Position numbers and translations under genes: made by a program
Shown here: piece by piece, positions 1 through 64,000 of the stretch
How positions within the stretch are numbered: the first letter of the stretch is position 1
Layout of the letters: every line of letters starts with the position of its first letter
Assembly: GCA_963811165.1 (NCBI GenBank)
Contig: CAWEQH010000010.1
Coordinates: 768,001 to 832,000 of the forward strand
From: an uncultured Nitrospiraceae bacterium
GTDB taxonomy: Bacteria; Nitrospirota; Thermodesulfovibrionia; Thermodesulfovibrionales; UBA6898
DNA length: 64,000 nucleotides
Direction of reading: 5' to 3'
Notes under the pieces: generated by a model
The model's input: the letters and a program-made list of their open reading frames with translations, nothing else
Database searches by the model: none
What the model was told of the DNA's origin: nothing

Positions 1-1
1 C

Positions 2-934
2 GGCAGAAAGCAACCGGTCAATCTTGCCGTTATCGATCTGAACAAAGTGATAAAGGGATTCGAGAAATTCCTCCTCAGGCTTATCAGAGAGGACATAGCG
101 CTGCAAACGGCATACGAAGGAGACGCTCTTCACGTGCTGGCCGACAAAGGACAGGTCGAACAGGTCATCATGAACCTTGTGACAAACGCGCGTGATGCCA
201 TGCCCGAAGGCGGGAGCCTTCTTATCGCGACGGGGCGTATATATCTTGGCCGGGCCTTCATCGACTCTCAGGGATACGGCAAGCCGGGCGAATACGCCGT
301 TGTTACCGTGACCGATACGGGCGGCGGCATGGATGAACCCACAATAGCGCGCATCTTCGAGCCGTTTTATAGTACTAAAGAACAGGGAAAGGGCACGGGA
401 CTCGGTCTTTCCATGGTGCATGGTACAGTGAAAAAGCATAACAGTTTCATCACCGTTACCAGCGAGCCTGGCCATGGGACGACCTTTACTATTTATTTCC
501 CCCTCGTCCGGGTGGCCGCGCAGGCCGAACCGCATAGAGAAAAAAAACCGGCCGAGGTCCGGGGAGGTAAGGAGACCATCCTCCTGGCGGAAGACGATGT
601 TTCGCTCAGGCGTCTCTATACGTTAGCACTCAAAGATTTCGGCTATGCCGTCATAGAGGCGGTTGACGGGGAAGATGCGATTTCCCGGTTCAGGGAGAAC
701 AGGGAAAGAATTCAGCTGACCATCCTTGACGGGATCATGCCGAAGATGAACGGAAACGAGGCATACAGGGAAATCATGGCCTTGAACCCCGGGATAAAGT
801 GCATCTTCATAAGTGGATATCCGGAGAACATATTTACCCAAAACGGCATGCCCGACGGCAAAACCGAACTCATTCTCAAACCGATCTCGCCTGTTGATCT
901 TCTGACAAAGATCAGGGCTGTGCTGGACGGGTAA
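2..934 (+). CDS. Hybrid sensor histidine kinase/response regulator, C-terminal part (5'-truncated by window edge)
   Basis: Frame open from base 2. HATPase motifs (QVIMNLVTNARDAM, DTGGGM, FEPFYSTK, GTGLGL) followed by a receiver domain (LAEDD, ILDGIMP, KP). Confidence 0.92.
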   Translation, partial: GRKQPVNLAVIDLNKVIKGFEKFLLRLIREDIALQTAYEGDALHVLADKGQVEQVIMNLVTNARDAMPEGGSLLIATGRIYLGRAFIDSQGYGKPGEYAVVTVTDTGGGMDEPTIARIFEPFYSTKEQGKGTGLGLSMVHGTVKKHNSFITVTSEPGHGTTFTIYFPLVRVAAQAEPHREKKPAEVRGGKETILLAEDDVSLRRLYTLALKDFGYAVIEAVDGEDAISRFRENRERIQLTILDGIMPKMNGNEAYREIMALNPGIKCIFISGYPENIFTQNGMPDGKTELILKPISPVDLLTKIRAVLDG

Positions 935-1024
935 GCAACTTATCTGCTATAGAATCCCGATTATTCATCGCGTTCATTCGGCAAATAGTATACTGACTAA
1001 TCAGGCGCCTGCCATCCGCCGGCC

Positions 1025-1480
1025 TCACCCTTCGCCCTCAGCGAGGCCCTTCAACTTCAGAAGATATTTCTTCATGCGAGGTCTAAAGAGATATTGCGAA
1101 AGGAAGATCAGGCCCCCTGTCAAGAAATTCGTCCGATATTTATACAAGACGATGCGCTGTTTGAGCAATGTACCCCTGGTGGACGATGAAAGTTCATATG
1201 CCTCCTGCAGATAGCCGCTCACGGGCATATCGCCGCCCGTCAGATGAATGACGAGCCTCGTGGGTTTTTCAAACTCCAGCACCTCCGCCAGATAGTTGCT
1301 CTCTCTGCCGCGAAACTCGTACCTGACCCTCCACCGCGAGCCGGCCGTCCACTCACCCGCAGACACGGGTACGATCGCCTTGATCCCGCCGTGCCACTTC
1401 CTCACCTTTTGCGGATCGGAAATATAAGACCATACCTCCTCGGGAGGGGCGGCGATGTCGCTGCGGAATACGATGATCAC
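1025..1480 (-). CDS. SRPBCC/START-like (polyketide cyclase/dehydrase) family protein
   Basis: N-terminal IAAPPEEVWSYISDP..W signature. GTG start with AGGAGG SD directly after the permease gene. Confidence 0.75.
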   Translation of the reverse strand: MIIVFRSDIAAPPEEVWSYISDPQKVRKWHGGIKAIVPVSAGEWTAGSRWRVRYEFRGRESNYLAEVLEFEKPTRLVIHLTGGDMPVSGYLQEAYELSSSTRGTLLKQRIVLYKYRTNFLTGGLIFLSQYLFRPRMKKYLLKLKGLAEGEG

Positions 1481-1488
1481 GCCTCCTC

Positions 1489-2256
1489 TTATCCCTTCCT
1501 TTCAAACACCTTCCCGCCGATAACTACAAAGATCAGCGCCGCGGCGAGGATGACGAGCACATCCAGCACAAACGGAAAGTCCGGACTCATCGGGCCTTTT
1601 TCAAGCGGGAAGGTCAGATGCTTAAGCGCATCCACGCCGAAGGTAAGCGGGTTGATCTTCGTAACGAGCTGAAGCATGGGAGGCATGAGTTTTACCGGAT
1701 ACATCGCGCCTGAGAGGAAGAACATCGGCATCACGATAAAGTTCATGATAACGCTGAAGCTTTCGTAATTTTCGTATAAGGACGCCAGCACAATGCCGAA
1801 GGAGGCCAGGGCAAAGGCCAGGATGGCGCAGACGAAAATAATGCCCGCGATTTCGAGCGGCCCAATCCTGAGGCCCAGAAAAGGGAAAAAAGCGAGGATG
1901 ATCACCGCCTGTATCGTCGAGATGATCATGCCGCTCATCGCCTTCCCTACCACGACAGAAAACCTCGATATGGGCGCAACGAGTATCTCCTTCATAAATC
2001 CGAATTCCTTGTCCCATATGATCGATATCGAAGAAAAGATCGAGCTGAATAGGATCGTCATGCCGAGTATGCCGGGGAAGATGAATTGTATGTAAGAGAC
2101 CCCTCTGCCCGCAGGCACAAGCCTCGACATGCCGCCTCCGACGAGGAAGAGCCAGACAAGGGGCCTTGCGATCGTCGATATGAGGCGGCTCTTCTCCCTG
2201 ATGAATTTTTTAAACTCCCGCGCAACGATCACGTAGACGGCGTTAGCTTCTATCAT
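1489..2256 (-). CDS. ABC-2 type transporter permease (DrrB-like)
   Basis: About six hydrophobic segments. DKEFGFMKEILVAP and NPLTFGVDA motifs. Overlaps the ATPase gene. Confidence 0.92.
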   Translation of the reverse strand: MIEANAVYVIVAREFKKFIREKSRLISTIARPLVWLFLVGGGMSRLVPAGRGVSYIQFIFPGILGMTILFSSIFSSISIIWDKEFGFMKEILVAPISRFSVVVGKAMSGMIISTIQAVIILAFFPFLGLRIGPLEIAGIIFVCAILAFALASFGIVLASLYENYESFSVIMNFIVMPMFFLSGAMYPVKLMPPMLQLVTKINPLTFGVDALKHLTFPLEKGPMSPDFPFVLDVLVILAAALIFVVIGGKVFERKG

Positions 2257-3229
2257 GCCGCCTCCTGTATGAACGGACCGCCTCTTTGATGTCGTCTCCC
2301 GGGGAGACCGTCTCCTCCCTTATCTCCTTGCCCGTAAGCTTCAGGAATACGTCATTAAGCGTAGGCCTCTGCATCCTCACCGACAGGACCTGCTCGCCTA
2401 TTTCGCGTATGATCTCCGGGATACACGCCTCGCCCTTGAGCACCGATATGAAGATCTCACCGTCTTTTTCGGACGCCTCAATGCCGAAAAGGCCCCTTAT
2501 CTCCTCCATCGCCTTTTTGTTGTCGGCGGTCTTCAGGTATATCACGTCTCCGCCTATTATCTTCTTTAGCTCACGGGGCGTGCCCGATGCGATTATCCTG
2601 CCTTTATCGATGATGGCTATCTTGTCGCAGACCTCCGCCTCCTCCATATAATGGGTGGTCATGAAGATCGTCACGTTGTGCTTCCTCGGGAGGTCGGTAA
2701 TGAATTCCCATAGGCTCTGCCTGCTTTGCGGGTCGAGGCCGAGCGTCGGCTCATCAAGAAAAAGCACCTTCGGCCTGTGTATGAGTCCCCTGGCAACTTC
2801 GAGTCTGCGTTTCATGCCCCCGGAAAAAGTCTTTATGAGGTTGTTGGCCCTGTCCTGAAGCCCTGCAAACGCAAGGGCGTCCTCCACCCGCTTTTTCCTT
2901 TCGGTCTTCGGCACGTCGTAGAGATGCGCATGGAACATAAGGTTTTCTCTTGCCGTCAGGTCCTTGTCAAGGGAGCTGTCCTGAAAGACGATGCCGATCG
3001 ACCTTCGCACGGCGGCAGATTCCGAATAGCAGTTGTGACCGTCCAGGGAGGCCGTGCCTGACGTAGGCGCCAGCAGGGTACAGAGTATGTTGATCGTGGT
3101 TGTTTTCCCCGCGCCGTTTGGCCCGAGGAAGCCGAAGATGGTGTTCTGCTCGACCTCAAAGGAAATGCCGCCCACCGCCGTGATCGCACCGAATTTCTTG
3201 ACGAGGTCTTCTACCTTTATAATCTGCAT
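2243..3229 (-). CDS. ABC transporter ATP-binding protein (DrrA-like)
   Basis: Walker A GPNGAGKT, signature FSGGMKRR, Walker B LFLDEPT, C-terminal PTLNDVFLKLTG. Confidence 0.95.
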   Translation of the reverse strand: MQIIKVEDLVKKFGAITAVGGISFEVEQNTIFGFLGPNGAGKTTTINILCTLLAPTSGTASLDGHNCYSESAAVRRSIGIVFQDSSLDKDLTARENLMFHAHLYDVPKTERKKRVEDALAFAGLQDRANNLIKTFSGGMKRRLEVARGLIHRPKVLFLDEPTLGLDPQSRQSLWEFITDLPRKHNVTIFMTTHYMEEAEVCDKIAIIDKGRIIASGTPRELKKIIGGDVIYLKTADNKKAMEEIRGLFGIEASEKDGEIFISVLKGEACIPEIIREIGEQVLSVRMQRPTLNDVFLKLTGKEIREETVSPGDDIKEAVRSYRRRHDRS

Positions 3230-3322
3230 AGAAAAGTTTAGCAGATTCTGAGAAAGATGGGGAAGATAGTATGGCCTCAGCTGGGGATAAAGTTTCTACC
3301 CGCAAGAAACATACTGTCGGGA

Positions 3323-4267
3323 CTATACCTTCCCTCTATTAGCCATTTCACGCAAGCCCGTGATGTCGCGAAGCGGCGAGTCACCAAACAAGCGGCTGTA
3401 CTCCCGGCTGAATTGGGAGGGGCTTTCATAGCCGACCTGAAACGCCGCCGTGGCCGCATCCTGATTTTCGGCGAGCATCAACCGCCGCGCTTCGTTCAGA
3501 CGCAACCATTTTTGGTATTGCAGCGGGCTCATTGCCGTCACCGCCCGGAAGTGATGGTGGAAGGTCGATGTACTCATATGGACTTGCGTTGCGAGGTGAT
3601 CGATACGCAACGGCTGTGTGAAGTTACCCTTCAACCAATCGACTGCACGCGCAATCTGTTGACTCTGACTTCCCGCCGACGCCATCTGGCGCAGACGCGT
3701 ACCTTGATCGCCCACAAGTAAACGGTAAAATATTTCCCGCTGGATGATCGGCGCAAGGATCGGGATGTCCTTCGGTTCATCAAGCAGGTCGATCAAACGT
3801 TGAAAGGCGGCGAGCAGCGGAAATGTAACCTCGCCGGTCGCCATTCCACGGCTCGTTTGCTGCGGACGGGGGGGAGGCAGATTGCTGTCCACCATCAGTT
3901 GTGAAATCTCGCGCTGATCAAGTTTCAAGATGAGCCCCAGGAAGGGCTTCTCCCGGCTTGCTTCGATGATCTGCACAACTGTGGGCAGATCCACGGACGT
4001 GATTAAAAAGTTGTGTAGGTCATAAACATACGTGTCGTCTCCGAGCAGCACGCGTTTTGCACCTTGTGTGGTCAAGCAAATACTTGGCTCGTACATGGCG
4101 CTAGACGGCTGAGTCGGTTCATCCCGCCGAAAAAGTGACAAGCCCGGAATCGCGGTCATGATCCGGTCTGGTTTATCAGTCCATCGGGCAATGCTCTTTG
4201 CCAAAGCCTCAATCGCAACATTCAGGCTGTTATTCTCAATTGTCTGATTCTTGGCCAGCTTATGCAT
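3323..4267 (-). CDS. AraC family transcriptional regulator (AraC_N/YqhC-like)
   Basis: N-terminal YEPSICL..QGAK domain and C-terminal double HTH (SPLQYQKWLRL, VGYESPSQFSREY). Divergent from the oxidoreductase cluster. Confidence 0.93.
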   Translation of the reverse strand: MHKLAKNQTIENNSLNVAIEALAKSIARWTDKPDRIMTAIPGLSLFRRDEPTQPSSAMYEPSICLTTQGAKRVLLGDDTYVYDLHNFLITSVDLPTVVQIIEASREKPFLGLILKLDQREISQLMVDSNLPPPRPQQTSRGMATGEVTFPLLAAFQRLIDLLDEPKDIPILAPIIQREIFYRLLVGDQGTRLRQMASAGSQSQQIARAVDWLKGNFTQPLRIDHLATQVHMSTSTFHHHFRAVTAMSPLQYQKWLRLNEARRLMLAENQDAATAAFQVGYESPSQFSREYSRLFGDSPLRDITGLREMANRGKV

Positions 4268-4496
4268 TAATGCCTCCTTTTCTCAATGATACCAAGCTTT
4301 ACTTCATCGTAACAACAAATTTATCGTAAGCTCGTACGATTAGGCAAGAAATTAACAGAATTGGTCTACCTGACTTTGGTTTTTCAGAATTACAATAAAA
4401 TCATGAGCAGGGCGGCTGACGCCTCGTTAGCCACGTAGAAGGCAATATGATACTATCTGATAAGGAAACATTGCGTTTGATAACCAAGGAGGATAA

Positions 4497-5487
<991 letters not shown>

Positions 5488-5516
5488 CCGGAAGAATGTC
5501 TTTTGGTTGCTTGCCT

Positions 5517-5595
5517 GTCATCCGGGCTTGACCCGGAATCCAGCGACTTGAGAGACAAACTACTGGATTCCGGCTCAACTCACTGCCGGAATGAC
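5517..5595. repeat. REP/RPE-like palindromic intergenic element (GTCAT..GGAATCCAG / CTGGATTCC..ATGAC type)
   Basis: Complementary termini GTCAT/ATGAC. 11-bp inverted repeat CCGGAATCCAG (5533-5543) / CTGGATTCCGG (5563-5573). Small internal hairpin CCGGG-CTTGA-CCCGG. Confidence 0.7.
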
Positions 5596-5648
5596 CGGCA
5601 AAATATTGAGCTTATACATAAAAACTATTTAACATGGAGGAAAAAGCA

Positions 5649-6713
5649 ATGACAATGAACGTACGAGGTTACGCAGCACAGTCCGCCAAGGATGCCCTGG
5701 CCCCCTATCGCTTTGAGCGTCGCGAGCCGCGAACTGACGATGTGGTTATCGAGATTCTCTATTGCGGCGTATGCCACTCGGATTTACATACGGTCCGCAA
5801 TGACTGGAGTAGTTGGTTTCCCACTACTTACCCGGTCGTGCCTGGTCATGAAATCATCGGCCGCGTGACAAGTGTCGGAAAGGATGTCAAACGCTTCAAA
5901 CAAGGCGATCATGTCGGCGTCGGTTGCATGGTCGATTCCTGCCAGCATTGTGCGTCATGCGAGCAAGGACTGGAACAGTATTGCGAGGAAACCGCGACAT
6001 TCACCTATAACCATATTGATCGCCACGATCACATGCCTACCTTCGGCGGGTATTCTGAGAAGATCGTCGTGTCGGACAAATTCGTACTGAAGATTCCTGA
6101 TGGGCTGGATCTGAAAGGGGCGGCGCCTTTATTGTGCGCAGGGATTACTACCTGGTCGCCGCTTCGCCACTGGAAAGTGGGTAAGGACAGCAAGGTGGCG
6201 GTTGTCGGCCTCGGTGGACTGGGTCATATGGCCTTGAAACTGGCAAAAGCGCTGGGCGCTAGTGTCACGCTGTTTACCCGTTCATCGGGGAAAGAGAAGG
6301 AAGCGCGGCGTTTGGGCGCCGATACAGTAGTGCTCTCCACCGACAAAGGGCAGATGGAAGCCGTAAAAGGCCGGTTCGAGCTGATAATCGATACCGTGCC
6401 CTATGTCCATGATCTCAACTACTATCTGCCGTCGCTGACGATTAACGGCACGCTGGTGTTGCTTGGGTTTCTGGGCGGGCTGGAGCCAATATTGAGCACC
6501 GTGCCGTTGGTGATGGGGCGTAGATCGGTGGCGGGGTCTGTCATTGGCGGTATCGCCGAAACCCAGGAGATGCTCGACTTTTGCGGCAAGCACGGCATCA
6601 CTTCAGATGTCGAAGTGATCAAGATCCAGGATATCAATGAAGCGTATGAACGCATGCTGAAAAGTGACGTGAAATATCGGTTTGTGATCGACATGGCGTC
6701 GCTTAAGGCCTGA
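5649..6713 (+). CDS. Zn-dependent NAD(P)-dependent alcohol dehydrogenase (cinnamyl-ADH/YahK-like)
   Basis: CGVCHSD, GHE, structural Zn motif CxxCxx[18 protein letters not shown]-terminal DVKYRFVID. Start moved to ATG 5649 behind a GGAGG SD. Confidence 0.93.
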
Positions 6714-6732
6714 TAGCGAAGGAGATAATAGA

Positions 6733-7129
6733 ATGGAGATAAAGCGAAGCGGCTCACAACCATCCGGCAAGGGGCCGGGAGAATATTTTACCGGAACAGT
6801 ACGCGTTGATCCTCTGTTCAACGCGCCCGATCCCGCGCGGGTCCTCGGCGCTCTGGTCACCTTCGAGCCCGGCTCCCGCACGGCATGGCACAGCCACCCC
6901 CTGGGCCAGACCCTGATCGTCACGGCAGGGTGCGGCCTGGTTCAGCGCTGGGGCGGCCCGATCGAGGAGATTCGGCCGGGTGACGTGGTCTGGATTGCAC
7001 CTGATGAAAAGCATTGGCACGGCGCCGCAGCCGACAACCGCCATGACGCATATCGCCATTGTGGAGCAGGCCGACGGCAAGAGCGCCGAGTGGATGGAAA
7101 AGGTGAGCGACGAACAATACCGCGGGTGA
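6733..7129 (+). pseudogene. Cupin domain protein with a single +1 frameshift at ~7029-7030
   Basis: [12 protein letters not shown] and EKHWHGA cupin motifs. Removing 1 nt restores ..[36 protein letters not shown] (TGA 7127-7129, 131 aa). Confidence 0.88.
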
Positions 7130-7245
7130 TCTTACGCCTTTGAAATGATGTCTTATCGAAAGGTGGACAATACCCAAGGAAATACAAATTTTGCGTCGCG
7201 GTCTGGCGTCGCTCAAAGACAGACAGCGTGAAGAGGATAATGCAT

Positions 7246-7785
7246 ATGTCAAAAAAAGTATTGGTATTGTCTGCAAGTCCAAGAAAAGGCGGGAATTCCG
7301 ATCTGTTATGTGATCAGTTCATGCGCGGGGCGAAAGAAGCAGGAAACCAGGTGGAAAAAATATTTCTAAGGGACAAAAGGATCAATTATTGTATCGGATG
7401 CGGCACCTGTCAGGGCAATGGAGGCAAGTGTATTCAGAAGGATGATATGGCCGAAGTCCTCGATAGGATGATAGCTGCCGATGTGATCGTGATGGCGACA
7501 CCTGTGTACTTTTATACCATGAACGCACAGATGAAGACACTGATCGACAGGACCTGTGCCCGTTATACCGAAATCAGAAATAAGGATTTTTACTTCATCG
7601 TGGCAGCTGCCGATACCAGCAAGCGGGCGATGGGGAGGACCTTGGAGGGATTCAGGGCATTCACATCCTGTTTGAGCCGGCCAAAAGAAAAGGGGATTAT
7701 CTATGGTACCGGCGCCTGGAAGATCGGAGATATCAAAAAAAGTGATGCCATGAATAAAGCTTTTGAAATGGGTAAAACAGTATAA
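7246..7785 (+). CDS. Flavodoxin family / iron-sulfur flavoprotein
   Basis: SASPRKGGNS FMN loop, CxxCxxCx6C cluster motif, ATPVYFY, MKTLIDR. GAGGA SD favours ATG 7246. Confidence 0.88.
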   Translation: MSKKVLVLSASPRKGGNSDLLCDQFMRGAKEAGNQVEKIFLRDKRINYCIGCGTCQGNGGKCIQKDDMAEVLDRMIAADVIVMATPVYFYTMNAQMKTLIDRTCARYTEIRNKDFYFIVAAADTSKRAMGRTLEGFRAFTSCLSRPKEKGIIYGTGAWKIGDIKKSDAMNKAFEMGKTV

Positions 7786-7810
7786 ACCGAAGGACTAAGA
7801 GGGTTTAAAC

Positions 7811-8557
7811 ATGAGCATAAGTGAAACAGCAAACAAAAACCATGGGGAACTGTTCCCGGATCATAAATCAACATTGAAAATAACAGATCCGGAATTGATA
7901 GAAGTATTCGACAATTTCGCTTTCGACGAAGTGCTTAGGTATGGAAACCTGGATACCAGAACAAGGCTAATGGTTATTTTGGGATCAATGATTGCAAGCC
8001 AGGCTTTAGGCGAATATAAAGTGATGCTTGGTGGTGCGCTGAATGTCGGTGTAACTCCGGTTGAAGTGAAAGAAATTGTATATCAGGCTGTACCCTATGT
8101 TGGAATTGCAAAAGTATTTGATTTTCTCCATGCCACAAATGAAATATTGGAAAGCAGGGGAATAAAGCTGCCATTAGAAGGACAATCTACCACTTCACCG
8201 GAAACACGATTTGAAAAAGGACTGGAATTACAAAAATCAATCTTTGGAGAAATGATTGATAAGATGTATAAGGAATCACCGGCAAATCAGCTTCATATTC
8301 AAAAATATTTATCTGCTAATTGTTTTGGTGATTATTTGACAAGAAAAGGATTAGACATAAAAACAAGAGAGCTTTTAACGTTTTCCATGATCTTATCTTT
8401 GGGCGGATGTGAGCCGCAGTTAAAAGGGCATATACAAGGCAATTTAAATGTCGGAAATGATAAAGAAGTATTACTTAGCACCGTTACTCAACTATTACCT
8501 TATGTAGGATATCCAAGAACATTAAATGCAATAAGATGTATAAATGAAGTAGGGTGA
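7811..8557 (+). CDS. Carboxymuconolactone decarboxylase (CMD/AhpD-like) family protein, two domains
   Basis: Repeated CMD units (LDTRTRLMVI../LDIKTRELLT.., PYVG twice, GYPRTLNA). Markedly AT-rich. Confidence 0.88.
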   Translation: MSISETANKNHGELFPDHKSTLKITDPELIEVFDNFAFDEVLRYGNLDTRTRLMVILGSMIASQALGEYKVMLGGALNVGVTPVEVKEIVYQAVPYVGIAKVFDFLHATNEILESRGIKLPLEGQSTTSPETRFEKGLELQKSIFGEMIDKMYKESPANQLHIQKYLSANCFGDYLTRKGLDIKTRELLTFSMILSLGGCEPQLKGHIQGNLNVGNDKEVLLSTVTQLLPYVGYPRTLNAIRCINEVG

Positions 8558-8945
8558 CCGTCGAACTGACAGCCGATGATTTGCACGAGGATTCTCGCGC
8601 GAAGCAAATGAGGAAACGTGACTGACCTTTCCCTCAAGGATACGCCGGAACAGAAATACGAGGTCACGCCGGCCTCGCCACGCTGGCTGTTCCGCCCTAT
8701 ATTGCATTGCTTCTTGTCGGTGCGAGTGTCTCGACCCTCGCGATACTTGCCCGATAGTGAAGCCGGATCTGCATTCGCCTAGAAGGCGTAAAGAGATAAG
8801 ATTAAGAGAGTATCCTGAAGGTCGGAGAAGTATTCTGACGCTCTCCACTTATGATGAAAATTTTTTGAAGACAGGGTTGTGTTGCAATTTTCTATCAAAT
8901 ACCTTTAAATAATTATTCGAATAAAATTCAGAACAGAAGGGAAAA

Positions 8946-10100
8946 ATGAAAAGCAGGTTCAGGATAGACAAGACGCATTACGAGATCACCGCAAAGTCGA
9001 CGATCAGGAAGGCCCTGGCGTTTCTGAAGACGACCGACCTCGAGCCGCCCTACCTTCTGATCGACACCGCCATGGTCAAGAAAAAGGTGCGCTCCATCGG
9101 CAAGAACATCAAAAATTCGAGGGTCTTTTACGCGGTCAAGGCCAACCCCGATATTGAGGTCCTGAAACTGATCGACAGTCTCGGGCTCGGGTTCGAGATC
9201 GCTTCCGAGGGGGAGCTGGCGGTCCTCACCTCGATCGGCGTCAAGCCGGCGAGGATCATCACAAGCAATCCGATAAAGTCCTTCAGGTTCCTGCGCATGC
9301 TGGCGGAATGCAACCTGCCGTATTACGCCTTCGATTCAAAAGATGAGGTCCGAAAACTGCGGGACTATGTGCCGGGCTGCAATGTATACGTCAGACTCAC
9401 GGTCCCAAACGAGGGGTCGGAATGGCCCCTGAGCAAGAAGTTCGCCGTTGAACTTGATGAGGCGGAGGAATTGCTCCTCTATGCAAAGAAGAAGGGGCTG
9501 AACCCCGCCGGCATCACCTTCCACGTCGGCTCCCAGTGCACCAACATCTACAACTGGAATTCCGCCCTCGACAAGGCCAAGATACTCTGGGACAGGATGG
9601 AGGAGAGGGGGATACGTCTTTCGGTACTGAACATCGGCGGAGGCTATCCGATACGCTATACAAAGAGCGTCGTGGATATCCCTTCGATCGACAAGAACGT
9701 CAACAGTCTCATCTACGAGAAATTTCCGAGAAATATGAAGGTCTTCATCGAACCCGGCAGGGCCGTCGTCGGGGATGCGGGCATCTTCGTATCGAGGGTC
9801 ACGGGAAAGGCCCGGCGGGGTGACGATGAGTGGCTGTACATCGACGTAGGGGTGTTCAACGGCCTCATGGAGAGCGTAGGAGGGATCAAGTACAAATATA
9901 TCGTCGAAGGGTACAGCCAGGTGAAGAAATGGACCCTTGCGGGGCCGAGCTGCGACAGCTTCGACGTAATCGACAAAGATATCCTTTTGCCGGACGCGCC
10001 TATAGGCGGAAGGGTACTGATCCTTTCAAGCGGGGCATATACGATTTCCTATGCCTCGGAGTTCAACGGCTTTTCGATACCGAAAACTATTCTGATTTAG
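8946..10100 (+). CDS. Fold-type III PLP-dependent decarboxylase (ornithine/lysine decarboxylase)
   Basis: FYAVKANP (PLP Lys), FHVGSQ, NIGGGY, EPGR, GPSCDS, GAYT. Lies upstream of speE. Confidence 0.9.
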   Translation: MKSRFRIDKTHYEITAKSTIRKALAFLKTTDLEPPYLLIDTAMVKKKVRSIGKNIKNSRVFYAVKANPDIEVLKLIDSLGLGFEIASEGELAVLTSIGVKPARIITSNPIKSFRFLRMLAECNLPYYAFDSKDEVRKLRDYVPGCNVYVRLTVPNEGSEWPLSKKFAVELDEAEELLLYAKKKGLNPAGITFHVGSQCTNIYNWNSALDKAKILWDRMEERGIRLSVLNIGGGYPIRYTKSVVDIPSIDKNVNSLIYEKFPRNMKVFIEPGRAVVGDAGIFVSRVTGKARRGDDEWLYIDVGVFNGLMESVGGIKYKYIVEGYSQVKKWTLAGPSCDSFDVIDKDILLPDAPIGGRVLILSSGAYTISYASEFNGFSIPKTILI

Positions 10101-10109
10101 GAGGCGCCG

Positions 10110-10946
10110 ATGGTAAAGTTTATCGAGAAGGACCCCTACGCACCCATTCAATATTCCTACGAAGTGTCCGAGATCCTCTATCACAAAAAAAGCAAATTCC
10201 AGGATATCATGGTCTTCGAAAACCCTTTCTTCGGAAAGGTGCTGGTGCTAGACGGGGTCGTACAGATCACGGAGAGGGACGAATTCTTCTATCACGAGAT
10301 GCTCGTCCATGTCGTCCTGAACTCCCACCCCAACCCCAGAAAGGTCGTCGTGATCGGCGGGGGCGACGGCGGCACGGTGCGCGAAGTCTTGAAACATCGG
10401 TCCGTAGAAAAGGTCTTTTTTATCGAGATAGACAAAGAGGTCATCGATGTCTCGAAAAAATTCTTCCCTTCGGTCGCAAACGGCGTCAGGGACAGACGCG
10501 TCGAGATCAAATGCATGGACGGCGCCGAGTTCGTCAGGGGCCGGCGCTCCGATATCGACGCGGTCATCGTCGATTCCACCGACATAGTGGGTTTTGCAAA
10601 GAGCCTCTTTACCAGGAATTTCTTCCGGACGATCAATAATTGCCTTACGCAAGACGGCATGTTCGTGACGCTTTCGGAGTCGCTGCACTTCCACAAGGAC
10701 ATGGTCGTAGCGGTCCAAAAGACGATGAAGTCCGCGTTCCCGGTCGTTGACCTCTACACCGCGCCGATAGCGACCTACGCGGGGAACTGGTGGTCCTTTT
10801 CGGTAGGGTCGAAAAAGTTCGATCCGAGGGAGATACGGCGCAAGGACAAGATCAGAACAAAATACTACGGCCCTGAGATACACCGGTCCGCTTTTTTGCC
10901 CAAGGACATGTACGCCAAACTGCTCACGGGAAAACTCGGTTGGTAA
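10110..10946 (+). CDS. speE: Polyamine aminopropyltransferase (spermidine synthase)
   Basis: KSKFQDI, LVLDGVVQ, DEFFYHEM, VIGGGDGG, IVDSTD. Confidence 0.93.
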   Translation: MVKFIEKDPYAPIQYSYEVSEILYHKKSKFQDIMVFENPFFGKVLVLDGVVQITERDEFFYHEMLVHVVLNSHPNPRKVVVIGGGDGGTVREVLKHRSVEKVFFIEIDKEVIDVSKKFFPSVANGVRDRRVEIKCMDGAEFVRGRRSDIDAVIVDSTDIVGFAKSLFTRNFFRTINNCLTQDGMFVTLSESLHFHKDMVVAVQKTMKSAFPVVDLYTAPIATYAGNWWSFSVGSKKFDPREIRRKDKIRTKYYGPEIHRSAFLPKDMYAKLLTGKLGW

Positions 10947-10974
10947 ATGATCGGCCATTGACCGCAGGATACGC

Positions 10975-11748
10975 ATGATCCCTTATCCAAATATAGACCC
11001 GGTGATAGTCAGGATAGGTCCTCTTGCCTTCAGATGGTACGGGGTAATGTACCTGATCGGGTTCGCATCGTCCTATCTCCTGGTGCGCCTGCAGATAAAA
11101 AAGAAGGGGCTCGACTTCGGACAGGATTTCGTCGACTCCCTCTATTCCTATCTCATACTCGGCCTGCTTCTGGGCGCGAGGCTGGGATATGTGGTCTTCT
11201 ACGACCTGTCTGAATACATGAGACACCCCCTTGAGATATTCGCCCTTTGGCACGGGGGCATGTCCTTTCATGGGGGCCTCATCGGCAGCATTGTGTCCGG
11301 CATATTCTTCTGCAAAAAATCCAGGGCGGATTACTGGCAGGTCGCCGACCTGGTCGCCGTCACCGCGCCTATAGGGCTCGGCTTCGGGCGGCTCGGGAAT
11401 TTCATTAACGGCGAGCTTTACGGAAGGGTCACGGCTGTGCCCTGGGCAATGGTATTTCCCGGCGGCGGGCCTTTGCCGCGGCACCCTTCCCAGCTTTATG
11501 AGTTTTTCCTTGAAGGCGTCGTTCTTTTCACGGTCCTCTGGCTGCTCAAAGACAGGATTTCAAGGTCGGGTATCCTCACGGCGCTTTTCCTTACACTTTA
11601 CGGGATATTCCGGTTTGTCCTTGAGTTCTTTAGAGAACCGGACGTCCAGCTAGGTTATATATTAGGCCCGTTCACCATGGGGCAGTTATTGTCGGCATCG
11701 ATGGTCGCTGCCGGGGTGCTCCTTCTTTTTATCAGGAAAAACCGCTGA
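10975..11748 (+). CDS. lgt: Prolipoprotein diacylglyceryl transferase
   Basis: RWYG, GARLGY, GGMSFHGG, GRLGNFINGELYG, RHPSQLYE, EFFREPD. Confidence 0.97.
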   Translation: MIPYPNIDPVIVRIGPLAFRWYGVMYLIGFASSYLLVRLQIKKKGLDFGQDFVDSLYSYLILGLLLGARLGYVVFYDLSEYMRHPLEIFALWHGGMSFHGGLIGSIVSGIFFCKKSRADYWQVADLVAVTAPIGLGFGRLGNFINGELYGRVTAVPWAMVFPGGGPLPRHPSQLYEFFLEGVVLFTVLWLLKDRISRSGILTALFLTLYGIFRFVLEFFREPDVQLGYILGPFTMGQLLSASMVAAGVLLLFIRKNR

Positions 11749-11849
11749 TCTCTTCCACTTCCCAACAAAAGCATTCGCACGTTGCCATACTTTGAGTGAC
11801 CACTTTGCAATGGACAGATAGACTTTCTCAAGACTAAAGGGGCGGTGTC

Positions 11850-12154
11850 ATGAAGAAAGCTTTTCCGTTGTCTAAGGTCTATAGCCTGCAAGGTCGGCAA
11901 GTTCGAAGCCTTTCGTCTCACGCCCGCGGCCGCATCCTGCGTCAAAGCCCCCCTTCATTGATGAATGCTATGCCAATCTTGAGTGCAAGGTCGTCGATGC
12001 GCGCATGGTGACAAAATATAATTTCTTCATTCTCGAAGTACTCAAGGCATGGATCGACCCCTCAAAATAAGACCCGCAGACGATACATCATCTCGGCAGA
12101 GGCGCTTTCATGGTTGCCGGCGCGACGATTAAGTTACCTTCAAAGATGAAATAG
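11850..12154 (+). pseudogene. Flavin reductase family remnant (internal deletion, frameshift, nonsense codon)
   Basis: MKKAFPLSKVYSL is joined directly to KVGKFEAFRLTPAAASCVKAPL. After a +1 shift at ~11956 the frame reads IDECYANLECKVVDARMVTKYNFFILEVLKAWIDPSK*(TAA 12068)DPQTIHHLGRGAFMVAGATIKLPSKMK*. Confidence 0.8.
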
Positions 12155-12446
12155 CTTCACCTGATACTGCGCAATACTCCGTGAGATTAATTTATCTCAA
12201 TTACCAAAGAAAACGAGCGGTGGGTCATTTTCCTTATAGGTCGTTATCTGATCCACCGACTACTTCTTACTAGCGCCATTTTGATAGGGCAGCAATTATC
12301 GCTCGAAACCCGAGGTCTCATCGATGGCGGCTGTTAGCACGGTACATATCGAAATACTCATCTGACTTGATCAGCGGAGATTGATGATTGCAGAAAGGTA
12401 GTGCCATATATTCACCATATGCTGCCTTGAAGTATTAAATATTTAT

Positions 12447-15400
12447 ATGATACGATTTTCAGTGATGAATCGGAACCTATCCCCTCTCAAAATTGTTATA
12501 TATTTTACCGCCTTCAGTTTTTTGTGGATAATCTCTTCTGACGTGCTCGTATCCAAAATAACTAAAGACCCTGAGACATATACCAAACTCAGCATCGTTA
12601 AAGGGTGGCTGTACATGTTGCTGACAGCAGCTTTCTTGTACTGGCTTATCGCTTTGTATTCAAAACAGAGAACCCAGTCTGAAATAGCACTTCGTGAAAA
12701 CGAGCAAAGGTTCCGTGTCTTTTTTGAATCTCACGGTTCTGTCATGATGCTGATTGATCCGGATACGGGAGGTATTGTCGATGCAAACAGGGCAGCAGCA
12801 GATTATTACGGCTTTACCCGGGACACGCTCCGCAACATGGCGATCTCAGACATAAACCTGCTACCTCCCGATGAATTAACGACTCAACGCCGTCATGCTG
12901 CTGTTAACCAGTATAATTTATTCGTAGTCCCCCATCTCGTAGCCGGAGGAGAAATCAGGACGGTCGAGGTTCACACAAGTCCAATAGAAGTAAACCAGAA
13001 AAAGTTATTGTTTTCCATAATCCATGACATCACTGAACGAAAACGGGCAGAGATCGCACTGCGTGAGAGAAAGGAACTCCTGCGCACCGTCGTGGAAAAT
13101 ACGCCTGTGGTTCTGTTCGCGCTGGATGTGAAAGGGGTCTTTACCTTATCTGAAGGCAGAGGTCTTGTAGCTCTTGGCCTGAAGCCGGGAGAGGTCGTCG
13201 GCCAGTCCGTCTTTGACGTATATCGCAACTTACCAGCACTACTCGAAGGAGTCCGCCGAGCATTAGACGGGGAGATATTCAGCTTCGAGGCAAAAGTGGC
13301 GGAACTTGTATTTGAAGTCTCTTACCATCCTGTGAGAAACGACTTGCATGAATTGACCGGGACCATCGGTGTGGCTATTGACATTACCGAGCGCAAGGCG
13401 ACCGAGGAGGAGCTGAAAGAATATCAGACAGACTTGGAGGAAATGGTAGCAAAACGTACGGCGGATCTTGAAAAGACCATTTCGCAATTAGAGAGGGAAG
13501 TAAATGAGAGAAAATGCGCGGAAGACGCTTTGGAAGGAAACCGTAAGCTCCTCCACGATGTTTTTGAGAGCATTCAGGACGGAATCGCCGTGCTTGACAC
13601 CGAACATAACATCATCATGGCGAATAGCGCAGCAGAGAGCCTCTTTGGATGCAGCGATCTAATCGGGGTTAAGGCGAAAAAGTGCTTCGAAGTCTGCCCC
13701 TACTCCACGGAACAATGTGGAAACTGCATGTCGGTCAAAGCGATGGAGGAAAAGACCGTCCAGACCGAGACCATTTCATACAAACTCGAGGGGAGCGATG
13801 CCAGATCTGTCGAAATATTCACATTTCCTTTCTACGGAAGGAGGGGGAAAATAAAGGGCGTTATCCAGTACCTGCGGGACATCACAGACCGCAAGCGGGC
13901 CGAGGAGGCGCTGAAAGAAAGCGAAAAGAGATTCAAAAAGCAGCTGGATAACGCACCGATAGCCATATCAATAGTCAACAGAGACGGCACCGTCGAGTAT
14001 GTCAATAGAAAACATCCTGAAATCATGGGGTACGATCTTCGCGATATCCCGACGTTAGAACATTGGTGGTCCCAGGCATATCCTGATGAAACAGATAGGA
14101 CGAGAATCAAGACGGCCTGGCAGGAGCTCTGCCGGCGGGTTTTTCAGGGAGAGCAGATCACAGGTGTGAATCGGAAGGTTGTCTGCAAAGATGGCACAAT
14201 CAAGGAGTTAGAACTGAGCTTCAGGGCTGCTGCTGCGCCAGACAAGATCATCGTCGCTTTTGGTGATATCACCGAGCGCAAGAGGGCGGAAAAAAAGCTG
14301 CGGGATAGTGAACTTCACTATCGGACCCTTTTTGAAAAAGCCTCTGAGGGGATAATATTTATTGACGGCGACGGGACTATCGTAGCTGTGAACGAATCAT
14401 TTGCTCATATGCACGGCTATAGTTGCGAAAAAATCCTGAACATGCATATCAATGACCTGGAGGCCCGAACAGATTTCAAAAAAGATTCAGAAATAACACG
14501 CAGGCTCCTGACTGGTGAATCTGTATTGGTTGAAGTGGAACACTATCATGCAGATGGTCATACTTTTCCCATGGAGGTGTCAATTACATTTACAGAAATA
14601 AACGACAAGCGATGCTTTCTGTGCTTCCACCGTGACATTACGGACCGCAATAAAGTACAGAGGGAATTGCAGGAGAAAGAGGCAAAGATGAGAGCCATGC
14701 TCGAAAGTTTCGATGGTCTCATTTATATCTGCTCAGTGGATTATCGCGTTGAGTTCATGAACGAAAATCTGATCCAGCGGACCGGAAGAAATGCCGTGGG
14801 CGAACGGTGCTATGCAGTTCTGAATGATCGAGACTCGATCTGCCCATGGTGCGTAAATGACAGGATTTCCAGGGAAGAGATCATTCGGTATGAGATTCAG
14901 AGCCCGAAGGATGGGCGATGGTATCACGTAGTGAACACGCCGATTCACTATGGCGGAGGATCCCTTTCAAAACTGACAATGTTCGTGGACATCACGGAGA
15001 GGAAGAAGGCGGATTTAGCGCTTAAGGAGAGCGAAGAGCTATACAGACGGCTTCTTGCTTCGGTCACAGATTATATTTACGCGGTGAGGGTCGAAGACGG
15101 CCGATCCGTTGCCACAAGGCATGGAGATGGTTGCCTTACGGTTACTGGCTATACACCGGAGGAATACCAGACGGATCCTGACCTATGGGATCACATAGTC
15201 TATTGCGCTGACCGTGATTCGGCTACGCAACAGTGGAGAGCTATAACCTCCGGACAGAAGACGGAGCCTCTTGAGTACCGTATCGTCCACCGTAACGGGT
15301 CAATTCGATGGGTGCGTAATACCGTGGTGCCGCGCTTCGACAAACTCGGGAAACTGATGGCTATTGACGGCCTGATTTCCGACATTACCGAGAAGAAGAT

Positions 15401-16106
15401 GCTTGAAGAGAAGCTCAACCTTGCCCGGAAGCTGGAGGAAGAAAACATGAAAAGATTTCCCAGGGTCTTGATTGAGACGCAGGAGGAAGAACGACTGGCC
15501 ATAGCCCGTGAACTCCACGACGAGATAGGTCAGTCCCTGACAGGATTGAAACTCTATGTCGAAAGCATATCAAACTCCATGCTGCCCGATCATGCAGGCG
15601 ATATGAGAGCCATAGAGTCTTCGTTAGGTGAGATGCTCCACATAGTACGGAACATGTCTCTGAATCTGCGTCCGTCGATGCTCGATGATTTCGGGCTTGT
15701 CAGTACCTTGAAGTGGTATTTCGAGCGGTATAAATTGCAGACAGGCATCTCGGTTAACTTTACCCAGACCGTGGCAAATAAACGCTTCAGTCAGAAGAAA
15801 GAGATTTCAATCTATCGCATAACGCAGGAAGCATTGACAAACGCAGCACGCCATGCAGATGTGAAGTGCATCCTCGTGGAACTCATCATTGCACAGGGCA
15901 GGATCACACTCAGTATAACGGACAAAGGCCGGGGATTCGACATTGAGAACACGGGTTATTGCGGTTCCGGGCTGTCGATAATGAGGGAGCGTGCTATACT
16001 TCTCAAGGGAACTTTTTCTCTCAGTTCCTCTCCGGGAAAAGGGACAGAGATTATCGTGACAATTCCACTTCATGATAGGGAAGATGAAAGGGAGGCGGTA
16101 TTATGA
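12447..16106 (+). CDS. Membrane-anchored seven-PAS sensor histidine kinase (HisKA_3, NarX/UhpB-type); true start may be 12462 or 12465
   Basis: Two N-terminal TM segments, seven PAS/PAC units each ending DIT(E/D)(R/K), H-box EEERLAIARELHDEIGQ, QEALTNAARHA, DKGRGF. Confidence 0.93.
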   Translation: MIRFSVMNRNLSPLKIVIYFTAFSFLWIISSDVLVSKITKDPETYTKLSIVKGWLYMLLTAAFLYWLIALYSKQRTQSEIALRENEQRFRVFFESHGSVMMLIDPDTGGIVDANRAAADYYGFTRDTLRNMAISDINLLPPDELTTQRRHAAVNQYNLFVVPHLVAGGEIRTVEVHTSPIEVNQKKLLFSIIHDITERKRAEIALRERKELLRTVVENTPVVLFALDVKGVFTLSEGRGLVALGLKPGEVVGQSVFDVYRNLPALLEGVRRALDGEIFSFEAKVAELVFEVSYHPVRNDLHELTGTIGVAIDITERKATEEELKEYQTDLEEMVAKRTADLEKTISQLEREVNERKCAEDALEGNRKLLHDVFESIQDGIAVLDTEHNIIMANSAAESLFGCSDLIGVKAKKCFEVCPYSTEQCGNCMSVKAMEEKTVQTETISYKLEGSDARSVEIFTFPFYGRRGKIKGVIQYLRDITDRKRAEEALKESEKRFKKQLDNAPIAISIVNRDGTVEYVNRKHPEIMGYDLRDIPTLEHWWSQAYPDETDRTRIKTAWQELCRRVFQGEQITGVNRKVVCKDGTIKELELSFRAAAAPDKIIVAFGDITERKRAEKKLRDSELHYRTLFEKASEGIIFIDGDGTIVAVNESFAHMHGYSCEKILNMHINDLEARTDFKKDSEITRRLLTGESVLVEVEHYHADGHTFPMEVSITFTEINDKRCFLCFHRDITDRNKVQRELQEKEAKMRAMLESFDGLIYICSVDYRVEFMNENLIQRTGRNAVGERCYAVLNDRDSICPWCVNDRISREEIIRYEIQSPKDGRWYHVVNTPIHYGGGSLSKLTMFVDITERKKADLALKESEELYRRLLASVTDYIYAVRVEDGRSVATRHGDGCLTVTGYTPEEYQTDPDLWDHIVYCADRDSATQQWRAITSGQKTEPLEYRIVHRNGSIRWVRNTVVPRFDKLGKLMAIDGLISDITEKKMLEEKLNLARKLEEENMKRFPRVLIETQEEERLAIARELHDEIGQSLTGLKLYVESISNSMLPDHAGDMRAIESSLGEMLHIVRNMSLNLRPSMLDDFGLVSTLKWYFERYKLQTGISVNFTQTVANKRFSQKKEISIYRITQEALTNAARHADVKCILVELIIAQGRITLSITDKGRGFDIENTGYCGSGLSIMRERAILLKGTFSLSSSPGKGTEIIVTIPLHDREDEREAVL

Positions 16107-16750
16107 TAGATATATTTCTCACTGACGACCATGAGATGGTAAGGCAGGGAATAAGTGCCCTGATCGAGAAGGCATCGGACATCCGCGTGATAGGTGAAGC
16201 GGGAAGTGGAAAAGAGACGCTGTCGAAGCTGACCACTTTAAAGCCTGATCTGCTGCTTCTTGACCTTATGCTGCCGGACATGAGCGGTTTGGAGGTTCTC
16301 GAAAATGCAAAAAAGGCGCTCCCGGGGTTGCGCATAATAATTCTCTCCATGTATGACAACAAAGTCCACCTGCGCGAATCCCTGCAACGGGGCGCTAATG
16401 GCTATGTCATAAAAGGCAGTTCGGGCACTGAGTTGCTGAGGGCGATTCGTAGTGTGATGGAGGGCCGCCGTTATGTGAGTTACTCACTCTCTGAATATCT
16501 TATGGAAAACATGGCGGCAAAGCACTCGAGAAACCATACGGACAGCTCCGGTAACCTCACTTCCCGCGAAGAACAGGTGCTTTATCTTACTGCGGAAGGC
16601 CTCAGCAGTTCGGAAATAGCCAGGAGACTGGGGATAAGCTCCCGTACTGTCGAGTCCCATCGCAACAATCTCATGAAAAAACTCGATCTCCACAACAAGA
16701 CGGAATTGATACGTTTTTCAATTAAGCATGGTGTATCAGATAAGGCATAA
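16103..16750 (+). CDS. NarL/LuxR family response regulator
   Basis: Receiver (TDDH, LLDLMLP) plus LuxR HTH (LTSREEQVL..EIARRLGISSRTVESHR). ATGA overlap with the kinase. Confidence 0.95.
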   Translation: MIDIFLTDDHEMVRQGISALIEKASDIRVIGEAGSGKETLSKLTTLKPDLLLLDLMLPDMSGLEVLENAKKALPGLRIIILSMYDNKVHLRESLQRGANGYVIKGSSGTELLRAIRSVMEGRRYVSYSLSEYLMENMAAKHSRNHTDSSGNLTSREEQVLYLTAEGLSSSEIARRLGISSRTVESHRNNLMKKLDLHNKTELIRFSIKHGVSDKA

Positions 16751-16809
16751 CGCACCGTGACATCGACGTACCCCTCTATATTTTTTGAATAACCCTTCCC
16801 GCTAGCAGT

Positions 16810-16854
16810 CTACGTATATTTACGAGTGTTCTACGTAATTTTACGAATTATAAT
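16810..16854 (+). promoter_or_regulatory. Tandem operator-like repeats plus -10 box upstream of the che operon
   Basis: CTACGTATATTTACGA (16810-16825) and CTACGTAATTTTACGA (16831-16846), period 21 bp, each containing CGTA-N4-TACG. TATAAT at 16849-16854. Confidence 0.65.
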
Positions 16855-16913
16855 GCCTGGATCATTCTTCTAAGATGAAACCAGAGTATCTGATTTTTGA
16901 GGGGGTGAGCGTC

Positions 16914-17375
16914 ATGAGATTCGATTATATCAGCTCTTTTGTGGATTCGGCTGAAAATGTGATGGAAGGCATCATATCGTCTGGCATCAGACGAGGAGAG
17001 ATTACCCTGGAGGATTCTCTTTTCGCCCGGGGTATTTCCGCAACGATATTCCTCGTCGGTAGCGTGGATGGCCGCGTGGTCCTGGATCTGGAGCCCTCGG
17101 TAGCAAAAAAAATCGCAGGGTCGATGAATAATGTAGAGTTCGACCGCGTTGATCATCTTGTCCTGGATACAATATGCGAACTGACAAACATCATTATCGG
17201 GAAGGCCGTGACGGCCCTCAACAACAAGGGATTCCGATTCAGGCCTTCTCCACCGTGTTTTTTTATCGGAGAAAAGGTCTACTTCGGTCTTGAGGCCCTG
17301 TCCATCTCACTTTCCACAGAATGGGGAGAGTTGTACATAAAGGCGGCGATCAAGGAACGAACGGGGTTCAATTAG
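16914..17375 (+). CDS. cheX: CheX-like chemotaxis phosphatase
   Basis: CheC/CheX-type pattern (I.LVGSVDGRVVL) with ExxN motif (ELTN). GAGGGGG SD favours ATG 16914. Confidence 0.8.
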   Translation: MRFDYISSFVDSAENVMEGIISSGIRRGEITLEDSLFARGISATIFLVGSVDGRVVLDLEPSVAKKIAGSMNNVEFDRVDHLVLDTICELTNIIIGKAVTALNNKGFRFRPSPPCFFIGEKVYFGLEALSISLSTEWGELYIKAAIKERTGFN

Positions 17376-17433
17376 TAATGGGTAGATTTGTTGAAAAAAG
17401 TCAAGGGCGATCCTAACCTGGAAGGAGGCAAGT

Positions 17434-17898
17434 ATGCTGAAAAAAAATCAGATTGTCAGATTCATGGTAGGAAAAGAATCTTTCGGAGTTGATATCGGAA
17501 GAGTACAGGAGATTGTAACGGTCCCTGAGATAACGAGGGTGCCGGATACTCCGGATTTTGTTGAAGGGATAATCAATCTCAGGGGAAAGATCGTATCTGT
17601 TGTAGATCTCAGGAAAAGGCTGAAGTTCAACTGCACCGGGACAGATAAGAAAAACAGGATCCTCGTTACCGAGATCGAGGGTAAAGTGGTGGGGCTTATT
17701 GTAGACGAAGTGTCTGAGGTGTTGAGGCTGAATCCGGATAATATTGAACCACCTCCGGAACTGGTCAATTCTGTCGGCGCCGAATATATAACGGGTGTCG
17801 GGAAGCTTGTTGACGGGATAATCCTTCTGCTCGATCTTGGTAAAGTGCTCGACCTGGAGGAGATTGCTAAGATTAAAGTCGTTCCGGAGGCCGCATAG
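17434..17898 (+). CDS. cheW: Chemotaxis coupling protein CheW
   Basis: VQEIV, ITRVP, GIINLRG.IVSVVDL, GLIVDEVSEV. Confidence 0.95.
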   Translation: MLKKNQIVRFMVGKESFGVDIGRVQEIVTVPEITRVPDTPDFVEGIINLRGKIVSVVDLRKRLKFNCTGTDKKNRILVTEIEGKVVGLIVDEVSEVLRLNPDNIEPPPELVNSVGAEYITGVGKLVDGIILLLDLGKVLDLEEIAKIKVVPEAA

Positions 17899-18048
17899 GA
17901 TTTTTTGCCGGAAGGAGGATTATTTATGAATATACGAATAAGAAGGGAGCTGCCGCGTTGTCGGGCTTCTTAATGATTGTGAATAAAATGGAGCAGCTGT
18001 AAAGATGGCATGTAATCACCATATTATCAAACCATAGAGGAGGTTGAA

Positions 18049-20292
18049 ATGTTTGAGTTCCTAAAAAAGGATTTAATTGCAAGTAATGAACAATTACAAA
18101 AACGCGTCATGGAACTGGAAGAAGACCTGAATAAGGTAAATCAAAGTAACACTCGATGTGAAGGTATCATTGAGGCTATTGCTGCTCCAATGATTGTTGT
18201 TGACAGAGATCTTTTGATTACCTACGTCAATGAAGCTGCATTAACGGCAATGGGTTACAGACGTGAAGAAGTAGTGGGAAAGATGACCTGTGACCGGTTC
18301 CAAAAGACGCTTATTTGTGGCACAGAAAAATGCACCCTCAAAAAATGTATGCGGACCGGCGAGATAATAATAGGCGAAACAATGGCAGAGACAAAGAATG
18401 GGAAAAAAATACCTATACAGGCAGCCTGTTCAGCCCTTTATGATAAAGATGGTAATGCTTGCGGCGGTATAGAGGTAATAAGCGACCAGACAGATCTTGT
18501 TGGTGCAAAGTGGGAGACAGATAACATCCTTAAATCCATTGCTGCGCCTATGGTTGTTGCAGACAAGGATTTGAAGATTACCTCTGTTAATGATGCTGCA
18601 TTAGTGGTAATGGGCTACAGACGTGAAGAAGTAGTGGGAAAGATGACCTGTGCCCAGTTCCAAAAGACCTTACTCTGTGGTACTGCTAATTGTACTCTTA
18701 AAAAGTGTATGAGCACTGGTGAAGTGGTCATAGGTGAAACTATCGCAGAGACCAGGGGCGGGAATAAATTTCCCATACAGGCGTCATGTTCAGCACTTTT
18801 TGATAAGGATGGCAATGTTCGTGGAGGTATGGAAGTAATCATAGATATATCTGAAGTCAAACATCTCCAGAAAGAGGCCATTGAACAGAGGGAATATCTT
18901 GAGAGACAGGTAGCAATGCTGGTCGAAAAGTTAGAGGCTCTAAGCCTCGGAGATCTCACGGTCAATTTTGTTGCTGAACACAAAGACGAAATCGGAAAAA
19001 TCATAGACAGTTTGAATAAAGTTGTTCTTAGTATCAGAGAGATGGCTAATACCGCGGATGAGATTGCGGAAGGAGACCTGAGGGGGAATGTGACACCGAA
19101 GTCCGACAAGGACATTCTCGGCAACGCCTTCAAAAAGATGGTCGCCGGCCTGAGGGACATAGTCGGCGAGATAAAGATCGGTTCTGAGCAGATAACCGCT
19201 GCCTCGACCCAGATAGCGTCAACCGCCGAGCAGGCATCCAGAAACAATGAGTCGGCAGCCTCTGCAGTAGAGGAGACCACATCAACGATGCACGAGATGT
19301 CCGCAAATATTGGGAATGTGGCAAAAAATACCCAGAGTCAGGCGTCGTCAGTCACAGAGACTTCTGCATCTATCGAGCAGATGGCCGCCTCGACACAGAG
19401 AATAGCGGCTACTGCAAAGCAGCTCGTTGAATTGTCGCAGCAGGCAAAGAAGGCCGTTGAACTTGGACTGGAGTCTGTTGAAAACTCCGTAAAAGGAACG
19501 GACGAGATCAGCAAGGCAATAACCCGTTCAGCGGACAGCATCGGGGCCCTTGGCTCAAGGGCTGAAAATATAGGCAAGATCGTTGATGTCATCGACGATA
19601 TCGCCGAACAGACAAACCTCCTTGCCCTTAATGCCGCGATAGAGGCTGCAAGGGCCGGGGAGCAGGGTCTCGGCTTTGCCGTTGTCGCCGAAGAGGTCAG
19701 AAAGCTTGCGGAGCGTTCGGCGAAGTCAACGAAAGAGATTGCAGAGCTCATAACCGGCATTCAGAAAGAGACACAGGAAGCGGTAAAGTTTATGGACAAA
19801 TCCATCCAAATAGTGGAAAAGGGCGTTGATCTGAGCAAACAGGTAGGCAATTCCCTCAAGAACATAGAAGGCAATGTGGTGGAGGTAGACCGGTACTCAA
19901 GAGAGATAGGCGCTGCAACGCAGGAACAGTCCAGCGGCAGCACGCAGATCGCAAAGGCAGCGGAAAACCTGAGAGAGGTGACCCATGAAATAACGTCCGC
20001 GACCGAGGAGCAGGCTTCAGCCGCCGAGCAGATCGTAAAAACAATGGAGAAGATGAGGGATATGATACACCAGAATGCCTCGGGCACTACAGAGCTTGCC
20101 TCATCAGCCGAACAGTTGAATTCCCAGGCCGAGAGGTTTCAGCAGGTGGTGGGCAAGTTCATGCTTAATGGGTCTGAAAGAGTATCAGTGGCGCGGCCGG
20201 ACTTGCATAAAAAAGAAAGAAGCGCTAAGCAGGATGATGGGAACGGTGATCGCAAGGCGAAATTCGGGCGTGAAACAGTGGCTGTAAGGTGA
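18049..20292 (+). CDS. Soluble methyl-accepting chemotaxis protein with two Cys-rich PAS domains and HAMP
   Basis: No TM segment. Two 120-aa PAS repeats, then HAMP. Signalling tip IAEQTNLLALNAAIEAARAGEQGLGFAVVAEEVRKLAERS. Confidence 0.95.
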   Translation: MFEFLKKDLIASNEQLQKRVMELEEDLNKVNQSNTRCEGIIEAIAAPMIVVDRDLLITYVNEAALTAMGYRREEVVGKMTCDRFQKTLICGTEKCTLKKCMRTGEIIIGETMAETKNGKKIPIQAACSALYDKDGNACGGIEVISDQTDLVGAKWETDNILKSIAAPMVVADKDLKITSVNDAALVVMGYRREEVVGKMTCAQFQKTLLCGTANCTLKKCMSTGEVVIGETIAETRGGNKFPIQASCSALFDKDGNVRGGMEVIIDISEVKHLQKEAIEQREYLERQVAMLVEKLEALSLGDLTVNFVAEHKDEIGKIIDSLNKVVLSIREMANTADEIAEGDLRGNVTPKSDKDILGNAFKKMVAGLRDIVGEIKIGSEQITAASTQIASTAEQASRNNESAASAVEETTSTMHEMSANIGNVAKNTQSQASSVTETSASIEQMAASTQRIAATAKQLVELSQQAKKAVELGLESVENSVKGTDEISKAITRSADSIGALGSRAENIGKIVDVIDDIAEQTNLLALNAAIEAARAGEQGLGFAVVAEEVRKLAERSAKSTKEIAELITGIQKETQEAVKFMDKSIQIVEKGVDLSKQVGNSLKNIEGNVVEVDRYSREIGAATQEQSSGSTQIAKAAENLREVTHEITSATEEQASAAEQIVKTMEKMRDMIHQNASGTTELASSAEQLNSQAERFQQVVGKFMLNGSERVSVARPDLHKKERSAKQDDGNGDRKAKFGRETVAVR

Positions 20293-21146
20293 TTGAGGAA
20301 TTAAGAGGCTCCTATATGACGGACGATGAATTCAAAATCTTTAGGGGACTTATCCACAAGAAATGCGGGATATACCTGAACGATAGCAAAAAGGAATTTC
20401 TCAGGACGAGGGTGGAAAAGAAGCTGAAGGCTCTGAATATCGGGAGTTTCTTTCAATACTATAAGCATATAACCGATAAGGACCATATCGAGTTATGGAG
20501 TTTTATCGATTCCGTCACCATAAACGAGACCTATTTTTTCAGGAACCTGCCGCAGTTCGATATGTTCAGGGAGAAGGTGTTACCTGAGTTAACCGAAAGA
20601 AAACGCAGACTCCGTGATTATAGCCTCACCATCTGGAGCGCCGGCTGCGCGACAGGCGAAGAGCCATATTCAATCGCCATAGAGGTCGCCCAAGCGATAC
20701 CGGACGCTGCGCTCTGGAATGTCAGAATCGTTGCATCCGACATATCCTTACGGTGTCTGGATATCGCGAGCAAGGGGAGGTATTTGCCGGACAAACTGAG
20801 AGACGTGCCCGAAGGATACATGGCGAAATGTTTCAGACAGGCCGGTGAGCACTATGAAGTAAAAGACGGCATCAAGAGACTCGTCATGTTCGACTACCAC
20901 AACCTGATCCACGAGAACGGCCTGGCCAACATCGATATCATATTCTGCAGGAACGTTATGATATATTTTGAAGTTGAAGAACAGAAACAGGTCGTTGCGA
21001 GGTTCGCCAGAGCTTTGAATCCGGAAGGATATCTTTTTCTTGGGCATGCCGAAACGCTTCAGGGCATCACATCGAACGGGGATTTCAAGTTCCACTTCTG
21101 GAACAAGGGCACCGTTTACCAAAAGGTGGGTGACACGCATGAGTGA
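20289..21146 (+). CDS. cheR: Chemotaxis methyltransferase CheR (alternative start ATG 20316)
   Basis: INETYFFR, IWSAGCATGEEPYS, ASDIS, IFCRNVMIYF, LFLGHAE. Confidence 0.95.
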   Translation: MIEELRGSYMTDDEFKIFRGLIHKKCGIYLNDSKKEFLRTRVEKKLKALNIGSFFQYYKHITDKDHIELWSFIDSVTINETYFFRNLPQFDMFREKVLPELTERKRRLRDYSLTIWSAGCATGEEPYSIAIEVAQAIPDAALWNVRIVASDISLRCLDIASKGRYLPDKLRDVPEGYMAKCFRQAGEHYEVKDGIKRLVMFDYHNLIHENGLANIDIIFCRNVMIYFEVEEQKQVVARFARALNPEGYLFLGHAETLQGITSNGDFKFHFWNKGTVYQKVGDTHE

Positions 21147-22797
21147 GATAATACTAACCGACTCGGATATGGCCGAATTGAGAGAGGCCTTTTTTCAGCA
21201 GGCAGGGGAGATACTCGATAACCTCAACGGTTATATTATGGCGATCGAGACGAAGCCTGACGAAGACAACTGGAAACCTCTCAAGAGAGCCTTTCATACT
21301 CTTAAAGGGGACTCAAAGGCGATGGGCTTTAACAGTCTCGGCACTTTTGCGCATAAGGTGGAGGACCTGATCGCAGTCTTAAAGGACAGGGAACCCGAAA
21401 AGGGATCCTTCGACCTCCTTCTCAGCTGCGCCGACGCTTTCGGAACTTTTATCGACACAATCGCCGGAGGCAACGAACCGGACATATCGGACATTGTGTC
21501 AAAGATAGATTCACATATACGCGCTCGGGGAACGTGCGCCGGAAAGGCTGAAAAGTCGGTCAGCTTAAAAAATGTGGACAGGGGAGCAGCATTATTAAAA
21601 ATAGAACCCGAACGCGTTGACAAGATAATGAACCTTGTAGGGGAACTGGTCATTGGACGTTCCATGCTGTCGCAGACAACCTCCGAGATCGACACACTTC
21701 GAAGGGAAACCATTGCAGCGCGCCTGTACAACCTTAATTCATCCTTTGAACGTACGCTTTCCGAACTGCAGAAGTCCGTCATGAAAGTGCGGATGCTGCC
21801 GGTCGAAGTTGTTTTCAGGCGCTTCCCCCGAATTGTGAGAGATCTGTCGGCTGAAAAAAGCAAGCGTGTTAGATTAATGACGGAAGGAGAAACTACGGAA
21901 CTCGACAAAAGCATTGTCGATATTATTGGCGAGCCGCTTATGCATATCGTCAGAAACGCTGTCGATCACGGCATAGAGACTCTTGAAGAAAGGGAGTCGG
22001 CCGGAAAACCGCAAGAGGGCCTCATCTGTTTAAAGGCATTCCACCAGGGCAACCAGATCGTTATCGAGGTAAAAGACGACGGTCGCGGGATAGACATAGA
22101 CCTGTTGAAGCAAAGGGCAGTTCAGAAAAATCTCATCAGTGAAGACGATGCAAGCAAAATGGACATCCAGGACGCAATAAATCTTATCTTTCACTCAGGG
22201 CTCTCTACCGTTGCGTGTATCACCGAGATTTCTGGCAGAGGAGTCGGCATGAATATAGTGAAGGACGTTGTCGAATCTCTTCGCGGGGTGATAGAGATTG
22301 CTTCAGAAAAAGGAAGCGGAACAAAATTCACAGTTCGCTTGCCGCTTACTCTTGCAATTATAAAGTCCATTCTTTTTGTTTACAAAGGCAAGAGTTTTGC
22401 CATTCCCCTGACGTCCGTAACAGAGATAAAACGGGTATTCCCTAAAGATCTGGACACGATGGGTGGCAAGCACGTGTTCAGGCACAGAAACAGTATAGTC
22501 CCCTTGATCTCCATAGATGGAGAAGTGATTTGCAGCGAGAAGTCCTTCATAATATTTATCAGTGTCGGTCACATGAGGGCAGGCATTATTGCAGAAAAAA
22601 TAATCGGAGAAGAGGAACTGGTGATCAAGGCCCTTGACGAAAGGGTTTCAACCGGTATTGCATCAGGAGCTTCCATCCTCGGTAACGGCAGTGTGGTATT
22701 GATACTCGATCCCCTTTCTTTGATCAGAAAATACCTGTCCCGGCAGGAAGATGTCACAACAAATAAAGAGGCCTTTTATGTGCCCGGCAGTAGATAG
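21139..22797 (+). CDS. cheA: Chemotaxis histidine kinase CheA (no P2 domain)
   Basis: Hpt RAFHTLKG, dimerisation MNLVGELVI, HIVRNAVDHGIE, DDGRG, ISGRGVGM, C-terminal CheW-like domain. Start at ATG 21139 overlaps the cheR end. Confidence 0.95.
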   Translation: MSEIILTDSDMAELREAFFQQAGEILDNLNGYIMAIETKPDEDNWKPLKRAFHTLKGDSKAMGFNSLGTFAHKVEDLIAVLKDREPEKGSFDLLLSCADAFGTFIDTIAGGNEPDISDIVSKIDSHIRARGTCAGKAEKSVSLKNVDRGAALLKIEPERVDKIMNLVGELVIGRSMLSQTTSEIDTLRRETIAARLYNLNSSFERTLSELQKSVMKVRMLPVEVVFRRFPRIVRDLSAEKSKRVRLMTEGETTELDKSIVDIIGEPLMHIVRNAVDHGIETLEERESAGKPQEGLICLKAFHQGNQIVIEVKDDGRGIDIDLLKQRAVQKNLISEDDASKMDIQDAINLIFHSGLSTVACITEISGRGVGMNIVKDVVESLRGVIEIASEKGSGTKFTVRLPLTLAIIKSILFVYKGKSFAIPLTSVTEIKRVFPKDLDTMGGKHVFRHRNSIVPLISIDGEVICSEKSFIIFISVGHMRAGIIAEKIIGEEELVIKALDERVSTGIASGASILGNGSVVLILDPLSLIRKYLSRQEDVTTNKEAFYVPGSR

Positions 22798-23875
22798 GAT
22801 AAGGGTACTTGTTGTTGACGATTCCGCACTGATGAGGAAAATGATACCAATGATCATCTGCGCCGATGATAGTATTCAGGTAGTCGGGACTGCGATGGAC
22901 GGAGAATTTGCCATAAAAAAAATCGGGGAATTACGGCCGGATGTTATAACGCTCGATGTGGATATGCCGAGGATGGATGGTTTGGCAGCTCTTAAATTGA
23001 TTGTCGGCGATTTCGAAATACCCGTTATCCTTGTCAGTTCACTTACAAAGGAAGGAACCGAGATAACATTGCGGGGGCTTGAGCTCGGGGCCTTTGATTT
23101 CGTTCCAAAACCTCATGACGCGATTTCGGTTCATATCCAGGATATAGCACATGAGCTCATCGAAAAAATAAAAGCGGCGGCCTGTTGCCGCAGACCGAAA
23201 TTCAGGGAGCACCGGACGGTAAAGCCTAAGCAACCGCTGTCGCCGGTTATGCCTTTACGACAGATCTCTGCCGGGACTGTGGTGGCCATAGGGATATCGA
23301 CCGGGGGACCCCAGGCGCTTGCAGAGATATTGCCGCTCCTGCCTGCAGATTTCCCTGCGGGCATTCTCATAGTGCAGCATATGCCGGAAGGGTTTACCGA
23401 TCTTTTTGCCAAACGTCTCGACACCATCTGTAATATAAGAGTCAAGGAGGCCTGTAACGGCGATCTCATCAGCCCGGGCAAGGCCCTTATTGCTCCTGGA
23501 GGAAAACACCTCAAGATGAAGAAAACGACCTTTGGTCTTGTTACTGTTCTCAGTCAGGCCCCCCCCGCATCCGGCCACAGGCCGTCGGCGACCGTCCTCT
23601 TCAACTCTGTAGCTGAAGAACTAGGTAGCGGCGCGATAGGAGTAATAATGACAGGCATGGGCGATGACGGGGTCGAAGGACTTGCGAGGATAAAGGAGAA
23701 TGGAGGTGTGACTATAGCGCAAGACGAGGAGTCATCCGTTATATATGGCATGCCGAAAGTGGCGGCTGAAAAAGGATATGCGGACATGGTTGTCGGGCTG
23801 TACGAAATAGTGCCGAGACTTGTAAGCATAATTGATCTTAGCAGTGTCAAAACCGGGATTTCGTTGATGACATAG
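22778..23875 (+). CDS. cheB: Chemotaxis response regulator methylesterase CheB
   Basis: Receiver (VVDDS, TLDVDMP) plus esterase triad motifs GISTGGP, VQHMP, MTGMGDDG. Confidence 0.95.
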   Translation: MCPAVDRIRVLVVDDSALMRKMIPMIICADDSIQVVGTAMDGEFAIKKIGELRPDVITLDVDMPRMDGLAALKLIVGDFEIPVILVSSLTKEGTEITLRGLELGAFDFVPKPHDAISVHIQDIAHELIEKIKAAACCRRPKFREHRTVKPKQPLSPVMPLRQISAGTVVAIGISTGGPQALAEILPLLPADFPAGILIVQHMPEGFTDLFAKRLDTICNIRVKEACNGDLISPGKALIAPGGKHLKMKKTTFGLVTVLSQAPPASGHRPSATVLFNSVAEELGSGAIGVIMTGMGDDGVEGLARIKENGGVTIAQDEESSVIYGMPKVAAEKGYADMVVGLYEIVPRLVSIIDLSSVKTGISLMT

Positions 23876-23903
23876 AGGTCCCGCTCTTTTCAGGAGGACG
23901 ATT

Positions 23904-24269
23904 ATGGCAAGATTTATGATAGTGGATGATTCCCTGTTTCAGAGAAAAAACCTTTGCAAGTTTATAAAACAGCTGGGGGCGGAGGTGGTCGGCGAAGCGT
24001 CAAACGGCAGGGAAGCGATAGCCCTGTACCAAACTCTGAACCCGGACGTTGTATTCATGGACCTTGTGATGCCGGAAATGGAAGGAATTGACGCTGTAGA
24101 GAGGTTGCTTGAGATCGACAGAGATGCAAAAATAATCGTAGTGAGTTCTCTCGGCTACAGTGAGATCGTCGACAAGGCCCTGTCACTCGGCGCCAAGCAA
24201 TTCATCACAAAACCAATCAGTTTTGCAGAGACAGCTGATATGGTTAGGGCTGTGCTGGAGGAAAAATGA
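23904..24269 (+). CDS. cheY: Single-domain response regulator (CheY-like)
   Basis: IVDDS, FMDLVMP, ITKP. Lies within the che operon. Confidence 0.85.
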   Translation: MARFMIVDDSLFQRKNLCKFIKQLGAEVVGEASNGREAIALYQTLNPDVVFMDLVMPEMEGIDAVERLLEIDRDAKIIVVSSLGYSEIVDKALSLGAKQFITKPISFAETADMVRAVLEEK

Positions 24270-24634
24270 AAAAGATACTTTTTGTCGACGATTCATCGAT
24301 TATGCGGCTTTTCGCAAGGATGTCCACCAAGGGCATCCAGGGGGTGATGATAACAGAGGCGCGGGACGGGCTGGATGCTGTCGAAATGATTAGAAAAGAA
24401 ATATTCGATCTGATAATAACGGACATCAATATGCCAAAGATGGACGGCCTGCAGCTGATACAGCATGTCAGGATGATGGGACTGAGAATTCCCATAATAA
24501 TCCTTACTACCCTCGGAGAGGAGAAGGACCTGACAAGGGGAATGGATCTCGGCGCCAACGATTACGTGACCAAGCCGATATCAACACATAAATTGACGAA
24601 GATCATCTCAAATTTTATGAATGCCCCGGCCTGA
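24266..24634 (+). CDS. cheY: Single-domain response regulator (CheY-like)
   Basis: FVDDS, ITDINMPKMDG, YVTKP. ATGA overlap with the previous gene. Confidence 0.85.
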   Translation: MKKILFVDDSSIMRLFARMSTKGIQGVMITEARDGLDAVEMIRKEIFDLIITDINMPKMDGLQLIQHVRMMGLRIPIIILTTLGEEKDLTRGMDLGANDYVTKPISTHKLTKIISNFMNAPA

Positions 24635-24670
24635 TCGGTTGGTCCTGAAGATGAAGGGAGGCCCTCGATT

Positions 24671-26740
24671 ATGAAAAAAGAAGTTGTCGATAACTTTCTC
24701 TCGCACAATGATCTTCGGAGATATATCACCACATTCGAAACTTCCTTTGACGGCATCGCTATTATTAACAGGGACAGGAGAATACTGTATTCAAACTGTG
24801 CCAATGCTAGGGCTTATGGATACGCCAGCAAATTTGAACTTATAGGTAAGAGATGGCAGATGCTTTGTGACGATAATGAGATGAAGAGGTTCGAAGATTA
24901 CATTATCCCTCTGGCATGGAAAAATGGACGATGGCGCGGTGAATCTGTCGGCAAGAGAAGGGATGGGACCAGGTTCCACCATGAGGTCTCTCTAACCGTG
25001 ATTGAAGGGGGAAAGATAGTAATCGTCGTCAGGGATCTTACGGAATACAAGAAGACGAGGGATGAGCTATTTTCGCTGAAAAAGGCGGTCGAAAACATGC
25101 AGATAGGGGTCACAATCACAGATCTGCACAGGAAGATTCTTTATGCCAACCCCAGCGAAGCGGAAATGCACGGCTACAGCGTTGAAGAACTGATAGGAAA
25201 AGATGTTCGGGTCTTTGCTCCACCGGACCGGTGGAAGCCCCTGAAGTTGGACGGATTGACGAGACACTTTACAAGGGAGAGCGTCAACATCAGGAAAGAC
25301 GGAAGTCTTTTTTCTGTGCAGCTTATGTCCGATTTTGTGACCGACTCCGAAGGGCAGATAATAAATATTGTTACGACATGCGAAGACATAACGAAACGCA
25401 AGATGTCCGAGGAGACGATAAAACATAAGGCTTACTACGACGACCTGACTGACCTTCCCAATCGCCTGTTATTCAGTGAATGTCTGGAGCAGGCCCTTTC
25501 GGAGGCAAAGAGAAAAAACAAACTGGTAGCCGTAATGCTCTTTGATCTCGACCGCTTCAATGCCATTAACGATTCGATTGACCACGATGCCGGAGACCTC
25601 CTCATATATTATGTGGCTCAGAGACTTCGGTGTTGCGTGCGCAACAAGGACACTGTCTCGAGGCTCGGCGGAGATGAATTTCTCATAATGTTGCCGGATC
25701 TAAACACTGTTCAGGAGGCGGTAATTGTTGCCAAAAAAATTCTGGGCGTAATATCTCAGGTCTTTATGCTGGACCCCCATGAACTGCATGTCACTGCGAG
25801 CATAGGCATTAGTATTTATCCCACCGACGGAGACAAAGTTTCGACGCTGATAAAAAATGCCGACACAGCGATGTATTACGTCAAATCGCAGGGGAGGAAC
25901 AATTACTTTTTTTATACTCCACCGATGAACTCAAAAAAACTGGAGCATCTGACAATGGAAAACGACCTGCACGATGCTCTGAAACGGAAAGAGCTGCGGC
26001 TTCACTATCAGCCGCAATACGACCTTAATACAGGCAGAATCGTTGGCGTAGAAGCCCTGATGCGGTGGCAGCATTCCATCCGAGGGCTGATCTCTCCCAA
26101 AGAGTTTATACCCCTTGCGGAAGAAACGGGGCTCATTGTATCGATCGGCAGTTGGCTGTTACATAATGCTTGCGAACAGCTCGTGACTTGGCGAAAGGAA
26201 GGTTGCTGTTTGCAACGTGTTGCGATCAATCTATCGATGCGTCAGTTCAAATTAACGAACTTGGCTGAAACCATCGGCAAGACGCTAAAGAAAATGGGTC
26301 TTGATCCTAATTCGCTGGAATTGGAACTTACAGAAAGTATAATAATGCAAGACCCTGAGATTACTGTAGCAAGCTTGCGGGAATTGAGTTCAATGGGTCT
26401 CTACCTTTCCATCGATGATTTCGGCACAGGATATTCATCCTTAAATTATCTAAAGTACCTTCCCATAAACAAGCTTAAGATTGCTCCCAATTTTGCGGCG
26501 GGGATCGGAGAAGATCCAAACGATGAGGCCATTTGCAAAGCGATTATAACGCTGGCGCACAGCCTAGACCTCAAGGTGATTGCCGAAGGAGTGGAAACTA
26601 CGGAACAACTTGAGTTTTTGCGTTTACATAAATGCGATGAAGTGCAGGGTTATCTTTTTAGCGAGCCGCTACCGGCGGAAGAGATTTACCAATTACTTGC
26701 CGGAGAGAACTGCGAGGGGACGCATGCGCGACAAACATGA
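24671..26740 (+). CDS. PAS-PAS-GGDEF-EAL diguanylate cyclase/phosphodiesterase
   Basis: Two PAS domains, then DLTDLPNR, RLGGDEF, VEALMRW, IDDFGTGYSSL, IAEGVE, VQGY. The catalytic motifs look intact. Confidence 0.95.
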   Translation: MKKEVVDNFLSHNDLRRYITTFETSFDGIAIINRDRRILYSNCANARAYGYASKFELIGKRWQMLCDDNEMKRFEDYIIPLAWKNGRWRGESVGKRRDGTRFHHEVSLTVIEGGKIVIVVRDLTEYKKTRDELFSLKKAVENMQIGVTITDLHRKILYANPSEAEMHGYSVEELIGKDVRVFAPPDRWKPLKLDGLTRHFTRESVNIRKDGSLFSVQLMSDFVTDSEGQIINIVTTCEDITKRKMSEETIKHKAYYDDLTDLPNRLLFSECLEQALSEAKRKNKLVAVMLFDLDRFNAINDSIDHDAGDLLIYYVAQRLRCCVRNKDTVSRLGGDEFLIMLPDLNTVQEAVIVAKKILGVISQVFMLDPHELHVTASIGISIYPTDGDKVSTLIKNADTAMYYVKSQGRNNYFFYTPPMNSKKLEHLTMENDLHDALKRKELRLHYQPQYDLNTGRIVGVEALMRWQHSIRGLISPKEFIPLAEETGLIVSIGSWLLHNACEQLVTWRKEGCCLQRVAINLSMRQFKLTNLAETIGKTLKKMGLDPNSLELELTESIIMQDPEITVASLRELSSMGLYLSIDDFGTGYSSLNYLKYLPINKLKIAPNFAAGIGEDPNDEAICKAIITLAHSLDLKVIAEGVETTEQLEFLRLHKCDEVQGYLFSEPLPAEEIYQLLAGENCEGTHARQT

Positions 26741-26826
26741 CGATCCGTTATTTGTTCCATGGCGGAGAGAGACAACGCAAATCCCGCACATTCCGGCACT
26801 TCTTGCGTTGATGGGGGAGGATTGCT

Positions 26827-26973
26827 ATGGGTGACAAAAGAATCGAAAAGCAGGACCTGATCGAGGAACCGGAGAGATCGCAGACGCGCATAGAGAAGTT
26901 TGATAAGAACCGGATCACCGTAGCAAAATATGTCCGGGAAGGCATTGTCTCAACCCGGAAATTAGTATCTTAA
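26827..26973 (+). CDS. 48-aa ORF in frame with the downstream PAS gene (separate peptide or detached N-terminus)
   Basis: Strong SD GGGGAGG. Reads MGDKRIEKQDLIEEPERSQTRIEKFDKNRITVAKYVREGIVSTRKLVS*, followed by TAA CCC ATG in the same frame as 26977. Confidence 0.4.
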   Translation: MGDKRIEKQDLIEEPERSQTRIEKFDKNRITVAKYVREGIVSTRKLVS

Positions 26974-26976
26974 CCC

Positions 26977-28764
26977 ATGTTGCCAAACTTGGGAGATAAG
27001 GATAAGTCAAAAAAGGAAGGCCTAGGGGAATTGACAGAAGCTCATAATGCTGACCCGGAATACAACAAAATTATTCAGACTTCCATGGATGGCTTTTGGA
27101 TTAATGATATCCATGGACGGTTCCTGGATGTAAATGATGCATATTGTGATTTAGTAGGTTACGGTCGTGAGGAGCTGCTGAATATGCATATCGCCGATAT
27201 CGAGGTGGTTGAAAAGCCGGGGGAGACAGCGGCACGCATCCAAAAGATAATGGAGATTGGCTCGGACCGTTTTGTAACACGTCACCGGTGCAAGGACGGC
27301 AAAGTTGTTGATATCGAGATCAGTGTTAACTATATGAAGGGCGCCAGTGGAAGTTTTTTTGCGTTTATCAGGGACATCACCGATCGTCTGCGGATTGAGA
27401 ATGAACTGTTATTGAAAGAGGAATCTTTCCGGACTATCATGGAAAACTCGCCGTCCTGAATAATGCTGTTTGACAGGCAAGGTCATTGCCTGACCTCGAA
27501 CAGACCCGGACTTATGATGATGAGAGTCTCAGATCACGAAATAATAGGGAGAGAATTCAGGGATATTTGGCCCGAGGAAATTCGGCCAACAGTCGCTGCC
27601 TGTGTAAGGAAGGTCTTGAAAGGGGAACGTTGCACATTTGATGCTTACAGGATGAATGGGCCCGAGAAGGGATGGTGGAGCGTATCACTGAACCCATTTT
27701 TTGATGATAGTGGAAGTGTTTATGGGTTTGTTGCCATGAGCACCGATATCACAGAGCGCATACAGGTGGAAGAAGCCTTACGGCAATCTGAACAGAGGTT
27801 CAAAGGTGTTGTCAACAATATAGCCATAGGGATAGCTGTCATAAGCCCGGAGATGGAAATATTATCCTTGAACCGTCAGATGAAGAGATGGTTCCCGGGA
27901 ACTAATGTCTTAGATAGACCTGTATGCTTTAGGACATTTAATTCCCCGCCGAGAGAAACGATTTGTCCTTATTGCATAACGTATTTAACTCTGAAAGACG
28001 GCCAGGTGCATGAGACAATAACAGACACGCCGGCTGGCAATAAAATAATAAATTACAGAGTGCTTTCTTCCCCCATACTAAATAAAGAGGGAAGAGTTAT
28101 TGCTGCAATTGAGATGGTTGAAGATGTAACGGAGCTCAAGCATGCAGAACAAGCCATAAAAGAATCGGAAAACAAATTCAGGGACCTTTCGGAAAAATCG
28201 TTAGTCGGCATTTACCTAATACAAGATGATATCTTCAAGTATGTTAACCCTATGATGGCCGAGATTTTTGGTTATAGAGTTGATGAGTTGATAGATAAGA
28301 AAGGACCTGCTGATTTGACCTTGCCGGAAGATTGGTCCAAAGTAATCGAAAATATTAGGGCACGACAGACAGGAGAACTCAAATCTGTTCATTATGAATT
28401 TAGAGGCCAGAAAAAAAATAACGAAATTCTATTCATAGAGGCCTATGGATCGAGGACGACGTATAATGGACGGCCTGCTGTGATAGGGACCTTATTGGAC
28501 ATTACGAAGCGCAAAAAAGATATGGCGGAGCGTGAAAGGCTTCTCGGAGAACTTCAAGAAGCGGCTGTTACAATCAAGACACTTCAGGGAATATTACCCA
28601 TATGTTCTTCGTGCAAGAAGATACGGGACGACAACGGCTATTGGAGTCAGATGGAGAAATACATCACCGAACATTCATCAGCAGAGTTCAGCCATAGCAT
28701 TTGCCCCGATTGTGCAAAGAAAATATATCCTGACTATTATGATAAATTATTTGGGGGTGATTAA
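26977..28764 (+). CDS. Four-PAS sensory protein with C-terminal LPICxxCKKIRDD..SHSICPxC domain; in-frame TGA at 27457-27459 (candidate selenocysteine, U161; alternatively pseudogene)
   Basis: ORFs 26977-27459 and 27463-28764 share a frame and the TGA falls inside a PAS N-terminus (FRTIMENSPS*IMLFDRQG). A SECIS-like hairpin follows. Confidence 0.75.
27466..27503 (+). promoter_or_regulatory. Putative bacterial SECIS element (PAS protein)
   Basis: Lower stem CTGTTTGA/TCGAACAG (8 bp, one G-U), 3' bulge ACC, upper stem CAGGCAA/TTGCCTG, loop GGTCA preceded by a 21-nt spacer from the UGA. Confidence 0.6.
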
Positions 28765-28850
28765 AAGGATCACGCATGAGCATTGTCACTAGAAAGAAGG
28801 CTGGCCAAGTATGAAGATTTGACCACAAACGGAACATAAGGAGGACAATT

Positions 28851-29162
28851 ATGAAAAAAACGAAGCTTAACTGTTGGGACTTTATGAAATGTGGACGACA
28901 GCCTGGAGGGCAGCATGTCTCTGATTTAGGTATCTGCCCGGCGACGCTGGAAAAGCGCTTAGATAGTGTTCATGAGGGCCTTAATGCGGGCAGGAGCTGC
29001 TGGGTTCTTACTGGTACACTCTGCAAAGGGGAAGTGCAGGGAACTTTTGCCAAGAAATTCAAGAACTGCCAGATATGCGATTTTTACCAGACGGTGAAAA
29101 ATGAAGAATCTTATAACTTCCAGCTATCGGCCGTGCTCATGAAAAAAATAGCGGATAAGTAG
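28851..29162 (+). CDS. Two-CW domain Cys-rich protein
   Basis: NCWDFMKC..GICPA..GRSCWVLTGTLC..CQICDFY pattern. AGGAGG SD. Confidence 0.8.
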   Translation: MKKTKLNCWDFMKCGRQPGGQHVSDLGICPATLEKRLDSVHEGLNAGRSCWVLTGTLCKGEVQGTFAKKFKNCQICDFYQTVKNEESYNFQLSAVLMKKIADK

Positions 29163-29418
29163 AAAATTCGGAAATCGCCATCAATATGCAAACTATTTTA
29201 AGTTTTTAGCCAGGGGGTCAATATGTCAGTTGTTGGTGAAGAGTCCTCAATCGTGCCTTCAATGGTATGGACAGGCCGAAATTGAAGAAATTAATTCGCG
29301 TCTAAAAATAATGAGCATGATTAACTGACAGAAATTAGTCTCTGAGCAAAGTACTGTGAGAACCTAACGTCACCTGGACGCACCTGTTTTTAAAGACTTG
29401 TTGAGTAACGCGAGCGTT

Positions 29419-29622
29419 TCATTTGTCTTTTTTGAGGAGCCGGAATGTCTCCTGATATATCCTCTCCCGGGGACCGACCGCCACGATTTCAACGATATTC
29501 TTCCTGACGCGGTAAGTGATCCTGAAACGCGTCACGCGGAAGCTCCTGAGGCCCGCAAGCTCGTCTTTCAGCTCTTTCCCGGCATGCGGAGCATCCAGAA
29601 TAAGCCTTATGGACGCCGGTAC
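29419..29622 (-). pseudogene. RelE/ParE-type toxin remnant lacking its N-terminus
   Basis: ..ILDAPHAGKELKDELAGLRSFRVTRFRITYRV..VEIVAVGPRERIY matches the RelE C-terminal pattern. The 5' part runs into the hrcA promoter. No antitoxin seen. Confidence 0.7.
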
Positions 29623-29643
29623 ATCACTCCCGGCATGCCTCAC

Positions 29644-29673
29644 TTGACACCCATTACCCATAACTGTTAGATT
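29644..29673 (+). promoter_or_regulatory. Sigma70-type promoter of the hrcA operon
   Basis: TTGACA 29644-29649 and TG-n-TAGATT 29665-29673, immediately before CIRCE. Confidence 0.65.
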
Positions 29674-29674
29674 A

Positions 29675-29701
29675 TTAGCACTCGATGATGGAGAGTGCTA
29701 A
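29675..29701. promoter_or_regulatory. CIRCE element (HrcA operator)
   Basis: Perfect TTAGCACTC-N9-GAGTGCTAA ending 3 nt before the hrcA ATG. Confidence 0.97.
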
Positions 29702-29704
29702 GGC

Positions 29705-30727
29705 ATGTTAGATGAACGAAATAAACGGGTTTTATTCGCGGTAATTCAGTGTTATATCAACACCCCCGGCCCTGTCGGCTCAAGGGTAGTTACGAAGAAA
29801 TACTCTTTCGGCCTTTCACCGGCGACCATCCGAAACATCATGTCCGACCTGGAAGAGATGGGGTACCTCCGTCAGCCCCATACGTCGGCAGGAAGGGTCC
29901 CCACCGACGTGGGATACCGATACTATGTAGACGCGATCAACAGGGAAGAACGGCATGTCGATGGGGACTTCGCCTTAGAGCTCGCACGGAAACTCGAAAT
30001 GCTCAAAAAAGACATTAACGCCTTTCTTGACGAGGCGGCAAAGATGCTGTCTTCGTTGTCGCACTATGTAGGGATAACCATGTCGCCTAATTCGAGTACC
30101 GCAATGCTCACCAGGATCGAGCTGATCAAGTACCGCGACAGCCGTGTGGCAGTCGTTATATTTACCGATGAAGGGCTTGTCAGAAACGCGGTCATCCGGA
30201 TGGACACAGACTTTTCCCAGAGAGACCTCAACAGGATCGCCTCCTATATAAATTCTCAATTTTCAGGACTTACGCTCGAAGAGATAAGGAAGGTCGTCGT
30301 GAAGGAACTGGCAAGGGAGAAGGTGCTCTGCGACAACCTTATCTCCGAGGCGATGAGGATATGCGACGCTGTTTTTTCTTCTGCACCCGGCAATATTTAC
30401 ATCTCCGGCCTTTCCGAGGTCCTCGCCCTTCCCGATTTCTGCGATGTCGACAGGATAAAAGAGCTTCTAAAGACCATCGAAGACAAACATATCATCGTCA
30501 CACTCCTCGACAAGATTGCGGATGCTGAAGGGCCACAGGTCTTCATAGGTTCGGAAAACCCTCTTGCCGAGATGAAGAAGTTCAGTCTTGTGGCGGCGAC
30601 TTACAAAGAGGGCAAGAGACCTATAGGCGCGGTAGGAATAATAGGTCCCACCAGGATGGACTATGCGCAGGCGATCTCGATCGTCGATTTGACAGCTAAA
30701 TATATCACCCGGATGCTGTCTTTATAG
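29705..30727 (+). CDS. hrcA: Heat-inducible transcription repressor HrcA
   Basis: PVGS, SPATIRNIMSDLE, QPHTSAGRVPT, IGPTRMDY. Confidence 0.97.
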   Translation: MLDERNKRVLFAVIQCYINTPGPVGSRVVTKKYSFGLSPATIRNIMSDLEEMGYLRQPHTSAGRVPTDVGYRYYVDAINREERHVDGDFALELARKLEMLKKDINAFLDEAAKMLSSLSHYVGITMSPNSSTAMLTRIELIKYRDSRVAVVIFTDEGLVRNAVIRMDTDFSQRDLNRIASYINSQFSGLTLEEIRKVVVKELAREKVLCDNLISEAMRICDAVFSSAPGNIYISGLSEVLALPDFCDVDRIKELLKTIEDKHIIVTLLDKIADAEGPQVFIGSENPLAEMKKFSLVAATYKEGKRPIGAVGIIGPTRMDYAQAISIVDLTAKYITRMLSL

Positions 30728-30744
30728 ATAGGGGGACACAATAG

Positions 30745-31353
30745 GTGAAACGACATAAGACCGTTGACAACGATTCCGGAAAAGAGAGGGACGAGGAACT
30801 CGTACCCAAAGAGAGGGACGAGGAACTCGTGACCGTGGAAGATAAAGAGGCAGAAAGAGAGGCCCCGGAAAAGGCGGCGGAACAGGCGCAGACTGCTGAT
30901 GCCGGGGCATTGCAGGAGCTCAACAACAAATACTTGAGATTGTACGCGGAATTTGATAATTATAAGAAAAGAGTAAACAAAGACAAGGAAGAACTTGCAC
31001 GGTACGGCAACGAGTCACTTCTGTATGCGCTATTGCCGGCGATCGACAATCTGGAACTGGCGCTCAAGCACGCTTCCTGTGACCCAAAGACCGGTGTGGT
31101 GCAAGGGGTCGAAATAACCCTGAAGGAACTGCAGAGGACTCTCGAGAAATTCGGCCTGAGGAGAATTGAGGCGGCGGGGAAAAAATTCGATCCCGCAGTG
31201 CATCATGCGATGATGCAGGTCGAACGTGAAGATATCGAAGAAAAGATGGTGGCAGAAGAACTGAGGGCCGGCTACCTCTATAACGAAAAGGTGCTGCGGC
31301 CCTCCCTGGTAGCGGTCTCTGCAAGGCCGAAAGAGTCGGAAGAGAATGAATAG
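30745..31353 (+). CDS. grpE: Nucleotide exchange factor GrpE
   Basis: LRLYAEFDNYKKR, FDPAVHHAM, GYLYNEKVLRPSLV. Confidence 0.97.
   Translation: MKRHKTVDNDSGKERDEELVPKERDEELVTVEDKEAEREAPEKAAEQAQTADAGALQELNNKYLRLYAEFDNYKKRVNKDKEELARYGNESLLYALLPAIDNLELALKHASCDPKTGVVQGVEITLKELQRTLEKFGLRRIEAAGKKFDPAVHHAMMQVEREDIEEKMVAEELRAGYLYNEKVLRPSLVAVSARPKESEENE
30781..30830 (+). repeat. 27-bp period tandem duplication in the grpE 5' region
   Basis: AAAGAGAGGGACGAGGAACTCGT at 30781 and 30808 (KERDEELV twice). Confidence 0.9.
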
Positions 31354-31422
31354 ACATAAAGTGACGGACTGGGCGGGAATTATTTTATCTAAGAATAAGA
31401 GAATATAGGGAGGAATGATAAG

Positions 31423-33336
31423 ATGGCAAAGGCAATCGGAATAGACCTCGGAACGACCAATTCCTGCGTTGCGGTGGTTCAGGGAGGCGAGCCGGTAGTA
31501 ATACCGAATCAGGAGGGGAGCAGGACCACCCCTTCAGTAGTGGCAATCACCGACAAGGGAGAAAGACTTGTCGGACAGATCGCAAAGAGGCAGGCGATCA
31601 CTAACCCGGAGAATACTATTTTTTCAATAAAGAGGCTCATGGGCCGCAAATACACCTCCAAAGAGGTCGACCACGCAAAACAGAGGCTTCCTTATAAGAT
31701 CGTCGAGGCCTCAAACGGCGACGCGCACGTAGAGATCGCGGGGAAAAGATACTCACCCCCTGAGATATCGGCGATGATCCTTCAGAAATTAAAACAGTCT
31801 GCCGAGGATTATCTTGGAGAGAAGGTGACCGAAGCGGTCATCACCGTGCCGGCATATTTCGACGACAGTCAGAGACAGGCAACGAAAGACGCCGGGAGGA
31901 TCGCGGGCCTGAACGTGCTGAGGATCATCAACGAGCCCACAGCCGCAGCGCTCGCCTACGGCATGGATAAAAAGAAAGAGGAAAAAGTGGCGGTGTACGA
32001 CCTCGGGGGCGGCACATTCGATATATCCATCCTCGAAATAGGCGAAGGCGTCATCGAAGTCAAATCCACAAACGGAGATACGTATCTTGGCGGCGACGAT
32101 TTCGACCTGAGGATCCTCGACTGGATGGTGGAGGAGTTCAAGAAGGACCAGGGGATAGACCTCAAGAAAGACAAGATGGCCCTTCAAAGACTCAAAGAGG
32201 CGGCCGAAAAAGCGAAGATCGAGCTCTCCACCGCGACCGAGACCGAGATCAATCTGCCGTTTGTCACGGCCGACGCCACAGGTCCGAAGCACTTGCTCAT
32301 GAAAATCTCGCGGGCAAAACTCGAACAACTAGTCGGAGACCTGATCGATAAGACGACCGGCCCGTGCAAGAACGCCCTTACCGATTCGAACATTTCCGCC
32401 CAGAACATCGATGAAGTCCTTCTCGTGGGAGGACAGACGAGGACTCCTAAGGTCCAGCAGGTGGTACAGAGTTTTTTTGGGAAAGAGCCGAACAAGACGG
32501 TCAACCCCGATGAGGTCGTGGCGGTAGGCGCCGCGATCCAGGCGGCAGTGCTCAAAGGCGATGTGAAGGAAGTGTTGCTCCTCGACGTCACCCCGCTTTC
32601 CCTTGGTATCGAGACCTTGGGCGGGATCTTCACAAAGATCATAGAAAGAAACACTACGATCCCGACGAAGAAGAGCCAGGTCTTTTCCACTGCAACTGAC
32701 AACCAGCCCGCGGTTACGATCAAGATCTTCCAGGGCGAAAGGGAGATGGCCTCGGACAACAAACTTCTCGGCAACTTCGAACTGATCGGCATCCCGCCTG
32801 CGCCGAGGGGCATTCCGCAGATCGAGGTGACCTTCGATATCGATGCAAACGGAATCCTGCATGTCTCGGCAAAAGACCTCGGCACAAACAAGGAACAGTC
32901 CATACGGATCACTGCCTCAAGCGGTCTCAACGAAAACGAGATCAAAAACATGGTCCGTGATGCCGAGTCGCACTCCGACGAGGACAAAAAGAGAAAGCAC
33001 CTCGCCGAGGCGAGAAACAATGCCGACACCCTCGTCTACACCGTCGAGAAATCACTGAAGGATTATGGAGACAAGATCAGCGCCGACGAGAAGAAGGAAA
33101 TAGAAGAGGCGCTTGAGCAGTGCAGGAAACTGAAAGACTCCAGCAGCGACCCCGACGAGATCAAGGCCGCGACGGACCGTCTAACAACGGCCTCCCATAA
33201 GCTTGCCGAGCATATCTACAAGTCTGCGGGCGCCCAACCCCACGGCGACGGCAGCGGCACTCAGCAGGCAAAGAAAGAAGGAGAAGAAGAAGTCGTCGAG
33301 GCCGAGTTTGAAGACGTAGACAAAGACAAGAAATAG
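31423..33336 (+). CDS. dnaK: Chaperone DnaK
   Basis: [36 protein letters not shown]. Confidence 0.99.
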
Positions 33337-33351
33337 CAAAACGTTTATAAT

Positions 33352-33390
33352 AAAAGGGTTCGACGGCCCACGGGCAGTCGGACCCTTTTT
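33352..33390 (+). terminator. Intrinsic terminator after dnaK
   Basis: AAAAGGGTTCGAC..GTCGGACCCTTTTT stem with T tract. Confidence 0.8.
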
Positions 33391-33438
33391 ATATTCGTGA
33401 GATATACTATTCCGACCGAAAGAAAGTAAACTACTGAT

Positions 33439-34545
33439 ATGAAAGATTACTACGGGTTACTCGGCGTTTCAAAAGACGCATCCGAGGCCGAACTTAAGAA
33501 AGCGTTCCGGCAGCTTGCCATGAAATACCACCCCGACAGGAACCCGGGAGACAAGGCATCAGAGGAAAAATTCAAAGAGATCAATGAGGCGTATTCCTGC
33601 CTGAGCGACTCCACAAAGAGGGCAAACTATGACCGCTACGGGTCGGCCGAGGGCCCGGGCGGGACAGGCTACGGCCCCTTCGCCTCAGGCGCCGGGTTCG
33701 GGAATGTCTTTGAAGACATCTTCGGGGATTTCTTCGGCGCATTCGGCGGCCAGGGAAGACAGCGGCCGACGAAGGGAGATGATCTCAGATACGACCTGTC
33801 AATAACTCTTTCCGAGGCGGTTTTCGGCATTGAGAAGATCGTCGAGTTTGCCCGTCTGGAGGAGTGCGGGGAGTGCAAAGGGTCCGGGTCCGAGCCGGGG
33901 AAGCAACCTGTTGTCTGTCCTTCGTGCAAGGGCGCAGGGCAGGTCCGCTTTCAGCAGGGATTCTTCAGCGTCTCAAAGACGTGCGGCAAATGCTATGGGG
34001 CGGGTAAGATCATCTCACACCCGTGTAAAAACTGCAAGGGGCACGGAAAAGTCGAGAAGATGAAGAGTATCAGCGTGAAAATCCCTGCCGGCGTCGACAG
34101 CGCTTCGAGGCTGAAGGTGTACGGCGAAGGCGAACCGGGCTTATACGGCGGCCCCAAGGGCGACCTCTACATCGTACTGAACGTCCAGGAACATCAGTTT
34201 TTCAAAAGAGAAGGTACCGAGATCTTCTGTGAGGTGCCGGTCTCTTTTGCTCAGGCCGCGCTCGGGGCCGAGATCGAAGTCCCCACGCTCGACGGGACCT
34301 CAAAGATAAAGATCCCGGCCGGGACCCCCTCAGGCAGGCTCTTTTATCTGAAGGGGAAAGGAGCGCCGCGTGTGGGCGGTCATCAAAGGGGCAGCCAGGC
34401 AGTAAAAATATATATAGACGTTCCGAAGAAGCTCACCCCCAGACAAAAAGAACTGCTCGAAGAATTCTCCTCGATAAACGGCGATGAGGTCTCAAAGAGT
34501 TTCAAGGAAAAGTTAAAGGACCTTTTCTCCGGAGTCGAACACTGA
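33439..34545 (+). CDS. dnaJ: Chaperone DnaJ
   Basis: J domain HPD, G/F region, four CxxCxGxG repeats. Confidence 0.98.
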   Translation: MKDYYGLLGVSKDASEAELKKAFRQLAMKYHPDRNPGDKASEEKFKEINEAYSCLSDSTKRANYDRYGSAEGPGGTGYGPFASGAGFGNVFEDIFGDFFGAFGGQGRQRPTKGDDLRYDLSITLSEAVFGIEKIVEFARLEECGECKGSGSEPGKQPVVCPSCKGAGQVRFQQGFFSVSKTCGKCYGAGKIISHPCKNCKGHGKVEKMKSISVKIPAGVDSASRLKVYGEGEPGLYGGPKGDLYIVLNVQEHQFFKREGTEIFCEVPVSFAQAALGAEIEVPTLDGTSKIKIPAGTPSGRLFYLKGKGAPRVGGHQRGSQAVKIYIDVPKKLTPRQKELLEEFSSINGDEVSKSFKEKLKDLFSGVEH

Positions 34546-34551
34546 TCCTCC

Positions 34552-35298
34552 ATGCCCAGACTGTTTCTGCCTGACTCCGATCTCAATTCCCGTTTTGTTA
34601 CCCTCAGGGGCGCCAAGGCGCGATATCTGGCGACAGTGCTTCGCTGTCGCGCGGGCGACCCCCTCTCCATACACGACGATAAGGGAAACGCCTATTCCTC
34701 GGTAATAACAAGTGTGACCGGTAAGGAAGTGACCGCAGAGCTGATAGAAAAAACCGACTTTCAGACCGAATCGGGACTGAAGGTAACGCTTCTTCAAGGG
34801 CTCCTCAAGGGGGAGAAGATGGACCTCGTCATCCAGAAGGCAACTGAACTGGGGGTAAAGGAGATCGTTCCTGTCGTCACCGCAAGATGCCAGGTGAGAG
34901 AGACGAGGAAGACGGCCCGCTGGATGAAGATAGCCGAGGAGGCATCAAGACAGGCGGGAAGGAATTTGGTGCCCCTCGTCCGAGAGACTGTCGCGTTTGA
35001 CAGGCTTGGGTCCGTTTCTTTGCCGGAGGGCATCATATTTTGGGAGCAGGGAGGAGACGGCCTGAGTGACACGTTAAAGAGATTCAGTGGTCGCGGCAGC
35101 ATATCCCTCTTTACCGGTCCGGAGGGAGGGTTTTCAGAAGAGGAAATAAGATCTGCCGCGGAAAAGGGTTTCGTCAGGGCCACCCTGGGCAGGAGGATAC
35201 TGCGGGCGGAGACCGCCGCGATAACAGTGGTGGCGATCACTCAATTTGTATTGGGGGACATGGGCGTACAGGCGCCTCTAGATAATGGGTCCGCTTGA
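34552..35298 (+). CDS. rsmE: 16S rRNA m3U1498 methyltransferase RsmE
   Basis: QKATELGV, EASRQ, GPEGGFS, LGRRILRAETA. Confidence 0.95.
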   Translation: MPRLFLPDSDLNSRFVTLRGAKARYLATVLRCRAGDPLSIHDDKGNAYSSVITSVTGKEVTAELIEKTDFQTESGLKVTLLQGLLKGEKMDLVIQKATELGVKEIVPVVTARCQVRETRKTARWMKIAEEASRQAGRNLVPLVRETVAFDRLGSVSLPEGIIFWEQGGDGLSDTLKRFSGRGSISLFTGPEGGFSEEEIRSAAEKGFVRATLGRRILRAETAAITVVAITQFVLGDMGVQAPLDNGSA

Positions 35299-35352
35299 AA
35301 CGACCGGTTTGGCGCCGGTGGATAATCATGTATACTATTTAAGAAACGGATA

Positions 35353-36645
35353 ATGACACTCGAAATATTTTTCATCTTTATCTTCTTGCTCTTAAACGGG
35401 TTCTTCGCCGCATCGGAGATCGCCGTCGTCACCGCGAGAAAGTCTTTCGTCAAACAGCTTTTTGACAAAGGGAGCCGCCGGGCCGGAGTGCTCATGAAGC
35501 TCCAGGCTGAACCCGACAGGCTCCTCGCCACCGTCCAGATAGGCGTTACGGTCATGGGGTCTATCGCTTCGGCAATAGGCGGCGCCGCTTCGGTCAAGAT
35601 ACTCAAACCTCTGCTGGCGACCCTGCCGGTCCCCTTCATCGCATCAGTGGCCGAACCGCTATCCCTGGCGATCACCGTCATCGTGATCTCCTACTTTATG
35701 CTTATCATCGGGGAACTCGTGCCGAAATCGATCGCGCTGAGAAACCCCGAAAAAATCGGCCTTGTCGTCGCCCGTCCTATATCTTTTATCTCCAAGATCG
35801 CGTCCGTCTTCGTGACAGTCCTTACCAAAAGCACGAATCTCATCCTGAGCCCCTTCGGGACAAAGGCATATTCGGAGCGCTCCTTCATCAGCGAAGAGGA
35901 GATCAAACTTCTCATAGAAGAGGGAAAAGACAGGGGTATATTCGAGCCGACCGAACAGGAACTCATCCACAGCGTGTTCCGTTTTACCGACATATCCGTC
36001 AAGGGCGTGATAGTGCCTTCCACCCAGATGGTCGCATTCAATATAAACGATTCCCCCGAGACGATCATCAGAAGGATCGCGGAGGAGAACTTTTCGAGAT
36101 ACCCGGTATACGATAAGGACAGGTCCGACATTAAGGGCATTCTCTACAGCAAAGACGTATTCAACGCGCTCGCCTATAAGAGGGAATTCAAGATTGCGGA
36201 CCTGCTGCACTACGCACTCTTTGTTCCGGAAAGCATGAAGATCAGCACCCTGATGAGGGACATGCAGAAAAAGAGGCTGCATATGGGAATTGTCGTCGAC
36301 GAATACGGTGCGGTCGCGGGTCTCGTGACTATCGAGGACCTTCTCGAGGAGATCGTCGGGGAGATCAGGGACGAATATGACACCGAAAGTCCGGTGCAGA
36401 CGCTCAAAAACGGCGCCATGCTCATCGATGCCTCTCTGGCGATCCGGGACCTAAACGAAGACTACCATTTCGATATCCCGGAGTCGAACGAATACGATAC
36501 TCTAGGAGGGTATCTGCTCTCGAATTTTCAGCGGCTCCCTTCGGTGGGGGACAGTCTGAACACCGATTCACGCAAATTCACCATAGAGAGTATGAAGGGC
36601 CGCCGCATTCTCAAAGTGCGGGCCGAAGCCCGGCAGGAGTCGTGA
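35353..36645 (+). CDS. Hemolysin/CNNM-CBS-CorC family membrane protein
   Basis: NGFFAASEIA, GELVPKSIA, FSRYPV, VVDEYG, EDLLEEIVGEIRDE. Confidence 0.92.
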   Translation: MTLEIFFIFIFLLLNGFFAASEIAVVTARKSFVKQLFDKGSRRAGVLMKLQAEPDRLLATVQIGVTVMGSIASAIGGAASVKILKPLLATLPVPFIASVAEPLSLAITVIVISYFMLIIGELVPKSIALRNPEKIGLVVARPISFISKIASVFVTVLTKSTNLILSPFGTKAYSERSFISEEEIKLLIEEGKDRGIFEPTEQELIHSVFRFTDISVKGVIVPSTQMVAFNINDSPETIIRRIAEENFSRYPVYDKDRSDIKGILYSKDVFNALAYKREFKIADLLHYALFVPESMKISTLMRDMQKKRLHMGIVVDEYGAVAGLVTIEDLLEEIVGEIRDEYDTESPVQTLKNGAMLIDASLAIRDLNEDYHFDIPESNEYDTLGGYLLSNFQRLPSVGDSLNTDSRKFTIESMKGRRILKVRAEARQES

Positions 36646-36694
36646 TGTCCTGCTGCCTCGGGTTGCCCAGTTAGGGAAGGACCCCTCGCAGGGT

Positions 36695-37183
36695 TTACAG
36701 GGCGCAGCATTTTTTGAATTTCTTGCCGCTTCCGCATGGGCACGGGTCGTTACGCCCGGTTTTGGGGGCCGCACGAACAACCGGTTTAGGCGGCACGACT
36801 TCTCCGCTTATGAAGTACCATACCCCGTCTTCTTTTGTGAAAGTGGCCTCTTCATGGTGATTTTTCTTGATCCCCTTCTCCGTATACGATGCGACAAATT
36901 CGACCCGGCCTTCGCTGTCTTCAGGTCCGCCGCCTGCCGTTTTCAGGATCTCCAGGTTATGCCATTCGGCGCCTTCGGCCCAGGAACGGGTGCTTTTCTC
37001 ATCGAAGTCCGACCGGTGGCCGGGATGAAGGGACGAAAGGAGGTAGCCGATTTCCTTCCTGACGTACGCGCTATAACGGGAGCGCATGACTTGTTCAGCA
37101 GTCGTCGCAAGTCTCTCACCTTTGATGAGCGGCAGGCAGCATTCCTCGTAGGGCAGGTTTGATCCGCAGGGGCATGTATCCAT
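36695..37183 (-). CDS. YchJ family protein with SEC-C motifs
   Basis: [23 protein letters not shown]-terminal [18 protein letters not shown]. Confidence 0.92.
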
Positions 37184-37248
37184 TATCGACTCCTTTACAT
37201 AACATTCGAGATTATATCAGAACAAATATGTTCGGTTGATTTCAAAAA

Positions 37249-38049
37249 CTACTTAAAGCTCGTATCGTCCGAAGGGAATATCCCTTTTTCAACCTCTTCC
37301 CTGTAGTCCCTGACCGCCTTCAGGGCCGACTCTTTGAGGTTCGCGTAACGCTTCACAAACTTGGGGACGAACCTTTCGAACATGCCGATAACATCGTGAA
37401 GCACCAGTATCTGACCATCGCAGAACGGTCCGGCGCCTATGCCTATCGTAGGGATCGATAACTCCTCCGTGATCTTTTTTGAAAGACCCATCGGGATCGC
37501 CTCAAGAAGAAGTGAAAATGCCCCCGCATCTTCGGCAATATGTGCCTCTTCGATCAGCCTTGCTGCGGCCTCTTCTGTTTTGCCCTGGACCTTGTATCCT
37601 CCCATCCTGTGTATCGACTGCGGAGTCAGCCCGATATGCGCCATCACAGGGATATCGGAGCGCGTCATCGCCCTGATCCGGTCCGCCACTTCGGCGCCCC
37701 CTTCAAGTTTTATTGCCGAGGCGCCTGCCTCCTTTAAAAATCTCCCCGCGTTTCTGACCGCGTCCTCTATACTCGCCTGATACGACATGAACGGCATATC
37801 CCCTATGACCAGCGCGGTTTTCACCGCCCGCGTCACCAGCCTCGTGTGATAGATCATCTCATCCATGGTGACCGGAAGGGTATTGTCAAGCCCCTGAACG
37901 ACCATACCGAGGGAGTCACCGACCAAAACACCGTCGACGCCCGCCTCATCCACTATCTGCGCAAAGGGATAGTCATATGCCGTGAGCATCGATATCTTCC
38001 TGCCTTCGGTCTTCTTCCTGAGAAAGTCCTGAATCGTTATCTTCGGCAT
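37249..38049 (-). CDS. panB: 3-methyl-2-oxobutanoate hydroxymethyltransferase
   Basis: [36 protein letters not shown]. Start ATG 38049 with AAGGAG SD. Confidence 0.97.
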
Positions 38050-38144
38050 CGTCCGCTCCTTGAACGCCTCACTGTATTTCAATAATAATAGGGCTTCTCG
38101 ACGCATATTATCAAGATATCGGGCCCGTTGTGTTATACTTTTTC

Positions 38145-38771
38145 ATGGGCGAACGAACCTACTACCAGCCGCTGACCAGGGAAGACAGAATCACCGTGGT
38201 CCTGTACAGGACGGGCATTTTTCTTTCGACCGTGACGATCTGCCTGGCGGCAGTTCTGGCGGTTATCGGTTTGGGCCGGCCCGAAGTCCTTGAGTATCCG
38301 GTCATCTCATCGGGACTTGCGATGGACATTCTCCTTCTCATTTTATATTTTAGCGTCGGACTGAGCGTATTTTTTATCCATCTTTATGTCGGCAAATTCC
38401 ACAGGGTCCTTAAGAAGATATATTACCTCTCAGTGGCGTTTCTCGCAGTCCTTTTCTATACGGGCGGAGGGAATCCTGCGGTCTCATTATTTTCCGGTTC
38501 GGGGCATGAACTGCTCCTTCTGATCCCGATCTCCCTATGCCTCGGCTTTGTTACGGCCAAAGAGGCTTTCTGTTTTCAGCTCGTTGAAGGATATCTCCTT
38601 GCACTGTTGATGCCGGCTTATCTTTTCTTTTATGCGGTCGGCGCGTTGTCCCGCCAAACAGCAGTATACGGTCTTATTCTTATTGCCGCACTGTTTCTCC
38701 TTTTCATGATCAGGAAAATCTTTATGCCGCTTGACTTCGACATCGGGGACAAATCGGCATATCAGCCGTAG
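38145..38771 (+). CDS. Integral membrane protein, DUF2301-like
   Basis: Multiple TM segments. YRTG, IHLY, KEAFCF and C-terminal DIGDKS motifs. Confidence 0.75.
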   Translation: MGERTYYQPLTREDRITVVLYRTGIFLSTVTICLAAVLAVIGLGRPEVLEYPVISSGLAMDILLLILYFSVGLSVFFIHLYVGKFHRVLKKIYYLSVAFLAVLFYTGGGNPAVSLFSGSGHELLLLIPISLCLGFVTAKEAFCFQLVEGYLLALLMPAYLFFYAVGALSRQTAVYGLILIAALFLLFMIRKIFMPLDFDIGDKSAYQP

Positions 38772-38978
38772 TTACTCTGCAAGCACCAAGAAACGGGGAA
38801 ACTAACAACGATTGTTCGGAACCCCGAAAGAGTGATTGAATTGCTCCGCCAGATCAAGGGGTTCTCTGATATGCCTACTTTTTGGGCAGCACAAGTTGCC
38901 GATAAATAAGGAAAAGTAAACTGCGGGACGTCACCAGTAAAGTCAAGGCATTTTAAGCGGCTCCGACTTTTTCTTCAT

Positions 38979-39006
38979 AAAAAAAGGGCGGAATTTTCTT
39001 CCGCCC
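38979..39006 (-). terminator. Intrinsic terminator after folD
   Basis: Minus strand GGGCGGAA-GAAAA-TTCCGCCC-TTTTTTT. Confidence 0.8.
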
Positions 39007-39031
39007 CCCGGAATCTAACTTAATTACGGTC

Positions 39032-39940
39032 CTACTTGATCCCTGCGTGCAATTTCGCCGACTTGACGGTGTTCTTCATAAGCATAGTGATCGTCATAGG
39101 CCCTACCCCCCCCGGTACAGGCGTGATCGCTCCGGCAATCTCCTTTGCCGCATCGAAATCAACATCACCCTTGAGGATCGGCACCATCTTGCCGGTCTTC
39201 TCGCTTTTCTTCTCTCCAACGCGGTTCACCCCTACATCGATTACGCAGGCGCCCGGCTTGATCCACTCAGGTTTCACAAGGCCCGGCACACCTGCCGCAA
39301 CGATAAGGATATCTGCGCGTTTGCAGTGCGTCTCCATGTTCTTGGTCCCCGTGTGCACGACCGTGACCGTAGAGTTTGCGCCCTTGCCCTTTTGGAGCAT
39401 TATGTTTGCGATGGGCTTTCCGACAATGTTTGAGCGGCCGACAACGACAACCTCCGCTCCGGATGTCTCGAATCCGGAACGTACTATCAGCTCCTGGATA
39501 CCGGCAGGCGTGCAGGGAAGGAACTTCGCCTCGTCCCCGCCGATCATCAGACGGCCGACATTGACCGGGTGGAATCCATCGACGTCCTTGTCCGGATCGA
39601 TGGCGTTCAAGACCCTCTTTTCAGCGATATGCTTAGGAAGGGGAAGCTGGACAAGAATGCCGTGTACCTTCGGGTCCTTGTTGTACTTGTCAATGAGTTT
39701 GAGCAGGTCGGCCTCGGATATGTCCTCGGGCTGATCGTCCTGTATCGAAAAGAAACCGATCTCGTCCGCGGCCTTATGCTTCCCGGTAACATAGCTGACC
39801 GACGCCGGGTTTTTACCGACTAAAATGGTGACGAGCCCCGGGACCAACCCGTGTTTCTCCTTCATCACGGCGACTTCCTTCTTGAGTTCTTCCCTTATCT
39901 GCGCGGCGATCTCCGTACCGCTTATGATTTTTGCTGCCAT
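39032..39940 (-). CDS. folD: Methylenetetrahydrofolate dehydrogenase/cyclohydrolase
   Basis: GILVQLPLP, KDVDGFHP, PCTP, GRSNIVGKP, TPVPGGVGPMT. Confidence 0.97.
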   Translation of the reverse strand: MAAKIISGTEIAAQIREELKKEVAVMKEKHGLVPGLVTILVGKNPASVSYVTGKHKAADEIGFFSIQDDQPEDISEADLLKLIDKYNKDPKVHGILVQLPLPKHIAEKRVLNAIDPDKDVDGFHPVNVGRLMIGGDEAKFLPCTPAGIQELIVRSGFETSGAEVVVVGRSNIVGKPIANIMLQKGKGANSTVTVVHTGTKNMETHCKRADILIVAAGVPGLVKPEWIKPGACVIDVGVNRVGEKKSEKTGKMVPILKGDVDFDAAKEIAGAITPVPGGVGPMTITMLMKNTVKSAKLHAGIK

Positions 39941-40073
39941 CCTTTTCTCCTCCTTTATTTGATATCGGTGATCGAGTACACGTTATCGTGCCAGTCTTTA
40001 AAGAAAACGCTCAATGATCGTATTCAATATCGGCACTGTTTTTCCTGACACGGACACTAATCGCTGACACTTT

Positions 40074-40637
40074 TCAGTCTTTTCTTTTTATGAGTTCGAG
40101 TAATTCCTGCCTAGTTGATTCCTTGGACCTGAAGATGCCCCGCACCGCGGAGGTGACCGTCCTGGCCCCGGGCTTCTTCATCCCCCTCATCGAAAGGCAG
40201 AGATGCTCAGCGTCGATAATGACCATCGCGCCCTTGGGCTTCAGCTTCGTCATGATCATGTCGGCGAGCTGCGCGGTAAGCCGCTCCTGCACCTGGGGTC
40301 TTTTTGCAAATATTTCGACCGCCTTCGCAAGTTCGCCGATCCCTGCTATCTTGCCCGCACCGGGCACGTACGCCACATGGGCCTTCCCGATAAAGGGAAG
40401 CAGATGATGTTCACAGACTGAATAAAAGGGAATATCTTTGAGGAGTACCAATTCGTCATGGCTTTCCCCTTCTATATGCTGCAGTATTTCCTCTGTCGGG
40501 GTCTTAAGACCTGAAAATATCTCCTGGTACATCCTGGCAACGCGCTCGGGCGTGCCCTTCATTCCGGGCCTTTCGGGGTCTTCGCCGATGCCCTCGATAA
40601 TAAGCCTCACACCTTTTTCAATCTTTTTTAGATTCAT
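40074..40637 (-). CDS. folE: GTP cyclohydrolase I
   Basis: [31 protein letters not shown]. Confidence 0.96.
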
Positions 40638-41022
40638 CAGTTTAATTATAAGCGATTTTTATGAATTGATAAATAATTATTAACATTTTACCATCAGTTC
40701 AATAAAGATGGAAGAAAATAAATCACTAAACCGAAGCGTCTTACTATACCATTTCCCGCCGAAAATTCACATCCGTCGTAACAAAAAATTAGTTCGAATA
40801 ACTTCCCTGCAGTGATCCGTTTCAGCAGTTGCCTAACGGGGAAATCATCTCTCCGACGTCATCCTGTTTTAAGCAACCCATAAAAAGTCGGTGCGGAGGT
40901 TGTCCTTCACCCGCGGGATATAGTAAATTAGAACGTCTTCTTACCATTAATAAGACAATCCGTATGTCGGCCTTTACCTGTCACACCAGGCGGCAGGAAT
41001 ATATTAAAGGAGAGGGAACCCC

Positions 41023-41523
41023 ATGACAAAGGCAACGAAAAGAGTTACCAGGGCGGCGGCAAAACCGGCGGCAAATAAGGCCCTTTTAGTTAAGAAGCCG
41101 GCAGGGCCTTCGTTTACGGCCAAGACAGCAAAAGAGATTACGGCAACATTCGTTGATTCTGTCGGATTGACCGCAAAAGTGGCCTCTGCCCTTGCAGCTG
41201 AGAATGTAAACATTCTCGCCGGCACCGGATACTCGGCCAGCGGTTCGCGACGCAAAGCTATCTTTACCCTGATCGTGGACGATCTTGTAAAGGCGGAGAA
41301 GGCCCTTGATAAGATCGGGGCAGATGAAATACAGGATTCGTCGGTCATCGTCGTAGAGACGGCAAACAAGGTGGGTGCGCTTGAGAGGATATCCAGGATC
41401 ATTGCAAACGCCGGCATCATGATCTACTATTTCTACTCAACAACCAGTTCCGGAAAGACGGCGACATGTGTGTTTAAGACGGCCGACGACAAGAAATCAA
41501 TCAAGGCCTTGCATGCGTCATAA
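41023..41523 (+). CDS. Tandem ACT-domain protein
   Basis: Two ACT-like units (DSVGLTAKVASALAAENVNI; NKVGALERISRIIANAGIMI) after a K/A-rich leader. Confidence 0.75.
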   Translation: MTKATKRVTRAAAKPAANKALLVKKPAGPSFTAKTAKEITATFVDSVGLTAKVASALAAENVNILAGTGYSASGSRRKAIFTLIVDDLVKAEKALDKIGADEIQDSSVIVVETANKVGALERISRIIANAGIMIYYFYSTTSSGKTATCVFKTADDKKSIKALHAS

Positions 41524-41622
41524 AAAGGGTATTCCATGGAGACGCAGGAAAAAATATAGGGTCTTCAAAATCGCGGCCTGGTCCGCAGATTTCATTACCA
41601 TATAATTTTCAGGAGGTATTGA

Positions 41623-42180
41623 ATGCCGAAGGTTGTGGTACCCCTTGCAGAGGGGTTTGAAGAGATAGAGGCTATGGCGATCATCGATGTCCTCAGGAGG
41701 GCCGGGATAGAGGTAACGGTCGCAGGGCTGCATAGCGGTCCTATCGAGAGCGCGCGTCGCGTGAAAGTCGTACCCGATACCACGATAGAGCTGATAACCT
41801 CGGACGATTTCGATATGATTATCCTGCCGGGCGGCCAGCCGGGGGCCGATAACCTCAAAGCGAGCGGGAAGGTCGAGAATCTTATTCGGGATTTCCATAG
41901 CAAAGGAAAGCTTACCGGCGCGATATGTGCGGCGCCTTACGTGCTTGCGGCCGCCGGGATTCTCGAAGGCAAAAAGGCAACGTGCTATCCGTCATACAGC
42001 GGAAAGCTGGCGGGTGCAATCTATCAGGAAAAAACCGTTGTGGAAGACGGAAAGATCATGACCAGCCGGGGCCCCGGCACCGCGGTTTGTTTTGCCCTTG
42101 CGATTGTCGAGAAACTCGTCGGCAAGGAAAAGGCGGATGCGGTAAAAGAGGCGATGCTGATCAGAGACGACTGCCGCTAG
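41623..42180 (+). CDS. DJ-1/PfpI (YajL-like) protein
   Basis: GFEEIEA, DVLRRAG, LPGG, AICAAP, TSRGPGTA. Confidence 0.93.
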   Translation: MPKVVVPLAEGFEEIEAMAIIDVLRRAGIEVTVAGLHSGPIESARRVKVVPDTTIELITSDDFDMIILPGGQPGADNLKASGKVENLIRDFHSKGKLTGAICAAPYVLAAAGILEGKKATCYPSYSGKLAGAIYQEKTVVEDGKIMTSRGPGTAVCFALAIVEKLVGKEKADAVKEAMLIRDDCR

Positions 42181-42197
42181 ACACTATTCATGACCTT

Positions 42198-43229
42198 TTA
42201 TGAAGTATGGAGTTTGGCAGACTTCATGAAGCCTTCGAGCGCGGAGATCCTTTTTTTGAGCGTCTCGAACTCCTTAAAGTGAAGCGACTGCGGCCCATCT
42301 GATAGCGCGTGTTCGGGATCGGGATGGACCTCGATCATCACACCATGGGCGCCGACCACAACAGCCGCAAGCGCCATCGGGGAAACCAGATTTCGCTTGC
42401 CGGTGGCATGGCTTGGGTCAAAGATCACAGGCAGATGCGAGATCGATTTGACCAGCGGAATTATTGAAAGGTCGGCCGTGTTCCTCGTGGAGGGTTCGAA
42501 GGTCCTGATCCCCCTTTCGCAGAGGGCCACATTGGGATTGCCCCCTAGGAGGATATATTCGGCCGAGCCCAGCCATTCTTCGACCGTAGCCGAAAGCCCG
42601 CGCTTAAGGATGACCGGCTTCTTTGTCTTCCCCACCTCGGTGAGAAGATCGTAATTTTGCATATTTCTCGCCCCGATCTGGAGGATGTCGACCTTTTCAG
42701 CCACCATCCCTACATGCTCGGGACTCATTACCTCGGTGACGACCAGGATGCCGACGTCTTTTCTCACCGAATCGAGAAGCTCAAGTCCCTTTTCCCTCAG
42801 ACCCTGAAAACTGTGAGGGCTCGTCCGGGGCTTGTATGCGCCACCCCTTAATATATCGACCCCTCTTTTTTTCAAGAAACGGGCCGTCTTAAATATCTGC
42901 AGCCTGTCCTCTATCGCGCAGGGGCCGGCGATGACTGTAAAAGGTGATTTTCCCCCTATCCTGAACCCTCCCGGCAGTTTGATGACGGTATCAGCCGGGT
43001 GGAAGTCCCTGCTGACCAATTTGTAGGGCTTCGTGACATGGATGATTTCCATTACGGCCCTGATGTCCCTTAACGTCGAGTCTTCGACCCACCCCTGATT
43101 TCCTATCACACCTATGGCGGTCCTCTCCGCCCCCGGGATAGCTACGGGCTTAAGTCCGAGCCGGGCAATCGTCTTTTTTACAGTCTCAACGTCTCTGCTG
43201 GTGGCCCAGTGATGCATTACAATCAGCAT
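42198..43229 (-). CDS. aroF: DAHP synthase, type I-beta, with N-terminal regulatory domain
   Basis: IAGPCAIE, RGGAYKPRTSP, QIGARNMQN, LKRG, CERGIR, DPSH. Confidence 0.95.
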   Translation of the reverse strand: MLIVMHHWATSRDVETVKKTIARLGLKPVAIPGAERTAIGVIGNQGWVEDSTLRDIRAVMEIIHVTKPYKLVSRDFHPADTVIKLPGGFRIGGKSPFTVIAGPCAIEDRLQIFKTARFLKKRGVDILRGGAYKPRTSPHSFQGLREKGLELLDSVRKDVGILVVTEVMSPEHVGMVAEKVDILQIGARNMQNYDLLTEVGKTKKPVILKRGLSATVEEWLGSAEYILLGGNPNVALCERGIRTFEPSTRNTADLSIIPLVKSISHLPVIFDPSHATGKRNLVSPMALAAVVVGAHGVMIEVHPDPEHALSDGPQSLHFKEFETLKKRISALEGFMKSAKLHTS

Positions 43230-43327
43230 GATAAGCTCCCTTCTGTTATTGTTGGAATTTTACATGACCGAAGGGAAAATAGTAAAACTTGAACGCGCCC
43301 TGTTCTGTGCTAACCTTTATAAGGACG

Positions 43328-43771
43328 ATGAGTAACCGCACAACACTCTTAAGATGCAGGTCCTGCAGGACCGTAAACCGGATACCCGTTGACAGGCTTT
43401 CAGAAAGACCGAAATGCGGGAAATGCAAGGCCTATCTCGATTTCCCTCATGGACCGGTCGAAGGTACGGCCTCAAATTTCGACTCGGAGGTCTTCGATTC
43501 CCCGGGGCTCGTACTCGTCTTTTTCTGGGCCCCCTGGTGTGCGCACTGCCGGGGGATGATGCCGTCCATCCAGGAACTGGCCAGGCGCATGGCAGGCAGG
43601 CTGAAGGTCGTCATGGTGAACACGGAGAAGGAGACACCCCTGGCAAGGCGCTTCGATGTCATGTCGTTGCCGAGACTGACCCTTTACCGCGGCGGCCAGC
43701 AGGTCAATGAGCTAAACGGAGCAGTCTCCGGCACTCAGCTGGATGAATGGATCGGCCATTGGATGGGATAA
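43328..43771 (+). CDS. Thioredoxin with N-terminal Zn finger (TrxC-like)
   Basis: CRSC..CGKC, active site WAPWCAHC, cis-Pro SLP. AAGGA SD before ATG 43328. Confidence 0.88.
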   Translation: MSNRTTLLRCRSCRTVNRIPVDRLSERPKCGKCKAYLDFPHGPVEGTASNFDSEVFDSPGLVLVFFWAPWCAHCRGMMPSIQELARRMAGRLKVVMVNTEKETPLARRFDVMSLPRLTLYRGGQQVNELNGAVSGTQLDEWIGHWMG

Positions 43772-43792
43772 CAGCGCGGGGGAACCCCGCCC

Positions 43793-44617
43793 CTACAAGG
43801 CATGGTCATCGTCGTCATGAAGGTCATAAGTCACTTCCTGCTGAATATCGATTGTTTCGCCCCTTTCGCCCAGTTCCCGGAATATAAACGGTTTCGTCGA
43901 CGACGGGACCTTCGGATCGGAATAAAGGTCCTGAAGGTCGGTGGTCCTCATCTGCCTAATGAATTTGGCGACACATGGCATCGGGGTATAGAAATTCCGT
44001 ATCATGGCAAACTTTATAGAATAACTTAAGGACCACTTCGTATGGGTAGCAAGCATCTTTATCACCACCGGCTTTGTGCGGGGGTTATTGATCAGTTTGT
44101 AAAGATGTGCCTCGGTAAGTAAAGGGCTTTCCAGGCAGATGCGTATGACCCTCTCGTCGCCGCGTTCCATGAGGGAAAGCAAAGTGTTCGTGGATGCCCT
44201 CTTTGCAAGAGCTGTTTTGTTCCCAAGCGGCATGGCAGGTATCCTCTCGGCTATCATGCTTTCGATCTTCTGACGTATATTGATATTGATATGCTGGTCC
44301 CTCGTAATGTCCGAAAGGTCGAATAGTCTCATGAATTTCAGCATCGAGAGCGTTGCCTTATGAGGTGTCCTGGGGTTCCTGCATATCGCAAGCTTAAGCT
44401 TATAGCTGCCCTTGAACCTGACATCGGCCGCGAGAAACCCGAGCGTTTCGGCAGATGCGGTTTTCCCCTTTGCGATGAAGACCGCCATCTCCTCGGTAAG
44501 GTTCCTGTTGAAGGCCGCCCGCGATACGACCTGCGGATTGGGGTCTCTGATGAGCGTCCAAAGCTCTTCTCCGCCCGCTGTCAGCGCGGCCCTCAAGCGT
44601 TCCTCGACGGTAACCAT
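43793..44617 (-). CDS. Hypothetical protein (helical repeat, LRV/HEAT-like)
   Basis: 274-aa ORF with host-like codon use and repeated N-P/R-x-T/L-P units. Confidence 0.65.
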   Translation of the reverse strand: MVTVEERLRAALTAGGEELWTLIRDPNPQVVSRAAFNRNLTEEMAVFIAKGKTASAETLGFLAADVRFKGSYKLKLAICRNPRTPHKATLSMLKFMRLFDLSDITRDQHININIRQKIESMIAERIPAMPLGNKTALAKRASTNTLLSLMERGDERVIRICLESPLLTEAHLYKLINNPRTKPVVIKMLATHTKWSLSYSIKFAMIRNFYTPMPCVAKFIRQMRTTDLQDLYSDPKVPSSTKPFIFRELGERGETIDIQQEVTYDLHDDDDHAL

Positions 44618-44768
44618 GCTCCTATTGTAATCCGCCGGAAGATTAATTTACAGAACAACTTTTTTTTACACTTGTCATTTGGCTGGAATGAAACTACTAT
44701 GTAATCACGTGATATAATATTGCAAAAGGCCGGCGGCTAACGGCAATCTTGAGAGAGGGAGGCACTAC

Positions 44769-45248
44769 GTGAACATATATGAATATGCAATGCAGTTAGA
44801 AAAAGACGGTGAGAATTTCTACCGGGAGGTCACTTCGCAAACATCGGACAAGGGGTTGAAAACGATCTTGATGATGCTCGCTGACGCTGAGGTGAGACAC
44901 TATAGGCTTTTTGAGAATATGAAAAACAACGATAAGGTCCGGATGCCGGACTCCCCAATATTAAATGACGTCAAGAACATCTTCATCCAGATGAGGGAAG
45001 AGAAACAGATCGAGACCGATGTCTCACAGATAGAGCTTTACAAAAAAGCCCAGGGGATCGAGAATCTCACCCGGGACTTCTATCTCGCTAAGGCCGAAGA
45101 GGTCGTCCCAGAGCAAAAGGAGATATTTCTCAAGATCGCGGAGGAGGAGAAGCGACACTACCTCATTCTCGAAAACATCATCCGGCTCGTCAGCCAGCCC
45201 GATACCTGGCTCGAAGACCCGGAGTGGTACCACCTGGAGGATTATTAG
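44769..45248 (+). CDS. Ferritin-like/rubrerythrin family protein
   Basis: Two E..FY/ExxH di-iron units (LEKDGENFY, AEVRH; IENLTRDFY, EEKRH). GGGAGG SD with GTG start. Confidence 0.88.
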   Translation: MNIYEYAMQLEKDGENFYREVTSQTSDKGLKTILMMLADAEVRHYRLFENMKNNDKVRMPDSPILNDVKNIFIQMREEKQIETDVSQIELYKKAQGIENLTRDFYLAKAEEVVPEQKEIFLKIAEEEKRHYLILENIIRLVSQPDTWLEDPEWYHLEDY

Positions 45249-45299
45249 GAGGTCCCCGGCGGTCGCAGTTCTTCGCCCATCCTTTCCCTCTTGTTGCCT

Positions 45300-45338
45300 T
45301 TGACACAGCGGCCCTAGTTGTGTTACATTGTCTTACAT
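45300..45338 (+). promoter_or_regulatory. TA operon promoter with tandem operator
   Basis: TTGACA 45300-45305 and TG-n-TACATT 45321-45329. Tandem TGTGTTACAT/TGTCTTACAT at 45319-45338. Confidence 0.65.
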
Positions 45339-45353
45339 AAAGGAGGCGGGGAC

Positions 45354-45572
45354 ATGAAAGAGACGATCACAATACGGCTGACCGACAAACTGCAAAAGGA
45401 ACTGGACATCGTGGCAAAAGCAGAGAAGGCGTCAAAAAGCGAAGTCATCCGGGACGCCGTTGCCCACTACCTCGCGGTAAAACGGTTTCAGCAGCTGCGA
45501 AGAAAGGCATTGCCCTTTGCAGAGGCAGAAGGGCTGCTCAGTGACGAGGATATCTTCAAGGCCATCTCGTGA
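45354..45572 (+). CDS. CopG/ribbon-helix-helix antitoxin
   Basis: TITIRL..L...L......SKSEVIRDAV pattern. AAGGAGG SD. GTGA overlap with the PIN gene. Confidence 0.85.
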   Translation: MKETITIRLTDKLQKELDIVAKAEKASKSEVIRDAVAHYLAVKRFQQLRRKALPFAEAEGLLSDEDIFKAIS

Positions 45573-45967
45573 GAGTGGTGCTCGACACCAACGTACTCAT
45601 TGCGGCCTTTTCCGCCAGGGGTCTTTGCGCTGAAGTTTTTGAAGTCTGCCTGGAGGGACACGATATTGTGATAAGTGAGCATATCCTTTCAGAGACAAAG
45701 AAGAACCTTCTTGATAAAATTCATCTCCCTCACATCGTCGTTCAAGAGATAATTGAATACTTACGGGGCGTAACCGAGGCAGTGGAGCCTGCTGTTATTG
45801 ATAAGCGCATGTGCAGGGATAAAAACGATGACAAGATCATCGGGGCCGCTTTAGGCGGGAAAGCGGATTTCATCATCACAGGGGACAAGGACCTGCTCGT
45901 CCTAAAAAAATATAAGGGGATAAAAATAGTAACGCCGAGGGAATTCTGGAAACACCTGAGGGGATAA
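45569..45967 (+). CDS. PIN-domain toxin (VapC-like)
   Basis: VVLDTNVLI, CRDKNDD, IITGDKDLL, IVTPREF. Confidence 0.9.
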   Translation: MRVVLDTNVLIAAFSARGLCAEVFEVCLEGHDIVISEHILSETKKNLLDKIHLPHIVVQEIIEYLRGVTEAVEPAVIDKRMCRDKNDDKIIGAALGGKADFIITGDKDLLVLKKYKGIKIVTPREFWKHLRG

Positions 45968-46125
45968 ACGGATTATATTTCCTTCAGGATGCAACACTCC
46001 AGCAACCTTTCTTCCTGAAAGTCGCGCTTTTCAAAATCTTCACAATGGTGTAAGTTATTATTTGAGCCTTCCCCGAATTGATGGACACACCTAAAGATTT
46101 GTAAGATGGAAAAGGAGGTGTGTGT

Positions 46126-46440
46126 ATGGGGAAAGAGGATAGGCGTCGTCATTTCACGAGAGAGTTCAAGAGGAATGCTGTTCACCTTGTGACGGAGAAG
46201 GGTATGCCGGTAGGGAAGGTAGCTCGGGACCTTGATATTCATCCCAACTTACTTCATTTATGGAGAAGGAGGTTGCTGAAAGACGGGGAGAAGGCATTTG
46301 TGGGGAAAGGCCATTCAAGTCCGGAGGGAGCGGAGATAAAGCAGCTTCGGAAGGAATTGGAAAGGGTGAGGGAAGAGAGGGACATTTTAAAAAAAGCCTT
46401 GGCCGTATTCTCCAAACGCAGCAGACGAAGTACGGGTTGA
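46126..46440 (+). CDS. IS3-family transposase OrfA
   Basis: FTREFKRNAV HTH, leucine zipper ..EERDILKKA. A7G slippery run at 46389-46396. Confidence 0.92.
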   Translation: MGKEDRRRHFTREFKRNAVHLVTEKGMPVGKVARDLDIHPNLLHLWRRRLLKDGEKAFVGKGHSSPEGAEIKQLRKELERVREERDILKKALAVFSKRSRRSTG

Positions 46441-47282
46441 TGGAAGAGCATCGGGAGAAGTACAGGGTGGGAAGCATGTGCAAGGTGTTAAAGGTATCCA
46501 GGAGTGGGTATTATGCGTGGCGCAGCCGTCCGCTTAGCAGGAGGCAAAAGGACAACCAGGAGTTGCTGGGACACATACAGGAGATCCACAGAAGAAGCAG
46601 GAAGCTGTACGGGAGCCTAAGGATCACGGCTGAACTCAATGATGAGGGTGTCAAATGCGGGAAGAACCGGGTAGCCAGGATCATGAAGGATCATGCCATA
46701 TGCGGGGAAGTGAAGAGGAGGAGGTTTAGGCGGACTACCGATTCACGGCATGATTATGCTCTGGCGGCAAACCTGCTGATTGGCAAGAGACAGACCGATG
46801 GGGTATGGGCATCAGATATTACGTTTGTTCCTACTTCCGAGGGGTGGTTGTATGTGGCAGCTGTGATAAATGTGAAAAGCAGAAGAGTTATAGGGTTGTC
46901 CATGAGCGATAAACTTTCTCAGGAACTCGCCTCTGATGCGCTAAAAGCGGCAGCCAGCAGGCAGAGCCCTCCTGAGGGGTTGATCCACCACTCCGATCGA
47001 GGCAGGCAGTACGCGAGTTATGCATATCAGGAGCTTCTCAGAGAATACGGCATTACTCCGAGTATGAGCAGAAGTGGCAATTGCTATGACAATGCCTATG
47101 CGGAGTCATTTTTCGGAACGCTCAAGACGGAATTGGTCCACGGTGAGAAGTACCGTTCACGGCTTGAGGCAAGGCTTAGTATCTTTGAGTACGTAGAAGT
47201 GTTTTATAATCGTCAGAGGAGACACTCGGCATTAGGGTACAGGAGCCCAGAGCAATTTGAACGGCTCCTTGATGAAACTTAA
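46389..47282 (+). CDS. IS3-family transposase OrfB (reached by -1 frameshift)
   Basis: SRSGYY, YGSLRI, DDE motifs WASDIT / HHSDRG / NAYAESFF. Confidence 0.9.
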   Translation, partial: KKSLGRILQTQQTKYGLMEEHREKYRVGSMCKVLKVSRSGYYAWRSRPLSRRQKDNQELLGHIQEIHRRSRKLYGSLRITAELNDEGVKCGKNRVARIMKDHAICGEVKRRRFRRTTDSRHDYALAANLLIGKRQTDGVWASDITFVPTSEGWLYVAAVINVKSRRVIGLSMSDKLSQELASDALKAAASRQSPPEGLIHHSDRGRQYASYAYQELLREYGITPSMSRSGNCYDNAYAESFFGTLKTELVHGEKYRSRLEARLSIFEYVEVFYNRQRRHSALGYRSPEQFERLLDET

Positions 47283-47529
47283 CCAAGTGTCCACATTATC
47301 GGGGAAAGCTCAGCCGTAAATCTTCAGTCTCGATCCTTGCTTAATTTTGCGGCTTTGTCGGTGAAGCCGAGATCGCAGTCCTGCTTTACACACAGGCAGG
47401 ATCGTGCATACTCCGGGGTGAGGCTCTATTTTCCACGCAGTCGCGCCGCCCTCAATCGATAATCTCAAGGGAACAAACACCGACTGCTCACTCACCAGCA
47501 CGCAACGATACTCAGTTAGAAGGCATGCT

Positions 47530-50500
47530 TTACTCTCCCGGCGTCCATTTCGCCAGGTGTTTTAGATATTTCCATCTCCTCTTTACGTTCGCCTCGGCCT
47601 GTTTCATGAGCTCGGCCGCAAGATCGGGCTTGCTCATCTTTAGGGCCCTGTAACGGTTCTCCTTGTAAGCGTATTCCTCGAACGATATTGTCGGCTCCTG
47701 GCTGTCGATTATAAAAGGCGGCTTCCCCTCTGCCTCCAGATCGGGATTGAAGCGGAAAAGCGGCCAGTGCCCGCAGGAGACCGCCCTCTTCTGCTCGTCA
47801 ACGCCCCTGCCCATGTCTATCCCCTGAGCTATGCATGTCGCGTAAGCGACAACCAGTGACGGACCTTTATATGCCTCCGCCTCTACCATTGCCCTGACCG
47901 ACTGCGCCTGGTTGGCGCCGAAGGCGATCTGTGCAACATACACATTCCCATAGGTGGTCATTATCGCGCCGATGGACTTTTTGGGCGTCCTCTTTCCCCC
48001 GGCGGCGAATTGAGCCATCGCAGCAAGCGGCGTAGACTTTGACATCTGTCCGCCGGTATTTGAGTAGACTTCGGTATCTAAGATCATTATATTGATGTCT
48101 TCTCCGGAGGCGAGGACATGGTCGAGCCCGCCGTAGCCTATGTCATAAGCCCACCCGTCACCGCCGATGGCCCAGACCGTCTTTTTTACGAGATAGTCGG
48201 CAAGCGACGCGAGACTCTTCGCCTCGGGCGAGACATCCTTGGAAATCAACTTCTTTAGTTCTTCGACCCTGGCCCTCTGCTCTTCGATCCCCTTTTGAGT
48301 CGACTGGTCCGAATTCTTAAGCGAGTCGAAGAGACCCCTTGCCGACGAATACTCAGTCCTCGCCGAAATCCTCTCAAGGAGTTCGAGCGCCTGTGACCTG
48401 AATTTGTCCACCGTCTGCTTCATGCCGAATCCGAATTCCGCGTTATCTTCAAACAGCGAATTGGCCCATGCCGGTCCCCGGCCGTCGGCCCGCTTAGTAT
48501 AAGGCGTAGTCGGAAGATTTCCGCCGTAGATGGAAGAGCATCCGGTGGCGTTGGCGATAAGAAGCCGGTCCCCGAAGAGTTGCGTCAACAGTTTTATATA
48601 AGGCGTCTCGCCGCAGCCGGCACAGGCGCCGCTGTACTCAAACAAGGGCCTGACCAACTGGCTCCCCTTTATCGTCATGACGTTAAACCGCGACGGGTCG
48701 GTCTCAGGAAGGGAGAGGAAAAAGCGATAATTCTCAGCCTCCTGAGCCCTCAGGGGTTCCTGGAACTTCATGTTGATCGCCTTAAAGCCGGGTATCTTCT
48801 TGCCGTCGGCATCCTTCTTGAATCCGGGGCAGACATGCACACAGGAGCCGCAACCGGTGCAGTCCTCAGGTGCCACCTGGACCGTAAATTTCAACCCCTT
48901 GAACTCATTGCCCTTCCCGTCGACGGACTTGAAGGTCTCAGGGGCGTCCTTCAGCAGAGACCCATCGTAGGCCTTTATCCTTATCGTGGCGTGCGGACAT
49001 ACGAAAGAGCATTGGCCGCACTGGATGCAGATGTCAGGCTCCCACACCGGGATATGGACTCCGATGTTGCGCTTCTCAAACTGAGTGGTGCCCGTAGGCC
49101 ATGTGCCGTCTACGGGAAGAGCGGAGACCGGCAGCGAATCGCCGTTGCCGGCGATCATCGTGGCGGTCACGTTCTTCACAAACTCCGGCGCCCCTTCAGG
49201 GACCGGGGGTCTCATCCTCTTTGCGCTGCTCACCTTGCCAGGAACCGGCACTTCCACGATATTCTGGAGGGCCTTGTCAACGGCGGCGTAATTCATCTGC
49301 ACCACCTGCTCGCCCTTCTTCATGTAGGTCTTCTTGATCTCACGCTTGATCGACTCGATCGCCTCATCCTTGGGAATGATCCCGGCGATCACGAAAAAGG
49401 CGGTCTGCATGATCATGTTGATCCTGGTCCCAAGACCTAGCTCCTCGGCAAGGGAAATGGCATCGATGATATAAAACTTCATCTTTTTCGAAATGAGCTG
49501 TTCCTGGACCTCCGCGGGAAGGGTATCCCATACCTCGTCTTTCTTTTGCAAGGTCGTCAGAAGGAACGTGGCCCCTTCCTCTGCCTTGGACAGCATGTCA
49601 TACTTCTCCAGAAACGATGTATTGTGGCAGGCGATAAAGTTCGCCTGGGGAACGAGGTAGGGATTATGGATCTTCTCTTTTCCGAAGCGGAGATGGGATA
49701 TGGTGATGGCGCCCGATTTCTTGGAGTCGTAGACAAAGTAGCCCTGGGCGTAATTGTCCGTCTCGGCCCCGATGATCTTTATCGTATTCTTGTTTGCGCC
49801 GACCGTCCCGTCCGCACCGAGCCCGTAAAAGAGGGCACGGAAAACCCCGCTCCCCTCGATGCGAAAAGACTCATCGTATTCAAGGCTCGTCCCGGCCACA
49901 TCGTCATTGATGCCGACGGTAAAGTGGTTCTTCGGTGACGAAGCAGAGAGATTGTCGAAAACGGCCTTCACCATGCCGGGAGTGAAGTCCTTGGAACCGA
50001 GACCGTAACGGCCTCCCACGATCTTCGGATAGCTCCTGAAGGCCGCTGTCCCTTTCTCCATCGCTTCGCCGACGGCCGTCCTGACGTCCAGATAGAGGGG
50101 CTCGCCTATGGCGCCGGGCTCTTTTGTCCGGTCGAGGACCGCGATCGCCTTGACCGTTGCCGGCAGTGCCTTGGCAAAGGCATCGACCGAAAAAGGCCTG
50201 AAGAGCCTCACGTTCACAAGGCCGAGTTTCTCTCCCCGGGCGTTCAGGGCGTCGACAGTGCTCTGGACGGTCTCGGAGGCCGAACCCATGATAACCACCA
50301 CGCGTTCCGCATCCGGGGCGCCGCAATAGTCGAAAAGGTTGTACCGCCTGCCGACAATACCCGCGAACCGGTCCATCGCCTTCTGCACAATGTCAGGCGT
50401 CGCGTTACAGTAAGTGTTGACCGTTTCCCTGCCCTGGAAATAGACATCCGGATTCTGGGCCGTGCCGCGAATCACCGGCCTGTCCGGCGTCAGCCCCCTC

Positions 50501-51114
50501 TGCCTCTGCTGAATGACAAGATCGTCGTCAAGCATCGCCCGCATGTCGTCAAAGGTCAGCTCCTCTACTTTCTGTATCTCGTGGGACGTCCTGAAGCCGT
50601 CGAAGAAGTGGATGAAAGGCACCCGTGATTCGAGCGTCGCGGCCTGGGATATGAGCGCGAAGTCCATCGCCTCCTGGACGCTCTGGGAGCAGAGCATCGC
50701 AAATCCCGTGGCCCTGCAGGCCATGACGTCCGAATGGTCTCCGAAGATCGAGAGTCCCTGACAGGCAAGGGACCGTGCGGTGATATGAAATACCGTGGGC
50801 GTGAGCTCCCCTGCTATCTTGTACATGTTGGGAATGATCAGCAAGAGACCCTGGGACGCTGACACGGTTGTGGCAAGAGCCCCCGCCGCGAGAGAGCCGT
50901 GCACCGCGCCCGCAACACCTGCCTCAGACTGCATCTGGCTGACCCTGGGGACCGAGCCCCAGATATTCACCTGCCCCGCTGCTGTCTTGGCATCGCATAT
51001 CTCCGCTATAGGCGAAGAAGGAGTAATGGGATAAATCGTAATAATCTCATTCGTCGCATGCACCACATGCGCACACGCCGTGCATCCGTCAACCGTTATC
51101 ATCTTTCGAACCAT
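47530..51114 (-). CDS. nifJ: Pyruvate:ferredoxin/flavodoxin oxidoreductase (single chain)
   Basis: YPITPSS, GADGTVGANK, two CxxCxxC ferredoxin motifs, GACAGCGE, GGDGWAYDIG, DTEVYSNTGGQ. Confidence 0.97.
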   Translation of the reverse strand: MVRKMITVDGCTACAHVVHATNEIITIYPITPSSPIAEICDAKTAAGQVNIWGSVPRVSQMQSEAGVAGAVHGSLAAGALATTVSASQGLLLIIPNMYKIAGELTPTVFHITARSLACQGLSIFGDHSDVMACRATGFAMLCSQSVQEAMDFALISQAATLESRVPFIHFFDGFRTSHEIQKVEELTFDDMRAMLDDDLVIQQRQRGLTPDRPVIRGTAQNPDVYFQGRETVNTYCNATPDIVQKAMDRFAGIVGRRYNLFDYCGAPDAERVVVIMGSASETVQSTVDALNARGEKLGLVNVRLFRPFSVDAFAKALPATVKAIAVLDRTKEPGAIGEPLYLDVRTAVGEAMEKGTAAFRSYPKIVGGRYGLGSKDFTPGMVKAVFDNLSASSPKNHFTVGINDDVAGTSLEYDESFRIEGSGVFRALFYGLGADGTVGANKNTIKIIGAETDNYAQGYFVYDSKKSGAITISHLRFGKEKIHNPYLVPQANFIACHNTSFLEKYDMLSKAEEGATFLLTTLQKKDEVWDTLPAEVQEQLISKKMKFYIIDAISLAEELGLGTRINMIMQTAFFVIAGIIPKDEAIESIKREIKKTYMKKGEQVVQMNYAAVDKALQNIVEVPVPGKVSSAKRMRPPVPEGAPEFVKNVTATMIAGNGDSLPVSALPVDGTWPTGTTQFEKRNIGVHIPVWEPDICIQCGQCSFVCPHATIRIKAYDGSLLKDAPETFKSVDGKGNEFKGLKFTVQVAPEDCTGCGSCVHVCPGFKKDADGKKIPGFKAINMKFQEPLRAQEAENYRFFLSLPETDPSRFNVMTIKGSQLVRPLFEYSGACAGCGETPYIKLLTQLFGDRLLIANATGCSSIYGGNLPTTPYTKRADGRGPAWANSLFEDNAEFGFGMKQTVDKFRSQALELLERISARTEYSSARGLFDSLKNSDQSTQKGIEEQRARVEELKKLISKDVSPEAKSLASLADYLVKKTVWAIGGDGWAYDIGYGGLDHVLASGEDINIMILDTEVYSNTGGQMSKSTPLAAMAQFAAGGKRTPKKSIGAIMTTYGNVYVAQIAFGANQAQSVRAMVEAEAYKGPSLVVAYATCIAQGIDMGRGVDEQKRAVSCGHWPLFRFNPDLEAEGKPPFIIDSQEPTISFEEYAYKENRYRALKMSKPDLAAELMKQAEANVKRRWKYLKHLAKWTPGE

Positions 51115-51124
51115 ACCAACCTCC

Positions 51125-51154
51125 TTCTTGCGTATATATTTCTTGCGTATATAT
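51125..51154. repeat. Perfect 15-bp tandem duplication abutting the nifJ SD
   Basis: TTCTTGCGTATATAT at 51125-51139 and 51140-51154. Confidence 0.9.
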
Positions 51155-51582
51155 TAATGATGCTGCCAAACCGTAATCAGAGTCGATCCATTCCATTATA
51201 ATATAAATGGAGCTCTCTGGGTAAGGCGGCCTTATTGACTCCAAAAGAAAATGCATAGTTATCGTCGGCATTTGCGTTTATAGGTTCTTTAGACGCCGCC
51301 GTGTCATATATTTTTTATAAGGCATTAATAATTTTGTATATATTTTTCTATATATTTTCATACTTCATCTGAGCCTCCCCACAAAAAACATTATTTACCA
51401 AGGACTTTCATCCACTGCGACTTTATGGTATCCTTCTTGCTTCATATACAGATTATGATAAGAATATTGATCGTCGATTACCATCCTGCCATACTCTCAC
51501 CGCTCTCCTACATGTTAAGAAAAACCGCCACCGTAATGCCGGGCGAAAACATGAAAGCGGCACAGAGAGCGGCTCGTAAAAG

Positions 51583-51975
51583 ATGAGTTCATTTCATACA
51601 AAGGACTCTAAGATTCTGATAGTTGATGATGACCCTCTTATAAGGTCCTTCCTGAAGGCCTTTTGCGAGGTCAACAACTATAAGGCTGATTTCGCAGTCA
51701 ACGGGACCGATGCCCTCGGACTCATCGAGAAAAATGGATCATACTTCCTGGCCATAGTGGATTTTTTGATGCCCAAAATGCACGGAGTTGAATTTATCAG
51801 ACAGGTCAGGAAAAGATGGAGAGATCTTCCCATTATCGCGATCAGCGCGTGGCAGGACATAGGGAAATCTTTCATTGAAGCCGGAGCATGTCTGTTTCTC
51901 GAAAAACCATTTGATCCCTATGTCTTGGAAAAAGAGATAGAAGCAATTCGGAACGCCGATATAAGAAGTCGGTAA
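51583..51975 (+). CDS. Single-domain response regulator
   Basis: IVDDD, IVDFLMPKMHG, LEKPF. Confidence 0.88.
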   Translation: MSSFHTKDSKILIVDDDPLIRSFLKAFCEVNNYKADFAVNGTDALGLIEKNGSYFLAIVDFLMPKMHGVEFIRQVRKRWRDLPIIAISAWQDIGKSFIEAGACLFLEKPFDPYVLEKEIEAIRNADIRSR

Positions 51976-52066
51976 CATACCCCGCGTTCTCCCATCCTCT
52001 TGCTGCCGAGATAACCACCCGCAAGGCGCCGTTATGTCGCCTTGTTTGCGATAACTGCTCTCCTCA

Positions 52067-52360
52067 CTATCGCTGACTGTCTTGTACAATCCTGCTGCCG
52101 CCTGATTGAGATAAATCTTTAGATCCGACCTTTTGTTCCGATTTGCTGTAAGTCGTCTTCCCTTTTCCCGCAGCGTTTACCTCCGAAAGATCGAACTTGC
52201 CCCCAATGCAGAACCGGCACCCGCTGCCCTCGCTGATATAACCGCCGCCGCTAATGCATTCTCCTTCGGTCGTCGACGCCATGGCCCCCGATGCAAAGAA
52301 AAGTCCCGCGATTGCCATGAAGACTAAAAAGATAAGCCCCAATGTGATTGTACTTTTCAT
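52067..52360 (-). CDS. Small secreted hypothetical protein with three Cys
   Basis: GGAGG SD, signal peptide (MKSTITLGLIFLVFMAIAGLFFASGAMA), ECISGGG..GCRFCIGG. Confidence 0.6.
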   Translation of the reverse strand: MKSTITLGLIFLVFMAIAGLFFASGAMASTTEGECISGGGYISEGSGCRFCIGGKFDLSEVNAAGKGKTTYSKSEQKVGSKDLSQSGGSRIVQDSQR

Positions 52361-52409
52361 TTTGACCTCCATCTTTCTACAAAGTCCGGCCTAGTTTGGA
52401 TTTATCATC

Positions 52410-52437
52410 GGTGATAATTATAATAAAAATTATCACC
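52410..52437. promoter_or_regulatory. Perfect 10-bp inverted repeat (candidate operator)
   Basis: GGTGATAATT-N8-AATTATCACC. A minus-strand TTGACA lies at 52451-52456. Confidence 0.55.
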
Positions 52438-52488
52438 TCTGCGATGATCCTGTCAATTTGAAGTTTAAATAATCAGGATGTCTTAAAC

Positions 52489-52536
52489 TGCAACTTCATT
52501 TGCAACTTCATTTGCAACTTCATTTGCAATTTCATT
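52489..52536. repeat. 12-bp tandem repeat, four copies
   Basis: TGCAACTTCATT three times, then TGCAATTTCATT. Confidence 0.92.
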
Positions 52537-52706
52537 TCCGACCTTGCAAATAAACAAATCAGGGACGCACCGATGGCTTTGGGAGAAAAAATAAGGGCCC
52601 CCAGCTTCTGGATATGCCCACAAAAAATACCAAAAAAACCTTGACCTTTCGGTTTTTTCTGTGTAATATTTTTTTTAAGTTTCGGAAGTTTTTGTCGTAC
52701 ATTTGG

Positions 52707-52738
52707 GCCGCAAAGACTTTGAGCTTTGCGGCTTTTTT
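52707..52738 (+). terminator. Terminator-like hairpin inside the csp 5' leader
   Basis: GCCGCAAAG-ACTTTGAG-CTTTGCGGC-TTTTTT, between the TTGACC-17-TAATAT promoter (52641-52669) and the csp ATG. Confidence 0.6.
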
Positions 52739-52794
52739 ATCAAGACCTCCGGAACTCAAACAATCTATTTTCTTACATAGGAGGACAACGCAGC

Positions 52795-52998
52795 ATGCAG
52801 CAAAGAGGGACAGTGAAGTGGTTTAACGAAGCCAAGGGGTATGGATTCATCACCAAGGAGAACGGGGGAGACGTCTTTGTGCACTATTCGGAGATTCAGG
52901 CCAATGGGTTTAAAACCCTTTCCGAAGGCCAGACCGTTTCATTCGAAGTGGCTGATGGTCCGAAAGGACCAAAGGCGGTAAACGTTGCTAGAGTTTGA
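52795..52998 (+). CDS. Cold-shock protein
   Basis: GTVKWFN, RNP1 KGYGFI, RNP2 VFVHY. AGGAGG SD before ATG 52795. Confidence 0.96.
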
Positions 52999-53043
52999 TA
53001 CGATCTTCTCTGTTTAGTCAGCAAAATCAGTGAAAAAAACTCG

Positions 53044-53070
53044 AAGCCCCTTTGAAAAAGGGGCTTTTTT
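53044..53070 (+). terminator. Intrinsic terminator after csp
   Basis: AAGCCCCTTT-GAA-AAAGGGGCTT followed by further T residues. Confidence 0.8.
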
Positions 53071-53332
53071 ATTTTTTCCCGCTTGCCTCGGCCTTGATCG
53101 CCTTCATCAGCTTTTCGTACTTCTCGGCCCCGACGCATTCCCTTGCCGCCGGACACCATTCGATGCAGGAGGGCTTCATCTCGCGGCCCACCTTCTTGCC
53201 GCATTTCTTGCAGTCCATCTCTGTCTCGTCGGACCAGATTTCGTTTACCGCATCGCACCAAAAACACCTTACCTCTTCCGGATACGGGTTCCTTATTTCT
53301 TTGCTTCCCGGACAACCATCTTTCAGTGCCAT
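53069..53332 (-). CDS. Small Cys-rich putative metal-binding protein
   Basis: CPG..CxxC..EIWSDE..CxxC..SCIEWC..AREC pattern (8 Cys). Confidence 0.75.
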   Translation of the reverse strand: MALKDGCPGSKEIRNPYPEEVRCFWCDAVNEIWSDETEMDCKKCGKKVGREMKPSCIEWCPAARECVGAEKYEKLMKAIKAEASGKK

Positions 53333-53446
53333 GATTCTATTTTAGCAGACGGCAGAATAAAGGATATGAGCTAGATCATAGAAATAAAAACCTGCCGGGG
53401 AAGGGCGACGAGGGACAGGACGGTTATTCCGCCCCTGAAGGACTCG

Positions 53447-54412
53447 TCATTCCTTCACAGGCGTCCACGTTTTGTCAGGGTCATACTTTGAAATTGTCTT
53501 TGCAACCTTTGCAGTATTTGGACCCAGGTCTTTCTCATAAATTACGCCCTCTTGATTCACCATGAAGGTCATTATGCCTGATATACCGTATTCCGAGGGA
53601 TACGCAAGCAGGCCGAACCCGGCCGTCATCTTGCCGTTGACGACATAATCTTTTTCACCACCGGGGGCATTACTGCCCTGACTTCTCAGGATATCAAAAA
53701 AATATCCGTGGTATGGCTTACGCTCCTCGCCTGGTTTCCTTGGAGTATAACCTTCCTCAGCGGCGCGGGCAAAGATCGGCCCCAAAGGGCTCAGCTCCTC
53801 CCCTGATACGGACTCCCAATATAAGCCGTCCCTCTTTCCCTTATGGCTTCTAAACCGCTGAGCGTATTGTAATACCCCGTCACCATTGCGATCCTTGCCG
53901 GCATACTCGCGCTGTGCACCAACATACTCCTTAGAGACCTCAATGGTATTTAATTCGTTCCTGCCAATCCTGCGATTAATAATCTCCTGTTTTCCTTCTT
54001 CCGTGGCAAATGCCCATCCCGCCCCCGACTTCACAATAGGGATAGGAAAAGAGCAGGCGTCTTTTCCTATAAGCGGCAGCACTGTCTTCTCATCGAGTTT
54101 GGAAAACTTCACTGCCTCAGCGGCTGCCTTGACAAACCGCTCACGTGCCGCCCTGTCAGCTACCGCATCACCGGAGGATATAACGTCTTTTCCTCCGGGC
54201 CCGAAGATGGCCAGTAATGCCCTTATGTCATCAGTCCTGGCAGCCTCTACGAGCGCCTTGAATGCGTCATCAGGAGACTTGAACTTTTCCTGCTTTATAT
54301 CCTGAGCGGACGCTGCGAAAGCGAACGCAATTACTGCAATAATGAGGGCCGTTACTGCCGTCATATAACGGCCGCGAACTAAGTTTTCTGATTTTGCCCT
54401 ATATCTATACAT
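53447..54412 (-). CDS. DUF2950 family exported protein
   Basis: Signal peptide, FPIPIVK, RRIGRNEL, DGLYW, PYHGYFF, YGISGIMTF, YEKDLG. Confidence 0.85.
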   Translation of the reverse strand: MYRYRAKSENLVRGRYMTAVTALIIAVIAFAFAASAQDIKQEKFKSPDDAFKALVEAARTDDIRALLAIFGPGGKDVISSGDAVADRAARERFVKAAAEAVKFSKLDEKTVLPLIGKDACSFPIPIVKSGAGWAFATEEGKQEIINRRIGRNELNTIEVSKEYVGAQREYAGKDRNGDGVLQYAQRFRSHKGKRDGLYWESVSGEELSPLGPIFARAAEEGYTPRKPGEERKPYHGYFFDILRSQGSNAPGGEKDYVVNGKMTAGFGLLAYPSEYGISGIMTFMVNQEGVIYEKDLGPNTAKVAKTISKYDPDKTWTPVKE

Positions 54413-54431
54413 CCTTCCTCCACATATTTAG

Positions 54432-55484
54432 TTAATGGCGCCCTCCGCCATGGAATCCTCCGCCGCCGGACGCCCTGCCGCCGCTAAACCCACCGCCGCT
54501 TCGGCTAGGGGCTGCAGCCGGGACCTGGCCGGAGCTGGAGCGGCTCTGAAACCCGCGATCGCTTGCGCGGTGCTCGACCTTGCCGTTAACGGAATGCTCA
54601 AAGGCACTTGAACGAGCTCCAACAGGATTTTGAGTAACACCATAGCCCCGGAATTCTCTCGTTGCTCCTGTCGCGCGGCTCTTATTGAGAATCGCCTGTG
54701 CGCCGTTCCTCGCGGGGGTGCCTCCCCCGGCTACACCTGTTCTTTGCGGAAAAGCCCCGCGGTGAGTTCTGTATGCAGGGTCGATGCGGGTTATTTTGCC
54801 TGTTTTGGGATCATGGAAATGATTGCTGATAAGTTCCCCATGGTCCTTATCATGGTCACGGTCATGGCCATGATGATGAACTCTCACATTAAAGTCGCCC
54901 AGTATGAAAAATCCAGGGAACCAGAAATCCGTCCACCAAAAAGGATAAGGTACCCAGGTATACAAATATGCATAGTCAGGAGGCGGGGCATAGTAGGTGA
55001 CAACAGGGGGGCCCTCACTCTCATAATAATTATTCTCTACTTCAGAATCAGGATAATTTGGGCCGGATGTCTCATTGCTCTGACCTGAAACGTCCGGCTT
55101 TACCGCCACACCATATCCGGTTATGACATCCTGAAATGTATTGAGTGCTGCATCTTTACCCATGGTCAACTGGCCTGAATCTGCCGCTTCGGCAACGGCG
55201 GTCTGCAATTCGCCGATGATATCAGGGGTCAACGGGTAATCGGCAATCCAACCATTGCGCGGCGCAATGCCGGCCGTACTCAACAAGTCCTCACCTTCCG
55301 TCTCATTTGCAGGTGAGCCCAACTGAAGAGCATCCGCAAGTTTGACAGCTAACGCTCCTTCCCTCACCAGAGGCTGTGATAGTTGAGAATTTGCGGTAGA
55401 CGGTTGGTCAGTCTGTGCGTTTGGCGACATCGGGGTCAAAACAAAAGTCATTACTGCACAGAAAAAAATTAAGAAGCCTTTCAT
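54432..55484 (-). CDS. Exported hypothetical protein with Pro/aromatic segment and Gly/Arg-rich tail
   Basis: Signal peptide from ATG 55484, YYAPPPDYAYLYTWVPYPFWW, His-rich patch, GG-rich C-terminus. Confidence 0.7.
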   Translation of the reverse strand: MKGFLIFFCAVMTFVLTPMSPNAQTDQPSTANSQLSQPLVREGALAVKLADALQLGSPANETEGEDLLSTAGIAPRNGWIADYPLTPDIIGELQTAVAEAADSGQLTMGKDAALNTFQDVITGYGVAVKPDVSGQSNETSGPNYPDSEVENNYYESEGPPVVTYYAPPPDYAYLYTWVPYPFWWTDFWFPGFFILGDFNVRVHHHGHDRDHDKDHGELISNHFHDPKTGKITRIDPAYRTHRGAFPQRTGVAGGGTPARNGAQAILNKSRATGATREFRGYGVTQNPVGARSSAFEHSVNGKVEHRASDRGFQSRSSSGQVPAAAPSRSGGGFSGGRASGGGGFHGGGRH

Positions 55485-55537
55485 CTTCGCCCCTTTCACT
55501 TTTATTATAATACGGTTAGGCTGGATGTCAAAGGTTC

Positions 55538-56131
55538 CTACTCTCTCCATCTCCTATAAATCTCGTGCTCTACCCCCATGGCATCGAGGATTTTGCCGGC
55601 TACAAAGTCGACCATATCGTCCAGGGACTTGGGGGCATGATAAAAACCCATGACGGGCGGCGCTATCTTCACCCCAAGTCTTGCCAACTTAAGCATGTTT
55701 TCGAGATGGATGGCGCTGAAGGGCATCTCCCTCGGTGCAAGGAGCAACGCCCTTCCCTCTTTCATCGTGACGTCCGCAGCACGTTCGATGAGGCTGTTGG
55801 AATAGCCGTTTGCGATCCCTGAGAGGCTCTTCATCGAGCAGGGAACAACGAACATCCCGTCGGTCTTAAATGAACCGCTCGCCACAGGGGCCTCAAAGTC
55901 ACCTTCGTCATGATAATAGATATTCTTCGATGAGGCAAACTTCCTCATTCTCTTCTCTACGGCCGAAGGGGTTTCTCCTGAAAGGTCCACGCCTGTTTCT
56001 TCACGAACGATCGAAAAAGACTGACGGGAGATTATGGTATGCACCTCGGCGGTCCGGGCGAGTTCCCGTAACACCCTCAGTCCTATGACAGGACCGGTCG
56101 CTCCTGTTATGCCGAGGACATATTTTTTCAT
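55538..56131 (-). CDS. ubiX: Flavin prenyltransferase UbiX
   Basis: GITGATG, ASGS, PCSMKSL, RAADVTMKE, REMP, HLENM. Confidence 0.95.
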   Translation of the reverse strand: MKKYVLGITGATGPVIGLRVLRELARTAEVHTIISRQSFSIVREETGVDLSGETPSAVEKRMRKFASSKNIYYHDEGDFEAPVASGSFKTDGMFVVPCSMKSLSGIANGYSNSLIERAADVTMKEGRALLLAPREMPFSAIHLENMLKLARLGVKIAPPVMGFYHAPKSLDDMVDFVAGKILDAMGVEHEIYRRWRE

Positions 56132-56988
56132 ACGATATAGTCCATCAGGGTGAAGAGAAAGACCGTCATGCTGATATAGCCGTTCATGTTGAAAAAAGCA
56201 ATATCGAGCTTGCTGAGGTCATCCTCTTTTATGAGGGAGTGTTCGTAGACAAAGAGCCCCGCGGCGGCGAGCATACCGATCCAGTAAAAAGCACCGAGCC
56301 GGAAAATAAGGCCGTTTGAGACAAGAAGAAGAAAACTGGCCGCATGGAGCGTCCTTGAGAGATAGAGCGACTTCCTCACACCGAACCTGCGCGGAACCGA
56401 GTAGAGACCATAACTCCTGTCGAATTCAATATCCTGAAGCGCATAGAGCACGTCAAAACCGGCAAGCCAGAGTATGACGGCGGCGGCCAGCGGGATTATT
56501 GAGGGATCGACCGTCCCCTTTACCGCCATCCACGATCCAAGCGGTGAGGCGGATATCGCCAGACCAAGGACAAAATGCGACGCCCAGGTAAACCTCTTCG
56601 TGTAGGAATAAAGCACAAGGACCGCAATCGCAAGAGGTGACAGTCTCAGGCAAAGCGGATTGAGCATGTAAGCGGCCAGTGTCATAAAGCCGAAGGAGAC
56701 GAGCACGAACAAAAAGGTCTCGACCACGCCTATCGCCCCCCTCGGCAGCTCCCTGCCGGCAGTGCGCGGATTGGCGGCATCGATCCGCCTGTCGATTATC
56801 CTGTTTAGTCCCATCGCACCCGATCTCGCCCCGACCATCGCCACAACGATCCAGAATATCTGCTGCGCAGAAGGGAACCCGGCTGCCGCAATGAGCGCGG
56901 CGGTAAAGGCAAACGGGAGAGCAAAGATAGAATGGGAGAACTTTATCATCCTCAGATAAAGAGTAATTTTCTGAAAAACCGCACTCAT
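56128..56988 (-). CDS. UbiA-family polyprenyltransferase (MqnP-like)
   Basis: IKFSHSIFALPFA, NRIIDRRIDAANPRT, YSYTKRF, FDVLYALQD, AFFNMNG. Confidence 0.92.
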   Translation of the reverse strand: MSAVFQKITLYLRMIKFSHSIFALPFAFTAALIAAAGFPSAQQIFWIVVAMVGARSGAMGLNRIIDRRIDAANPRTAGRELPRGAIGVVETFLFVLVSFGFMTLAAYMLNPLCLRLSPLAIAVLVLYSYTKRFTWASHFVLGLAISASPLGSWMAVKGTVDPSIIPLAAAVILWLAGFDVLYALQDIEFDRSYGLYSVPRRFGVRKSLYLSRTLHAASFLLLVSNGLIFRLGAFYWIGMLAAAGLFVYEHSLIKEDDLSKLDIAFFNMNGYISMTVFLFTLMDYIV

Positions 56989-57051
56989 AGATACCTTGTA
57001 TTTTGATCGTTCGCTATTTTCTTCTGCCGGGGAAAACTTTGTCAAATGCGA

Positions 57052-57744
57052 TCATTGCCCCTTGACCGGCGGTTTGAGGAAATCGACCAGACTCATGATC
57101 TCTTCATTTTTGAGGGGTCCCCCGTGAGCGAGGTCCCACCCGGGCATCGATGTCTTCGCAACGCCTTCCCTGATCGCCTTTTCGATGCTTTCCCTGGACT
57201 TCTCCCTCATATCGCGCTGAGCAGGAGCGATCCTCCCTGCGCTGTGGCAGAACACACAGTCTGTGACAAAGAGGTCGAAACCCTGCTTTCCCTTCCCCTG
57301 AAGCACATGACAACTCTTACAGTTGCCGTTAAATATTTCCGACGGGGAGTACGACTTCATATGAACGGGGTCCTTTATCGTCATCCGGACCGCAATAGTA
57401 GTCTTGGGCGTTTTAGGATCGTTTGTATTCACCTGGACCGTCTTATATATGGTCCCGAGTTTCCCTCTTATGTCGACCGAAAGCCTTATCTTCCCTTTCT
57501 CTCCGGGCTTAAGACGGCTCGAACTAGCCATCGCCGCGGTGCAGCCTCAGGAAGGGACGAGGCCCTCTATCAGAAGGTCCTCGTCGCCTCTATTTTCGAA
57601 TTCGAAAAAATGCTCTACCCTGTCTTCCTTCTGGGTTATCGTGCCGAGGTCGTCTTCCAGTTTTTCGAAGTATACCGCCGGCTGCGCATGCGAAACGCCG
57701 CCTGCAGCAAGGAGAATAATTATGGCCAGGAATATTTTCATCAT
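57052..57744 (-). CDS. Secreted DUF1573 (S-U-G-C) plus diheme cytochrome c fusion; in-frame TGA at 57549-57547 (candidate selenocysteine, U66)
   Basis: ORFs 57547-57744 and 57052-57531 are in frame via LVPS*GCTAAM. Signal peptide, DUF1573 pattern ([21 protein letters not shown]), CKSCH and CVFCH heme motifs, SECIS-like hairpin. Confidence 0.85.
57503..57539 (-). promoter_or_regulatory. Putative bacterial SECIS element (DUF1573-cytochrome)
   Basis: Upper stem GATGGCT/AGCCGTC (7 bp, one G-U), loop AGTTCG preceded by a 21-nt spacer from the UGA, 3' bulge TTAA, lower stem CCG(C)GGC/GCCCGG. Confidence 0.7.
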
Positions 57745-57847
57745 GACTTATATTCTACATCAGCACGCGGTAAAAAGTGCACGACGGCTGCCGGGATGCG
57801 TTTCCTTAACATATGCGATTGTATTCAGTTATAGTAAAAGACACGGC

Positions 57848-60376
57848 ATGCAGAAGTTCATCAACATAAAAGGCGCCAGGGAACACAACCTTAAGAATAT
57901 CGATCTGAGGATCCCGAGACAGGCAATCACGGTTATCACGGGCCCATCGGGTTCTGGAAAATCCTCGCTCGCCATGGACACAATATACGCGGAGGGCCAG
58001 AGGCGTTATGTCGAGAGCCTCTCGGCATATTCCCGGCAGTTCCTCGAACAGCTCAGGAAGCCCGATGTCGATTTTATCGAAGGGCTCTCGCCCTCGATCG
58101 CGATAGACCAGAAAACGGTAAACAGGAGCCCGCGGTCGACACTCGGGACGATCACGGAGATATACGATTACCTGCGCGTCCTTTATACGAGGCTGGGAAA
58201 GGCCTTTTGCTATAACTGCGGGTCCGAAATATCGACCCAGGAATCCAGGGACGTTATGCAGGCGATTTTATCGCTGCCCGAGGGGACAAGGATCCAGGTC
58301 CTTGCACCCATCGTAAAGGACAGAAAAGGCAACTACAGGAAAGAGCTCCAGGAAATGAGAAACGAGGGGTTCGTAAGGGCGAGGATCGACAACGCCATGG
58401 CTGACCTCACCCAGGAGATCATCCTCGAAAAAAAGAAACGTCATACCATAGAGATAGTCATCGACAGGCTGATTATCAAGAGTGGTATAGAACGGCAGCT
58501 TACGGAGGCGGTCGACACCGCTTTTAAATATTCGGACACGGTGGTGGCCAACCTGCTGAGGGAAGACAGGGACATCCTTTTTTCAAGGACCACGGCATGC
58601 CAGAAATGCGGGATAAGCTATCCCGAGATATCCCCGAGATTCTTCTCCTTTAACAGTAAGGCGGGTGCATGTCCGGCCTGTAACGGCCTGGGGTTCAGGG
58701 GCATATCCGAAGACACACAGGAACTCGGCGAAGAGCGCTTCTGCCGGGCGTGCAAGGGGTTCAGATTGAGACGCGAGGCGCTGAGTGTGAAGTTCATGGG
58801 AATTCATATCGGTGAGCTAAGCAGGATGGCGGTTTACGATGCCCTCTCCTTCCTCGAAAGACTGAATTTGACCGAAAGGGAAGGTATCATCGCCTCACGC
58901 ATCCTCAAAGAAGTCAGGGACAGGCTCTCTTTTCTCGCAAAGGTCGGCCTGGGATATCTTACGCTCGACAGACCGTCGCTCACCCTCTCCGGGGGAGAGG
59001 CCCAGAGGATCAGACTTGCCACCCAGATGGGCTCCTCCCTCACCGGCGTGCTTTATGTGCTCGATGAGCCGAGCATAGGGCTCCATCCGAGGGACTGCGC
59101 AAAACTCCTCGATAGCCTTTCTTCGATACGGGACGCGGACAATACGATCATCATAGTCGAGCATGACGAAGAGACCATCAGATGGGCCGACCATATCATA
59201 GATATGGGTCCAGGCGCCGGCGTCAGGGGAGGATGGGTCGTAGCGGTGGGAACGCCCGGGCAGATACAAAAAGATGAGAGGTCGCTGACCGGCCAATACC
59301 TTAACGGATCTCTTTCCATAGAAATACCGGGCAGAAGGAGAAGGCCGGAAGACTTCATCGGCATAAGGGGCGCATCAGAACATAATCTCAAGGACCTTGA
59401 CGTAGATATCCCCCTGAAGCTCTTTACCTGTGTCACCGGGGTGTCGGGGTCGGGTAAAAGCACCCTGGTCTTCGACATCCTTTACCGGGCTGCGGAAAAA
59501 AAGTTTTCTGCGGGACAGGACCTTGTCCCGCCCGGGAAATACAGGGAGATTACCGGACTGGACCTTGTCGACCGTGTAATAAGCGTCGACCAGGCGCCCA
59601 TAGGACGGACCCCGAGGTCGAACCCGGCAACCTATACAGGGTTCTTCTCTTTTATCAGGGAACTTTTCGCCATGCTCGCTGAATCAAAGGTGAGGGGCTA
59701 TAAGACTTCGAGGTTCAGTTTCAACGTTTCAGGCGGCCGGTGCGAATCCTGCCGGGGCAACGGTCTGATCAAGGTCGAGATGCATTTTCTGCCGGACGTG
59801 TATGTGGAGTGCGACAAGTGCAAAGGGAGGAGATACAACGCCGAGACACTCGAGATACGATATAAGGAGAAGAACATCGCCGACGTCCTTGATATGACCG
59901 TATCCGAGGCGCTCCGGTTCTTCGAAAACATCCCGCATGTCCGAAAGCGGCTGGAGGTACTTGAAGAGATAGGGCTCGGATATCTTCAGCTCGGCCAGCC
60001 GGCAACGACTCTCTCCGGCGGAGAGGCGCAGAGGATAAGACTTTCCCGGGAACTTGCAAGGAAGGCCAGAGGCAAAACCCTCTATATATTCGACGAGCCG
60101 ACAACCGGCCTACATTTCGTCGACATACAAAAACTGCTCGACGTGCTGAATTTGCTCGTCGACCAGGGCAATACCGTAGTCGTGATAGAGCATAACCTGG
60201 ATATCATAAAATCGGCCGACCACATAATAGACCTGGGACCGGAGGGCGGAGAAGCCGGGGGGAGCGTCGTTGCGGAAGGCGCCCCTGATGAAGTGGCCGA
60301 AAATGAAGCCTCCCATACGGGGAGGTTCCTCAAGGAGAAGCTCTCAAGGGGCCGGCTGGTGGGCGTATCCTCATGA
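57848..60376 (+). CDS. uvrA: Excinuclease ABC subunit A
   Basis: True start [17 protein letters not shown] at 57848. Two ABC ATPase modules ([24 protein letters not shown] twice) and Zn fingers. Confidence 0.97.
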
Positions 60377-61386
60377 AGATAAAGATACTTCTTTTCTTGT
60401 TGCTCATTTTGACGGCCGTTACCATTTCGTGCAGCAAGGGCAGACTCTCGATGTACAAAAAAACAAAACCGCTTATGGATACCCTGGTGACGATCACCGT
60501 GGTTTCCGGGTCGGGCGAAGAAGCGGACAGGGCGACCGAACAGGCTTTTTCGGTCATCGAACGGTTCGGCGACAAGATCAATTTTTTTTCCGATAGTAGC
60601 GAGCTCTCTGCGATCAACAGGAATGCCGGGATCGCCCCGGTGAAGGTGTCACGCGAAACAGTCGGGGTGATAGAAAGGGCGGTCTATATCGCACAGAAAT
60701 CAGGAGGGGCATTTGATCCGACGATAGGACCTGAGATAAAGATGTGGGACTTCTTCAAAAAGGTGAGGCCGACAGATGCCGCTATTAAAGAAAAACTCTC
60801 CCTCGTAAATTACAGGGATATTATTTTGGACCGGAACAACTCCACCGTATTCCTCAGAAGAAAAGGCATGCTGATGGACTTGGGGGGTATTGCAAAGGGA
60901 TATGCTGCGGACCTGGCATTGACGAATCTCAAACAAATCGGTATCCGGGGCGGGATTGTTGCGGCAGCAGGAGATATCAGGGCGTTCGGTTTAAAACCGG
61001 ACGGTTCGTTATGGAACGTCGGGATCAAGAACCCGCGGCAGCAAAGCGAGGCCGACGAGCTGATTGCGAAGGCCAGGCTTACGAACAAGGCGATATCGAC
61101 ATCGGGTGATTACGAAAGATATTTCATCGAAGACGGTAAGCGGTACCATCATATATTAGACCCAAAAACAGGCCTTCCCGCCGACCAGTGCAGGAGCGTG
61201 ACCGTAATAAGCGATAGTGGTGTCTATGCGGACGGTTTTTCCACGGCGGTCTTCGTCTCAGGGCCCGAAAAGGGTATGAAGCTTGTCAGAGAGGCCGGGG
61301 TCGATGCGATACTCATTGACAAAGACGGGGTCGTTCATACAACACCGGGGATCAAAGGGATGGTGACGTTTGAAGACAGTCATTAG
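60373..61386 (+). CDS. apbE: FAD:protein FMN transferase (ApbE) lipoprotein
   Basis: Lipoprotein-like signal ending [41 protein letters not shown]. Confidence 0.95.
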
Positions 61387-61756
61387 AGACACCACTGTTG
61401 CCGATAAACTGCTTTTTCTCGTCCTGATCACGGCAGCCGTGGCGGGCATATTCATCTCAAGAGAAGCGATGCCGCAGGGGAACGACGTCATCGTAGAGAT
61501 TAACGGTAAAACCGCATACACGTTTGCCCTGGATATAGACCGAATCTTTCCGATCCCGGGACCTTTTGGAGAGACCGTCGTCGAGATCAGGGACAAGAAA
61601 GTTCGCGTCAGGGAGGCCCATTGCCCTAACAGGCTCTGCGAAAAACAGGGCTGGGTCGTAAAGGGGGTCATCGTCTGCCTGCCTAACCATATCGTCATCT
61701 CGGTCGGGGGCAAGGCTGCCGATTCCCCGAAGGACGTAGATGCAATTACAGGATAA
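61370..61756 (+). CDS. NusG domain II-containing protein (DUF1312)
   Basis: N-terminal TM, AHCPNRLCEKQG, IVCLPNH. Confidence 0.88.
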   Translation: MKTVIRDTTVADKLLFLVLITAAVAGIFISREAMPQGNDVIVEINGKTAYTFALDIDRIFPIPGPFGETVVEIRDKKVRVREAHCPNRLCEKQGWVVKGVIVCLPNHIVISVGGKAADSPKDVDAITG

Positions 61757-62288
61757 GTACCGGATCGCAGTCCTTTCCGCCTTTGCCCTTGCGCTTTACG
61801 GCATCGAGAGCCTCATTCCTACACCCATACCGTGGCTGAGACTCGGGCTTGCCAACATCGTGACCCTTGTGGCTCTGGTGCTTTACGGCTTTCGCACCGC
61901 AATGACGGTAACCCTGATAAGGGTGATTTTAGGCTCGCTCTTTACGGGAACATTTCTCGGCCCATCATTTGTCCTCAGCTTTGGCGGGGGAGTCACGAGT
62001 ACGGCGGCGATGGGATTGACCTATTTGGCTTTGAAGGATGTCTTCGGGCCGGTAGGCCTGAGTCTGATCGGGGCATTTTTTCATAATATTGCCCAACTGA
62101 CACTCGCATACTTCTTTTTCATACAAAGGATTGAGGCGATGTGTATCATCGGTCCCATCATTGTCCTTATAGGGACCCTGACCGGGGTGGCAAACGGAGC
62201 GGTCTCGGGTATTCTGATAAAAAAACTATTGAAAAATAAAGTCGGGAAAATTCAAAATGATAATGAAGAGAAGGGGCATCTGCAATGA
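61740..62288 (+). CDS. Gx transporter / heptaprenyl diphosphate synthase component I-like membrane protein
   Basis: [32 protein letters not shown]. Confidence 0.88.
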
Positions 62289-62464
62289 AGATACGATGTC
62301 CGGTATGTAAGGAACTGACTACGTGGGAAGAAAACCGTTTCAGACCCTTCTGTTCGGAAAGGTGCAAACTTATCGATCTCGGCGCGTGGGCATCTGAGGA
62401 TTACAAAATCCCCGGCAAAAAAGAAGAGGAAGAAGACGAGGAGCAAAAAGAGGAAGACGCATGA
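62285..62464 (+). CDS. yacG: DNA gyrase inhibitor YacG (59 aa, absent from the ORF track)
   Basis: [44 protein letters not shown] plus acidic tail. ATGA overlap with the previous gene. Confidence 0.93.
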
Positions 62465-62976
62465 CCTCCCTTCCGTTATCTCACCCGCAATAATCAGCAG
62501 TTGCGCCGACAGCTCTTGTCGACAAAATTACCGGCTTTACCTTTCATATGGAAGTCCTCTATCCGAGCTTGTAGGCGGGATTGAAAAGTGCACCGACTAA
62601 CCAACGCCGCGGCCTTCTCAGCGACAGTGTTGATTTCCAAAATAACATGTCACAACTGGCTTGCGATGTACGGATCGTAATCTTCGTTGGCCGGTTCACT
62701 TGAGAAAACTCATGTACAGCCATAAGTGTTGTTATTTCGCGTGGGCCGATGGTTCTCAATTACGGGATGAAGATTTCGCTCTGAGAACATTTGTTTCTCC
62801 ACCAACAAAACAGATTAGAGATTCAAGGGTGTTTGGAAACTGCTAAGTTACCGCAACACATCACAACATTCTTTCTGCAACAACAATTCATTTGCAATGG
62901 CATATAAATTCAACTAACATGTGATTAGGGGGTATAAAGAGAGCATAAATCATGGTTTCATGAATGGGGAGATTAG

Positions 62977-64000
62977 ATGTTAATCCAGGAAGACTATTTC
63001 AAGAACATTTTTAACACAGTTCGTGAAGCTATTCTCATACTGGATGAAAACATGAGAGTTCTGTCGGCCAATCGCAGTTTCTTCACTATTTTCAAAGTAG
63101 ATTCCGCAAATACTATCGGCTCTCTTTTATACGATCTTGGAAACGGACAATGGAACATCCCGGAACTTCGCGTGCTGCTTGAGGATATTCTTCCGAAGAA
63201 CGACACCGTTGATGACTACGAAATTGAACATAAATTTGAGAGCATCGGACAGAAAACCATGCTCCTTAACGCCTGCAAAATCAGAGAAAAGAAAAACGAC
63301 CTGCCGATAATCCTTCTCGCCATCGAGGACATTACCGAGCGCAAGGAGATAGAAAAGGGGCTGGAAAAAGCCCGTAAAGAACTGGAAGTAACTAAAATAT
63401 CCGAAGATGAAGCCCGCGAATACGCCGAGAGCATCATCAACACCGTGCGTGAACCCTTAATCGCTCTGGATCAAGATTTAAGGGTGGTCACCGCCAGCCG
63501 CTCCTTCTATGAAGTCTTCAAGGTAAAACCTGAAGAGACCGTGGGACAGCTTATCTATGACCTGGGCAATAAACAGTGGGATATCCCCAAGCTGCGGGAA
63601 CTGCTGGAAACCATCCTTCCCCAAAAGACAACCTTTGATAACTATGAGGTTGAACACGATTTTGCCACCATTGGCAGGCGCATAATGCTTCTGAATGCCC
63701 GGCAGATTAAAAGAGCGCTGGGAAAAGAGCGGATCATCCTCCTTGCCATCGAGGACATTACCGAGCGCAAGCGACTGGAAGACTTGTTAACAGAGTCTGA
63801 AGAGCGCTACAGGCGTATTTTTGAGACCGCAAGCGACGGGATAGTGCTTCTCGAAAAACGCGAAGGGAATATAACCCATGCTAATCCGGCCGCCGAGAAA
63901 ATGTTGGGTTATTCCGAAGAGGAGTGCATCGGGAAAAAGCTTCAGGATATCGGTGTATCGCTCGATATGAGTGATTTCCCAACGATAATGCAGGCTTTGA
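62977..64000 (+). CDS. Multi-PAS sensor protein (3'-truncated by window edge)
   Basis: GGGGAG SD, frame open to the end of the window. Two similar PAS units (TVRE..YDLGN.QW.IP.LR.LLE.ILP..ILLAIEDITERK) and the start of a third. Confidence 0.88.
   Translation, partial: MLIQEDYFKNIFNTVREAILILDENMRVLSANRSFFTIFKVDSANTIGSLLYDLGNGQWNIPELRVLLEDILPKNDTVDDYEIEHKFESIGQKTMLLNACKIREKKNDLPIILLAIEDITERKEIEKGLEKARKELEVTKISEDEAREYAESIINTVREPLIALDQDLRVVTASRSFYEVFKVKPEETVGQLIYDLGNKQWDIPKLRELLETILPQKTTFDNYEVEHDFATIGRRIMLLNARQIKRALGKERIILLAIEDITERKRLEDLLTESEERYRRIFETASDGIVLLEKREGNITHANPAAEKMLGYSEEECIGKKLQDIGVSLDMSDFPTIMQAL

Follow-up and report, generated by a model that had tools for sequence, protein, structure and literature searches.

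The window (the whole 64,000-nucleotide stretch analysed) contains what is very likely, judging from sequence comparison, a hidden selenoprotein gene, a variant of the already catalogued DUF1573 U-G-C family, in which the TGA at codon 66 is almost certainly read as selenocysteine (Sec). The protein, predicted to be exported, could serve as a periplasmic thiol/selenol-to-heme relay for DsbA-like and similar CxxC partner proteins, a reading to which we assign about an even chance.

The gene spans positions 57052-57744 on the minus strand, as do all of its features given below, and ends with the stop codon TGA 57054-57052. When TGA is read as U, it encodes 230 amino acids with a single internal TGA, codon 66, in the context P-S-U-G-C-T, and full-length homologues were found. 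Residues 1-20 (57685-57744) form a predicted Sec-pathway signal peptide, recognized by eye from a basic N-end, a hydrophobic core and small residues at positions −3/−1; homologues have the same pattern. In a Pfam profile search, the DUF1573 domain, of the Ig/PapD-like type, covers residues 26-115 (57400-57669; PF07610, 74.8 bits against a cut-off of 26.1) and includes the motif U66-G67-C68 (57541-57549, the in-frame TGA being 57549-57547), with TGA or TGC/TGT at the first position in homologues. The domain thus extends over the stop codon, as the earlier note had claimed. Downstream are the heme motifs C142-x-x-C145-H146 (57307-57321) and C163-x-x-C166-H167 (57244-57258), the latter at the start of a class I cytochrome c domain (Cytochrome_CBB3, 40.9 bits, residues 152-223). 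The AlphaFold model, built from a 73-sequence alignment (mean pLDDT 94.3, pTM 0.71), consists of a beta sandwich and short helices. Its first domain resembles 2QSV, a Porphyromonas structure of the DUF1573 type (Z 15.0, rmsd 1.5, 100 residues), and its last domain resembles the class I cytochrome 6RTD (Z 8.4, rmsd 2.5, 70 residues); structure-based fold searches of the model were dominated by the Ig domain. These results support the earlier proposal of one predicted exported protein that joins a U-x-C site to a diheme module.

The Sec machinery, which the earlier note had suggested confirming, is present in the window's genome (G000), where tRNA-Sec was found and selA, selB and selD scored above cut-offs, selD itself having an in-frame TGA. 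A first genome scan with a single protein as query found no relatives; a genome search of the phylum matched 155 of 401 genomes. Among 30 fetched homologous loci with the motif, the codon aligned to U66 is TGA in 19 and TGC/TGT in 11, the Cys/UGA alternation that the same note had proposed to look for at position 66, and TGA at this very codon recurs across many genera at 35-52% protein identity. All 18 genomes with a full UGA-diheme gene have selA, which was found in none of the 11 f28 and 7 f24 genomes, families that use Cys. No selA match was found in G326, the genome of the nineteenth TGA locus (L035, which has an N gap), and of the 11 Cys genomes in the 30-locus set, 8 were without selA and 3 had it.

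The SECIS-like hairpin that had been described at 57539-57503 folds as stated, but only its upper part is conserved, namely a 7-bp stem with a 6-nt loop at 57532-57513, 21 nt from the UGA, with a stability of −9.1 kcal/mol and GU at loop positions 2-3. This hairpin satisfies the published rules for bacterial SECIS elements (a loop of 3-9 nt that has a G close to its beginning, a distance of 16-37 nt to the UGA, stem ≤ −7.5 kcal/mol; PMC13188914), and about 1% of random genomic TGAs (196/20000) precede a hairpin that passes the same rules. The z-score of the 57539-57503 hairpin is −2.57 when it is folded alone and −0.98 to +0.10 in a context of 50-100 nt; thus, the element is not singled out by folding energy alone. 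In TGA genes, 93.2% of stem cells are paired, with compensatory changes at 6 of the 7 pairs, and this pairing exceeded all shuffles (0/500 as good) and all slid controls, whereas the same columns in Cys genes are 45.5% paired, like the shuffles. In a held-out set, at least 6 stem pairs were formed in 15 of 18 TGA rows versus 0 of 34 Cys rows, a wrong-site match (L176) being counted among the TGA rows; the motif search used there missed 5/23 TGA loci and 7/41 Cys loci. Kinship among the sequences inflates these counts, but the contrast between TGA and Cys genes is large nonetheless. The TGA and the hairpin were also present in one metagenome contig, the protein of which falls into a cluster with a record labelled NC10.

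Taken together, the sel genes, the TGA/Cys alignment and the covarying SECIS bear out the earlier claim of read-through as Sec. The alternative, in which the TGA would be a genuine stop codon or result from pseudogene decay or a sequencing error, draws on the annotation of the family: translation table 11 cuts the gene into a 65-aa leader ORF and a 159-aa cytochrome ORF, the split that the earlier note had attributed to gene callers, and 29 of 52 matches are such cut-off products of 145-162 aa (63-69% of the query). We nevertheless consider this alternative extremely improbable, given the same-codon TGA across genera, the SECIS covariation confined to TGA genes and the co-occurrence with selA. 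Read-through of the final TGA as well, into an in-frame ubiA-like gene, was rejected because most homologues stop at TAA or TAG and have other neighbours.

Contigs of two runs, near-identical to the window, span the gene with 43-44 differences, and among the differences listed, none falls on the TGA or the SECIS. The listed differences cluster in 57108-57289 and 57697-57724, i.e. the cytochrome domain and the signal peptide, with none of those listed in 57290-57696; recombination or strong constraint could explain this pattern.

Both CxxCH motifs, which had been recognized as c-type heme motifs in the earlier reading, are invariant in 77/77 homologues, and so is Met200 (57145-57147), which in alignments falls on the MP of class I domains and is kept in 279 of 280 aligned diheme homologues; it is the likely distal ligand of heme 2. 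The candidate axial ligand named previously, Met129 of 'PVHM', was not conserved (6/77 homologues), and His128 (57361-57363) is the likely distal ligand of heme 1 instead. A His occupies the same column in 55/77 homologues and some position within the upstream segment in 73/77; His128 is present in 259 of 280 aligned diheme homologues (missing in ~7%) and in 28/30 of a smaller set. On the simplest reading, heme 1 would be bis-His (H128/H146) and heme 2 His/Met (H167/M200), and since these four residues would fill both hemes, there would be no need for Sec as a ligand. For cytochrome c maturation, G000 has ResB and three Cytochrom_C_asm (CcsA-type) matches. The short extra heme segment (His128...CxxCH) had no full-length match among the solved structures searched. 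A mean-field covariation analysis of 280 sequences (effective 186) revealed no clear contacts between the domains; the top inter-domain pair, T69-P201, is at rank 17 and lies in near-invariant columns.

The fused C-G-C form occurs widely. Of the best 150 matches, 57 representatives with lengths of 190-330 aa carry paired heme motifs. Atlas clusters retrieved with a Cys homologue as query are mostly from Nitrospirota, Verrucomicrobiota and Pseudomonadota. In another set, mostly from Vampirovibrionia, 71 of 80 loci were parsed, and 67 of the 71 keep CGC. In the tree, the Sec forms group in the window's class, likely anaerobes. G000 also has a paralogue without U-G-C (L001:1423-2103 = G000:C8 near 350739-351407, plus strand, downstream of an fdhD gene), in which both hemes, the His and the Met are kept and U and C are lost together; it nests inside the Sec clade (98). 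The joint loss in the paralogue clade indicates that U and C act as a pair. Conversely, in four other genomes (L160, L162, L165, L168), heme-less Sec-DUF1573 genes with the same SECIS hold the same uvrA-adjacent position as the diheme gene. Thus, from the heme-less Sec orthologues and the heme-bearing paralogue without U-G-C, the two modules are separable. An 87-aa Cys-rich ORF lies at window positions 53069-53332 (minus strand), and by eye, a look-alike lies directly downstream of the heme-less Sec-DUF1573 gene in L165. The family further includes proteins with multiple DUF1573 repeats and the diheme (P0057, P0058, P0062, P0112), with an added third heme domain (P0144, P0146, P0169) and with a fusion to an LGT-like domain (P0138).

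Gene neighbourhoods differ between the Sec and Cys lineages. The ubiA/mqnP-like and ubiX genes, to which the earlier note had linked the window's gene, immediately follow the gene in just 3 of 18 UGA-diheme loci, and a promoter-like match was found at 57045. The arrangement is thus local and carries little functional weight, and ubiA/ubiX were rejected as functional partners. Elsewhere in the window, ApbE, NusG_II and Hpre_diP_synt_I genes form a row at 60373-62288 (plus strand) that is repeated beside uvrA in relatives. Two overlapping ORFs at 46120-47282 (plus strand) resemble an IS3-type transposase pair, and a 1194-aa ORF at 47530-51114 (minus strand) bears a resemblance to pyruvate:ferredoxin oxidoreductase. 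Three diheme homologues (L064, L076, L077), two of them without CxC, are found beside a secreted rhodanese gene, located upstream, and a chemoreceptor gene.

Among Cys orthologues, a secreted DsbA-like gene (PF01323, with CPHC or CSHC) lies immediately upstream on the same strand, in 14/14 of the f28 and f24 genomes with a full-length gene, and in nine protein clusters of 422-429 aa, a single chain comprises DUF1573, the diheme and DSBA. The search pattern recovered the CxxC of DSBA in 5 of the 9 fusion clusters and in a tenth, shorter one; in L065, the reading frame continues into a DsbA CxxC at the contig end. At L061:2271-3378 (minus strand), a DUF1573-diheme-DsbA fusion is seemingly broken, with the DsbA CxxC part missing and the rest in another frame, owing to decay or misassembly. 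The f28 and f24 genes form one clade (99), so that the DsbA adjacency would be one event and the fusion perhaps a second. The Sec-type, heme-less and Vampirovibrionia loci that were searched had no DsbA-like neighbour, and G000 had no orthologue of the Cys-lineage DsbA at E 1e-20. Therefore, the partner claim is transferred from the Cys relatives, in which the DsbA link, new here and absent from the earlier note, was seen.

One candidate partner of the Sec form in G000 is itself a candidate selenoprotein, a secreted DsbA-like protein in which an in-frame TGA yields U-P-H-C (L078:1396-1983, plus strand = G000:C10:110047-110631). The motif and a short downstream hairpin were seen in all 12 loci inspected, and the gene is flanked by what we take to be an NrfD/HmcC-like membrane gene on one side and a cytochrome c peroxidase-like gene on the other. 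A role as obligate partner is not supported: the protein is common in f6 (10/10 genomes), where the DUF1573-diheme gene was not found (0/14). G000 additionally encodes a fusion protein (L079:1411-2427, minus strand) in which a VKOR-like domain (30.4 bits against a cut-off of 27.5) is joined to a DsbA-like domain with CPHC. In the f22, f24 and f28 genomes, neither DsbB (0/24) nor VKOR (0/24) was found; VKOR was present in 2 of 5 Vampirovibrionia genomes. In f29, a DsbA homologue is present in 34/34 genomes, DsbB in 0/75, VKOR in 13/75 and the DUF1573-diheme protein in 1/75 (a weak match). Because f29 is thus mostly without all three, the absence of DsbB/VKOR, which is common in the phylum, does not require the DUF1573-diheme protein.

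In the proposed relay, U66 and C68 would cycle between the selenol/thiol and the selenenylsulfide, which the dithiol of a partner protein would attack; the electrons would then leave singly, passing first through the bis-His heme 1 (H128/H146), next to the His/Met heme 2 (H167/M200) and finally to the pool of periplasmic cytochromes. The oxidising direction, with the protein acting as a soluble, heme-based stand-in for DsbB/VKOR, would be the likelier one, because class I hemes with His/Met ligation tend to have high potentials and CGC disulfides are near −167 mV; the CPHC motif is oxidising in character and Sec is suited to one-electron steps. The CGC value was taken from PMC3173608, which gives −139 mV for CsgC. 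Selenium lowers redox potentials (table in PMC2672033), so that electron flow in the Sec form could run the opposite way. Electron flow from heme to thiol has been described for the diheme cytochrome NapB, which reduces the thioredoxin-fold CcmG (PMC8782879); together with the redox-active Ig folds, this provides a precedent for either direction. Only tentatively do we propose that the protein re-oxidises DsbA and so constitutes a third route of disulfide formation, in which a soluble protein would pass electrons from DsbA via C-G-C/U-G-C to cytochromes, not quinones, the Sec version easing the step from two- to one-electron transfer in anaerobes.

Several other functions could be served by the same architecture. 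An unlikely one is that of a small-molecule reductase or oxidase akin to MccSep, in which Sec would attack polysulfide, selenite or peroxide while the hemes supply or remove electrons. Catalysis by heme plus Sec has a precedent (PMC13510729), and the rhodanese genes at the three loci named above and the clustering of Sec forms in one class of likely anaerobes would fit. MccSep, however, contains five hemes, including one with His/Cys ligation, whereas in the 230-aa protein both hemes would be saturated by the four conserved His and Met ligands; moreover, CxC is lost in 2 of the 3 rhodanese-linked homologues and the DsbA fusions indicate a protein partner. These fusions would be left unexplained as well if the protein handled periplasmic Cu or Hg, with U/C-G-C binding the soft metal and the hemes controlling the oxidation state in which it is passed to a chaperone. 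In 11 of 71 loci, most of them from Vampirovibrionia, the orthologue does directly adjoin a secreted HMA-like CxxC gene, whose product would also suit the relay as a CxxC partner. Of 7 f24 loci, 3 have a YtkA-like gene downstream and 3 a TlpA-like gene upstream by the ORF caller used. However, the HMA match is below its Pfam cut-off (23.8 vs 24.8 bits) and no recurrent metal-transport genes were seen beside Sec-type genes, and we regard a role in metal handling as quite improbable.

We are similarly doubtful, if marginally more so, that the modules work independently, DUF1573 performing its own selenol/thiol chemistry or serving as a binding scaffold and the diheme being a passenger electron carrier. 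The heme-less Sec orthologues at the same locus, the heme-bearing paralogue nested in the Sec clade and the many DUF1573 proteins without heme are all compatible with such independence; yet the fused CGC form recurs in Nitrospirota, Verrucomicrobiota, Pseudomonadota and Vampirovibrionia, and its short linker hardly varies in length. Least credible among the functional alternatives is that Sec66 serves as an axial ligand of a heme or lies on the heme iron, as Cys does in hemes of the TsdA/SoxA type. The strand topology in the model would put the loop bearing the motif at that end of the domain from which the chain runs on to heme 1, and His128 is absent from a minority of homologues, but H128, H146, H167 and M200 already account for four ligands, and U is kept where there are no hemes and lost where the hemes are kept.

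The DsbA link is the first functional handle that we found on DUF1573, a widespread domain of unknown function, and if the link reflects function, it would answer how some bacteria without DsbB/VKOR re-oxidise DsbA. The natural one-chain, all-Cys fusion (P0075 type) makes the relay directly testable in E. coli. In databases, the Sec form is hidden as a shortened cytochrome without a signal peptide.

As the earlier note had guessed, Sec-containing DUF1573 proteins are already annotated: DUF1573 with a UGC motif is listed as a predicted selenoprotein family (PMC9312934, PMC13188914), catalogued as OS_HP2, the name given in PMC1976440. OS_HP2 has the same PF07610 domain and U-G-C motif as the 230-aa protein; the C-terminal diheme is a feature of the latter, and the word 'heme' does not occur in PMC13188914. 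Against NCBIfam NF041425 (98 positions), the protein scores 64.6 bits and a Cys orthologue 85 bits, with a cut-off of 100; it is therefore a relative of OS_HP2 rather than a scored member. No description of a DUF1573-diheme fusion was found in the literature searched, which included few subscription papers and whose supplements could list one.

The likeness to DsbB and VKOR concerns the proposed role only, i.e. taking electrons from a DsbA dithiol via a cysteine pair. DsbB and VKOR are membrane proteins that use quinone (for DsbB, PMC2672033), whereas the 230-aa protein is predicted to be soluble with c-type hemes and did not match PF02600 or PF07884. The nDsbD domain and CsgC are Ig-like sandwiches with an exposed cysteine pair, as in DUF1573; CsgC has CxC, and nDsbD trades electrons with thioredoxin-fold partners (PMC3173608). 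Neither contains heme or Sec, neither appears among the fold-search matches listed, and the likeness to DUF1573 is one of description. Residues ~152-224 match class I cytochrome c (CcoP, cytochrome c6, the NirN c domain) by both sequence and fold, but in the 230-aa protein, the short extra heme segment precedes the class I domain. The known heme-Sec enzyme is MccSep/ExtKL, a periplasmic c-type cytochrome with a catalytic Sec, in which S-S chemistry is fed by hemes (PMC13510729), the 230-aa protein likewise being a predicted periplasmic heme-Sec protein. MccSep/ExtKL, however, is a tetramer with five hemes and a His/Cys-ligated active heme, compared with two CxxCH motifs here, and its model NF040886 gave no match to the 230-aa protein at E 0.1. 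With Sec in a separate Ig domain and in a U-x-C pair, the protein appears to represent a further heme plus selenocysteine architecture, distinct from the pentaheme MccSep type.
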